Source of the DNA: Sphyrna mokarran
Taxonomy: Eukaryota
DNA length: 64,000 bases
Direction: 5' to 3'
NCBI GenBank assembly: GCA_024679065.1
Contig: JAGIQG010000014.1
Coordinates: 32,550,001-32,614,000, forward strand
The notes beneath the pieces were generated by a model that made no database searches, was not told the DNA's origin, and saw only the letters and a list, made by a program, of their open reading frames with translations. The position numbers and the translations under genes were made by a program. Shown piece after piece: positions 1 through 64,000 of this stretch (position 1 is the stretch's first letter; each line of letters opens with the position of its first letter).

Positions 1-249
1 GGATATGGTACTTCTAATATAGCATCCATTTTCTGTTCTGCTTTATTTGGGCCTTTACTATCAACAATGTCACTCAAATACTGGACTGACATTGGCAGAA
101 AAAAATTTCTCTTTCTAGAGATGCAGAACATGAGATTGAAGATGTTTAAATGTTGCTTCTAAATTATTCAAATACTCTTGTTCATCAAATTCTGTGATCC
201 AAATATCATCCAGATAACATTCCATAAAGACCACATAAAATCTGATCAT

Positions 250-1470
250 GGCTTTGTGAGTGAGAAATCATGAAATTCATGTCTCACGAATTTGACTGAG
301 TTTTTTTGAAGGGGTAACCAAGAAGGTAGATGAGGATAGTGCAGTTAACATCATCTACATGGACTTTAGCAAGGCCTTCGTCAAGGTACTGCATGGCAGG
401 TTGTTACGTAAGGTTAAATCTCATGAGTCTTGGGTAAGGTAGTCAATTGGATACAAAATTGGCTTGACAACAGAAGACAGAGGGTGGTTGTTTTTCAAAC
501 TGTACCGCAGTGAGCCTCAGGATTTGGTACTGGATCTTTTGTTATTTGTTATTGATTTTAATGATTTGGATGGGAACTAAGAAGGCATGCTTAGTAAATT
601 TGCAGATGACACCAATATTGGTGGCACAGTAGATAAAGAAGGTTAACTAGGATTGCAAAGGAATCTTGATCAGTTGGGCCAGTGGGCCAACGAATGGAAG
701 ATGGAGTTTAATTTAGGTAAATATGGGGTGATGCATTTTGATAGATCAACTCAGTTAGTGGTAGGGTGTTAGGAAGAGTTATAGAAGAAAGAGATCCAGG
801 AGTACAGTTCATAGCTCCTTGCAAGTAGAATCACAGGTGAACAGAGTGGCGAAGAAGGCATTCGGCATCCTTGGTTTCATTGGTCAGAACACTGAATACA
901 GATGTTGGGACACCATGTAATTGTACAAGATGTTGGGAAGGCCACACATGGAATACTGTGTACAGTTCTGGTCACCCTATTATAGAAAGATTATTATTAA
1001 ATTACAAAGAGTTGGGATGGTACTGCAACTTAATGATTTGAGTAATAAGGAGAGGCTGGTTAGACTGGGACTTTTCTCCCTGGTGCATAGGTGACTTAGG
1101 GGTGATCTTATAGAGGTCTATAAAATAATGAGGGGCATAGATAAGGTAAATAGTCAACATCTTTCCCAAAGGTAGAGGAGTCTGAAACTAGAGGGTACAG
1201 GTTTAAGGTGAAAGAGGAAATACAAAAGGGACCAGGAGGACAACTTTTCGCAGAAGTTGGAGTGTCTGGAATGAGATGCCAGAGGCAGTAATAGAGGTGA
1301 GTACAATTTTGTCTTTTTAAAAGCATTTACACAGTTACATGGTTAAGATGGATATAGAGAGATATGGGCCAAATGTGAGCAATTGGAACTAGCTTAATAG
1401 TAAAAACTGGGTGGCATAGAGAAGCTGGGCCAAAGAGACTGTTGCCATGCAGTAAACTTCTATGATCCAT
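250..1470 (+). mobile_element. Degenerate 5'-truncated CR1 LINE (RT to 3' tail)
   Basis: Remnants of YMDFSKAF, KFADDT, HMEYCVQFWSP motifs; many stops and frameshifts. Confidence 0.9.
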
Positions 1471-1667
1471 TGATCTTATTCCAAATAGATGTTATTCAAA
1501 AAGGCAATTTTTTTTACATGAATAGTCTAATGAGTAATGATATTTAAGCAATGGTTGCCATTCAGTGACTACATTCAGTTGTAAATATGCTTGTGAAAGA
1601 TCTTGCTGAATTTTTGCCCACCTGAAAACCTAGCAAATAGATCTTCAATTAAAGGAAGCTGTCTGCT

Positions 1668-1995
1668 GGCATAGTGATTTGCTCTGCTGCCTCAAACTGC
1701 CAGGGACCAGAGTTTGATTCCTGGCTTGAGTGACTAAAAGTGGAGTTTGCATGTTTCCCAGTGTCTGTCTGGGTTTCTTCTGGGTGCTCTGGTTTCTTCC
1801 AACAGTCCAACAATTGCAGGTTAGGTAGATTGGCCATATTGAATTGCTGCTTAATGATTCAAGATGGGTAAGTTAGGATGATTTAGTGGGTGAATATGTG
1901 GGATTATTGGATAGTGCTGGGTAAAATGCTGTCAGAGAAGCAGGGCAGATTCAATGGGCCAAGTGGCTTCCATTTGAACTGTAAGGATTCTATGT
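1668..1995 (+). mobile_element. tRNA-derived V-SINE/HE1-like SINE
   Basis: A/B-box-like head, tggagtttgcatgtt core, CR1-like tail ending ggattctatg. Confidence 0.85.
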
Positions 1996-2019
1996 TGACA
2001 GCACACAACACTGGGGTTT

Positions 2020-2310
2020 ATGGCTATTTTATAATCACCACAAAAATGAACTGAGCCCTCTGGTTTCATAATAGACCAGTCATTCATTATAACTGGCTCA
2101 AACACACTTGTGTTTTAAAATCATACTAATTCTTCTTCGACCTTGGGATGCATTGAATATGATACTGTTCGTGCTTTTGAGACATTTGGGTTGACGATTA
2201 GGCTTTATCTTGAATATACTCTTGTACTTATCCAGAAGATGCTGCAGGTTTGTTTTGGCATTGACCAATCTGTTGCCAGCAGTCCAATTAAGCTTCATCT
2301 TCTCCAACTT
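2020..2310 (-). mobile_element. Gypsy pol fragment (protease-RT linker)
   Basis: Frameshifted LEKMKLNW...LLDKYKSIF...PKCLKAR.VSY...KVEEEL pattern. Confidence 0.6.
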
Positions 2311-2829
2311 TGATCTCCCAAATTGAGCTGAAAAATTAGCATCCCAAGTATTCCTCTTCTTTTTATCTTGGAGACTGTTGACTTGATTTTTTTTTCAAAT
2401 GACCCCAATCATACAGCAAATCATCTTTTCAAATGTGTTAGATATTGCCAGGAATTTCACCTATCTCTGATCAGAAAAAAAGTACTCCTTTAAAATGACA
2501 TAGTGAACTTATTTTTCTTACTTGGTCTTCCTTCTGACACTTAATTCTGTTGTTGATTTTTCCCAGCCTTTTAATATGCTAAGTGTGAGGACCCTCAATG
2601 GCTTTTTCTTGCATTTAAGTGTTTTTCTCGACAAAACAAAATCCCGACTCAGGGTTGTAAGTTTTAAACAAAAAAAAATTCAAACTAATGACTATATATT
2701 TATTCTAGAAGCTTTTCCTTGTGAACATACAAACTGAAAGTAAAACATGATCAAATCACGTGACTGGCTCTTAAAACAACCATGTGCTATTTAAAAACAT
2801 AACAATTTCATTTCAGAAACAACAACATT

Positions 2830-3072
2830 GCTATGGGTCTAGAAGCCAGACCAGGTAAAGATGGCAGGTTTTCTTCCCTAAAGGGCATTAGTGAAGCACT
2901 GGGTTTTTAACAACAATCGACAATGGTTTCAAATCACAATTAGGCATCCAGGTTTTTTTATTGCATTCAAATTTCACCATCCGCTATGGTATTTGAATCC
3001 AGGTTCCCAAAGCATTACCCTGGATCTCTGGATTTATACTCTAATTACAATACCAATGCACCACCACTTGCC
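2830..3072 (-). mobile_element. Second SINE family (copy 1; related to 48535-48860)
   Basis: Shares ccaggtaaagatggcag.tttcttccctaaag...cattagtgaa...gggttttt with 48620-48700; tRNA-like head at the right end. Confidence 0.7.
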
Positions 3073-3959
3073 TAGTGCTTACTGCATTTAGTTGTTTACC
3101 AGTTGCTTTCTTATTTTGGAAAGGATGAATATGCACATCTGATAGCTAAGACTATCATGGAAAACTCTTGAAACAACTAGTGTCCTAATTATTTGCTCAA
3201 TCTAATAAATAGAACTGCACTTGGTAATTTTTAATATAGAATTCAATTATAGTACAGTAAAAATAAAGTTTTTAAGCTGGTACTGTCTTTTTAACAAAGT
3301 TTCTGCTCATTCTATTATTTGTTTTAATTTTTATAAGTCTGTTTAACAACACCGAACTGGAAGTTCTGTCACTAAAGGCACAGTATTGTTTATTCTTAAC
3401 TGCTTCATATATACAGTGCCCACTGAGACACTCATTTTGTAGTTCAAAGATTATATGAATTAATAACGCATTTACAAAGAAAATAGCTGAGGTAACCTAA
3501 TACACAACTTTAAACTGATTCTTATTCAGTTACTCTGGCATTTTTATAACTTGTGAAAACTATAGTTATTTATAAATAAATATTCAGAAATCTTTATAAT
3601 TTAGAATCAAGTAACAATATAGAGCTGATGTGTGGTTCTAGAACAGCTGTTTATTCCAGATTGGGCTTGTTTATAGGGCAGAGCCAGTGCATTCTTCTGC
3701 GAGAACAGTTTACTTACATGGATTTGCAGAACTCCAAGTCCAAAGGGCAAACTTCTATAAATCTAACCTGCTGCTGAAGTGAGAAATAACTGTGTATAAC
3801 AGAATGGGTAAATTTAATGAACACAAAATGGGCCAAATAGCCTGCTATGCTGACAATTTTCAACACTTCTATATATGCCTATGTAGAAACTGGCTAAAGC
3901 TTCAAGATAGCCATAACCATAGCATTTGTAGAAACTATAGAATATAGTATTTGTAGAAA

Positions 3960-5180
3960 TTTTGGAAACATGCAGGACAAGTAAGGTTACGATAATTGGG
4001 GATTTAAATTATGCTAAGGCAGACAGGGAAAAGGGTGGAGTGTAGGGCATAGAAGGGGAGAAAAATTCCTGCAGTGAGTAAAGGAGAACTTTCTGGAACA
4101 GTACATTTCCAGTCGTACCAGGAAGGAAATTGTGCTGCATCTGGTCCTAGGAAATGAGGCAGGTTAAGTGGAGAATGTCAGAGTTGGGGAACAGTTGGGA
4201 AATAGTAATCAAAATACAAGATTCAAAATTAAATTGGAAAAGGATTAAAGATCACAGATTAAGTTCATAGATTGGAAAAGGGCAGAGTTTAGGGATCTAA
4301 TAGTTGAACTGCAATGGGTTAATTGGAAATGCATTTTGGGGGACAGAACAATTGAGAGAGACTTTCAAAGGAGAGATGAATAGGGTGCAAGTTAGATGCA
4401 TATTTATAAGAAATAAGTAAGGGTACCCTGGGTAATTAAGGATATTGATGAGAAAATAAGAAAGAAAAATCAAGTATATGATGAATGCCAGAATAATAAT
4501 AGTAATCCGGAAGATATCTCAAATGCAGGAGAGACACTAAGGAAGGCTAAGAGAAGCACAAGAATGGCAGGCTGTGTTAAAACAAATAGTAAAATGTTTT
4601 TCAAACATATTAATGGTAAAAGATTAGTGAAGGATAGAACTGGGTCCATAAGGGACAAGCAGGATAAAACTGCTCACTGAAACAGAGGATATGGCAGAGG
4701 TACTAAATTAGTACTTTTAATCAAATTTGAAGATGGTGACAATGGCACATTTGAAACTGAGCAGTACAGAGATAAAGAAGTGCTAAAAAGGCTGGCAACA
4801 CTCCAAGTAAAGATGTTGTAGGCTCAGATGGGATGCATCTTAGATTGCTGAGATGAGTAAGGGAGCAAATTGTGGAATCATTGACAGAAATTTTCCAGGC
4901 CTCTCTGAATGCAGGAATAAGACCAGGGGACTGGGTATTTACAAGTGTGATACCGTTGGTTAATAAAGGAGCAAAAAAATAACCTTACAGATCTGTCAGC
5001 TTGACACCAACAGTGGGAAAACTGATAGAGGCTGTCATATGGGATAAGATCAATATATATGTGAGAAAAATAAGTTAACGTGAGACAGTCAACAAGGTTT
5101 TATCAAGGGCAGCTCATATCTGACAAATTTAATCGAGTTCTTTGACAAGGTGACACAGGCAATGGATAAGGGTAGTGCTT
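3960..5180 (+). mobile_element. Degenerate CR1 ORF2 fragment (endonuclease to start of RT)
   Basis: GDLNY, LVLGNE, YRSVSLT..VGK, LTNLIEFF remnants. Confidence 0.85.
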
Positions 5181-5294
5181 TGTCCCAGGCTTCACTTCAT
5201 TGGTGAGGCCCTTCCAAGAAGCCTGTGATCCAGCAGCACAAAGCCACCTCAGGAATGGTGCTTTTCACACTTTTCCCTCTTGTTCTCCCCAGAT

Positions 5295-5505
5295 TCAAAC
5301 ACGTCTCCCTTGACTAAGTCTCTGGCATCTTGTAGTCAACCCTTTGTCTTCCCTAACTAGGCCTCTGATACTCTGTTGTCAACTCCTAGTCTCCCCTGAT
5401 TAAGCTCTAGTAGCCTGCAATCAAACTCCTGGTCTCCCTTGACTAGATCACTTATACCCTGGAGTCAACCCTAATGTCTTCCTGATGAGGCCCCTGGTAC
5501 GCTTT
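5295..5505. repeat. Degenerate ~43-bp tandem repeat, about 5 units
   Basis: (g)tcaa(a)c...gtctYccYtgaYtaRg recurs at about 5295, 5335, 5378, 5421, 5464. Confidence 0.75.
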
Positions 5506-5769
5506 CAGGGTTGCCATGGTCTCCCTTCAGTCCAAGGCTGATCATGGCAGTAGCCCTTCCCATCAGAGCCTGGATCCCTGCAACCAATTCCCCACCGTGT
5601 CAAAGGCTGGTCACCCTGACTCAAAGACTGATTACCTCCAGTCAGAGAGAGTAACTGAGTCAATTTGCAGAGCCGTCCTCTCAGTGGTGCATTCACCCCA
5701 AGTGTCCTTGAGGGGTGCTTGCTTTTTGTAACCAGCTGTGATTCATGCTGTTCTGAAATCACACTGCCA

Positions 5770-6270
5770 AACTGTGAAGCAACATAGGACTAGACTACAG
5801 GTATGCTAATCAATGAAAAACAGCATGCTTTAGAAACTAAGCGATCCCACAACCAATGGATAAAGCTCTGCAGTCCTGTCACGTTCAGTCCAAATTAAAC
5901 AATGAAGAGGAGGAAGTTATATGAATACCACATCCTCAGTGTTAGCAGAGTTTGGCATGAAAGTGCAAAAGACAGGGCTGAAACATTTACAAGGATTTTC
6001 CACCCTCGCATTGATGATCCTTCTCAACTGTCTCCTGAGATCTCTAGCATCACAGGTGAAAGTCTTCCATCAATTCAATTCATTAAATCATGGAGCAGTC
6101 TGCTAGGAGCTCTCAGCAACAGATTTCATTACAACCTTGGTCCAAACATGGACGAAAGAGTTGAATTCCAAAGGTGAAGTGAGAGTGACTGCCCATGACA
6201 TTAAGGCAACATCTGATAAAATATATCAAACTCAGCAGCTTCCAAGATAATGAAGCACACCAAGGACAAG
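5770..6270 (+). mobile_element. Degenerate non-LTR LINE fragment (CR1/L2 group, different family)
   Basis: SAKDRAETF...RIDDPSQLSP linker and DIKA..DK RT remnant. Confidence 0.55.
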
Positions 6271-7609
6271 GAAGACTTTGATCGCAAAACCTTTAACTCC
6301 ACCCTACCTCCATCCTCCCAGCCAATTAAAAACACATATAACAACATTGTGCATTGAATTGGTGATAATCATTTTTCTAATAATCTCTTGTGCAAAATCT
6401 TACCAAATGCCTTTTGGAAGTCCTTATGGACAACATGCACAAAATTTCATCTTTTTGCCATGCTAGGGGCCTTTTAAAAAAATTCAACGAGATTAGTCAG
6501 CCATGATCTACTATTTACAAATCCATCCTGTCTGGTCAATTGCTGTCCAACATGTCTCTTTCGTAAACTGCAGGAAAGAAACTCATCATCTGGTTCCTAT
6601 TCAGATGTATTGAAAGCATGAAGTTCCTGTACTAATGTCAGTAATATGGAGCAAATTTGCAACAAAACAGATCTTATCCACAACAGACCAAGTACCTTTT
6701 AACAATATGATAGACTTAATGACTGCAAAAAGCCTCTCTGGCATGAAAACTATCTTTTGCAACCGTCATTTATTCAGATTTTAGTTGTTGTTGGAGATAT
6801 TTAAAAAATGACATTTATTCTTACTTTTCTATTTTCTCTCTCTCTCTCTTATTCCAATATTTATTTCCTTATTTGCCTTCTTTACCCAATTTGGCACTGA
6901 ACTGTGAAAATAGTGAATTCATTGTTGTAATTTGCATTGCACATATGATTCTTCAACCTTATTTGTTAAGGAGACAGTAACTTGTTCTGTTCATACAACT
7001 CCCAGATGGCTTGTAGAAGCTGTTACATCATTCAGATGTCTCACTCAGAGCAACTTGCCATGCAATACCCCATCATTCAAAATCCCAACCATCACTCTTC
7101 TATCTCTGATCCTCTGTTGGAACTATTCCCAAATGATAGACTGGACTTAAATACTAGCCATGACAAAAACAAATTGATATAAATTGCACAAATTTAAAAG
7201 GTAATGCTGAGTTCAAATTCTAAACATTTCAAATGATTTTTTTTTAAACCAGAACTGACTTCATTCCAATAAACGAAAACATGGAGCAGTATACACACAC
7301 ACCCTCATTTAAAGAAAACCCATATACAGCCCAAAATTAATTTACCAAATCAAATATGCTGCCCACTTTCATGACAACAATTTTTATGCTTTAGTTCTCA
7401 CCTTAAAGGATTCATGAAATAGCTTGAAGATACTCAGAATATTGTTCAACTGGATCAGACATTGCCTTGAAATTGCAACATCATCCTGGTTCCACATTGA
7501 GCAACAGTAAAGACGAATAGTAATTTTCAATAAATGCATGATCAAATGTACCAGCATATTTTTAAAATAAAAGTGACACCTTATAAAAATACCAAAAACG
7601 TTTTTTTAA

Positions 7610-10600
7610 AAAAAATGAACCTTTGTTTTATTGTTGGAAGCTAATAAATGCTTATTCTGTCAACTAAATAAGTCATGAAATCTGTAATTTGAGCAAAACA
7701 ATATTCAGTTACTTTGATTTTAGTACAATAACATACAAACAAGTTCCTTTCTGGGATTTAGTTGCTTTATTATAATCTCTGCAAAACAATTTGAAATTCA
7801 GACTGTGATTACAAGAAGCTGTAGTATCAACACCTGGCTGATACATTGCAATAAGAAAACTGTTAAAGGGGCACAATCACTAAAACACAACACAACCTCG
7901 TTCATAAAAATCTGTTCCACCATTTTCTGTACAGTCAGTAAATGCATATGAATTAAAACCCCTTCACCAGCATAAACCTACATAGAGGTTTAAACAAAAT
8001 GCCTCCAGGTTATCACTGGCAAACATACACAGTATCATTGGTAACTAATTGCCGACTTAAAAAAAGTCTCCCTTTTTTAAGCCTCCCATTTCTTAGTCAA
8101 AAATGAGTAAGAAACCCACATGTATGAGTCTGCCTGTATCATTCTTGAGCAAAATATTCAAAGCTCAGAATGATTTGTCCTCCAATTTTCCTCTTGTGGA
8201 CATATCCCTGACATCTGGCTGATTTAAATCCATGTTTTACGACTTCATGGCACAGTACATGTATATAAACATGAGTACAAAATCAATTGCAATACAAGGC
8301 TCTGCCCATGTATCTGCATTAATCCCATTCATATTGTACAAACTATAAACACACTAACATATTAAAGAATTTTGCTTTGTTACGCTTAAATTTCTATGCA
8401 ACTTTTAACTGTATCCATGAATAATCATTTGAAAGTGGTAATCACCAAGACTATTCACAATAGTTACTGACAATTTGGAGTGATGGTCCTTTCGCCAGAG
8501 GTAATCTACATTTACTGTGATATCTTTGTTAATATTCAATCAAACAATCAGCAGCAGTGAATTCCACATTGCTCAAAAGGTACTACAGCATACACTGTAA
8601 CGGTAATGGAGTTAAATGTACAAAAGCTGGAAAGTCTCTTTCGTGCTGTTGACAGTCTAATCAACTGGAAGGAAGTTAATGTGGAATGAAAAAGAGGGAC
8701 ATGCTTAGACAGTTCCTCTCTAAAAGTGAAAAATGTTAAAAAAGTAGAAGTATTGTATTTATCAAAATGATTAACAGGCACATTTACTAACCGAGAGATT
8801 GGACACTGATATGACATTACTTTTAGCCAATATCCTTTTGTGGGGAGAGTAGACATTGATATGTCACTAAAGCACATGAAACAAGCTCACCTTAAAGTAA
8901 AATATTTTGTACTGCAAGTTTAATAATATGTATAATACTTAGAGCAATATTGAAAAATTGTTGTTTCAAATTAATCCAGACGAAATGTGCTCCCTTCTGC
9001 TAAAGTATCATGAAAACGAGAAATGTGCTTTTATTTCAATGTGATGTAAAATTGTTGCTTGATGAAATGACTGCTATCGCTTCCTTGAACAAATGCTGGT
9101 GCCAAACAGACCTATTTAAAGCAAAAATAGGATATGATCTCCTACTTAGAAAAATACTTGTGTACATGTTACACTGTACATGTCATTATTAAAATTGATG
9201 AAAAGTCAAAGTACAACACAGGCAAACACAGAAGAGTTTTCACTGTTACAATACAACTGGAATAAACAGGTAAACATATCCAAATATTAATTGAAATTAT
9301 TTTCTTTGAAAGGCAATAACCACTTTACAAATAATTTTTCACTAAGTCTTGCTTTCTTCAGTATGCAGAGAAGAGCGATTAAGATTTACTTAATACATAC
9401 ATTTATTTTTAAACTAACTGGGTCCCATATATGACAGAATACACAAAATTAAGATCCAGGATTATTTTGGTACATGTACATTACACATGATAACTCTTTA
9501 TTAATTCATTCTCTGGATATTAATGATGATGCCATTTACAACATCCATTACCCAGTCTCTCAAAGACAGCACATGGTTGTGTTGCAGACATGGAGAGGAT
9601 AAAAATACGAATGAAATCAAAATGATATGACCATAGCAAATTAGTCAACAGTTTCATTTAATTTTCTAAAGGTTGATTGAAATACCAATTCAAAGAAAGC
9701 AGACAGAAGTTCAAAATGTATTGTAAAGTGAGCAGATATTTCATGTAATTTGAGGATGGAAGAAGACTGCATAGATGGTCAGGATTTCAAACTAATAGTA
9801 ATGCCAGTGTTAGTGCCACTAGCAAATATATATTGTGTGTCAAACACAATTTTTCTTAAAGTACATAAGTATATCTATTTTGGAAACAACAGAACTGTCA
9901 ACTTTAAGCGTGTGTTCATGCTGAATTTATGATAGAGCTTTAATTTTAAGGTACATAGAAAGCAACCTTTAAATATTTGTAGCACTTAAAACCATGTGCT
10001 AATCCTTATAACTGACAAAAAAGCACTGCAAATTTGAAGAGATTTTCTGAAAGTGCCAATTAATAAAAGTGATTTGGGGAGAATAAGTTCAGCATTACAT
10101 TTTTTTTTGATATGTGTATTAACAAAGATCCTTTCAGAAATACAATTAGTATTAGAACTGAACATGCTTGAAGAATAGTACAATCAATTACTCAGACACT
10201 TGTGAAAATGTAAAGTTTGTCATTTATTACAGTTTTATTTTAATATAAACCAGACACTCATACTAATGTTTTGCCATTTCCTATGAATGTTTATAGACTT
10301 GTCAAATTTACATTGGACAGAAAAGGTGCTAAAAACTGAATACGTTGGCCAATATTAGGAATGTTATTCTTCACAACAAAATGTATAATTTAATTATGAA
10401 ATGTTGGAAAGCATCATGAGTTAATAAATCTTGGGTGCAATCACAATATATAATACTGCATGAAGAATATACCTGTAGAGTATTAGTAATTTGGATTAAC
10501 TATATTTAACTAGAAAGCACCATTCATAAAGCTGAGTGATACTGGCAAATATTATAAAGTTTCAAACTTATTCTGTTATCGAGCATTTCACCGTTCATCA

Positions 10601-13152
10601 GTAGTTTCCAAAATTGAATTCCCAACATTGTTCTGCAAGTGTTTGATCTAAAATGGTATAGGGCATTAATTTCCATTGAGGATCCTTTTTATTAAGGCAT
10701 AAACATTCCTGGCACTTCTTGAACTTACCAAGTATTTTTTTCTGGATTTATATTTTGAATGGATCAGTTTCATTTAGAATACACAACTTTTTTACTACAG
10801 ATTTTAAAAATCTGATTGAGACTTTTTTCCAGTATATACAAAACTAAACTTAAAGGAGCAAGTCATCTTTTTGATTTATCCAAATTGGTGGTTTGGGGTA
10901 AAGTAGCAGAGTCTAGATAAGACTTGAGTTATAAAAATTGTTGCAATCATGCCAGAAAAATATTATTGAAAAAAAGGTCTGAAAATAGGACTAGATATAT
11001 TCAAACTTACAAAACATAGCTTTTCAGTGCTACAAAGTATTTTCTGACAAGACAGTTTTACAGATCTGTTGTTCCAGAACTTATGACAAAGATAAATCAA
11101 TCATTCCAAGCAAGAACACATAACATGCTCGCTTTGTCAAAATTCCGAATAGAACATTATACATTTCTCTTTTTATAAGGTTATTTTATATATTAGCATA
11201 CATTAAAATATTCAATGAAAAAGGAAGCAAGATATTACTGGCATCAAATTACAACCATTTTAGACTATTTAATGCCACAGAGTCCCCTGGTAAAATGTAA
11301 AGCTGCACAGCTTGCTCTCATCTTGTTACTCAAGAGTAACTATACATTTTACTAACAGGTACATGTCAAGTATCACTGTAGCATTCTTACAGGTCAGGAG
11401 TAGCAGCAATTGGCAGGAATACAAACGCAATGGTGACAAAGTGCAATTCTAATATCCATAAAATAAAAAGTGTTATCAATTAAAGGGTTCTTTCTTTTAT
11501 TTACAGAGAAACAAAATCAAACTGCACTTCTACAGGCTGCCAGTAGTAAATCGGATGGATGTTAACACTAGACTTTTTAAATCCAACAAAACCACTCAGC
11601 TATCAGCAATTCACTATTAATGAAATCATTAATATGTGATGCATTTCCAATCTATAACCTAACCAAAATAACCTTTCAATCCAGTTACTACTAATGAATA
11701 TACAAAATAAAAGCTAAAACCTATGTTGATCTATTTATAATGTCCTAATTGAAAAGTTAGACCAATTGAGCAAATAAGATCAACAGAATTCAGATGACAT
11801 TTACCTTTTACAACATCTATTTTGGTTACCTAATTGAGAATACAAAAATATATAGCTTTAGAAGTACTTTTTTACATCCTATCAAGTAACATTTAGAAAT
11901 CTGACATGCACATCACTACATTAAATGCAAAAGGTGGCAACTTAGGAATTTTAGTACTGATAGGCAATATACATTTATACAATTGTACAAATAGTTAAAA
12001 TTAAATTTTGGTTATTTGCCCTCATTTAAGAGTGTACCACATACATGCTTTTTTTCTTTTTTAATGTAACAATTGCAAGCCACTATATTACACCAAAATG
12101 TTAACACAAAACTACATATAAATTACATTCTTTTGCTATGCATCTACATCTGCAGAAGACAAGAGTCCATAAACTCTCAATATCTGATTTTCTAGAAGCT
12201 TAACAATAGAGTCATAGGATCAAAATCTATAAAGTGTACTTGCATCCTCTTTCTGTGGATATTTGGGCCCACACAACATATTTCACAGTTCTAGTAAAAC
12301 CCTAACCCTCAACCCTGATTACATTCAATTTTGTATCAGTGTAAGCTGTGCAAAACCTTACTTCACTGGCATTATGCCATATAGTTGCAATTGTCTTTGG
12401 TACAAAATAATGTGCAAATATTCTGAAAAGTACCGAAACCCATGTTTCAATAACCATCTTTATACAATACAGACTCTGTGGCATATATCTACATTGTTGA
12501 AATATTCCTATATACATTCATAATGGTTTAAACAGCCAAAGAGTGAAAATAAACAAATAATTTTTTAAATCCATAAAATTTACCCACTGTACATCCATCA
12601 CACCTTACAACTTTACTTTCATTTTAAATACAAGGCACAAAGAATATTACTCCTTTCTCAAACTCAAACTTGCGCAATGTCTGGAAAAGGCCATGTAATT
12701 TGCTATATGAACTACTTAACGCATACAAGAATATATAGTATATACAAAAGGGATATATAGTAATGGTATTAATGGAAAAAAAATCAGCAACAGCTGTTAA
12801 CGTTATGAAGAACTATAAACTTAATTTTTTTGATTTCTTGAGCCAACCACTGCATCCTATTTTCTACGGAAACTTAACATAAGTTTCTCCAACATTTTAG
12901 AACACATCAATCCCTAGGTCATTTTATAGGCAAGTCAAATTTACCATATACCTGAGCGCGCACAACATACTTCTCTCAGTGAGCTTTCCTTTTATAGAAC
13001 TCTAATATTTCAGCATGAGTTTTTGCTCTCTTTTTAAAGCAGATCTAACACAACTAACAAACTGCCACTTGCTATATTGAATCAAATATTTATCACAGAA
13101 ATGGCAAACATATAACTATAGGCTGAAGCTGTTTCTGACAGAAGGTGGCACA
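7610..13152 (-). other. CREBRF: Putative CREBRF 3'UTR (~5.5 kb)
   Basis: AT-rich, free of recognisable TEs, continuous from the stop codon; 3' end inferred from the polyA signal. Confidence 0.65.
7627..7632 (-). promoter_or_regulatory. Candidate polyadenylation signal AATAAA
   Basis: Minus strand reads caAATAAAacaaaggttcattttttttt...tttttggtattttt (U/GU-rich downstream); other AATAAA at 6769 and 6814 are alternatives. Confidence 0.5.
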
Positions 13153-13268
13153 TTACACTTTTGATGTAGGTACTCGAAGACCTTCAAGACCACCTGTTGG
13201 GTCTCCTTCTCCTGTTTTTTCCAACACTTGATTGACAAAGTCAGATGTTTGTCCAGCTACTGTTGCCC
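13153..13268 (-). CDS. CREBRF: CREBRF last coding exon (ATVAGQTSDFVNQVLEKT...LRVPTSKV*)
   Basis: tttgatag|GG GCA ACA...AAA GTG TAA; matches recalled human C-terminus VAGQTSEFVNQVLEKT...PTSKV. Confidence 0.97.
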
Positions 13269-14392
13269 CTATCAAAGAAAAAAAAAGTTACCAATTAAAA
13301 ATCACAGAATTTATAATTTCAACTATTACTTTTACTACTACATGTGAACATAGATCCATTAGAGAATGAGACGAAGGAAACAATAATGGGGAACCTGGAT
13401 AGGGCAGAAAAGTTAAATAAACGCTTTGTATCAATTTTCAAGATACTAACAGCATTCCAAAAATTCTAAATAATCAAGGGGCAAAAGTGAAGGGGTTAAA
13501 ATCATTTGAGTGCAGCAAGCTCCCCTGAAATAGCTACAGCCAATGGTTGCACAAACAAGATGAACAATGGACAGTGCAGATGGGAACTTTTAATAAACCA
13601 CAAGGGGGTAACATGCCAAGTCCAACTCATAGTCACAGATGTGTTTTTTGGATAGCATAATCATGTAGGCGTGCTTCGTTGGTAACTGGATACTGTCATC
13701 AGATAAGCATGTAGAGGATGTAATTGGTTAACGATATTCACCCGATAGAAATGAAGTAACAAGAACTATTAACTGTAATTGAATACAAATGCCTTTAGAA
13801 CAAAGTTATACTTGTGACTGGTAAATGCTAATTGCTTGTAAGATAACCAAAAAGGTATGAATTACGGATGCAATGTATCACAGAGAGTCTATATGCAACC
13901 TTGGGGGACAGACTTCCCTACATATCTTTGAATAATGACCAAGTCAAAAGAGAGTTTTGTCTGGTCTCAAGGAGAGCGAAGTATGTGGTAACTGGATAGC
14001 TGTTAAGTTTCTAACATATGGCAACAAGGATGGGATCTGATCAGGTCAGTTGTGAAGGCAGGGCTACAACTGAATATTATCTTTAATTATACTTTCAACT
14101 GGCTATGGTTGTAGAACAGTAGTTGATTAAAAAGAGTAGATGTAAGCTGAGAGTATACCAGATGAAGGAAATGCTGGAGAACTTGAAGTTCCCCTCGCGG
14201 GGACACCCAAGAGGTGGTCAGAGACACTGGTATGGTTCTCTCATCCCACTGCACTAATTTTTCAGCACAGTGGGCCAGGAGATTCTTGCGTTGACCAATT
14301 TGCAGGGTTTGAGTATGAATTCCTGCCCCAATAACATCTCCCAGCTCCAGATTTCTGGGGGCATCACATCCGCGCCAGAAGTCAGCAGGGAG

Positions 14393-16672
14393 AACATAAG
14401 AACTAGAAGCAAGAAGAGTAGGCCATCTGACCCCTCGAGCCTGCTCCACCATTCAATAGAATCATGGCTGATCTTTTTGTTCAAAAATTTATCTATTCTT
14501 GCCTTAAAATTATTCAATGAGGTAATCTCGAGTGTTTAACTGGGCAGGAAATTCCAGATTCATAACCCTTTGTGTGAAGAAGTTCTTCCTCAACTCAGTC
14601 CTAAATCTGTTTCCCTTTATTTTGAGGTTATGCCCCCTAGTTCTAGTTTCACCCGTCAGTGGAAACAACTACCCTGCTTCAATCTTAACTATTCCCTTCG
14701 TAATCTTATGTATTTCTATGAGATCTCCCCTCATTCTTCTGAATTCTAATGAGTATAGCCCCAGTCTACTTAGTCTCTTCTCATAAGCCAACCCTCTCAA
14801 CTCCGGAATCAACCTTGTGAATCTCCTCTGCACCTCCTCCTGTGCTAGTATATCCTTTCTCAAGTAAGGAGACTAAAACTGTATACAGTACTCCAGGTGT
14901 GGCCTCACCAGCATCTTATACAGCTTCAACATAACCTTGCTGTTTTTCAACTCCATCTCTCTAGCAATAAAATACAAAATTCCATTTGCCTTTTTAATTA
15001 TCTGCTGCTCCTGCAAACCAACTCCTTGAAACTCCTGCACAAGATCCTTCTGCACAGCAGCATGCTGCAATTTTTGGCCATGTAAATAATAGTCCATTTT
15101 GTTGTTATTCCGACCAAAATGGATGACCTCACGTTTACCAACATTTTACTCCATCTGCCAGACTCATGTCCACTCACTTGGACGATCTATATCCCTTTGC
15201 AGCATCCTCTGCACACTTTGCTCTGCCACCCATCTTAGTGTCATCTCAAATTCTGACACACTATACTTGGTCCCCAACTGCAAATTATCCATGTAAATTG
15301 TAAACAATTGAGGTCCCAACACTGATTCCTGAGCCAACCAGAAAAACACCCATTTACCCCCACTCTTTGCTTCCTGTTAGTTAACCAGTCCTCTATCCAT
15401 GCTAATACATTACTCGTAACACCATGCGCCTTTATCTTATGTAGCCATCTTTGGTGCGGCACCTTATCAAATGTCTTCTGAAAATCCAGATACACCAGTA
15501 TCTGTTCACCAATACCATCCACAGGTTCCCCAACATCCACTGCGCATATAATGTTCTCAAAGAATTCCACCAAATTAATCAAACATGACCTTCCTTTCAT
15601 GAACCCATGCTGCATCTTACCAATGGGACAATTTATATCCAGATGTCTCGCTATTTCTTCCTTGATGATAAATTCAAGCATTTTCCCTCCTTCAGAAGTT
15701 AAACTAACCGGCCTATAGTTACCTGCCTTTTGTCTATCTCCTTTTGTAAACAGTGGCGACATATTTGTTGTTTTCCAATCTGCGGAAACCAGCCCAGAAT
15801 CCAGCAAATTTTGGTAAATTACTACTAGTGCATTTGCTATTTCTCCGGCCATCTCTTTTGGTATCCTGGAATACATTGCATCAGGACCAGGAGACTTGTC
15901 TATCTTTAGCCCCATTAACTTGGCCAACACTACTCTTTGGTGATAATAATAGTTTCTAGGTTCTCACCTGCCATAGCCTTCCTGTCATCAATTTTTGGCA
16001 TGTTATTTGTGTCTTTCACTGTGAAGACCGACACAAAATATCTGTTCAATGCCTCAGCCATTTTCTCATTTCCAGTTATTACATCCCCTTTCTCATCCTC
16101 TAAAGGACAAATGTTTACTTTAGCCATTCTTTTTCATTTTATATATTTGTAGAAATCTGCTATCTGTTTTTATATTCTGAGCTAGTTTATTCTCATAATC
16201 CATTTTACTTTATAGCTTTATTGTGGCTTTCTGCTAACCTTTAAAGATTTCCCAATCCTCCAGGTTCCCATTAATCTTTGCCACTTTGTATGCATTTTCT
16301 TTCAATTTGATATCCTCTTTTATTTTCTTGAATATCCATTGCTGATTACCTCTTCTTCTATAGTCCTTCCTTATCACTGGGATAGACATTTGCTGAATAC
16401 TGTTAAAGATTGCTTTGAAAGTCCTCCACTGTTTCTCAATTATCCCACCATAAAGTTTTTGCTCCCTATCTATCTTAACCAACTCCTCCCTCATCCCTTT
16501 GTAATCTCCTTTGTTTAAGCACAAGACACTAAATTTGATTTAACTTCTCATGTTCCATCTGTATTTTAAATTCAACCATTCTGTATCTTCTGAGAGGATC
16601 TCTAATTATAAGTTCATTAATTATTCTGGTCTCATTACAAAGGACCAGATCTAGGAGAGCTTGCTCTCTTGT
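14393..16672 (-). mobile_element. CR1 LINE, 5'-truncated, degenerate ORF2
   Basis: ORF fragments with KSPGPD, NYRPVSLTS, YLDFQKTFDKV, RPHLEYCIQF; tail at 14393. Confidence 0.95.
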
Positions 16673-16849
16673 TGCAAGACCATTTTGAATGGTTATTTAA
16701 TATAATTCAAATGTGAGTAGTGGGCATGAAACTGAGGTCTCTAGGCCTGCTAGCATCTTCACCCCCAACTCCAGCAGGAATTACAATAGCTCCTGACTGA
16801 CAGGGAACTAGTGGCCTGGCCCTGCCAGAGTAGAGGTGAACTAGTGGTC

Positions 16850-17515
16850 TGACCCTGCTGGAATGAAGAGGAGAGAGCAATCTGGGCCTCCTAAGGATCA
16901 GGTAGGGGGATGCCCTCTGGACATTTGCATCTTGGCAGTGCCAGCCTGGACACCTTTGCGTTGCCTGAGTAAAGTGCCAATTCCCAAGGGGTCTACTTTT
17001 GGTGTTGGTGGGGTGGGGGGGGCCTGATTGGGATGGGTTAATTAGGGGGTCCCGCTGTCACTCTGCAGACAGGATCAGTTTGGCCACGTTGGGCGGGGGT
17101 GGATGGGTGGGGTCATGCCAGTGATCGGTGCAGTCTGGAGATCAGCTTATTTAAGGAAGGAAGAGGATCCAACAATCGGGCTGTGTTAATAGGGGGGGGG
17201 GGCACAATCCAGGGGTCACAGAGCTGACCAACCATCAAGCTGGCCAACAATCGTGAAGCCGACAGTGCGGGGCAGCTGTGCGTGTGCGATCTCAACACTG
17301 ACAGATAGGTCATGTGCATGTACCAGCTCAACACTATGCTATCGGCCTCCCGGGCTAGGAATAGGTCCTGCCCTCTGATTTTTAATTATATACACATTAA
17401 TGCACTCTATGCACTGCAGAGTGTGGGGGATTCTTTTCTGAACTCCCACTGAAAAAAAAAAGCATGAATCTCCCCAGTTTTCACGCAAATTCAACACTTA
17501 GAATTTTTTGGGGCA
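16850..17515. mobile_element. GC-rich unclassified non-autonomous repeat (related to 14300-14392 and 26633-27570)
   Basis: ccagttttcacgcaaattcaacacttagaatt resembles 27525-27558; gatttctgg...cgccagaa is shared by 14350-14385 and 26723-26757. Confidence 0.55.
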
Positions 17516-18375
17516 TCAAAAAGTAACAAGCCAACTCAAGATCACAGATGCGTGTGTTTGGATAGTACAATTATGTAGACATGCTTTTTTGGTATTGTAA
17601 TTAGTTCAGCATATAGACATGGTAACTGATTAACTACATTCACCTGACAAAAATTAAGTAACTAGAACTATTAGCTGTAATTGGATAGCAATGATTTCAG
17701 AATATATAATTGCGAATGGTATACGTAAACTACTTAAGATAACCAAAGATATAATTACTTATACGATGTATCGTTCAGAGAGTCTATATGCCACCCTGCA
17801 GAGGCAGACTTCTATGCCATGCTTGAATAAAGGCTGAGTTAAAAGAAAACTCTAAATTTTGCTGGTTTCTTGAGTGGAGCAAAATATGTGGTAGCTGGAT
17901 AGCTGTAAAGTTTCTTAGCATGGAAGAAATAAATACAATAATTGTCACGAGAGAAGAAGTATGAAAGAAGCTAATGGAACAAAGGCTGATTAGGCCCCTG
18001 GATCTGGTGGGTTGCATCCTGTGATATTAAAGGAAGTAGCTATGGAGATAGTGGATGCATTGCTAAGTAATCTTCCAAGAATTCTTAAATTCTGGAAATG
18101 TCCCAGAGTATTGGAAAACTGCCAATGTAACATTCTTAATGAAAAATGGAGGGGACAGAAAACAGATAAACTATAGGCCAGTTAGCTTAAATATTAGAGT
18201 CCATGATAAAGGATGTAATAGCAGACTCTTTAGAAACACATTATATATATAATAGAGCAGTTAGTATAGCTTCATGAGAGCAAATCGTGTCTGAAAAATT
18301 ACACCTGACAAATTTAGTAGAATTCTTTGAGATAGTTAACAAGCAGGATAAATAAAGAGGAACCAGTATCCGTCC

Positions 18376-20640
18376 ATATAATCCCTACACTACAGAAGGA
18401 GGCCATTTGGCCCATCGAGTCTGCAGCAACCACAAACCCACCCAGGCTCTAGAACATAGAACATTACAGCGCAGAACAGGCCCTTCGGCCTTCGATGTTG
18501 CGCCGACCAATTAGGAAAAAGCAATGACCCTCTAACCTAAACAATCCCCTTTTCGTCCATAAACTTATCTACTTAACCTCTTAAACGCCACCAAACTTGG
18601 CACATCTACAACTGCAGCAGGCAGGGCATTCCATACTCTTACCACCCTCTGGGTAAAGAACCTACCTCTGACATCCGTCCTATAACTACCACCCCTTAAT
18701 TTAAAGCTATGTCCCCTCGTGCTAGCTTTCTCCATCCTAGGAAAAAGGCTATCCCTGTCCACCCTATCTAAACCTCTAATCATCTTATATGTTTCGATTA
18801 GGTCCCCTCTTAGCCGCCTCCTTTCTAACGAAAACAACCTCAAATCCCTCAGCCTCTCTTCATAAGACTTGCCCTCCATACTAGGCAACATCCTGGTAAA
18901 CCTCCTCTGTACCCTCTCCAATGCCTCCACATCTTTCTTATAATGTGGGGACCAGAACTGCACACAATACTCCAAGTGCGGCCGCACTAGAGGTTTGTAC
19001 AGTTGCAACATGACGTTGCGGCTCCGAAATTCAATCCCCCTACCAATAAAAGCTAAGACTTCGTATGCCTTCTTAACAACCTTATCGACTTGATTGCCAA
19101 CTTTCAGGGATCTATGCACATATACACCAAGATCCCTCTGTTCTTCAACACTATTAAGAGTCCTACCATTATCCCTATACTCTACACATTTGTTATTCCT
19201 GCCAAAGTGAATTACCTCAAACTTTTCCGCATTAAACTCCATTTGCCACCTCTCGGCCCAGCTCTGCAACTTGTCCAAGTCTCTCTGCAAAATAGAACAC
19301 CCCTCTTCACTATCTACCACTCCTCCGACTTTGGTGTCATCCGCAAATTTACTAATCCATCCTTCAATACCCTCATCCAGATCATTTATAAAAAATTACA
19401 AACAGCAGGGGCCCCAAAACAGACCCCTGAGGCACACCACTTGTCACCGAACTCCACGATGAATAATTTCCATCAACCACCACCCTCTGTCTTCTATCTG
19501 CTAGCCAATTCCTAATCCAATGAGCTAAATCACCCTCTATCCCATACATCTGCATTTTCTGCAGAAGTCTTCCATGGGCCACCTTATCAAACGCCTTACT
19601 AAAGTCCATATATACCACATCAACCGCCTTACCCCCATCCACCTCTTTGGTCACTTTTTCAAAAAACTCAATAGGTTAGTAAGGCACGACCTACCCTTCA
19701 CAAAACCATGCTGACTATCCCCAATCAATTCATTTCTCTCTAAATAACTATAAATCCTATCCCTAATAATTCTCTCCAATACTTTGCCCACAACAGAAGT
19801 AAGACTCACTGGCCTATAATTCCCTGGAAGGTCTCTCTTCCCCTTCTTGCACAATGGGACCACATTCGCTATCCTCCAGTCCTCCGGAACCACACCCGTA
19901 ACCAACGACGACCTGAAGATCAGACCCAGAGGCTCTGCAATCGCCTCTCTTGCCTCCCAGAGAATCCTAGGGTAAATCCCGTCCGGCCCAGGGGACTTAT
20001 CTAACTCCAAACCCTCAAGAATATCTAGCACATCCTCCTTATCTACTTCAATACTTTCCAGTTTACAACCCTGTATCCCAGTGTTCTCCACAACTACATT
20101 TACATCTCCCTGCGTGAATACCGAAGATAAATATTTGTTCAGTGCCTCTCCAATCTCTTCAGGCTCCACGCACAGCTTCCCACTGCTGTCTCTGACTGGC
20201 CCTAATCTTGTCCTAACCAATCTTCTATTCTTAACATATCTAAAGAAAGCTTTAGGATTCTCCTTGATCCTATCAGCCAAAGTCTTCTCATGTCCCCTCT
20301 TAGCTCTCCTCAACTCACTCTTTAGCTCCCTCCTGGCTAATCTATAGCTATCCAGTGCACTAACTGAGCCTTCAAGCCTCATCCTGACATAAGCCTCCTT
20401 TTTCCTTTTAACCTCCTTTTTTCCTTTCTATTCCCATAACCTCACACATTTATTATTGCTCCTGACACTAGGATTAATTTAACATGGCCAATCAACCTAA
20501 CCTGGTTGGACTATGGGAGGAAACTGAAGCATCCGGAGGAAACCTATGCAGACACAGGGAGAAAGTGCAATCTCTACATTGCTGGAACTGAACCTGGGTC
20601 CCTGGTGCTGTGAAGCAGTACTATGCTACCACGGTGCCCT
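18376..20640 (-). mobile_element. V-SINE/HE1-like SINE split by a young CR1 (pieces 18376-18451 and 20427-20640)
   Basis: The halves rejoin as cccaggctcta/ttcccataacc, collinear with the intact copy at 25862. Confidence 0.85.
18452..20426 (-). mobile_element. Young CR1 LINE copy A (5'-truncated, two frameshifts in ORF2)
   Basis: ORFs 19651-20382, 19382-19654 and 18565-19320 are nearly identical to the ORF at 50581; (gttcta)n-type tail. Confidence 0.97.
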
Positions 20641-21969
20641 ATCAGATGTAATATATTTTCAAAAAATACTCAATAAGATACTGCACAAAAGATTACTTAA
20701 TAAGTGTTGGGCATAATATAGTTGTATGGGTAAAGAACTGACTAATAGAAGACAGAGTTGGATAAAAAGGGGAACTTTCAGGATGGCAATCTGTAACTAG
20801 TGGAGTGCCAAACAGATGTATGTTGAAGTCATAATTACTTGCAATATATATTAATGGCTTATATGAAAGTGAATGTACTGTTGCCAAGTTTGCGGATGAC
20901 ACAAAAAATAGGTTGGAAGATAAGTGGTGGTGAAGACACAGAGTCTACAGCGTGATACAGAAAGGTTAAGTGAGTGGGAAGAATGCTTGGGAGATGGAAT
21001 ATAATGTAGGCAAGGCAGAGTTATGCCTTTTGGTAGGAAGAATAAAGGAGCTAACTATTTTTTAAAATGGAGAAAGGCTGCATAAAGCTGCAGCACAGAG
21101 GGATTTGTGGATCCTCATACATAAAACATAAAAAGCTAGCTTGCAAGTTCAGCAGGTAATAGGGAAGGCACCTTCGCCTTTAAGTTAGAAATAGACAAGT
21201 CTTGCTAAAACAATACAAGGCATTAGTTAGACTACACCTGGAATACCGTAGTTTTGGTTCCTTTATCTAAGGAAAGATATACTGGCATTGGAGATAGTCC
21301 AGGACAAGTTCACTAGGTTCATCTCAAATATGGGGGAAAAATTGAGCACGTTGGGCCTGTACTTACTGGAGTTTATAAGAAAAATAAGATGCTACTTTAC
21401 TGAGATATACAGGATTCTCAGGGTTTGAAGGTTAGATGCTGAAAGGCTGTTTCCCATTGTGGGGACTCTAGGACCTGAGGACAATCTCAAGAGTAAGGGA
21501 TCATCCATTTAAAACAAAAGATGAGGAATCTCTTCTTTCAGAGGGAAGTGAATCAGAGGAATTCTTTACCACAGAGGGCTGTGGAGGCTGGGTCATTAAG
21601 CATGTTCAAGGCTGAGGTAGACAGATTTTTAATCAGTAAGGGAATCAAGGATTTGGGAATAAAGGAAGAAAGTGAAGTTGAGCATCATCGTATCAGATCA
21701 TTCATAATCTGAAAGGCTTACAATTGCTCCACGTCCATGATCTTATGTGATTTTCCCTTTCTAAGTAATGCTTATGTATTTTAAGCCTTTAGAACATCAG
21801 TTTACTGTTGTTTCTATTTAGATTAGTATCTCAGAAGCATATCAAATGAATTTAAAACAAATTTGATGAATCGCTCTGGTAGAGTATCTTATTAAAGTTA
21901 ATGATTGTGGTAAGCTACACTGAAGAATTTGAGGATCATCAGGTAAATAAATAGAATATAATTTCTTAC

Positions 21970-22092
21970 CAAGTGTTTCATTTAAGAGATTTTCGAGTTT
22001 TTCTAACATGCTGTTGCTTCCTTTCTCCCCCTGACTCTGTACTCGATTTACTATTTCCTGTTTTATTGAATTAATCACATAAAGCAGATGAT
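21970..22092 (-). CDS. CREBRF: CREBRF coding exon, leucine zipper end (HLLYVINSIKQEIVNRVQ...NETL/G)
   Basis: ttgcag|AT CAT...CTT G|gtaag, 123 nt, phase 1/1. Confidence 0.96.
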
Positions 22093-22777
22093 CTGCAAAG
22101 AAATATTATGAAAATTAAAAAGTTCAAACATAGATAAAAATGAATACAATAAACCTTAAACATTTGCTGTTCTGGGCCATTCATTAATAGAATATAAAAA
22201 ATATAGATTTTTTGGTTAAAAATCTTCAGGAAAACAAAACCAAGAGAAGTATACAAAAAAAAATGTCTTGTAGATTGACAAAATTCAGTAATGTCTATTC
22301 CATTATGGAGTCTCCACCTAAAGCTGGTTGAAACCACTTCTAACAACATTTTCAACAATAAAAATCAAAAATAAATGCATTCAATTTTCATTACCAATAC
22401 CTTTATCCAGTTTATACAGTTAACCTTTCAGTTAGAAATTGATTCTAGCTGTAACAGTTTGGGCATTACTACAGAAATGGTAATTATCACCTTGTTTGCT
22501 TATCAAGGACAGACACTGAAACGTGTATTTACGAATCATTACAACAGTTTTGTTGACATTATAGTCCAAACTTACTATTAGGATCATCTTATAGGAAGGG
22601 CAGGAATAGTTTTATGGGAAGCGCAAAAGCAGCTACCATATTAATAATTATCGCACTAAATCCTATGTTTGCAGAATAAAGCTAGATAACTTTACAGGTG
22701 ATTGCATCTCCTTAGAGAATCTGGAACATCTATCTTAACTTTGCATTTCATGAATTATCCCTAAGCAAGAACAAAGT

Positions 22778-22877
22778 AAGAAGTCTCACAACACCAGGTT
22801 AAAGTCCAACAGGTTTATTTGGTAGCAAAAGCTAGTGACTGAATTTACCCCAGTCCAACGCTGGCATCTCCACATCA
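22778..22877. mobile_element. Penelope-like terminal mini-element with TSD
   Basis: aagaagtctcacaacaccaggttaaagtccaacagg...; flanking duplication caagaacaaagt at 22766 and 22878. Confidence 0.7.
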
Positions 22878-23134
22878 CAAGAACAAAGTTGCAGACGTGA
22901 ACTGACGTACAATCTTGCATTGAACATATACTTCCCAGAAATATTTACTTTGGGAGGATAGAACTTGCCAAAAGAAACCATGCTGAGATAAAACACAGCT
23001 TTAGCAAACAATTCAAACAAAATTTAGAATAGAATCCAAACCAGGTGCAGTCTGCATTATTGCTGTATTTTATCTTCCTTCAACAATCTAGCCATTTCTC
23101 GCAGCATTCGCAGAGAAATAAGTCCGTATGACTC

Positions 23135-24180
23135 TTTTTCAGGAAGGTCTGAAATCATAAGGACTCAAAACATTAACTTTGTTTCTTTCGCCACAGATGC
23201 TGCCAGGCTTGCTGATTTTATGCAGCATTTTCTGTTTTTATTTCATTTTTTCAGCATCTGCATTATATTGTTTTAATTTGCTTTCATTTTTAAAATGGAA
23301 CCGGATTAAATTCTGCGTTATCTTTACTGGGTACACAATGCAGAGCCACTGAATAAACTAACCACTTGTTGGAGCTTCAGCAGAGGGTATCATTTGAAAC
23401 GAATGAATTTAAACACTGAAGAACGTACTAACTCCATCAGAAAACTCAACACTGAGCAATGAGAATGAGCTCCCAGACAACAATTGCAAATTCTTTTCTC
23501 TCCGGTGGAGGAGCAGACATTCTTGGCTACTCTGTCAGTAAAAATATTGTGATTTAAAATGTGTCATTCTAAAAATCTCAGAAGCTCTAAATATATGCTG
23601 TATTATTACTATATACTGGTGAATCTTTGATGGCCTTGCAGGAAGTCAATTAGAAGGAATAGTATGCCTTACCTTATTTATTTTATCAGGTTGCAAGATT
23701 ACAGAGCAATACAGTTACTATTACAACATAGACCCAGTCCACTGAAATTAATTCATATGATATAAAATTGGATGTATGTTAATCTATTACAGATTTATTC
23801 AGGGAAAAGTATGCACGATGGAATAGAACTTCTTAAAATAAGAAGGAAGAATTATGGTTCATTTAGCTATTGTAAATGCAATATAAAGTAGTGTAGGTAC
23901 TAGAAATCTGAAATATAAACTGAAAATGCTACAAAAACTCAGCTGGTCTGGCAGAACTGAGAGAAACAGTATTAACATTTTAGGTTGGTGATCCTTACCC
24001 ATCATAGACTATCCCATTCTGTTCTTCCCTCAGCCCCTGACTTAAGCGTGGTTTAAGAACTAATTTCTAAATGCTCCCATTCTGGCAAGCATCAGAGGTC
24101 TGAACCATTAGTTGTGTTTCTCTCTTGCTACAGATGCTGCTAGTTTGTATTTCCAGCATTTATTTTCTGTTTTATTGCAA
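23135..24180. mobile_element. Cluster of degenerate Penelope-like terminal repeats (23135-23280 +, 23880-24005 -, 24075-24180 +)
   Basis: Shared ttaact.tgtttct...cagatgctg...cagcatttt motif; another copy at 53055-53190. Confidence 0.6.
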
Positions 24181-24223
24181 GTACAAATAACTTAAACAAA
24201 ACATACTTTAACTATTATCTTAC

Positions 24224-24297
24224 CATATTCAGTATTGAGACCCCATAATTTTACTTTATTAGCTTCATATTGAGCCTTTTTCTTCAAGCGGCAAGCC
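24224..24297 (-). CDS. CREBRF: CREBRF coding exon, bZIP ([25 protein letters not shown])
   Basis: ctgcag|G GCT TGC...TAT G|gtaag, 74 nt, phase 2/1. Confidence 0.97.
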
Positions 24298-25019
24298 CTG
24301 CAGATAAAAATACATAATTAGGAGACACTTAGATCACAAATAGTTATTATTGAAACTTAAGTTTGTTATTTGGGAACTTCAGGTGAATGTTGTCAGTAAC
24401 AAAAAATGAAATGAATTTCCATTTTGAGCATTTTCAGTGTCAGCTTTGAGTACTCCCAATTCAGTATAATCAGCTAATCAAAGACAGAATTCTAACTACC
24501 AGAAGCACATACAGCCAAAACTGTTGTAAAAGTAAAATCAGTCAAGTAGTTCTTCTTGCTCCTGTATAAGGCCTGCCTTGTTTGAATGTGAACACGAGAA
24601 GAGTTACACTATAGTGACATTAATCTATTATTTGATTCTTCTCTTTGTAACGTACTGCACAGAGATAGGGAATTAGTCCATTATTTGTTTTCATAGGTGA
24701 CTCTGAATCAAGAGATTAATCAGATTCATTACATAAAGCTGCTAAATAACAAATATTATTTCAGGGAGAACTGAACAACATATTTAAATCTCAATTCAAT
24801 GCATGAAAATCTAGAGATCTAGAAAAATGAAGAATTTGCTTGCTGAACTGCTTAAGATTATGAATATCAATACCATAGAAGTCAGGAAACTGCCACATTT
24901 GATTCCTAGTCTAAGCTATGTTAACTGCTCTAATCCACCATGGGCCTTTAGAGCCAACATGCATCTGTGATGGGTAATGGATTTCCAATAAAACACGTTT
25001 TAATTAGTAGTAACCAAAG

Positions 25020-25680
25020 TAGGAAACAAAAGAATATCTATGGAGATGGGTTATGTATAGACTTACAGAAGGCAGTCAATAAAGTTCCACATAAAAGATC
25101 ATAAACTAAAATTAAAGCACATGGACATGAAGGCAAATTATTGATCTGGTTAGGAAATTGGTTAGGTGATAATGGACACACAATAGGAATAAAAGCAATG
25201 TATTCGAATTAGAAGGAATAACTGTTGAGCCATTAACTATTTTCCAAATTTGGTAATGACTTAGATAATGCAATAGATAGGACTTCCCAGGTCACTGAGA
25301 TTGGTGCCAAAGTAAATTATGTAGGTGGAAGCATTAAATTACAAGTAACATGGATAGGCTAAATGACAGTTAAGAAGTCTCACAACATCAGGTTAAAGTC
25401 CAACAGATTTATTTGGTAGTACAAACTTGTACTTGTGCTACCAAATAAACCTGTTGGACTTTAACCTGGTGTTTTGCGACTTTTTACTGTGCTTAATCCA
25501 GTCCAATGTCGGCATTTCCACATCTAGGCTAAATGAGTCAGGGCAACTATGTTAGATGGATTTCAATAGAAGCCAATTGTGAGATTAGCAATTTTGGACC
25601 AAAAAAGGAGAGATTCAACTTGTTTTTAAAATTGTAAAAGTGATTTCAGGGTACACATACATCGTTCGCCAAAATGTAGT
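25020..25680 (+). mobile_element. Highly degenerate CR1 RT fragment
   Basis: YIDLQKAVNKVPHKR, LI.LGNWL remnants. Confidence 0.7.
25367..25524. mobile_element. Palindromic Penelope-like mini-element with 12-bp TSD
   Basis: ~58-bp inverted arms; taggctaaatga at 25355-25366 and 25525-25536. Confidence 0.8.
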
Positions 25681-25861
25681 ATATTGAGCTGTGTAGTGAT
25701 TTGGATAGAGTAAAACAGAGGATGATAAGGAGGGACAGAACATTTGACAGTAAAAGTGCACCACTGAATACAGTCAAATCAGGAAATATAACAAGTTAAA
25801 ATTGATAGCCCACACTCAATGCATAAAGCACTCTCAACAACAGACAAATCCACAGCACAAT

Positions 25862-26215
25862 TAGAATCATAGAAACCCTACAGTGCAGAAAGAGGTCATT
25901 TGGCCCATTGAGTCTGTACCAACACAATCCCACCCAAGCCCTAGCCCCATATCCCTACAATATTTATCTGCTAATCCCTCTATCCTACACATCTCAGAAC
26001 ACTAAGGGGTAATTTTAACATGGCCAATCAACCTAACTCACACATCTTTGGACTACGGGAGGAAACCGGAGCACCCGGAGGAAACCCACCCAGACAAGGG
26101 GAGAATGTGCAAACTCCACACAAACAGTGACCCAAGCTGGGAATTGAACCCAAGTCGGGAATCGAACCCAAGTCTCTGCAACTGTGAAGCAGCAGTGCTA
26201 ACCATTGTGCTATCA
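25862..26215 (-). mobile_element. Full-length V-SINE/HE1-like SINE
   Basis: tRNA head with duplicated B-box region, V-like core, CR1-shared tail. Confidence 0.9.
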
Positions 26216-26632
26216 TACAGTCCGTGCCTTATTAGAGATGAATGGATTAGATCTAATAGATTTGCTGAATCATAGTTGCATGGTGACCAAGGTTAGGAAC
26301 TACATTTCCCATAGCATTTGATGCATCAAAAAAAAAGACAAAATGGAAAAGGAGCAGTAATGATGGCAAAAATGATATAATGGTAATACTGAAGAAGGAA
26401 CTTGGCTCAGAACATCACAATGGATAATTACCATGAATGGAGAGAGGAAATAACAAGGAACAGAAAATACTGGTGATAGAGTTTGCTGGCCCCTTAACAG
26501 CAGCTAATGTGCTATATAGAGGAGTAATCAAGATATTGAAGAGCTTGTAATAGAGACAATACAATATCTGTGCAGGTCTTCAATTTTCACATAGACTGAC
26601 AAATGAAATTGTAGACTGAGTTCAGAACACAG

Positions 26633-27570
26633 GGGCAGCACACTGGGCTGGGAGACATCAGCGGATGTCTTTTAGCAGGCTTCCTGCTGGATGCCACGGT
26701 CTCTGCAAATCTTCAGCTGTCTGATTTCTGGCATCATCAGTTCCACGCCAGAAATTGGCACGGAGCTGATCTCCATATTTAAAAAACACAATTTAAATCT
26801 TATTAGCAGACCTGCGACCAATGTCTCCGGGCCCACAAACATCCGGCACCCCCACTTGGAGTGATTCACTCCAGCAGGGTTTACAGGGGCAGCCCGACTC
26901 TGTAGGAGCGAAGAGCACTGCATTTGCCTGAGGAAGACACAAGAGTCGAAAGCTCGCTTTTTTACTATCAAATAAATCGGTTGGATTATAAATTGGTGTT
27001 GCTAAATTCTTACTGAGCGAAGAGCGACATAGGAGCTGCCGCACCCCTACCCCCACCATTCTGGTCAAGGGTAAGGGTGGGGTGGAAGGGTGCCCTGTAG
27101 GCATTCCCTGCCTGCCTGGTGCCCCAATGCCCACCAGACATCAGACAGTGCCAAAGAGTGGAGTGTTTGGGTGGGTGGAGGGTCTCGCTGCCACGCTACA
27201 GTCACGATCAAGGCAAAGGGAGTGCAGTAGTCAGGGCTGGTCATGAGACATCTGGGAGGCCAGCAATCGATGCTTGGTGGGGGTGGGGGTGTTTTGAAGG
27301 GGCAACAATGGGGGTTCTTACACTGGCCAGTATCGAGAAGCAGCCAATCTCTGCCTGAACAGACTAGCACATGGCGGCCCACTCAGAGCTATGCTGCTTG
27401 CCTCTCCAGTGGGAAGAGGTCCCACCTGCAGCTATTGAATGAGATTTATGCCTGGGCATTGTGATACACAGAGTGTGGGACATTCATTTTCAGAATCGTG
27501 CTTATAAAAAAAGCGAGATTTACTCCAGTTTGTATGCAAATTTGGCATTTAGAATTTGGGACGAACCTGG
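26633..27570. mobile_element. GC-rich unclassified non-autonomous repeat inserted in a CR1
   Basis: Homologous to 14300-14392 and 16850-17515; CR1 endonuclease sequence on both flanks. Confidence 0.55.
26917..27014 (+). mobile_element. 98-bp Penelope-derived mini-insert with hammerhead-like core
   Basis: 11-bp TSD gagcgaagagc (26906-26916, 27015-27025); ctgagga-agac-acaaga-gtc-gaaa-gctc; tail homologous to 25440-25490. Confidence 0.7.
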
Positions 27571-30500
27571 CGTACATTCAGGACAATGTTCCTAGAACAA
27601 GTCATCATGGAAACAATCAGCAAACAGGCGACATTAGATTTTGTCTTGTGTAATGAGATAGGATTAATTACTAACTGCATCATAAAAAAAAATGATGAGG
27701 GAAGCGAGTGATCACAGTAAGTATGAATTCAAGAGCGAGATACTTAAGTCTGAAATGAAATAAAAATAATTAGAAAATCATAATCTAATGAAGTAGAGTC
27801 ACAAAAAGGTAATCACATCTAACTGACTTATTTGAGTTTTCAGAGAAGTCTTAATCAGAATGGATAAAGGGAAACAGTAATGTTTTGTATTTCAATTTCC
27901 AGTAAACATTTGACAAGGCTCCTCACAAAAAGTTAAGTCAAAAGATAAGAGCCATGGTGTTGGAGATGATATATTGGTATGAACAGAGAATTGGATAATG
28001 GGTAGGAAACAGTGAATGGGAATAATAGATTCTTTTTCAGGCTGGCGACCAGCGGGGTTTCTTGGGGATCAGTGCTGGAACCGTAACTGTTCAGTGCATA
28101 TACTAATGACTTAGAGGAAGAAGTGAATGTACTGTCACAAATTTGCAGACGATACAAAAATAGATCAAAAGGTGAATTGTGAGAGGGATACAAACAGTGT
28201 ACAAAAGAATATTGATTTGTTACGCAAGTGGGCAACAAGTTGCCAATTGGAGTATAACGTAGGAAAATGTGAAGTTGCTCATTTTGGAAGAGAGAACAAA
28301 AGAACAGACTATTATTTTTAAGTGGGAAAAAACTGCAGAAGTCTGCAACACAAAGGGATTTCGGGATATTTGTGAACGAAACAAAGTTAGCACAAGTGAA
28401 TTAGGTAATCAGGAAGGCTAGCAGAATACTGGGCTCTTACTTCAAAGGGATTTGAGTATAAAAGAGAAAAGTCTTGCTGCAACTGTAGAAGGTACTACAT
28501 CTGGAGTACTGTGAGCAGATTTAGACTCCTTGTTTAGGGAAAGATATTCCTTCGTGAAAACAATTCTGAGAAAATTCACGAGGATGACCCCTGGTGTGGA
28601 AGAATTATCTTACAACAAAGATTAAACAGGTTGGGACTCACTGAAATTTAGAAGAACAAAAGATATGGGTGGCATAGTGTTAACACTGTTGCTTCACAGT
28701 GCCAGGGACTCAGGTTCAATTCAAGCCTTGGGTCACTCTTTGTGTGGAGTTTGCACATTCTCCCTGTGTCTGCGTTCCTCTGGGTACTCCAGTTTCTTCC
28801 CACAGTCAAAAGATGTGCAGGTGAGGCTGACTGGCCATGCTAAATTGACCCTAGTATCAGGGAATTAGTAGGGTAAATATGTGAGGTTACAGGAATCGGG
28901 CCTGGCTGAGTTGGTGCAGACTTAGCGGACTGAATGGCTTCTTTCTGCACTGTAGAGATTCCATGATCTCATTGAAACAAATAGGATTTTTAAGGGACAT
29001 GATCAGGTAAATGCTGAAAGAATGTTTCCTCTCATGGGAGAGTCCAGGACCAGAGGCTGTATCCTTAGAATAAAGGGGCACCAATTTAAGACCAAGAGGA
29101 AGAATTTCTTCTCTTACAGGGTTATGAATCTTTGGAACTCCTTGCCACAGATAGTTGTGGGGACACAGTCTTGTGTATATTTAAGGTTGAGATAGACAGA
29201 TTTTTGATCAGTAAAAGATTCAAGGGTTACTAGGAAAGGGCAGGAAAAGTGGAAATGCAAATCAGCTATAAACCTACTGAATGATGAAACAGGCTTGAGG
29301 GAACGAATAATTTCTTATGGTTTTAAGATTTTGCGAAGGTAGATTTTGAAAATAGATTAAAAGCAATGACTATTGAAAAGTAATGATAAACATTTAAATA
29401 ATTCATACTTTGAACAAACATACATTGCCTTGAGAAACACAGATTTTGCAAGAAAAATGATTAATTCCTAGGTAAATTAAACAGGTTAAAGATAATATAA
29501 AAAGCAAGGTATCGTAGTAAGCCAAGGGTTTGAGAAAAATTTAGGAAACAGCATAGGGCGTTCAAAAAAATGAACACAAAACAGAATGACAGAACACTAC
29601 AGTGCAATACTTTGGCCCTCGATGTTGTGCTGACCTGTGAAACCAATCTAAAGCCCATCTAACCTACACTATTCCAATAGCATCCATATATTTATCCAAT
29701 GACCATTTAAATGCCCTTAATGTTGGCAAGTCCATTACTGTAGCAGACAGGGCATTCCAAGCCCTTACTACTCTCAAGAAAAAAAACAATACTTTCTAAA
29801 TGGTAAGAATATATTGTTCAGTTGATTTAAGAATTCTTTTACACAAAACACAAACTTAGCATGTAGGTACAGCAAACAGTAGAAGACAAGCGGGGATTGG
29901 AGCACAAAATTAAGGAAATCCTGTTGAATTGTAGTATGCGGTTTTGATTTCTGTGCCCAAGCAACGACATTCTTGCCTTAGGACATGGTGTAACAAAGAT
30001 TCAGAATTATATTTTGTGGGATGAGAAGATTGCTTCCTGAGAATTGATCGAGCAGAATGATCCTACACTCTTCAGAGTTTAGAAGAATGGGCTCGATAAA
30101 ATACACAAATTGAAAGTATTTCCTAAGCTGGTGTTTAGGACTAGGAGGAATATCCTTAAGATTAAAGGGATTGACTACTTAGTAGTGATATTGGAAAGGT
30201 TGTGAATCGTTGAATATTCAATCATATTTTTTGGAAAGGGAATCAAGGGAGATGGGAATTGGGAGGAAAACGAGTTGAAGTCAAAGATCAGCCCATACCC
30301 TTCTGAATCACAGGACAAGTTCAAGAGGCTTTAGGCCAATTTCTGCTTTTATTGCGTACCTTATGCATCTTAATAGATAGGAAATAAAAACAAAAAAAGC
30401 TAATGGCATATTAACCTTTATAATTAGAGGACTAGAATATAAAATGGAGGAAGTTTTGCTGCAGCTGTATGAAGTCCTAGTGAAATCATTGAGGACAGTT

Positions 30501-30965
30501 CTCAGCTTCACACTTTGGAAAGGATATATTGGTTTTAGAACACAAAGATTCACCGTAAAGCCACCAAGGTTCCAAGAGTTTAAATTATGAGAACATTAAT
30601 TAGATGTAGATTCCCTAGAACACGAAAAATTAATGGATGATTTGATTTTGATGCTTTAGGATTTTGAAAGAAATAAATAGAAACTTTTCCATTGGTAGAC
30701 ATAACTTTGAAATCAAAGTCAGGCCATTCAGAAGTTAACAAAACTTCATGCAAAGAGTGGTATAAAATGGAAATTAAGCGATGAAAAAGCTGTTAATAGC
30801 AGTAGAGGTTAACTATTGTAAATCTCAAAATCAATAGATCTTTACTTGCCAAGGATATTAAGGGATACGGAGCCTGAGTAGATGATGATACAAATCAGCC
30901 GTGTTTTCACTGAATGGCAGGACAGGCTTGAGCAATTAATTGGCCTACTGTTGTGCTCATGATCC
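27570..30965 (+). mobile_element. Run of degenerate CR1 fragments, with a nested SINE (28666-28966 +) and an antisense CR1 tail (29585-29775)
   Basis: KFADDTK, NVGKCEV.HFG, HLEYC remnants and several 3' tails. Confidence 0.8.
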
Positions 30966-30989
30966 TCGTAATTTACCTAAACTGTCAAC

Positions 30990-31325
30990 CATGATTCAGT
31001 TCGTAATAGCCTTATCTCTGAGCCTCAAGGTTTCAGATTCAAATCCGACACAAAACATGAACACAAAAATTGACATTGTGGTGCAAGACTGAGGGAATGT
31101 TACATTTGTGCAGGTGTTGTCTTTTAGATGGGACATTAAGCCAAAGCAGCATCCTCCCACTTGGGTGGGTGTAAAAGATCTCATGGCACTATTTTAAAGA
31201 GGAGCAAGAGCATAATCCCTGCGCTGAATTTTTATCCTTCAATCCTTATCGCATGACTGTTTGGTGTTATGAAGTGCTTCAAGATATCCAGTAATGAAAA
31301 GCACTACATAAATATTAATCTTTCC
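30990..31325 (+). mobile_element. DeuSINE (SacSINE1/AmnSINE1-like)
   Basis: tRNA-like head followed by Deu-domain-like ctgagggaatg...gtcttttagatgggacattaa...gtaaaagatctcatggcactatttt. Confidence 0.7.
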
Positions 31326-34300
31326 ACTTTGCAATTGTTTTCTGAATAGGGACAGGGAAGTCACCATGCTTCCCACTGCTATTTCCTATCTAGCAATCTG
31401 TTTTTAAAATACACCTATACGTAATCATGGATGAGAAAAGAATTAGTCACAGCTGAGATATTCCTTTCTTTACTTATTGGATAGCTTGTTCAAACTCTCT
31501 ACTTAGGAGTCACAGAAAAAGCACCCACAAACCCCAGTACACCAGGGAGGAAATCAATGCCTTCAAAGACAGGGAATGAGGAGAAAATTAGAAGCAAAAT
31601 AAAATTTGATCTATACTTTAGTTTTAGATACATATTTTACTAGATGCAGACAGCACAGAACCAAATGTGACTACAAATAAAAAATTCTTGGATTATAAAG
31701 TCATAATTTTGAAATTGTGGTTGAACTTTTATCTCCTTATGGGTTTCAATAAAATCAGCCTCAAACTGATCGTTCAGCCAACAACAGCAGCTTATTTAAA
31801 TATGTTAGTGATAAGAACTTTTATCAATGAAAGTCAAATATCGCATGCGAACTTACATTATGAAACACAGTTTAAGAAATACTACATTATTAAAATGGAA
31901 TCTCCTTGTTATAAAGATCATTACTCACCTTTAGAATAATGTAGTCATCATTTTCTGAAAAGGTACACTCCACATCCCAAGGGTAGGTAGCCTATTCAAC
32001 TGGGGGGAAAAAAAAATAAAAAAAAAATTACAGGGCTGTGCCTCCGCTACTACTGCGTGAAGTTCACCAACACTCCTGGCAGAGAACAGAGTTAGGAACA
32101 AAGTCCTTTGACAGCGGCTTTAAATCTACAGCAGCCATAGGCTCAAAAGGGGCTGGGTTGGAATTGTGGGGTTGCATCAGGTTATACAGCATGAAGATCC
32201 CATGCTTGGACTAAGCAATTAGTTGGGATCTTAATGTGGGGAGAAAATTCAAGGAATGACTTTCTGAAGAGTTTCCTTCCACTAGGGAAAGGCAGATAGA
32301 GATAACTTAAGTTGAAATTTCCACCAGCTGAAGTCCTTCATGTAGCAATTCTAGGACATAAATGAACATCCAGGCTATCACTAGAAGGGTCCAAATCTAA
32401 AGATTAGAGGTAAATAATTAATAGCCGAGACAGACTGCAAACGTATTACAGCAAAATTGTGTCATTGACAATTTAAGTTTCTTGAAGAAGAGTCGTCGAA
32501 AATAAGTTTTAGCTGATTTATTATTGACAAAGAAAACCTAAAGTGGATTTATATGATGGTCATCGCAGCTTAGGCTGATATACAACTATTTGAAAGACAA
32601 AATGGTGAGCCAACGATGGCTCTGAAATGTCAAAATAGTACAGCGGCATTCTTGTGGCTCTTCATCAACATTTTGCGCAGGATGGGGGTGAGGTGCAGGA
32701 GGTTGTGAAGGCGTTGATGAGATGGCGAAGAAAGAAACAAACTTGGAGGCTTTCTTGGCCAAGTTAGATTGTCATCTATAGGACATTATGAAAGATCAAA
32801 CCTGAATTTAACTGTAATAGTGATTTCTTTTAAAACTCCAAGCTTGAGTTAAGCTATTTATGCTCTTACGCTGCATCAGGTAGTAACAGCGCATTTATCA
32901 ACATCATGTTTAATGCCATGCAGTGGTAATAAGTTGGCAGCTTGTGATTTCAATCTTCATCACGTACAAAACAAGGCACTTAGTTAACTTGCTTTCTTCG
33001 GAGAGCTCTCAAGATAGGCCTAGTTACGTACATTGTAAAATGAAATGGTTGATTGATTACTAGGTGTTAATCCATTTGACTCTTGATAAACTGCTCAGTC
33101 TGTCTAACATTCTATCCAAATGCAATAACAAGAATTAAAGTTAGATTGTATTCTGAGAGAGAAGATGATGAGGCTTTAAAGATGCTCTCTCTCCCATAAA
33201 ATTATTTCTATTTTATTTCAGATGCTCAGCAATCACCAGTTTAAAAAAAGATCTCCAATTATAAAGCTTTAACAAGGTTATGGACAATCATAATGGTCTA
33301 CAAAAGATTTGTGGGTTTAATCCCAAAGACATCAGATTATTCATAAATAGTTAACTGATTAGGGATAGGTTTCAGATGATTCTCCTTTCCATAACACAAA
33401 ATTTACTTTGCTATTGAATAAGAAAAAGGTCCAAGTAGAAGACAAGCCAGAGTGCTAGAGATTGAGAACAGTCTGACGCTATCAGCGTTATTTTACACAG
33501 AAGGAACACTGATCATAATTTCTCTATCTGAGAAAAAGAAAAATAATATAGTGCCATGTTATTGGCAGGAAAAGATTCCAAAGCAGGAAAGTCTTCATCC
33601 TTTAAAGGAACGTCTCAATTCAACTTGGGATTTTGTCTTGGATGAATGCTGATAAATATCTGGCAAAGGCTGAATGTGTAGATTATCTTGAACCTTACAA
33701 ATCCAACAGAAGCTGAATATTTGAAAGTAAAAGTAGTTTCTGTAGCAATCCATGACGTTTGTGGAAGAATGCGTCGCAGAAGTTGCTTGTCAGCATATTT
33801 CTTGCATGACAGCAAGTGTAATAACGCAAATATTTTTTTGAAGCTGGCTTAAAACGTCACAATTAGGTTTTAATTCTTGTGGAGAATCGGTGATAAAAGC
33901 AAAAGAATTTACTGTTACTTAATAGTTTACGCAGGTTTGGTTTTGACTCTAAAGCATTTTGTCAATTGCTGACAGCGTGAGCTGTGTTATACGCTTTCCA
34001 CTTTGGCGTCCAATTTAACATCATCATTATTATTCTTTGAAAGAGCACAACAAACCTCTTGGTTTTCAGAGACTGTTATTAGCGAGCCAGCCTCAGGGCA
34101 GACTGGATCAAGTCAGGAGATGTGACACAGAGCCAAGGTGTTAGCATCATTGGATGCGAGAAGCAATGAAAGAAACAGACTGACTTCATTCTTCTTGTTA
34201 AGGTTGTGGACTCTGTTTGAGTGACATATTTTACAGCTCACTGAAAACTGAAGCCTTCAAAATATTTATTTTTGTTCAATTGCCTATGCAGGTTTGCCTT

Positions 34301-35723
34301 TGGACCAAATGCCAGAGAGTGGCTTTAATAACTTACCTTCTGTGCAGAGATTTATTGAATTATTTCTGTTTTATTTACAGATAATTTTCAGTTGCTTAAC
34401 AGTACCAAATTGGGAACGTCCATGAATATTCTTGAGGGCACATCAGTATAAGACAACTCCTTCAGCATTATATTAGACCAACACATAGGTAAAATAAATT
34501 CCAAACTAATAGTAAAGATAATGTCTCCCATATCCAGCTTTCTGTAGTGACATGGGATATTGCATTGCCTTAAGGGAACAGTCAGCTCTTACAATATATT
34601 ATGTTTTCTCCACTGTGACTTAAGACAGTACAGCCTCTTTTCAGTGACTAGATGAACCTCATGAATAGTACAAGTGTATTATATATTTATACATCCTACA
34701 ATCTTGGTTTGGAACTGGCACAGTGAGGAAATTCAATTTGAGTAGTAATGGGAAAATGATCTTGGAGTAGCATTCTTCAGAGAAACTTCCATGTCTGAAA
34801 AGAAATCCTCTTGTGTGCCATTTGTTTCCTCTCAAAGATATGTTATATGCGAAGATATCTGATGTAGTCAAATTGGATGATTGAACTTCCTTGATACCCG
34901 TCTGTATTTTGAATGAATGACGATGCTGTAAACTCTTTGGTTTACCCTACTATCGAAACATAAAAGAGTTCACACACTGCGTGGTCAAGACAGTACTGGG
35001 TGCTGTTTATGCTGGAGAAGATCTCTCTGTAGCTGATGTAGAATTTTAAATTCAGCTAAACAAGATATTTTAGTTTTGAAAGAAAATTTAGTATAAGTAA
35101 GAAATATAGGTTATCAGCAGTATAAACAAACTGTTGATTGAGAAGACTCCTTATGCGATGCAACAAATATAATGCAACGGGTGTCAATGGTGGGAGGAAA
35201 ATAACTGAAGATGGATGCCTGGAGGTGCCCCTGTATTTTGTAAACATCACAATTACATTAAAAGCTAAAGGGACAAATGTCCCTCTTATTTTCCCAGTTG
35301 GATAGGCCACCTATGTGTAACATATGTGGAGTAATCAATGAAGATAATACAAAAAAAGTGAATTTCATATTTCAATTGTGTTAGAAAAACTGTTTTTATT
35401 AGCATGTCCAAAACAAATCCTTTTTCAAATATCCAACTTTCAAAGAGAAAGGTGGGTTAAATTTGCATGTGAGTAGAATATGGTGTGCTGTATTTAAATC
35501 ACGGCATTTCACCATTTTTTTTTGTACAAAAACCAGTATTGAGTAGATATGGAATAGGTTATTAGAGCTCTGCCCACCCTTATAGAGGATGGGTAGAAAT
35601 TAATTTTTGGAGGGGATGTGGATAGATATCCATTTTTAAAGATTGAAACATCTCTGGTAATAACAAATATTAAAAAGAATTGGTTTCATTTACACAGGAC
35701 AAACACTGAATTCTCCTCATTAC

Positions 35724-35913
35724 CTGGATGCTAATTTGTTCTTCTCTTTTCTGGATCTTGGTCTGGCAGTTAATGGCAATTCACTTACAGGTGTCAGGTC
35801 ACTAATCACTTTGTTTAGTTTTCTAAGTTCATTTCCAATTTGTAGTAGTTTTCTTGGATTTGGTGTCAAGTCTTCAACATCTGTTCTGCGAGACTTCTTC
35901 ACTAAGTATTTTC
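35724..35913 (-). CDS. CREBRF: CREBRF coding exon, start of bZIP basic region (KYLVKKSRR...[12 protein letters not shown])
   Basis: aaatag|GA AAA...TCC AG|gtaatg, 190 nt, phase 1/2. Confidence 0.97.
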
Positions 35914-35941
35914 CTATTTTGGCAAGAATACATACAATTAG

Positions 35942-36090
35942 TTTATTTGAATTATTATTGGCAGATGTATTAGTATACGGTGAAAAGTACTGTTTCTTGT
36001 GCGCTATACAAAGTATAGCGTTCATAGAGAAGGCAATTAGAGAGTGCAGAATGTAGTGTTACAGTCATAGCTAGGGCTTGGATTAAAAGA
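35942..36090 (-). mobile_element. Rex1/Babar-like LINE 3' tail fragment
   Basis: Homologous to 37335-37455 (gtatacagtgaaaagta...gcagaatgtagtgttacagtcata). Confidence 0.65.
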
Positions 36091-36334
36091 ATTAGAATGA
36101 AGTTTTAGAAGCATAGAACGAGAGTAAAACATAGAATTAAAAGGTATACTGGGGCAGCTTGCTCCAGTGCCATCTTAGGGGAAAAAAAACACATTCACTA
36201 TAATTCTATGAAACAAGTAACATCTTGTAGAAATATACATGAGCAATTGGAGGCATGATAATGAAGGAACAGTTGGACCTATGACTCGCAAAGTTCTCCA
36301 TCACTAGGACTCCTTGCTTCATTTCTGGAACACT

Positions 36335-36790
36335 TGAACAAGGAGCAGGAGTAGGCTATTGAATCCTTCCAAGCCTGCTCCATCATTTAACATGACAAGG
36401 TGAATCTGATAGTAACCTCAAATATGCATCCTGCCTATCCCTGTAACCTATCATCCTCTTGCTTACCAAGAATCTATCCACCATTGCCATAAAAGACATT
36501 TAAAGACTGCTTCCACCACATTTTGAAGAAGAAAGCTCCAAAGATTCATAACCTTTGAGTGAAAGAACTTCACCTCATCCGTTTTAAATAGGTGACCTCT
36601 TATTTTTAAACAGTAACTTCCTAGTTCCAGATTCTCCCACAAAGACATCCTCCTCCTCACATCCAGCGTATCAAGATCCCTGAAGATTTTATATGTTTCA
36701 ATCAAGTCACCTCTTATTCTTCTAATCTCCAACGGATATAACCTAGCCTGTCCAACCTTTCCTCATAAGATTATACATCCATTCCAGGTA
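36335..36790 (-). mobile_element. CR1 3' fragment
   Basis: RRIRGDLIETYKI motif and tail. Confidence 0.85.
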
Positions 36791-37477
36791 TGTTCCAAGG
36801 ACTACTGTATAGTAACAACAGGATAGTAGAGAGCAAATGAAATTAAACATTTTTGTCCTATCAACAATTCCTATATTCTTTAACCAAATAGTACAACAAA
36901 TTCAATTAATTAAAGCCCCCATAATAACCTAACATTTTCAAGCAGCTACTTAAAAAAAATTCTTGGATGATCAAAAATATGTCTCAAGAAGCAACTTTGA
37001 AACAGGACAATTTTTAATACATTTAAATTGTAGCAGTGTAGTGCGGCTCTCATCACACCTTAGTCAGCCTACCTATTCTTCTGGTATCTGCTTCTCCTTT
37101 GAACACCTCACTCAATTCGCATTTCTTTTAAAATAGTTGTTTTTTTACCACCCACCCAAGAACCAAGCCAATTTTCTCACCAAGATAAACTGCAAAGCTT
37201 TCTTTTCTCAGCATCCACATTAAGTGACCTCTCATTCCCAGGAATTTCAACATCCATCTCAATATTCTGAGTTTAGTAACCTCTTATAGCTCCTTAATCT
37301 CTCCCATCAGATAAATTCCCCTAACCATATTTTTGATTTGATTTACTGTCACGTATTGGTATACAGTGAAAAGTATTGCCTCTTGAGCAATATACAGGCA
37401 AAGCATTGAGAAATAAGGGATTGCAGAATGTAGTGTTTACAGTCATACATAGACTGTAGAGAAAAATCAACTTCGAG

Positions 37478-38360
37478 TCATAGAGGTTTATAGCATGGAA
37501 AAAGGCCCTTCGGCCCAAGTTGTCCATGCTGCCCTTTTTTTAAACCCTAAATTAATCCCAATTGCCCGCATTTGGTCTATATCCCTCAATATCATCTTAC
37601 CCATGTAGCTATCTAAATGCTTTGTAACAGACAAAATTGTACCCACCTCTGCTACTACCTCTGGCAGTCTGTTCCAGACATTCACCACCCTCTGAAAAAA
37701 CCTCTGGACACTTTTGTATCTCTCTCCTCTCACCTTAAAACTATGCGCTCTAGTCTCAGACTCCCCTACTTTGGGAAAAGATATTGACTATCGACTTTAT
37801 CTATGTTCCTCATTATTTTATAAGATCACCCTTCAGTCTTCTACTCTCCAGAGAAAGAAGTCCCAGTCAATCCAGCCTTTCCTTATAACTCAATCCATCG
37901 AGTCCCGGTAGCATCCTGGCAAATCTTTTCTGCACTCTTTCTAGTTTAATAATATCTTTTGTAGAATAGGATGACCAGAATTGCACACAGTATTCCAAAA
38001 GTGGCCTTACCATGTTTTGTACAACTTCAACAAGACGTCCCAACTCCTGAATTCAATGTTCGGACTGATGAAACCAAGCTTGCTGAACACCTTCTTCACT
38101 ACTCTGTCCACCTGTGACTCCACTTTCAAGTAACTATGTACACATATCCCTAGATCTCTTTGTTCTGTAATTCTCCCCAATGTCCTACCATGGTTCAATC
38201 TAGCAAAATGCATCACCTCATATTTGTGTAAATTAAACTCCATTTACCATTCGTCAGCCCATTGGCACAACTGGTGAAGATCCCTTTGCAATTGGAGATA
38301 ACTTTCTTCACTGTCCACTATGCCAGCAGTCTTAATGTCATCTATAAGTTTACTAACCAT
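37478..38360 (-). mobile_element. CR1 3' fragment nested in the Rex1-like LINE
   Basis: MEFN..KYEVMHF...EQRDLG motifs and tail. Confidence 0.9.
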
Positions 38361-38530
38361 TCAGGTTAGGTTCATTCAAAAGTCTGATGGCAGCAACGAA
38401 GAAGCTGTTCTTGAGCCAGTTGATATGTGTCCTCAGATTTTTTGTGTCTTTTCCCCGACGGAAAAAGGTGGAAAAGAATATGTGGAAAAGGAAAAGGTGG
38501 AAAAGGTGGAAAAGAAGGTGAATAAGAAAT

Positions 38531-39330
38531 AATGGAGTTTAATGTGGAAAAGTGTGAGGTAATGCACTTTGGCAGGAACAATAAATGTGTAGAGTATAGG
38601 GCTAATGGTAGGGCTCTTAATAGTGTTGAGGAACAGAAGGATCTTGGTGTATGTGTCAATAGATCCCTGAAAGTAGGCAGTCAAGTGGATAAAGTTGTTA
38701 AGAAGGCATATGGAGTCTTAGCTTTTATTGGTAGGGGGATTGAATTTAGGAGCCGCAGCATCATGTTGCAGCTGTACAAAACTCTAGTGCGGCCGCACTT
38801 GGAGTATTGTGTGCAGTTCTGGTCGCCACATTATAAGAAAGATGTGGAGGCATTGGAGAGGGTACAGAGGAGGTTTACTAGGATGTTGCCTGGTATGGAG
38901 GGCAGGTCCTATGAAGAGAGGTTGAAGGATTTGAGGTTGTTTTCGTTAGAAAGGAGGCGGCTAAGGGGGGATCTTATTGAAACATATAAGATAATTAGAG
39001 GTTTGGATAGGGTGGACAGTGATAGCCTTTTTCCTAGGATGGAAAAAGCTAGCACGAGGGGACACAACTTTAAATTAAGGGGTATGAGTTATAGGACGGA
39101 TATCAGAGGTAGGTTCTTTACTCAAAGAGTGATTAGGGAGTGGAATGCCCTGCCTGCAGCTGTTGTAGATGCGCCAAGTTTGGTGGCGTTTAAGAGGTTA
39201 GTTGATAAGTATATGGATGAGAAGGGAATGGTTTAGTTAGGAGGGGCATTGCTTTTTATTTTGGTCGGCACAACATCGAAGGCCGAAGGGCCTGTTCTGT
39301 GCTGTATTGTTCTATGTTCTATGTTCTATG
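38531..39330 (+). mobile_element. Young CR1 LINE copy B (intact ORF2 C-terminus)
   Basis: 234-aa stop-free ORF nearly identical to copy C; (ttctatg)n tail. Confidence 0.97.
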
Positions 39331-41339
39331 TCCAGAGTGCCTGTGGTCCTTAATTATGCTGGCTGCTTTTCCAAGGCAACACAAAATGCAGACAGTATCA
39401 ATGGGTTTGAGTGATGGACTGGGTTTCGTTCACAACCCTTTGTAGTTTCTTGCAGTCTTGGATAGAGCAGGAGCCATACCAAGCTGTGATACAACCAGAA
39501 AGAATGCTTTCTATAGGCATCTGCAAAAGTTGATGAGTGTTATCGTAGGCATACCAAATTTCCTTAGTTTTTCTGAGAAAGCTGAAGTATTGAGATGGGT
39601 TTTTTTTAACTATAGTGTTGGCACGGGTGGGTACCAATACAGGTTGTTGGCGAGCTGGACATCTAAAAAAACTGAAGCTTATGACCATTTCTACTTCATC
39701 CCCATTGATGTAGACAGTGGCATGCCCTTCACTATGCTTCCTGGAGTCGATGACGATCTTTGTTTTGTTGAGGGAGAGATTGTCATCGCACCAGATTCAC
39801 TGTCTTCTTCCTTACTCTACCTCATCATGTTTGAGTTCCAACCCACTTCGGAAGTCATCAAAAAAACTTGAAAATCAAGTTGGAAGGGAATCTGGCCACT
39901 CAGTCATACGTTACAAGGAATAAAGTACGGGGCTGAGGACACGGCCTTTCAGGGCACTGGTGCTGAGAATGATCATGGAGGCGTTGTTGCACATCCTTAC
40001 TGACAGCAGTCTGGGTGTTAGGAAGTTCAGGATCCAATCTAGGGAACAGCCGAACCCTAGGCCATAGAGCTTGGAGCTCAGCTTTGCTGAAATAATAGTG
40101 TTGAAGGCTGAATGTCGTTGATAAATAGGAGTCTTATATATGTGTTTTTGTTATCTAGTTGTTCCCGAGTTGAGTGCAGGGCCAGAGAAATGGCATCTGT
40201 TGTGGCAGTAGGTGAATTGTAGTGGATCCAGGCAGTCTGCGAGGCCAGAATTCATTAACCTTTCTAAGCATCTTATAATGGTAGATGCCAAAGCCATCGG
40301 GCAATTGTTATTAAGGCATGCTGCTTGGCTTTCTTTGGTACCAAGATGAAAGTTAACTTCTTGAAGTCGACAGGGATCTCAGATTGTTGTAAAGGGGTTG
40401 AAGATGTCTGCGAATACTTCTGTCAACTTATCCGTGCAGGATCTGAATCTCATCCGGGTATCCCATCCGGGCCAATCACTTTCCATGAATTGACCTTTGA
40501 GAAGGCTGCTCTAACATCAGTAATAGTAATCTCGGACGCAGGTTCATTTGAGGCTTTTGTGGAGGGGAAGTGGGGGTGGGCGGGGGCACTCTTGCTGACC
40601 TCTTGTTCAAAATGAGCATAGAAAGCACTGGGCTCATTAGCAAGAGATGCATTGGTGCTGGTGATTTTACATACCTTCATCTTGTAGTCTGTTATGTCTT
40701 GCAGACCTTACCATATTTGGTGTGGGTCCATATGGCTAGCCTGGGTTGTACTTATGGACGCCATATGTATCTGCCATGTACTTAAGGCATCCAGAACTCC
40801 TTAGGTCATACCTAGCTTTTTTTTTTAAATAGGTCAGTGTCACTTATTTGAGTGCCTCAGACCTAGACTTCAACAAACAGCAGATATCCTCGTTTATTGA
40901 GTTTGCAGTTAGGAAGCAGATTTGCTTCTTCTGCACACAGTTTTCTACACACTTACTAATGAAGTCACTGTAATGGCGTACTCATTCCAGCTGGTTGCAG
41001 AGTTTTTAAATACTTACCAGTCTAATGACTGAGCAGTCCCGTAGGAGATCATCCGATTCCTCAAACAAACACTGTACGACTTACTTTGATGGATTCTCCC
41101 ACTTCAGTTTTTGCTTGGAAGCTGGGAGCAGAATCATAGTCTTGTGGTCTGATTTGCCAAAGTGTGGACGGGTGATAGAGCAGTGGCCTAGGATGTTTGA
41201 GCCTCTGGTGAACAGGAGATCTGTCAGTGGTATCTTGGTAGGATGAGTTTGGCTTGATTGGATTCTCCGGACACGATGAACAAGGCCTGTGGATGTTTCA
41301 TCTCAAGGCTAATTGTAATGGTGTACATTTATTGCTAAA

Positions 41340-42570
41340 CCTTTGACCTTGCCATCAAAATGGCCCTGAAATATGTCAATTGCAGATTAGGAAATCTTCG
41401 GTCATTTCCTTTTATCATTCTCCACTCTCATCCCCCTTTCCACCACGAACACTACTTCCTTCTGTGTCCTGTTGTAAAAAATTTTGAACTGCACTTTCAA
41501 AATCCCATCAGCCTTTGATCCACCATTCAACACAACATTTCTGCAACTAACATTTTGAAGATTCCCCCTTCACATCCATCTTTAATGCCCATGTGCCTGT
41601 TAAAACCATTACTTATTCATTCACCTTGACTATTCTCCCTGGTAAAACCCTCATCTTCATTCCCTTAAATCCAAGAGGAGCAGACATGAAAGTTCACAAC
41701 AGACAGATACAGATCCAACTGGACCAAAAAAAAAGCACCATCAGGTTTTGCTTGTCTGCCAAAACCACTCACTATTTCAGGATCACCTGGAATATAAAGA
41801 TAACCCTTGATTTTCTCTACTGCAGACTACTTCCATAAATCTCACCCTAATCTCCTCCGCTCTCAAAACAAAAATGCACTTATTTGTCACCAAGATTGTT
41901 TCAATCCGTTTGCATGCCTCTGCCATATCAATTTCTTCTCCAAACCACTGTATCAAACTTCTTTCAAAACTTCCCTATGCCATAAGCCTGAAATTGTCCC
42001 TAGTTTCTCTCCAAGCTCGCCTTGTTCGTGAAACCCACATTCTATTCTCTCGATCCTGTTTCCATCTATCTGCTGACCAATGTTCCCTCTAATTTTCCGA
42101 CACACTGTGATCACTCTTGTGTTCTAATGAGCAGTCTGCTAAAACAGTTTCCTTGCCCCAATGTGCTTTAGCTTAAAGGGCCCACTTCTGATGTATGGCT
42201 TATTGTCTCCTATATAGCAAGTCCTGGAATGCTGTGAAGCTGTTCACTACGAAGGTTAGGGGGAACCAATTTCTGTTCTTGGCCCTCGCATCACCTCATG
42301 TTAACAGTTCGGCCTTCTCAGGTATCGCAGCCCACATTCAAATCTCCCTTCATCCTCACAAACTACGGTCCCAGCTCTCTCCATTGTCCAGCTGAGTTGG
42401 ACTGCACTTAACTGTTTCCATTTTTGTGTATCCAGTCCTAGCCAGAGAATCATCTGCAATAGCTTCTCATCCTGTGCATTACCTCTAGTGTCTACAAAGG
42501 ATCTATATCACTGGTCCCTTCCTATTTCTCATCCAAATATTGCTCCTCAGCAGCTCTACATCACCACTAC
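41340..42570 (+). mobile_element. Very old L2-like LINE remnant (probable further pieces at 45900-46070 and 47870-48035)
   Basis: C/T-rich; GSI.GPFLFLI RT remnant near 42500; L2-type tail near 48000. Confidence 0.5.
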
Positions 42571-42719
42571 TACATAGAATCATAGAATCACAATGCAGAA
42601 AGAAGCCATCTAGTCTGCACTCTCTGTAAAACAGCATCTTATCCAGGTCCATCCTCCCAGTCTTATCCCTGTGTGTTTACCATGACTAATCCACCTGCAT
42701 ATTTTTGGATATTCATATA

Positions 42720-45700
42720 TCTTGCTGGAAATTGAGGAACAAGAAGAGCACGCAGATACACATGTGGTTGCAGGGATGGCGTAGGAGAGAGGGTTTCGTT
42801 TACTTGGATAACTGGAGCACATTCTGGGGAAGGTGGGAGGCAACGGCTAAGATTGCAGAGCCTTTAGCTTTGATCACTGTCCACGAGGATTGTGCCAGAG
42901 GTCTGCAGAGTGACAAATATTGTTCCTCTCTTCAAGGAAGGACGTAAGAATGACCCTGATAATTACAGGCCAGTTAGTCTTATTTCAGTAGTTGGACAGT
43001 TAATGGAAAAGGTCCTGAGAATATAGGATTTATGACCATTTGGAAAGATGTATCCTAATCCGGGATAGTCAGCATGGATTCGGGGGGTGGGGGGTCTTGC
43101 CTCACACATTTGATTCAATTCTTTGAGGTGGTAACGACGTGTGTGGGTAAAGGTAGAGCAGTTCATGTCATATATATACACACATAGATTTAGTAAGGAG
43201 TTTGATAAGGTTCCTCATGGTAGACTCATGAAGAAAGTAAGGAGGTATGGGATAGAAGGAAATTTAGCTGATTGGATAAGTAACTGGCTATCTCATAGAA
43301 GACAGAGGATGGTAGTGGAGGAAAAATTTTCAGACCGGAGGCCAGTTACCAGTGGTGTACCACAGGGATCAGAGCTGGATCCTCTGCTATTTGAGAGTTT
43401 TATCAATGATATGGAAGAGAGGACTGAAGGGTGGGTTAGTAAATTTGCTAATGACACCAAGATTGGTGGAGTAGTGGACGAGGTGGAGGGTTCTTGTAGG
43501 CTGCAAAGAGATATTGATAGGATGCAAAGCTAGGCCAAAAGTGGCAGATGGAGTTTAACCCTGCTAAGTACGAGGTGATTCATTTTGGTAGGACAAACGT
43601 GAATGCAGATTACGGGGTCAATGGCAGAGTTCTGAGGAATGAGGAGGAACAGAGAGATCTTGGGGTTCATATTCACAGATCTCTGAAGGCGGAAGTAGCT
43701 ATGACTCTCTTACATTTAAGCAGGGACGGCGAGTGGGAGAGTTATGGTTACAGTAGCTGTGTGAATTTTATCGCTTCTATAACAGAGTGAGTTGCGCCTC
43801 CTCGATGGTCCTGCCAGGCAACATCACCATTATTTGGGCAAGCGGTGATGGCTAAAGCAATTGGCCAAGGAGCGAATCGCGGATGCAATTGCACGTCTGT
43901 ACCCAGTCAGACTGCAATTGCAAAGAGGTGGATTGAGATTGGCTTTCATCCATTCATGCACAAGAAGGCTCCATTCCTATTTGCCAATGTCAAGTAGCTG
44001 TGCGGATCTTCTGGTTTCTAGCGCACAGCGATTGTTGGGTTGTTCGTTGTTCGGTTGTGTGTGTTACTTAATAAAAACCACTTTGTAACCAGATGATGTT
44101 TTATGGATAAACGGCTCGGAGCAAACCAGCAAAAACTGACATACACGACAAACGCTTCTCAGTGGTGTAACTCAATCTGCTTGTCTGCAATTATGGTGGT
44201 TGTGGCCACATCATTCTGAGATCAATCCCTTCCGCGGGAGCCACCTGGTATCGTCTCCACGGGCACAGGAGATGGTATTCCATGACTGGCTGAGAAACAA
44301 ATAGCGGGAGCAACTTACACCTATCCTATGACCACTATCACCGGACTGCCAGCCAGGAGCGGTATCGCTGGAATAGTACTTGGTATGTTTCGCACAACTG
44401 TGGTTATCTTGGCGTTCTAGACCACAGTGAGTCAAAACTAACTGAGGTCCCGCAGGGTATTCAAGCCTTCAAGCTGGCAGATGATAGTCCTGAAGGGAAT
44501 CTGACTGGCCCAGAACTGCCAACACGCTTCTGTACCTGTAAACCCAGTAACATGAAAGAAACTTTGACTTGACAGGTCCCGTCCTGTCCCAGGGATAGTT
44601 GGTGATTTGCATGTGACCGATGCAATCGCGCCTATGAAGGTAGCAGAAACCTCACCGAGACCTCCAGCCCACACAACCAGCTTCGAGGAGGGACGATTAT
44701 ACCCGTACCTGGTGTGACGCAGCGATCGTGGTGCCCCGGCTCGTACCTGATGATCGCTGGCCAGACGATGACGGAAAGGAGAAGGTTCGGGTGTACCTCT
44801 AGAGACTCTTGTAAATAGATATTTGTCTTCCATGCCCCGAGAGGTCGGTGTGCTTAGACAGCGATGGGTGCAGCTCCCGGGTTGTGCGAGTGTGTTTCAT
44901 ACCACGGTTGCGTTTTCGGTATTGTTGGGTTGTTCGTTGTACGGTTGTGTGTGTTACTTAATAAAAACCACTTTGTAACCAGATGATGTTTTATGGATAA
45001 ACGGCTCGGAGCAAACCAGCAAAAACTGACATACACAACAAACGCTTCCCAGTGGTGTAACTCAATCTGCTTGTCTGCAATTATGGTGGTTGTGGCCACA
45101 TCGTTCTGAGATCAATTCCTCGTTTCTGCTAGTGGCCTAAGGGCTGTGATAACATCTGGTGGAAGACACTCTGATTCCATTCAGAAGTGCGTGGCACATG
45201 TCGACAAGCGACAATAAAACTTGGACAAGACGCCACTTGTCTTGTCCGAGCCACTCAAATGGATTGACTGGTGAAGAAGGCTTGTAGTGTGTTGGCGTTT
45301 ATTAACGGGGGATTGCGTGTAAGAACCATGGGTTTATGCTGTAACTATATGGGACCTTGGTGAGACCACATTTGGAATAGTGTGTGCAGTTCTGGTCATC
45401 TCACTACAAAAAGGATGTGGAAGCATTGGAGAGAGTGCAGAGGAGATTTACCAGGATGCTGCCTGGTTTGGACAGTAGGTCTTATGAGGAAAGGTTGAGG
45501 GACCTGGGGCTTTTCTCTTTAGAGCGGAGGAGAATGAAAGGCAACTTAATAGAAGTTTACAAGTTGATGAGGGGGATAGATAGAGTGGATATTCAGAGAC
45601 TATTTCCTCGGGTAAATGTAGATGTTACTAGGAGGCATAACTATAAAGGTTCATGGTGGAAGATACAGGAGGGGTGTCCAAGATAGATTCTTTACTCAGA

Positions 45701-45897
45701 GAGTGGTTGGGGTATGGAATGGACTTACTACTGTGATAGTGGAATCGGACACTTTAGGAATTTTTAAGCAGTTATTGGATAGGCACATGGAGCACACCAG
45801 AATGATAGGGAGTGGAATAGCTTGATCTTGGGTCGGGACATAGCTCAGCAAAACATCGAGGGCCAAACGGCCTGTACTGTACTGTTTTATGCTCTAT
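42720..45897 (+). mobile_element. CR1 LINE split by a foreign insert (pieces 42720-43689 and 45250-45897)
   Basis: VHIHRSLK | ATQ.D..VKKA collinear across the insert; RT motifs SGVPQGS and KFANDTK. Confidence 0.9.
44031..45120. repeat. 200-bp direct repeat pair (44031-44230 and 44921-45120), 5 substitutions, 890-bp period
   Basis: Base-by-base comparison, no indels. Confidence 0.97.
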
Positions 45898-46289
45898 CAT
45901 AAAGATTTCACCTCTATCACATGACACCAGCCTCAGTTCATCTGCTACTGAAATTTTCATCCATCCGTTTATCTCTAAATTTGAGTATGAACACACTTGT
46001 GACCAGCCTCTCATTTTCTACCTCAGTCAACTTGAGGCGACCCAAAATTCTGCTGCCCCTGTTATTGCTGACATATAGCAGGAAGACATATACAAATATT
46101 TTTAAATTGTCAGGGCAGCTTCATATTCATTCCCAGTTAGGCAATGTCACTATTATCAATTCAGAAGAACTTCAATAAGAACCCCAAGAAATAATTTAGC
46201 TGGCAACGTAACAAAAATATAACTCCAAATTTTTAATTTCAAATTTTAATATTCTATTGTATCTGAATAGATTGCATAATATTTGAAGT

Positions 46290-46590
46290 GTACTTATTAG
46301 TATCACAAGTCGGCTCACATTAACTCGGCTATTAAGATACCGCGAAAATCTCCTAGTCGCAACACTCAGGCACCTACTTCAGTACATTGAGGGAGAATTA
46401 TTTTTAGCATAGCCAAGGCGCCAAAACCAGCATGTATTTCAGACTGTGGGAGGAAACTGGAGCATGCACATTAGAGGAAACCCAAACAGACATGAGGAGA
46501 ACGTGCAGATTCCGCACAGACGGTAACCCAATCTGGGAATCCAATCTGCATCCCTGGTACTGTGAGGCAGCAGTGCTAACCACTGTGCCT
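46290..46590 (-). mobile_element. tRNA-derived SINE with a variant tail
   Basis: Head/core like the other V-SINEs but a different 3' part. Confidence 0.75.
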
Positions 46591-46696
46591 ATTTTTGAAA
46601 AGCGGTGGTAAGTCAATTTTGAAATGATATCTGTTGCACTTAATCCCTTTGCTATATTTTACTTTGGGAATAAATAATCAAGGGCATGATTTATTT

Positions 46697-47035
46697 TGAC
46701 ACAGTAGCTTAGTGGTTAGCACTGCTGCTTCATAGCTCCAGTGGAACCAATAGAACCTGGGTTTGATTCCTGGCTCGGGTCAATGACTGTGTGGAGTCTG
46801 CACATTCTCCTTGTGTCTGTGTGGCTTTCCTCTGGGTGCTTAGGTTTCCTCCCACAGTCCAAATGTTAGGTTGATTGGCCACGCTAAAATTGCCCGAGTG
46901 TACTGAGATGCATACTTTAGAGGGATTAGTGGGTAAAATATGTATGGACATGCGGGTAGGATCTGAGCGGGATTGTGGCCGGTGCAGACTCGATGGGCTG
47001 AAGGGCATCTTTCTGCACTGTAGGGTTCTATGATA
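46697..47035 (+). mobile_element. Full-length V-SINE/HE1-like SINE
   Basis: gtggttagcactgctgc head, ggtttgattcc B-box, tail ctgtagggttctatg. Confidence 0.9.
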
Positions 47036-48534
47036 CTTCTAAGAAACAATGTAACCACATTACATCTTTCATCACACAAGAGTTATAGTTAGCATTTATG
47101 TACAGCAATCAGGATTAATTAATACACGATGCCATCTCTGACTCTCTGATATAGCAGATAAAAATGCACGTTTTGCATCAGAGACTGATTCTGCTCTTGA
47201 GAACAGCCATTAAACTGTTAACAAGAATTACAGAATTCTGAAGTGCAGAAGGCTAGTTCCAATAAATTAGAACTGAAGTTTTTTTTCCATTACTGCTTAA
47301 AAATGATGACCTCCAATGAGTTGCAATTTCATTGGTACCATCAATCTTTGGTTATTTTACTCATGTGGTCATTCTTTGAGAGTTTAGACTCTAAACGTTA
47401 GGTGGCTTTCTGATCATGAAAGGTATCACAGGGAAACACAAGTAGCAATTCTAGGGCCACAAATAGCCTCATTCTACAATTCTGCAATCCATTAAAGATT
47501 GAAGAATTCTAGTTACAATAAATGTGTAATAAGCATGCTCTATCCAGTGAGATTCACAACAAAGCTTTTATAAAGACAGATCTTGTCAATTTTGTGAAGA
47601 TGCCCAGCACTTATGTCAAAAGTACTTTAAATTCTGAAACAGAGCTGAAGTAATCAGATTTTGGGATACACAGAAGGAAGTTACAATTAAAAGAAGTTTG
47701 CCATTATTTGTGATCTTGAATCTTCTAAGTGTTAATACAAAAATAAAATGAAAACGAAAACATTTGTTCCTGAGTTTCTCTCTTGTGCTTTGATATAAAT
47801 ATTCTTCATGAGGAAGTATGGAATAAGTTCAGCTACGTTGGCCCCACACACTGGAATTTCCTCCCTAAATTACTCTGTTTCATCTTCCTTTCCTCAAAAG
47901 ACTTTCCTCAGAATCTACTTCTTAATCAAGCTTTTGGTCTTGTCTCTTAGGCTTGGTGTCCATTGTTTCCTATATCTCTGTGAAACACTATGGAGCATGT
48001 TTATGCACATTGAAAGAGCTATACATAATTACAATTTGTTCAAATATTTTGACAGCTTAGTAATCCTGAAGTGATCTCAGCTAGGCCCCCTTACATTCCG
48101 CCTGAAAATTCAACAAAACACTGCTATCTTGAGCTTGCTCTGGTTTCCTGTGTTCCAAATGGTATAAGTCCAATGTGGGTGGTTTCATAGATAATGGTCT
48201 ACTTCTCTTTTTAATCTCTGGGATTCTATCAGAAGCAACTAAAAAATGTATAGCCTAGCCCAAGGAAATGTCACCACGGTATCAGGCAACACAGATTTTC
48301 TGCAATTAAAATTCAGGAAGTCTTAGGCATGCTGACTGCTGAAACAAAGTTACCCATTGGAAGAAATTTTCTTAACGTGTTTTCTTAGGCAATTTCCTTC
48401 ACTCACATATCTGATATGCTAGATCTTGTTGAAATAATTGCCCAGTGGTATTTAGCCCAATGTTGCGGAAAGAATTGAATCATGTTAGTGTAATTCGTGG
48501 CAGAGAGAGATCCTTACAGAATGTTTTAAAATTC

Positions 48535-48860
48535 ATTCATGGGATTATTGCTCATTCCCAGTTGCCCATGCAGACAGTTGAGAATCAACCATCTTGTTGT
48601 GAGCTCTGGAGTCACTATAGGCCAGGCTAGGTAAGGACGTCAGATTTCCTTCCCAAAAGGACATTATTGAACCAGATGGGTTTTTCCAATAGTCAACAAT
48701 GGTTTTACGGTCTTCAGTAGATTCTTAATTCCAGATTTTTAAAAATTGAATTTAAATTCCATCATCTGCCATGGCAGGATTCAAACCCAGGTCCGCAGAA
48801 CATTAGCTGAGTTCTAGATTAATAGTCTAGTGATAATACTACTAAGCCATCACCTCTCTG
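48535..48860 (-). mobile_element. Second SINE family (copy 2)
   Basis: Homologous to 2830-3072. Confidence 0.7.
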
Positions 48861-50208
48861 TTAGTAAATTGTTTCAGTGGTTATTGTTGTAAGAAATTCA
48901 AGTGACAACTCTGTTAATGATTCATACACAATTTTCTTTTATATCATGCTTCACTACGCTGATTGCAAATCAGTCTTCTATTTACTTTAAATGACATAGA
49001 AAGAACACACCTTGATTCCAAGGCTCTAACTATTTCAAGGAAATACTCCAAGACGAGAGAGCACTGCAATCCTCTAATGGCCACCTCCAGCCCTCTACAA
49101 TTATGGACCTCAAGAATGCTCTATCGTAAAAGGGAAACAACTTATTTTCTTAATACAATATTACAATCTTGACCCATGCCATGCTTAGGTACATAATACA
49201 TAGTCAGCATGTTCAACTGAGGGTGCATTTTTAGATGTTTCCCCAGTTTCTAATGTTTTCCAGCTTTGCTCTACAAATTTTTATTATACTGCAAGTGCAC
49301 AGGCCCAAATGTTTACTGTGTACCATAATATGGTACTTTAGCAAATAGTTTCTAATTAGGGAATTAGTTTATTTTTGACCTGATGTTTCAATGTACCACT
49401 CTTGTATTTCCAAACTGTTTATCCATATTTAAAACCAATATGATTTTCCACAGTTTTTGTCTCAGTAAAAAAAACATTGGGAGAGTTGGATTTTTAAATA
49501 AGTTTGAAATATTTAATATGCTGCTTATCTTTTGACCCAGCTTGGTTCAAGTCATCTTGACTTGAAAAGGAAACTTCATTTAATATGCAGGAGAATCTTT
49601 AGAATCTAGCCAGTTTTGAGATCCCTGCATTAAGTGATGGTATATTACTAGATAGCAACGTCACCTTATATACAAATCAGATGGATAGGGGTTGTATTCC
49701 AGTACCAGGTGGCAAAACACACTGCTGCCGTGAAATCTCAGATGTAAACTACATAAGGATAATTAAGCAGCCACATGATATCATGTGTAATTACTTCAGT
49801 TTGTACACTAAAGGAAGAATGTTTCAAGGACAATCTAGTGGTATCCTTCCATTCCCAAGGCTCTCTCTTACAGAATTGTTGTCTATGTGTTTTTAAAGGT
49901 TGTGCTCAACATAACTCCAGGATTCATTCACATGAAAGAGTACAAGTAGCAAAATCCCAAGATACATATTCCCTTGATTGTATTATTGGCTTTCATGGTA
50001 AGGGCAATGACAAATATGAGTGGCCATTGCACTTTTTGGAACTTTATAATGCAAACACTCTGAAGGATTACATTTTAGGTATTTCTTTTCAAAACATCCA
50101 AAAGGATGTACCAAATTTGCATCCCGCTGTTGCTCTCCATCAGAAAAAGGATATTTTTCAGCGTTTCAACAAAACAAAGTGATAATGATGGAAGAGTAGA
50201 CAACATGG

Positions 50209-50560
50209 TATCATAGAATCCCTATAGCGCAGAAAGAGTGCATCTGGCCCATCGAGTGTGCACTGACTCTCCAAAAGGGTATCCCATCCAGGCCCTTCCC
50301 TCTATCCTATCCCTGTAAGCCAACGCATTTGCTATGGTTAATACACCTAATCTATATATCCTTGGACTGTAAAAGAAAACCAGAGTATCTGGAGGAAACT
50401 CCATACAGACAAGGGGAGAACATGCAAATTTCATAGTAACCCAAGGCCGGAATTGAATCTAAATCTCTGGCATTTTGAGGTAGCAATGCTAACCACTATG
50501 CACCACAATGGAAGTAATCCAGATCCCTGGCATCTGATGCAGTGCTAACCACTGTGCACT
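50209..50560 (-). mobile_element. V-SINE/HE1-like SINE with duplicated head segment
   Basis: ctggcat...gctaaccact.tgcac occurs twice (50467-50503, 50527-50559). Confidence 0.85.
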
Positions 50561-50587
50561 GTAAATGGAAGGAATGAGAGATGGAAA

Positions 50588-52043
50588 ATCTGATCTTCAG
50601 GTCGTCGTTGGTTACGGGTATGGTTCCGGAAGACTGGAGGATAGCGAATGTGGTCCCGTTGTTCAAGAAGGGGAACAGAGACTTTCCAGGCAATTATAGG
50701 CCGGTGAGTCTTACTTCTGTTGTGGGCAAAGTATTGGAGAGAATTATTAGGGATAGGATTTATAGTTATTTAGAGAGAAATGAATTGATTGGGGATAGTC
50801 AGCATGGTTTTGTGAAGGGTAGGTCGTGCCTTACTAACCTCATTGAGTTTTTTGAAAAAGTGACCAAAGAGGTGGATGGGGGTAAGGCGGTTGATGTGGT
50901 ATATATGGACTTTAGTAAGGCGTTCGATAAGGTGGCCCATGGAAGGCTTCTGCAGAAAATGCAGATGTATGGGATAGAGGGTGATTTAGCTAATTGGATT
51001 AGGAATTGGCTAGCAGATAGAAGACAGAGGGTGGTGGTTGATGGGAGATATTCATCGTGGAGTTCGGTGACAAGTGGTGTACCTCAGGGGTCTGTTTTGG
51101 GGCCCCTGCTGTTTGTAATTTTTATAAATGATCTGGATGAGGGTATTGAAGGATGGATTAGTAAATTTGCAGATGACACTAAAGTCGGTGGAGTGGTAGA
51201 TAGTGAAGAGGGGTGTTATAGTTTACAGAGTGACTTGGACAAGTTGCAGAGCTGGGCCGAGAGGTGGCAAATGGAGTTTAATGTGGAAAAGTGTGAGGTA
51301 ATGCACTTTGGCAGGAATAATAAATGTGTAGAGTATAGGGCTAATGGTAGGACTCTTAATAGTGTTGATGAACAGAGGGATCTTGGTGTATATGTGCATA
51401 GATCCCTGAAAGTAGGCAGTCAAGTCGATAAGGTTGTTAAGAAGGCATATGGAGTCTTAGCTTTTATTGGTAGGGGGATTGAATTTCGGAGCCGCAACGT
51501 CATGTTGCAACTGTACAAAACTCTAGTGCGGCCGCACTTGGAGTATTGTGTGCAGTTCTGGTCCCCACATTATAAGAAAGATGTGGAGGCATTGGAGAGG
51601 GTACAGAGGAGGTTTACCAGGATGTTGCCTGGTATGGAGGGCAGGTCTTATGAGGAGAGGCTGAGGGATTTGAGGTTGTTTTCGTTAGAAAGGAGGCGGC
51701 TAAGAGGGGACCTTATTGAAACATATAAGATGATTAGAGGTTTAGATAGGGTGGACAGTGATAGCCTTTTTCCTAGGATGGAGAAAGCTAGCACGAGGGG
51801 ACACAGCTTTAAATTAAGGGGTGATAGTTATAGGACGGATATCAGAGGTAGGTTCTTTACCCAGAGGGTGGTTAGGGAGTGGAATGCCCTGCCTGCGGCA
51901 GTTGTAGATGCGCCAAGTTTGGTGGCGTTTAAGAGGTTAGTTGATAAGTTTATGGAAGAGAAGGGAATGGTTTAGTTCGGAGGGTCATTGCTTTTTTCAT
52001 AATTGGTCGGCGCAACATCGAAGGCCGAAGGGCCTGTTCTGTG
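50588..52043 (+). mobile_element. Young CR1 LINE copy C with an uninterrupted RT domain and C-terminus (5'-truncated)
   Basis: 464-aa ORF with NYRPVSLTS, QHGF, DFSKAFDKV, GVPQGSVLGP, FADD; no stops; lacks the endonuclease. Confidence 0.98.
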
Positions 52044-52454
52044 CTGTAATGTTCTATGTTCTAAAACTTTTGGAAGCTTTCTAAGGTAATTCATCAAAAG
52101 TCCTACATTAACCAAAATAAAAAGCTCAAAGCCTTTTCATTATAGAATATAGATAATAGTACTGGTGATGGAAGAAATTAATCCAGAAAGGATCATAATT
52201 TATAAATATACATAAAATCTTTACATAAGTAAAATTTACAGCAACTGCAAGATTGTTAAAATGCTAAATTATTACAGAGAAATCAGTGTTCCTTTCTTTC
52301 TCTGCGTGAACTAAAGAAAACTGTGCAATATGGCAAGAAATGAGATATAACACCCAGATGCATCATTAACTGACACTTAGATTAGTCTGAGATTGCAGTT
52401 CAAATTTGGGTTTCAAACGTTCAGAAAGCAAAGCATGAATTAACTTCAGCTTAC

Positions 52455-52652
52455 CATGATGTAAACCATTTTTCTGATACATATTACTGGGCAAAGTTTC
52501 TCTATCCCATTCAGAAGGCTTTAACATTCGATCTTGCTTGGGTGGTGGAATCAGCTGTTCACTATATTCCCAGAAGTATCTCCTTTTACTCCTTTTTCTG
52601 GAAATACCTGTTACTGCATCCTTCACATCATCTACTGTGTCATTTTCAAATC
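52455..52652 (-). CDS. CREBRF: CREBRF coding exon (FENDTVDD...KRRYFWEYSEQ...NGLHH/G)
   Basis: aaacag|GA TTT...CAT G|gtaag, 198 nt, phase 1/1. Confidence 0.97.
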
Positions 52653-53599
52653 CTGTTTACAAGAAAACAAATGCAATATTGACAACATTCTGAAACTAGC
52701 ACAATAAGAAAATTGCATCAACGCACTGCAGACAAGGAACACCAATAAGAGCAGTTCCTTTCTGAAATAGCTGTTCTCATCATATTATAGAATCATAAAA
52801 TCCTACAGTGTAGAAAGAGGCCACTTGGTCCATCAAGTCTACACCAACTATAATTCCACCCTGGCCCCATCCCCATATCCCTATATTAATAAACTTAAAT
52901 TTCTGACTCAATAGCTTTTTTCCTTTATTTTCCCCATTATCCTTTCCTTTAGCTGTTCTCCACCAATTCTTTTGTCATTTAATTTTTCGTGCCTTCCATT
53001 CTGTACAAATCTTCTTTTTTGTTTTGTCACTTGTTGAAAACCTATCTCTCTAACTTTTCTCCATGTTTGAAATGTCATCAACCTGAAGCATTAACTCTGT
53101 TTTTCCTCTCTCCAAAATGCTGCCTGATCGACTGAATATTTCCAACATATTTTGATTTTGTTTTAAATTACCAGCATCTGCAATATTTTCCCTTGTTTGC
53201 TGGATTGCTTTCTTTATGAATAGAGGAATAGAATACAAGGAAGTTATGATGGCTAGTCCTCAGCAGGAGTACTGCGTTCATGCCTGAGCACAGAAGTTAA
53301 GGAAGGTTGAAGTCTTTGAGAGAGTGCAGAATAAATTTGATAGAATGATACCACGGATAAGGGCATGGTCAGAGTGAACAGTGAAGAAGCTATAGCTATT
53401 TCCTTCCAGTAGAGAAGTTTATGGTGAAGTGCAATAGAGACTTTTGAAACTATAAACGCTTTTAAGAGAAAAAGAAACTGTTTCCCTCATTGATTGTTAC
53501 TGTAGCATTGGAATTTAAAATGACTGGTTTAAAAAAAAGGAAATTTTATGATGAAAAAAAGTATGTGATTTTGTTATATATTTAAATACGGTTACTTTC

Positions 53600-56500
53600 A
53601 TAACCAGTCTCAACATCAAATTCAACAACCACCAGAGTGCAGAGTTTAACTATTGTCAGCTTAAAAAAAGCACTGAATATATTTTTTGTCATAAAAGTCA
53701 TTATTTATGTGGTCATCATTTCACATTATTGACTGATCATTAACCCTTAATTGTTATGTTTGGGCCATATAAAAGGCATACTTTTGTTAGCTGCTTTCTG
53801 ATTACAAAGATGGTCACTGAAGTTGTCTACACACTCCTAAGATATAAAATATGACAGTGTAATGCTAATGCATTATCATGCTTACCTTTACCTACTGAGC
53901 AGATGCCACCAATTTGTTTTGTTAATATTCTTTATTTTTCCCTGATAGATCATTTGGCTGTGACAGCTTCTCAAGTTCAGAGATATACCAGAAATGATAC
54001 TGTGACGGGAAAGGTGATAGATATGGTATTGAAAGGTATGATAGCTGAATGCTTCGTCCACATCTGATCTGATACCTTGATATGCATCAAGAAAGCTTGA
54101 GATGACTGTCCAAGTTTGGTGTTTACTGTGAGGAATATGAGTGGTCATTCCTCCTAGTCTGCATGAAAGAGTTCTTGAAAAACACATGAATAGCATCGTA
54201 ATCTAGTCTGGATGAAGGAATTTGCTGTTATTTTTGGTGGCCAGGTCTGGATGTTCAGATTGATGAAAGTGGGACAGCGTCAATCCTTTGTGCAAATAAG
54301 AAATACACCAACTTTATTCCCTTTACACCCGTAGGAGTGGTCTAAAATGCAATGGCAACAATTGCACACAAATTTTGCTGGTCCATTTGAGGGTGATATA
54401 TTCTTAGTCATAACTAGTTCAGATGCAAAGTGGCCAAAAGTTATCATGAAGTCTACATTTGAACAAACTGTGGAAAAACTTGACAACATGCAAGTAAATT
54501 CTGGTGAGACCAGAACATATTGTTAACAACAATGGTTCACAGTTTACTTGACAGGAGTTTGAGAATTATCTCAAAATAAATGGTACTCGACCTATAAAAT
54601 CCACACCTTATCATCTGTCAACCAATGGGTTCGCTCAATGTTTCAAAGAGCAAGGTTCATGTTGTGTGAATAGTTATTTGGCATCCTATAGAAACACTAC
54701 TCATATGGCTACCCACAGTTCACCTGCATTAAGAGAAAGTTGAGAATTATTTGTGCACTGAGTGTTACCTGGCTGTGTGAAAGTGCTTTTGGTGTTGGGT
54801 GGAAACAGGGGTTTGGTGAAACTGGCAGCAGAGGCCACAAGGGAGAGTGCTGATTGGTAAGCAAGTGCTTCTCTCGATTCTCTGAAACTTGAGTGAGTTT
54901 GGACTAAACAAAAACTAAATCACAGGAGGATTATGATTTAGACCATAAGACAAAGGTGCAGAATTAGGCCACTCAGCCCATCAAGTCTGCTCCACCATTC
55001 AAATTATGGCTGATATTTTTCATCCCTATTCTCCTGCCTTTTCCCCATTACCCCGATCCCCTTATTAATCAAGAACCTATCTATCTTTGTCTTAAAGACA
55101 TTCAATGACCTAGCCTCCACTGCAGCCACTCTCTGGCTGAATAAATTCCTCCTCATCTCTGTCTTAAAGGATCATCCTTTTAGCCTGAGGTTGTGTCCTC
55201 TGGTTCTAGTTTTTCCTACTACTGGAAACATCCACATCCAATCTATCCAGGCCTCGCAGTATCCTGAAAGTTTCAGTAAGATCCTTCCTCATCCTTCTAA
55301 ACTCCAATAAGTACAGACCTAGAATCCTCAACTGTTCCTCATATGACAAGCTCTTCATTTCAGGGATCATTCTTGTTAACCACCTCTGGATCCTTTCCAA
55401 GGCAAGCACCTTCTTCCTTAAATATGGGGCCCTAAATCGTACACAATATTCCAAATGGGATGTGACCAGAAGCTTATCCAGCTTGAGAAATACATCCCTG
55501 CTGTTGTATTCCAGCCCTCTTAACATGAATGCTAATATTACATTTGCCTTCCTAACTGCCAACTGAACCTGCACATTAACCTTAAGAGAATCTTGAACAA
55601 TGACTCCCAAGTCTCTCTGTGTTTCTAAATTCCAAGACATTTTCCCATTTAGAAAATAGTCGATGCCTCCATTTCTCCTCCTAATTGGCTAATAGGGAGC
55701 TGTGTTAAATTTGAAAGTTCATTCAAATTACTAGTTAGAAATTGCGTTGAGATTGAGGTAATAAGGAGATTACATAATAAAAAAAGAGGGTCAGGTGATG
55801 TGTTTTCATTTGATGACATGGGAGGTGATCAACTCCATTATGGTTCCAAGTAACCAAGTCTGCAGGAGAGCGGATAAGCTGGATTCTCAGCTTTGGACAC
55901 TGTAACACATCAGGGAGGAGATGAGATAGCTGGACACTGCATTCCAGGAATCTGCCACCCCATTTAGATTAAATACCTTGAATTCAGCCAGTGATCAGAG
56001 ACAGGAAGGTGTGGCTACGAGAGAGGGAAATAGAGGAATACAGGAGGTAGAGTTGCAGAAGCCTCAGTCCCTGAATTTGTCCAACAGGTTTGAGATTCTT
56101 GCTCCCTGTGTGGAGAGGAATAGGTACTGCAGGGAGGATGAGCAAACTGACGATGGTACCATGGTACAGGGAGCCATTCAAGTGGAGGGGAGAAAATAAT
56201 GTAGTTGTAATTGGGGATATTATAGTTAGGGGCAGTGACACTGTTCTCTGTGACCAGAATCGAGAATCCCGAAGGTTATGTTGCCTGCCTGATCCTCGGG
56301 TTCAGAATCTCCCATCTGGGCGGCAGGAGAAGAGTGGGAAGGTAAAGATCCAGTTGTCATGGTCTATGTACGTAACAATTATACAAACAGAACAGGAACA
56401 AAGGAAGTATGAACAGCTAGGAACCAAATTAAAAAGCAGAATCAAAAAGATAATAACCTCTAGATTATTACCTGAGCCACAAGCTAATTGGCACAAGGTC

Positions 56501-59500
56501 AATAAGATGAAGGAGGTAAATGTGTAGCTCAAAGATTGGTGTGAGAGGAATGGATTTGAATTCATGGGACCAGTACAGGGGAAGAGGGGGCCTACAGAAG
56601 AGAGGACCTGTTGTGATGGGACAATCTTCATCTGAATCATGCTGGAACCAGAGTCTTGGCGAATCGTACAACTAGGGCTGTAAATAGGGCTTAAAACAAA
56701 ATAGTGGGAGGGAGGGTTCAGTTGTATGGAGAATTAGAAGATCAAAGTTAAAGGACAAAGTAGTAGTACAGATTTATGATGAGGACTTTCAACTAATTAA
56801 AGGAGCTGAAGGCTTAGAAGAGTTAGTAAAATTTCAAGACCATGTAATAGAAGAGGGGATAGGAAGTGGCAAGAAATCAATCTCAGGCAGAGCAAAAAAG
56901 GTGACAAGAAGTGAGGTGGCCAATGCAAGATTGAGGGTGTTGTACCTAAATGTGCGCAGTATACAATAAATGAGCTTGCTGCACAAATTGAAATTGGCCA
57001 GTACGCTGTTGTGGGCATCAGGGATGTAACTGCAATCAAGGCTGGGATCAAAACATCCAAGGAAAAGTGTCTTATCGAAAGGACAAGCAGATGGGCAACG
57101 GAGGTGGGGTTGCATTGTCAGTAAGAAATGAAGTTAAATCAATAGTAGGAAGTAATACAAGATCAGAAGGCATAGAATCCCTATGGGTAGAGTTGAGGAA
57201 TCGCAAAAAGATCCTGAGTTATGTACAGCAATAGTCAGGGTATGGGCAAGAAAGTAAAATCAGAAGATAAAAAAGCATACAAAAAAGGCAATATTACAAT
57301 AACCATAGGGGATTCTAATGTGTAGGCAGTGGATGCCAAGAAAAGGAATTTGTGGAATGTCTAAGAAATGGTTTTTTTGGAACGGCCTACTAGAGAACAG
57401 GCAATTTTAGATTTGGTGCTGTGTAAATCAGACAGACTTGATTAGGGAAGGAATCTTTAGACAGCTATGACCATAATATGATAGAATTTATCCTGCAGTT
57501 TCAGAGGGAGAATGAGATGCAATGGTATTACAATTAAATTAAGGTAACAACAAAGACATGAGGGAGGAGCTGACCAGAGTTGATTGGGAAAGAAGCCTAG
57601 CAGGGAAGACAGTGGAATAGCAATGGCAGGAGTTTTGGGGGTTATTCAGGAAGCACAACAGAAATTCATCCCAAGGAAGAGAAAGAGCCACCCAGGGCTG
57701 AATAGGAAAGTCAAAGGCAACATAAAAGCAAAAGAAAAAGCATAAAAAGTGGTGAGGATTAGTGAGAAGCTTTTAAAAGTGAGCAGAGGACAAGTAAAAA
57801 AATGCAATAAGGGAAGAGAAGATGAAATATGAGTGCAAGCTGGCTAGTAATATGTAAGAAGATGGGAAGAGTTTTTTTTCAATACATAAAAGATGAGAGA
57901 GGCAAAAATAGACATTGGATCATTGGAAAATGAGGCTGGAGAGGTAATGTAGGAAACAAAGAAATGGTAGAGGAACTGAATAGTTACTTTGCATCAATCT
58001 TCATGTAGAAGACATCAGTAGGATGCCAAAGCTCTAGGAGAATTAGGGGCACAGATAAGTGCACTAGCCATCACTAAGGAGAAGGTAAACTGAAAGCTTT
58101 GAAGGTGGATAAATCAACTGGACCAGATACATTATACCCAGGGTTCTAAAAGGAGACAGCTGAGGAAATTGTAGAGATTTTGGTGGTGATCTTTCAGGAA
58201 TGACTGGAGGCAGGGAGGACTAGAAAGTACATAATGTAACACCATTGTTAAAAAGGGAGGGAGGCAGCAGGCAGGAAATAATAAGCTGGTCAGCCTGACT
58301 TTGGTCATTGGCAAGATTTGAGAATCCATTACTAAAGATGAGCTCGCAAAGTACTCAGATGTGCATAATATAGACTGAGTCAGCACAGCTTCGTCAAGGG
58401 GAGGTCGTGTCTGACAAATCTATTAGAGTTCTTTAAGGAGGTTACATGGAAGTTTAGATAAGGAAGAACGAATGGCCATGATTTATTTAGATTTCCAGAA
58501 GACCTCTGACAAAGTGCTGCATGAGAGACTGTTAAATAAGAGCCCATGATTTTAAGGGTAAGATCCTGGCACGGATAGAGGATTGGGTGATTGGCAGAAG
58601 GCAGAGAGTGGGGATAAAGGGGTCTTTTTCAAGATGGCAGCTGGTGATTAGTGGTGTGTCTCAGGGGCCAGTGCTGAGACCAGAATTTTTCACTATATAT
58701 ATTAACAATTTGGAGGCACTGTTGCTAAGTTTGCAGATGATACAAAGATACGTAGCAGGACCAGATAGTATTGAGGAAATGGGGGGAGGGGGTGGTGGTG
58801 GTGCTGCTGCTGCAGAAGAACTTGGGTTAGGAGAGTGGGCAAAGAAATGGCAGATGGAATACAACGTGGAGAAGTATGAGGTTATGCTCTTTGGAAGGAG
58901 GAATGGAGACACAGACTATTTCCCAAATATGGAAATACCGAGGAAATCAGGAACACAAAGGGACTTGGGAGTCCTTGTTCAAGATTCTCTTAAGGTTAAC
59001 GTGCAGGTTCAGTCAGCAATTAGAAAAGTAAATACAATGTTATCATTCATGTCGAGAGGGCTAGAATACAAGAGTACTTCTGAGGCTGAATAAGGATCTA
59101 GTCAGGCTCCATGTGGAGTATTGTCAATAATCTGGGTCCCGTATCTAAGGAAGGATATGCTGGCCTTGGGAAGGATCCAGAGGAGGTTCACAAGAATGAT
59201 CCCTAAAATGAAAAGCTTGTTATATGAGGAATAGTTGAGGACTCTGGGTCTGTACTCGTTGGAGTTCAGGAGGATAGGGGTAGGGTGGGGGTGGGGGGAA
59301 ATCTCACTGAAACTTACAGGATAATGCAAGGCCTGAATATAGTGGATGTGGAGAGGATGTTTTCACTCGTAGGAAAAACTAAAACCAGAGGGCACAATCT
59401 CAGGCTAAAGGGACGATCCTTTAAAACAAAGATGAGGAGTAATTTGTTCAGCCAGAGAAGTGGTGAATCTGTGGAACTCTGCCACAGAGGACTGTGGAAG

Positions 59501-60456
59501 CCAAGTCATTAAGTGTCATTAAGACAGAGATAGATAGGCTCTTGATTAAGAGGGGAAAAGGCAAGAGAATGGAGATGAGAAAAATATCAGCCATGATTGA
59601 ATGATGGAACAGACTTGATAGGAGCAGAATTGAGCAAATCGGCCTATGTCTTATGGTTTTATGTTTGATTTGTTATTAGAAGTTTCCAAAATAGTAAAGT
59701 TATATGAACATCAAGTTGCTAGATAAGACACAAGGGCATGACTGTGCTCATTTAAACAAGGAGATCAAGTGCTCAGCATGTAATTATGCCATAAGTGAGA
59801 AATATGTACCAGGCACAGTTAGAATAAAAATAGCTCCAATTTCTTACATGGTTCAAAAAGAAAATGAACTAGTTTGTCTGTGCTGACCAATTGTTGTCAT
59901 CTCAAAGTGATTTCTCAGAATCACTTCCAGAAGTACCAACTTCTTCAGTCCCTACTGTGAAAGGCTTTGGTGAATCAGAGTTGCCTGATGATTGTCTATA
60001 TGCAACCATACCATGAGAATAATACAGAATTAGTTCTGAGAGAAGATGTCTTCTTAGGTCCTAAATCATTCTTCTAGGGATAAAGACGGCCAATTTCCAG
60101 AACACTGTGTACAACTATAGAAGAATAGTAGTCCTGTTGATTGGCTTTCTTATTGTCTAATGATGCATAGTGAAGAATCTAGAGTATTATCAATTTTATG
60201 TATAATATTGCAGTAATTTGTTGTCATGACCACAGAAGCAAAGAGGGAGGGATATTATATATTTAAATGGTTTCATATTGCTTTAAGTACCTGTCATTAT
60301 TTGATGTGATGTCATTGGTGTTGTGCAGGCTGCTGTTTTAGTTTCAGTTTGTACTCTGTATATGCTAGAGCTCCTAGAATAAATTTGTTGTTAGTCATAA
60401 TCTATATGTGCAAACCACATGTTTTTCTTTTTGTTTAAAATCCACAATATCTAACA
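53600..60456 (+). mobile_element. Decayed Gypsy pol (RNase H and integrase 53600-54750; integrase C-terminus 59680-59900; PPT ~60238-60252; 3' LTR ~60253-60456), split by a CR1
   Basis: HFTLLTDH.PL, LQRW, WWPGLD, FAGPFEG, NGSQFT..EF, PYH.STNG remnants; aagagggaggga before an LTR ending ctaaca. Confidence 0.75.
54750..59665 (+). mobile_element. Near-full-length degenerate CR1 (5' region, ORF1 with SGNH esterase remnant, endonuclease, RT, tail), with an antisense CR1 3' fragment at 54940-55680
   Basis: LSNRFEIL, VVIGD.IVRG, LHLN..G in ORF1; YLNVRSI endonuclease start; RT motifs. Confidence 0.9.
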
Positions 60457-61172
60457 TAGGTAGGACATACTGAGAAGGTGTGAGAGAACAGATTCAATAG
60501 TTTGCGTAAAAGGAAACTAGAAATATACTCGAAGACAAAATATTAACAGGGTTATGGGGAAAGAGCAAGATATGCCAACTTCTTTCTTATGCGCTGCAAT
60601 CTTTATATGATTTTATGATGTAAGAAAATATAATCAATCTCTTTATTTGTACACATTCTGTATTTCCTTCGGATTTAAAAAATCTGTACCAATTATTTGT
60701 TAAACGTAGCCAGTATCTTTTGATCAATTCTGTGCTACTGTGCCATATAACAAATTCCCTATTTTAGTTACGTGCTCCAAGTGTTAGCCTTTCTTATATA
60801 AAAGGATATGTTACCGATTGGTCCTGTTACCTTAAAAAATATAAACATGAATCTGATTGCACTGTTCTCCAATACCTCCTTTGTATTGAAGTGAAATGAT
60901 TTAAATAACCCCCTCCAGTATACTGAAAGATACTATATGACTCAGGATGCCAAGAAGCAAATTATAAGTGGATACTTTATAATTTGACAACAACATGAAC
61001 CCAAAACTATAAAACTTTTATAAGTACATGCATTCTAATATTAGATCAAGCAAAATGGGATACAAATATCAACACTGACCAACTGGAGATCTTTTGTACT
61101 ATAAATTCTGTGTATGTTAGTTAGTGAAAGTTTAAATATTATTTAAGTTTTAACACAATAAATCTCAAGTAC

Positions 61173-62232
61173 CGGGTTCAGAGAAGGTGTCACTGACATC
61201 ATCATCCTTGTCTTCCTCCTCGTCATCATCATCATCGTCATCTTCCTCATTATCACTGTACTCATGCTCACTGCCAAATCCTTCATCATGGTCCTCATCG
61301 TCCTCATCATCTTCATCATCTTCAGCTTCCTGCTCAATACTGGGAGACTGTTCATTCAAACCATCAGAAACAAATAAAGAATAATTGTGTTCTTCCTTTT
61401 TCTGAGTGTGGTCAGGAAGAGATGGCGATAAAATTTCAACTGTTTCGACTTGAGCGTTCAGATCATTTGCTTCTTTGAATACTGTGGGTGTTTTATTGGA
61501 GTAAATATTTTCTGCATTGTTCTTGTCTAGTTTTCTAATTGCAGGTCCAGTATCACTGCAACAGGAATCAGCTGGTAAATCACTGTGCACCTGGGTAGCA
61601 CCCAAAGTTGATTTACCAAGTGGTGCTGGATTGATCCACAACTTAGCTTTTTTAACAAAGTCTTTGTTATCCACAAGAACAGATCCAATTTTGGTGTTAA
61701 GGGGTTGAAGTTTATTGCAGATGTCCACAGTTGGACTTGAAGAAACAGACTTAGCTACCTTTTGGGTAGTCTCAGGTAAGCAAGCATCTATACAGGGACT
61801 CCTGGCAGATGACACTGGTGGTACTGCCCTGTTTCCTGAAAACTTTTTACCAGCCAGAGAAGTCAATGAATTTTGATTTAAACTCTTTAGTAGATCGGGA
61901 TGATATAACGAATCCAAAACAGGCTGGGAATCTTCACAGTTTAACTGGGCCAAGGTTGGAGTCCTGCTGATGACCTCTTCGTTTTGATAAGGACTGGAAA
62001 AGTCATCTAGCCCAAGGAAATCCACTTCCTTGGTTCCCCAAATGTCGTAGCTAGTTAATTTTGTGTATTTAGTCAAGTCTTCCCAGCATGTATCCCACTG
62101 CTCCCAGTTTGAATTAAAGGAAGGATCTGAATCTAGTAATTCATTTAAAGGCTCTAAAATTTCAATGTCTTTACAATCTCCCAAAATAAGAGGATCATCT
62201 CTCGAGCTGTGAGTGTAAGTCATCTCTCTATC
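61173..62232 (-). CDS. CREBRF: CREBRF large coding exon (DREMTY...SDTFSEP/G) with acidic tract
   Basis: tttcag|GAT AGA GAG ATG...GAA CCC G|gtactt, 1060 nt; conserved WEQWDT.WEDLTKYTKLTS.DIWGTKEVD.LGLDDFSSPYQ.EEVIS.TPTLAQLN block. Confidence 0.97.
61195..61330 (-). repeat. GAT/GAG/GAC-rich low-complexity tract encoding the Asp/Glu acidic region
   Basis: (tca/tcc/tcg)n on the plus strand, inside the large exon. Confidence 0.9.
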
Positions 62233-62915
62233 CTGAAAGAAATGAAAACATTCTATTAAAAACAGCATATTAGGTAGATTGGGGAAAAAACAAAAAAACA
62301 TCTTAACAAATTTTTCCCTCCTGCCCAGATAACAGAAATAAGTTTTATTTAGGATATTATTCAAGCACAATTGGAAGATCTGGTAGATTCAATTCCGCAC
62401 AGCACTCTTACGTGGCTGTTTGTTCACAATTAGATTTTTGGCCCCAGTGAATAAAGAAGCCTCATCTTATAGACCGATTAAAAAAATAGTTGCAGATTTG
62501 ATTCAGTCTGTTTTAAGTTCCCTGATTTCAATTAGACCACTGAAGGATATGACTTTTTGTGCCGGTGCCCCACAATCAGATAGGCAAGTAAAAAGTTACC
62601 AAAGTTCCCATTCTCTTTGTGGTTCGAAGACCCTTACAAAAGATGCTGGTGCATGGTCTCAAATAGACAGAATCAGTCCTTAACAGAGATCTTGCTGTCA
62701 GGGTCAACTGCTTTGTCTAAAGCTAAGTATGAAAAATGGCCAACTTTGCAAGATATTAAGAGTTTGGCTTAAATTGATGGAAATTTTAACCAATTAATAG
62801 CTAGTGCCTTCAAGACAAATGGCAAAAAAAATTACAAAAAGTAAAATTATCATGCACTAAGTGAATCATCTAGAGAAAATGAGTTGTTGAGTTACTTGTA
62901 TACTGCAAATCTTAC

Positions 62916-63041
62916 CAGTTCGTACATGAAATCAGGATCGGAATTATTCCCCAACAAATCTGTACTGGTTAAAGCCTGGTCTGGAAATGGGCGGTTACAA
63001 AAGGCATCCCCAAATGGAGGATCCATTCCGCTAACATTGGG
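62916..63041 (-). CDS. CREBRF: CREBRF coding exon (human exon 3 equivalent), PNVSGMDPPFGDAF...DPDFMYEL; not in the supplied ORF track
   Basis: tag|CCC AAT...GAA CTG|gtaag, 126 nt, phase 0/0; matches the recalled human N-terminus MPQPSVSGMDPPFGDAF...SDPDFMYEL. Confidence 0.95.
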
Positions 63042-64000
63042 CTATAAAATAAATAGATACCTAAAGCATTAGCAGAATAGTTTATTAAAAATACTTTTAT
63101 CTGTACAGGTTTATTTACAGCAATCAAGCAATTGTGCTACTAGCTGGTATGAATTATGATACTTGTTGTTCCTCATTCTTGTTCCCCTGATAATTAAAAT
63201 TCCTATTCTGATTTTTAAAATAACCTCCCATATTAAAAACATCATTTTGCACCACTCCAAATTGTTAACCATAACAATTATTAATTTTGTAATGTTTGGA
63301 ACTTAAAGTATGTTATAGAATCAAATTGATTTATGTTTCATTGGAAACTGCCAGGTTAACATTTACAGCTTTCTTAAAAACAAAAGTGAAAAATCTTGAG
63401 ATTAAAAGCAGGTACTGGGATCAGCATTCAGCCAGTCTACAAATATTGTTACAGAAATCTGGTTTGAAAAGTTGCAGAGTTTTTTTCTCCCCAGTTATCA
63501 AGTACAGTATGTCTTGATTTATTAATTCATTTCATAATAAAGTTAAATTCACAGCATACAGTTGCCTTAAAATGAGATAGTTGGGAAGAAGGCAGGAAAG
63601 GAAATAAATAAAAGTGGTGGAAAGATGTAGAATACGTTGCAATGTTATATCACTCATTATGTTGTGCGCTGTGGTGAGGGAGAATAGATTTCATTTCATT
63701 CTTCCACAGCAACTCTCGATGTTGCATGTTGCTTTTTCTGGCAACAGAGGTATTTAGTTTGCTTTGTGCAAATATGAATCCTGTTGTAACTAACTGTCTA
63801 GGAGAATTTGAGGAAGTGAAAAGGAATGTGGAATGAATCCCACTTTCGCATAGTCCATGCCAGGATCAATGACAGAGGGGAAAAAGAAGGCGTTTCTACA
63901 AAAAAATTTGAAAAAAAAAGGGCTTCATGTATAACATTTTCAGGATTGCTAACTGAGCTACATGTTAAATGGTTCTAAGTATAGGCAAATCTTGATGGTA

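Follow-up and report, generated by a model that had tools for sequence, protein, structure and literature searches.

Within the 64,000-nucleotide stretch of Sphyrna mokarran DNA analysed here (the window), a CpG-rich block splits a LINE. What this block is, and which machinery placed it there, are the questions that the locus raises. The interrupted LINE, presumably of CR1 type as labelled in the earlier note, lies on the plus strand. Its 5′ part (42874..43689, start approximate) holds ORF remnants of the RT region and ends in HRSLK, and its 3′ part (45251..45830, end approximate) resumes at ATQ. Translation verified that the block breaks the CR1 reading HRSLK|ATQ, and comparison with an uninterrupted CR1, which at the block site reads on as TTGCCACTCAAG, verified the reported lack of a target site duplication (TSD). 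Because the uninterrupted CR1 continues TTGCCAC at this site, the insertion cost two target bases and made no TSD. The limits previously set at 43690..45249 needed a small correction: the element occupies 43688-45233, with its first GG common to CR1, and ends without the last ~22 nt of its family. The bases that follow (45234..45250, plus strand) form a repair-type junction of 4 target-like bases followed by 13 nt that repeat the end of the element in inverted orientation (45238-45250). This inverted copy is old, since it keeps a CpG that has since been lost in the element. By CpG observed/expected ratio, the block was the top 1560-nt stretch of the whole window (0.75, where the CR1 flanks have 0.32 and 0.33 and the median of the window is 0.26). 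The CpG richness described before was thus confirmed, while the GC content was only modestly raised (48.8% vs 44%). The block had no long ORF, in agreement with the claim that it encodes no recognisable protein, and a scan against Rfam gave no match at E ≤ 5, hammerhead included.

The block contains two 200-nt repeats at 44031-44230 and 44921-45120, spaced 890 apart and separated by exactly the five differences named in the earlier note. Four of these sites stand; the fifth, 44227, falls outside the true breakpoint, which leaves a duplicated unit of 196 nt in which 4 positions differ. We refer to the two units as segment R1 (44031..44226, plus strand) and segment R2 (44921..45116, plus strand), as distinct from the retrotransposon R2. 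Searching the same genome with the block gave 581 candidates, from which 40 loci were scored. The 39 loci other than the window copy were 81-91% identical to it and belong to a dispersed family of ~1.36 kb. They matched the query at 1-342 and 528-1544, skipping R1. The R segment was present as a single copy in 36 of them, split by an insertion in one and absent from two, so that segment R2 is the native copy of the family's 3′ region and R1 is missing from 39/39. In the window copy, the rest of the family's 5′ body (U1, 43863..44030, plus strand) precedes R1 and is present in family copies, and the central body (44227..44920, plus strand) lies between the two segments. Since two R copies occurred in 0/39 other loci, R1 is best read, from these alignments, as a later, private, in-cis templated duplication of segment R2. 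At 7 positions the two segments depart together from the column majority, and two of these changes occur in 0/36 and 1/36 copies; 3 further changes are found only in R1 and 1 only in R2. R1 was entered at a 1-2 nt microhomology and left at the 5-nt microhomology TCAAT, and its best match in any other copy was 93%. The window copy as a whole differs by 4-8% from the family majority, depending on the part, and most of its changes look private because the closest relative found was only 91% identical.

These counts bear on several other explanations of the block. The earlier note had proposed a TRIM, a retrozyme, a tyrosine-recombinase-type element or an integrated 890-nt circle, with the repeats as LTR-like or circle-junction sequences. 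The 196-nt near-perfect direct repeat with its AATAAA is real, which speaks for such a structure, and yet these readings lose their basis because the direct repeat is foreign to the family. The repeats are internal and not terminal, R1 and segment R2 differ at 4/196 positions while the copy differs more from the majority, and neither a hammerhead match in Rfam nor a TSD accompanies them. Families of DIRS/Ngaro tyrosine-recombinase elements are characterised by inverted or split direct repeats, and no such feature was seen in the present family. We regard this group of readings as very improbable. A template jump of the R2 reverse transcriptase at the original insertion, on RNA from an unsampled master, would alter only the last step of our own reading. 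R2 template jumps in vivo have been reported (PMC3414825), and the shared derived changes could have come from a master. Against this stand the private look of most changes and an R1-R2 divergence of 2%, well below twice the divergence of the copy from the majority, which leaves the template jump as an unlikely source of R1. A contaminant, a misassembly or an artificial insert has in its favour a block composition unlike that of the flanks. Family copies and R2 are equally CpG-rich, and hundreds of diverged copies lie on many contigs and chromosomes. Contigs from run X1, which may be the sample behind the assembly itself, span the U1/R1 junction and the 3′ junction with zero differences. The same run also has a joint of 43689 to 45250 with TT between, which may be an empty allele or a paralogous CR1. 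An artefact is therefore next to impossible. What survived of the earlier account is a foreign, apparently undescribed, non-autonomous mobile element inserted without a TSD.

The identity of this element was indicated by its two ends. Full family copies begin with the stretch of 28S rRNA that immediately precedes the R2 site (16 aligned heads), as compared with the 28S flank of the R2 site printed in the supplement of PMC13188248. A 20-mer of this head had 428 genome matches at one mismatch, and the control had 0. All 30 sampled head loci ran on into the element and none into 28S, a count in which one locus figures twice and another had been sampled before. The head was scorable in 75 of 90 ribozyme cores; the 28S match reached exactly -28 in 24 and -29 in 2 and was shorter in the rest, with L086 and L093 as exceptions that have longer 28S leaders. 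A typical R2 28S head is about 28 nt (PMC13580325), and R2 ribozyme cleavage has been reported 9-36 nt upstream of the site (PMC3774820). In the window copy, the 28S-derived head (43688..43712, plus strand, from -28) was placed by the aligned heads and the 5′ cut-off count. It begins with the predicted 5′ strand of P1, and its first GG is shared with CR1 as microhomology.

Downstream of the head, a fold typical of R2 ribozymes was predicted. The putative HDV-like core (43790..43862, plus strand), with P2, P3/L3, the 3′ strand of P1, P4 and a J4/2 that has C at the catalytic position, was drawn from alignment and pair counts. P2, P3 and P4 were paired in 92.6% of cells, against 86.7% in shuffles and 23-60% with slid partners, in counts over 18 chosen cores of three classes that are related sequences with a structure written by hand. 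Two-sided compensatory changes occurred in P2 and P4, and two of the five pairing measures failed to beat shuffles on these 18 cores. In the predicted J1/2 linker, a long hairpin (43695..43751, plus strand) pairs the 28S head with the element in both the MFE and the centroid fold; the fold of the whole 183 nt at the 5′ end was weak (z = -1.77). The HDV-like R2 ribozyme at the family's 5′ end, to which Rfam gave no match either, is accordingly a prediction. P2 of the autonomous R2 ribozyme paired worse than P2 of the non-coding elements. We also observed tandem 28S-head repeats at the 5′ junctions of L034, L042, L043 and L049 (at about 1450-1545), and a fixed internal second head copy at about +75 in all young subfamilies. 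These head duplications resemble those modelled in PMC3774820.

The 3′ end region (45117..45233, plus strand) closes with the conserved terminal motif of lineage-A R2 3′UTRs (45200-45233). This motif and the terminal hairpin are common to every R2 subfamily of this genome, and both also occur in the published 3′UTRs of R2 from the zebra shark and two bony fishes (PMC13188248). Homology to R2 at the 3′ end covers the last ~55 nt in the window's subfamily and ~540 nt at 76% identity in the sister copy L093. With the present R2, the window's subfamily shares only the ribozyme and these last ~55 nt. Six 5′-truncated copies retained the 3′ end, as target-primed reverse transcription (TPRT) predicts. 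The family has no coding capacity, as no long ORF was found and tblastn of the R2 ORF gave nothing better than E 0.45; the centre of the element has no detectable homology to the R2 ORF. A zinc-finger-like reading near 44606 was considered as a remnant of the R2 ORF and rejected, as tblastn gave it no support. Judged by sequence, the ends identify the block as an R2-mobilised non-LTR element, and the family's anatomy of 28S head, predicted ribozyme, R2-type 3′ terminus and no protein is that of an R2 SIDE.

The same genome carries sister subfamilies of the element and an autonomous partner. The younger non-coding subfamilies measure 1.5-1.65 kb and are up to 96-98% identical among themselves. 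Their 5′ ~900 nt align at about 70-76% with the window's subfamily, central body included, and their 3′ halves align with the 3′UTR of the autonomous R2. Counts of end motifs were 134 for the window type, 165 for the R2 type and 367 for the young type, the last two overlapping. The autonomous R2 is represented by L086, about 4.95 kb long with one frameshift, for which avian R2 proteins scored best in PDB (E 5e-161). It encodes a single ORF with 3 ZnF, Myb, RT, CCHC and RLE and belongs to lineage A. A search with the endonuclease region found at least 152 matches on many contigs (150 scored of 631 candidates). Among 20 fetched R2 copies, chosen for long frames, 9 had open frames of 1345-1358 aa; the RT motif was intact in 7 of these 9 and the KPD motif in 9/9. 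The youngest R2 group is 97-98.7% identical, and older dispersed copies are 74-85% identical to it. The 3′ flank was not 28S in 29 of the 30 best R2 copies. No autonomous R2 with the 3′ region of the window's subfamily was found in 13 sampled tails. The CpG richness of the block is shared by family copies and R2 alike.

Further features of these elements were recorded in passing. The R2 frame of L131:858-4922 and its sisters is already open within the ribozyme, and the first Met is codon 53. At L146 / L210:7853 and onward (minus strand), the 3′ end of a young R2 directly abuts the 5′ end of another R2 family, which is diverged (about 67-69% DNA identity), internally deleted and interrupted. 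In L223:490-4782, an old R2 fragment is followed, after about 1 kb, by a window-type element of the same orientation. The R2 3′UTR (L086:7020-7250) and the young non-coding subfamilies hold a segment 73-83% like a common SINE of the genome, which occurs in the window at 46765-46863, 26057-26132, 28731-28847 and 20514-20574. This segment, which we take to resemble a V-SINE/HE1 domain, is absent from the window's subfamily.

Copies that border 28S sequence pointed to a source in rDNA. The assembly had 0 matches to the intact 28S R2 site (exact 29-nt). With a downstream 28S motif, 15 loci were fetched of 19, and the element end lay directly before the motif in 11/15, including one copy of the window's subfamily with a 100-nt 28S tail. 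Downstream 28S of 38-357 nt is present in some copies. L093 is flanked by 28S on either side, L082 has a 28S tail, and in L090 an R2 end at a contig edge is followed by the full 3′ part of 28S. Because copies with 28S tails or flanks exist, masters of the family are likely to reside in rDNA; as the assembly has no intact 28S site, they are seen only indirectly (L090, L093 and L086). Three of the 11 loci (L076, L077 and L081, on C741 and C949) are near-identical, error-rich arrays of element, 28S tail and tandem repeat, and are probably a low-quality assembly of one locus. Separately, L071, L078, L079 and L083 are dispersed 28S fragments without an element that start about 10-16 nt upstream of the R2 site (around 1500). 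Their start is possibly a reverse-transcription stop or an R2-linked cut.

The sites of insertion were compared across 134 distinct 3′ junctions, with 11 further rows dropped for having no A run; a few of the class labels are wrong. Five of the 134 ran on into 28S and 129 did not. In these 129 junctions, the match to TAGCC at +1..+5 was 95, 79, 69, 57 and 63% and fell near background from +7, with a similar profile in all classes (49 junctions of R2, 40 of young elements and 40 of the window's subfamily). TAG followed 75/129 junctions (58%) vs 2.6% after A runs in the window. No excess of TSDs was detected, the 66 copies examined being equal to shuffled pairs. Likeness to 28S upstream of the junction was weak (-15..-1, 31% vs 24% in the control; -35..-16, 31% vs 27%), in a small and diluted comparison with a homolog for 37/129 flanks in 22 clusters, at least 4 of whose representatives are other occupied sites. 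Homologous empty repeats also carry a TAGCC-like site at the insertion points. All three classes inserted independently at the CR1 position that is occupied in the window, with flanks colinear on both sides, and this position happens to mimic about ten bases of the 28S upstream of the R2 site as well. A second CR1 hot spot lies at the NYRPV coding motif, with TAG(A/G)CC downstream and no upstream 28S likeness, and was seen in the CR1 copies of L007, L044, L066, L128, L130, L136, L140, L167, L175, L176 and L198. Insertion confined to the 28S site, by which R2 is recognised, does not describe this autonomous R2. Nor does the absence of both target preference and 28S-flanked copies, by which R2NS is recognised, as the TAGCC preference is present and L086 and L090 are 28S-flanked.

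Such copies could be made as follows. Master copies at the R2 site of 28S genes would be co-transcribed with rRNA, and the ribozyme would cut at 28 nt before the site, so that the 28S head stays on the RNA. The R2 protein would bind the 3′ terminal structure in trans and nick non-rDNA sites, where priming would occur if the nicked strand can base-pair with a short 28S stretch, UAGCC, left at the 3′ end of the RNA. The 5′ end would then be joined through microhomology. At the window locus, the 3′ end appears to have been joined imprecisely with a snap-back insert, and much later template-switch repair would have copied segment R2 into the 5′ body, giving R1. With a probability of roughly 0.87, then, the block derives from an element that encodes no protein and has a 28S head, a predicted ribozyme and an R2-type 3′ end, one copy of which was pasted into CR1 by the protein of the genome-scattered autonomous R2. 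Alternatively, R2 and SIDE masters in rDNA could supply the RNAs while CR1/L2 machinery spread the copies as processed pseudogenes. CR1-type LINEs are everywhere in the loci examined, many insertions lie inside CR1, and both the copies with long 28S tails and the four plain 28S fragments would fit this route. Copies made in this way would not be expected to end as they do, with 129/134 junctions stopping exactly at the R2 3′ end and resuming at the TAGCC-like site of empty repeats, with no added tail and no TSD. The single CR1 position hit by all three classes also argues against it. We consider CR1/L2 machinery a distinctly unlikely agent for the family as a whole; it may still explain the minority of long-tailed copies.

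The family resembles R2Dwi_SIDE of Drosophila willistoni (PMC3414825) in its R2-type HDV-like ribozyme at the 5′ end, R2-type 3′ end, lack of an ORF, centre without R2 identity and dependence on an autonomous R2. R2Dwi_SIDE measures 529 bp, whereas the shark elements measure 1.36-1.65 kb. Unlike R2Dwi_SIDE as described there, the shark elements have a vertebrate host, a 28-nt 28S head and hundreds of copies outside rDNA, and they form several subfamilies with different 3′ halves. R2 SIDEs are called rare in that source, which describes them in 28S genes. The autonomous R2 has the same 3 ZnF, Myb, RT and RLE as lineage-A R2 of sharks and birds (R2-1_STig, PMC13188248; R2Tg, 9dou) and shares with R2-1_STig and lineage A the ribozyme core, the 3′ terminal motif and canonical-site 28S flanks (here L086 and L090). 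Unlike these R2s, it has at least 150 scored copies outside rDNA, several of which keep a full-length frame open. When six motifs of the elements found here were compared with the main table of PMC13188248, none matched.

Copies of R2 with unrelated flanks, some very young, are known from the flatworm elements R2NS-1_SMed and R2NS-1_CSi (PMC5035012). These belong to clades D and C, while the shark R2 belongs to lineage A and has a vertebrate host. Unlike R2NS as characterised in PMC5035012, it prefers TAGCC, is still found at the 28S site and is accompanied by non-autonomous parasites. In PRINT with avian R2 proteins (PMC11371274), off-targets share only the primer-complementary bases downstream of the nick, as here, and snap-back junctions occur as well. 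PRINT off-targets amount to about 1% (TaGu) and 0.1% (ZoAl) in cultured cells, whereas the shark insertions are fixed in the germline over a long evolutionary span.

Non-specific R2s are known from two flatworms (PMC5035012), and sponge R2-like elements have also been described. An inventory of 2026 lists shark R2s as 28S insertions, and its consulted portion mentions no dispersal or non-autonomous forms (PMC13188248). In rows 107, 165 and 166 of its Table S2, the upstream cell of the catshark seems, by eye, to start with non-28S sequence followed by about 120 nt of 28S, and its white shark and barramundi entries lack upstream 28S. These table entries hint at dispersed R2 copies in other fishes. 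No dispersed or vertebrate R2 SIDE was found in the open literature, a scope that leaves Repbase, Dfam and subscription journals outside. According to a 2026 review, few R2s lack specificity and real specificity is probably a range (PMC13580325). The same source holds that extant locations can mislead, as copies in rDNA are purged while dispersed ones escape this, a caveat that applies here.

Taken further, our results allow for a dual-mode R2 in this cartilaginous-fish lineage, which would keep its 28S masters while its DNA recognition is relaxed and about five bases of the RNA tail set most sites. We hold this extension tentatively, at slightly less than an even chance. An unusually relaxed R2 protein and an ordinary leak that has piled up because dispersed copies escape rDNA turnover are nearly evenly matched. 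A dual-mode R2, if it exists, would be the first generalist R2 of a vertebrate and have intact young copies across the genome; it would also have sustained a long-lived SINE-like parasite family that kept the ribozyme and body and swapped 3′ halves. The ~600 dispersed insertions would then serve as a natural atlas of off-targets for the class of enzymes with which genes are inserted into rDNA.

The window insert is likely the trace of an R2 insertion well away from the usual target, with about five bases as its guide. R2 is a model site-specific retrotransposon and is under development for safe-harbour gene insertion, and this genome supplies hundreds of natural off-rDNA insertions of one lineage-A protein together with intact ORFs. 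SIDEs are extended from rare inserts in Drosophila rDNA to an abundant dispersed family in a vertebrate, with a minimal 3′ recognition module of ~55 nt. How R2 persists despite rDNA turnover is described as unexplained (PMC13580325), and a reservoir outside rDNA, such as the copies found here, is a possible answer.
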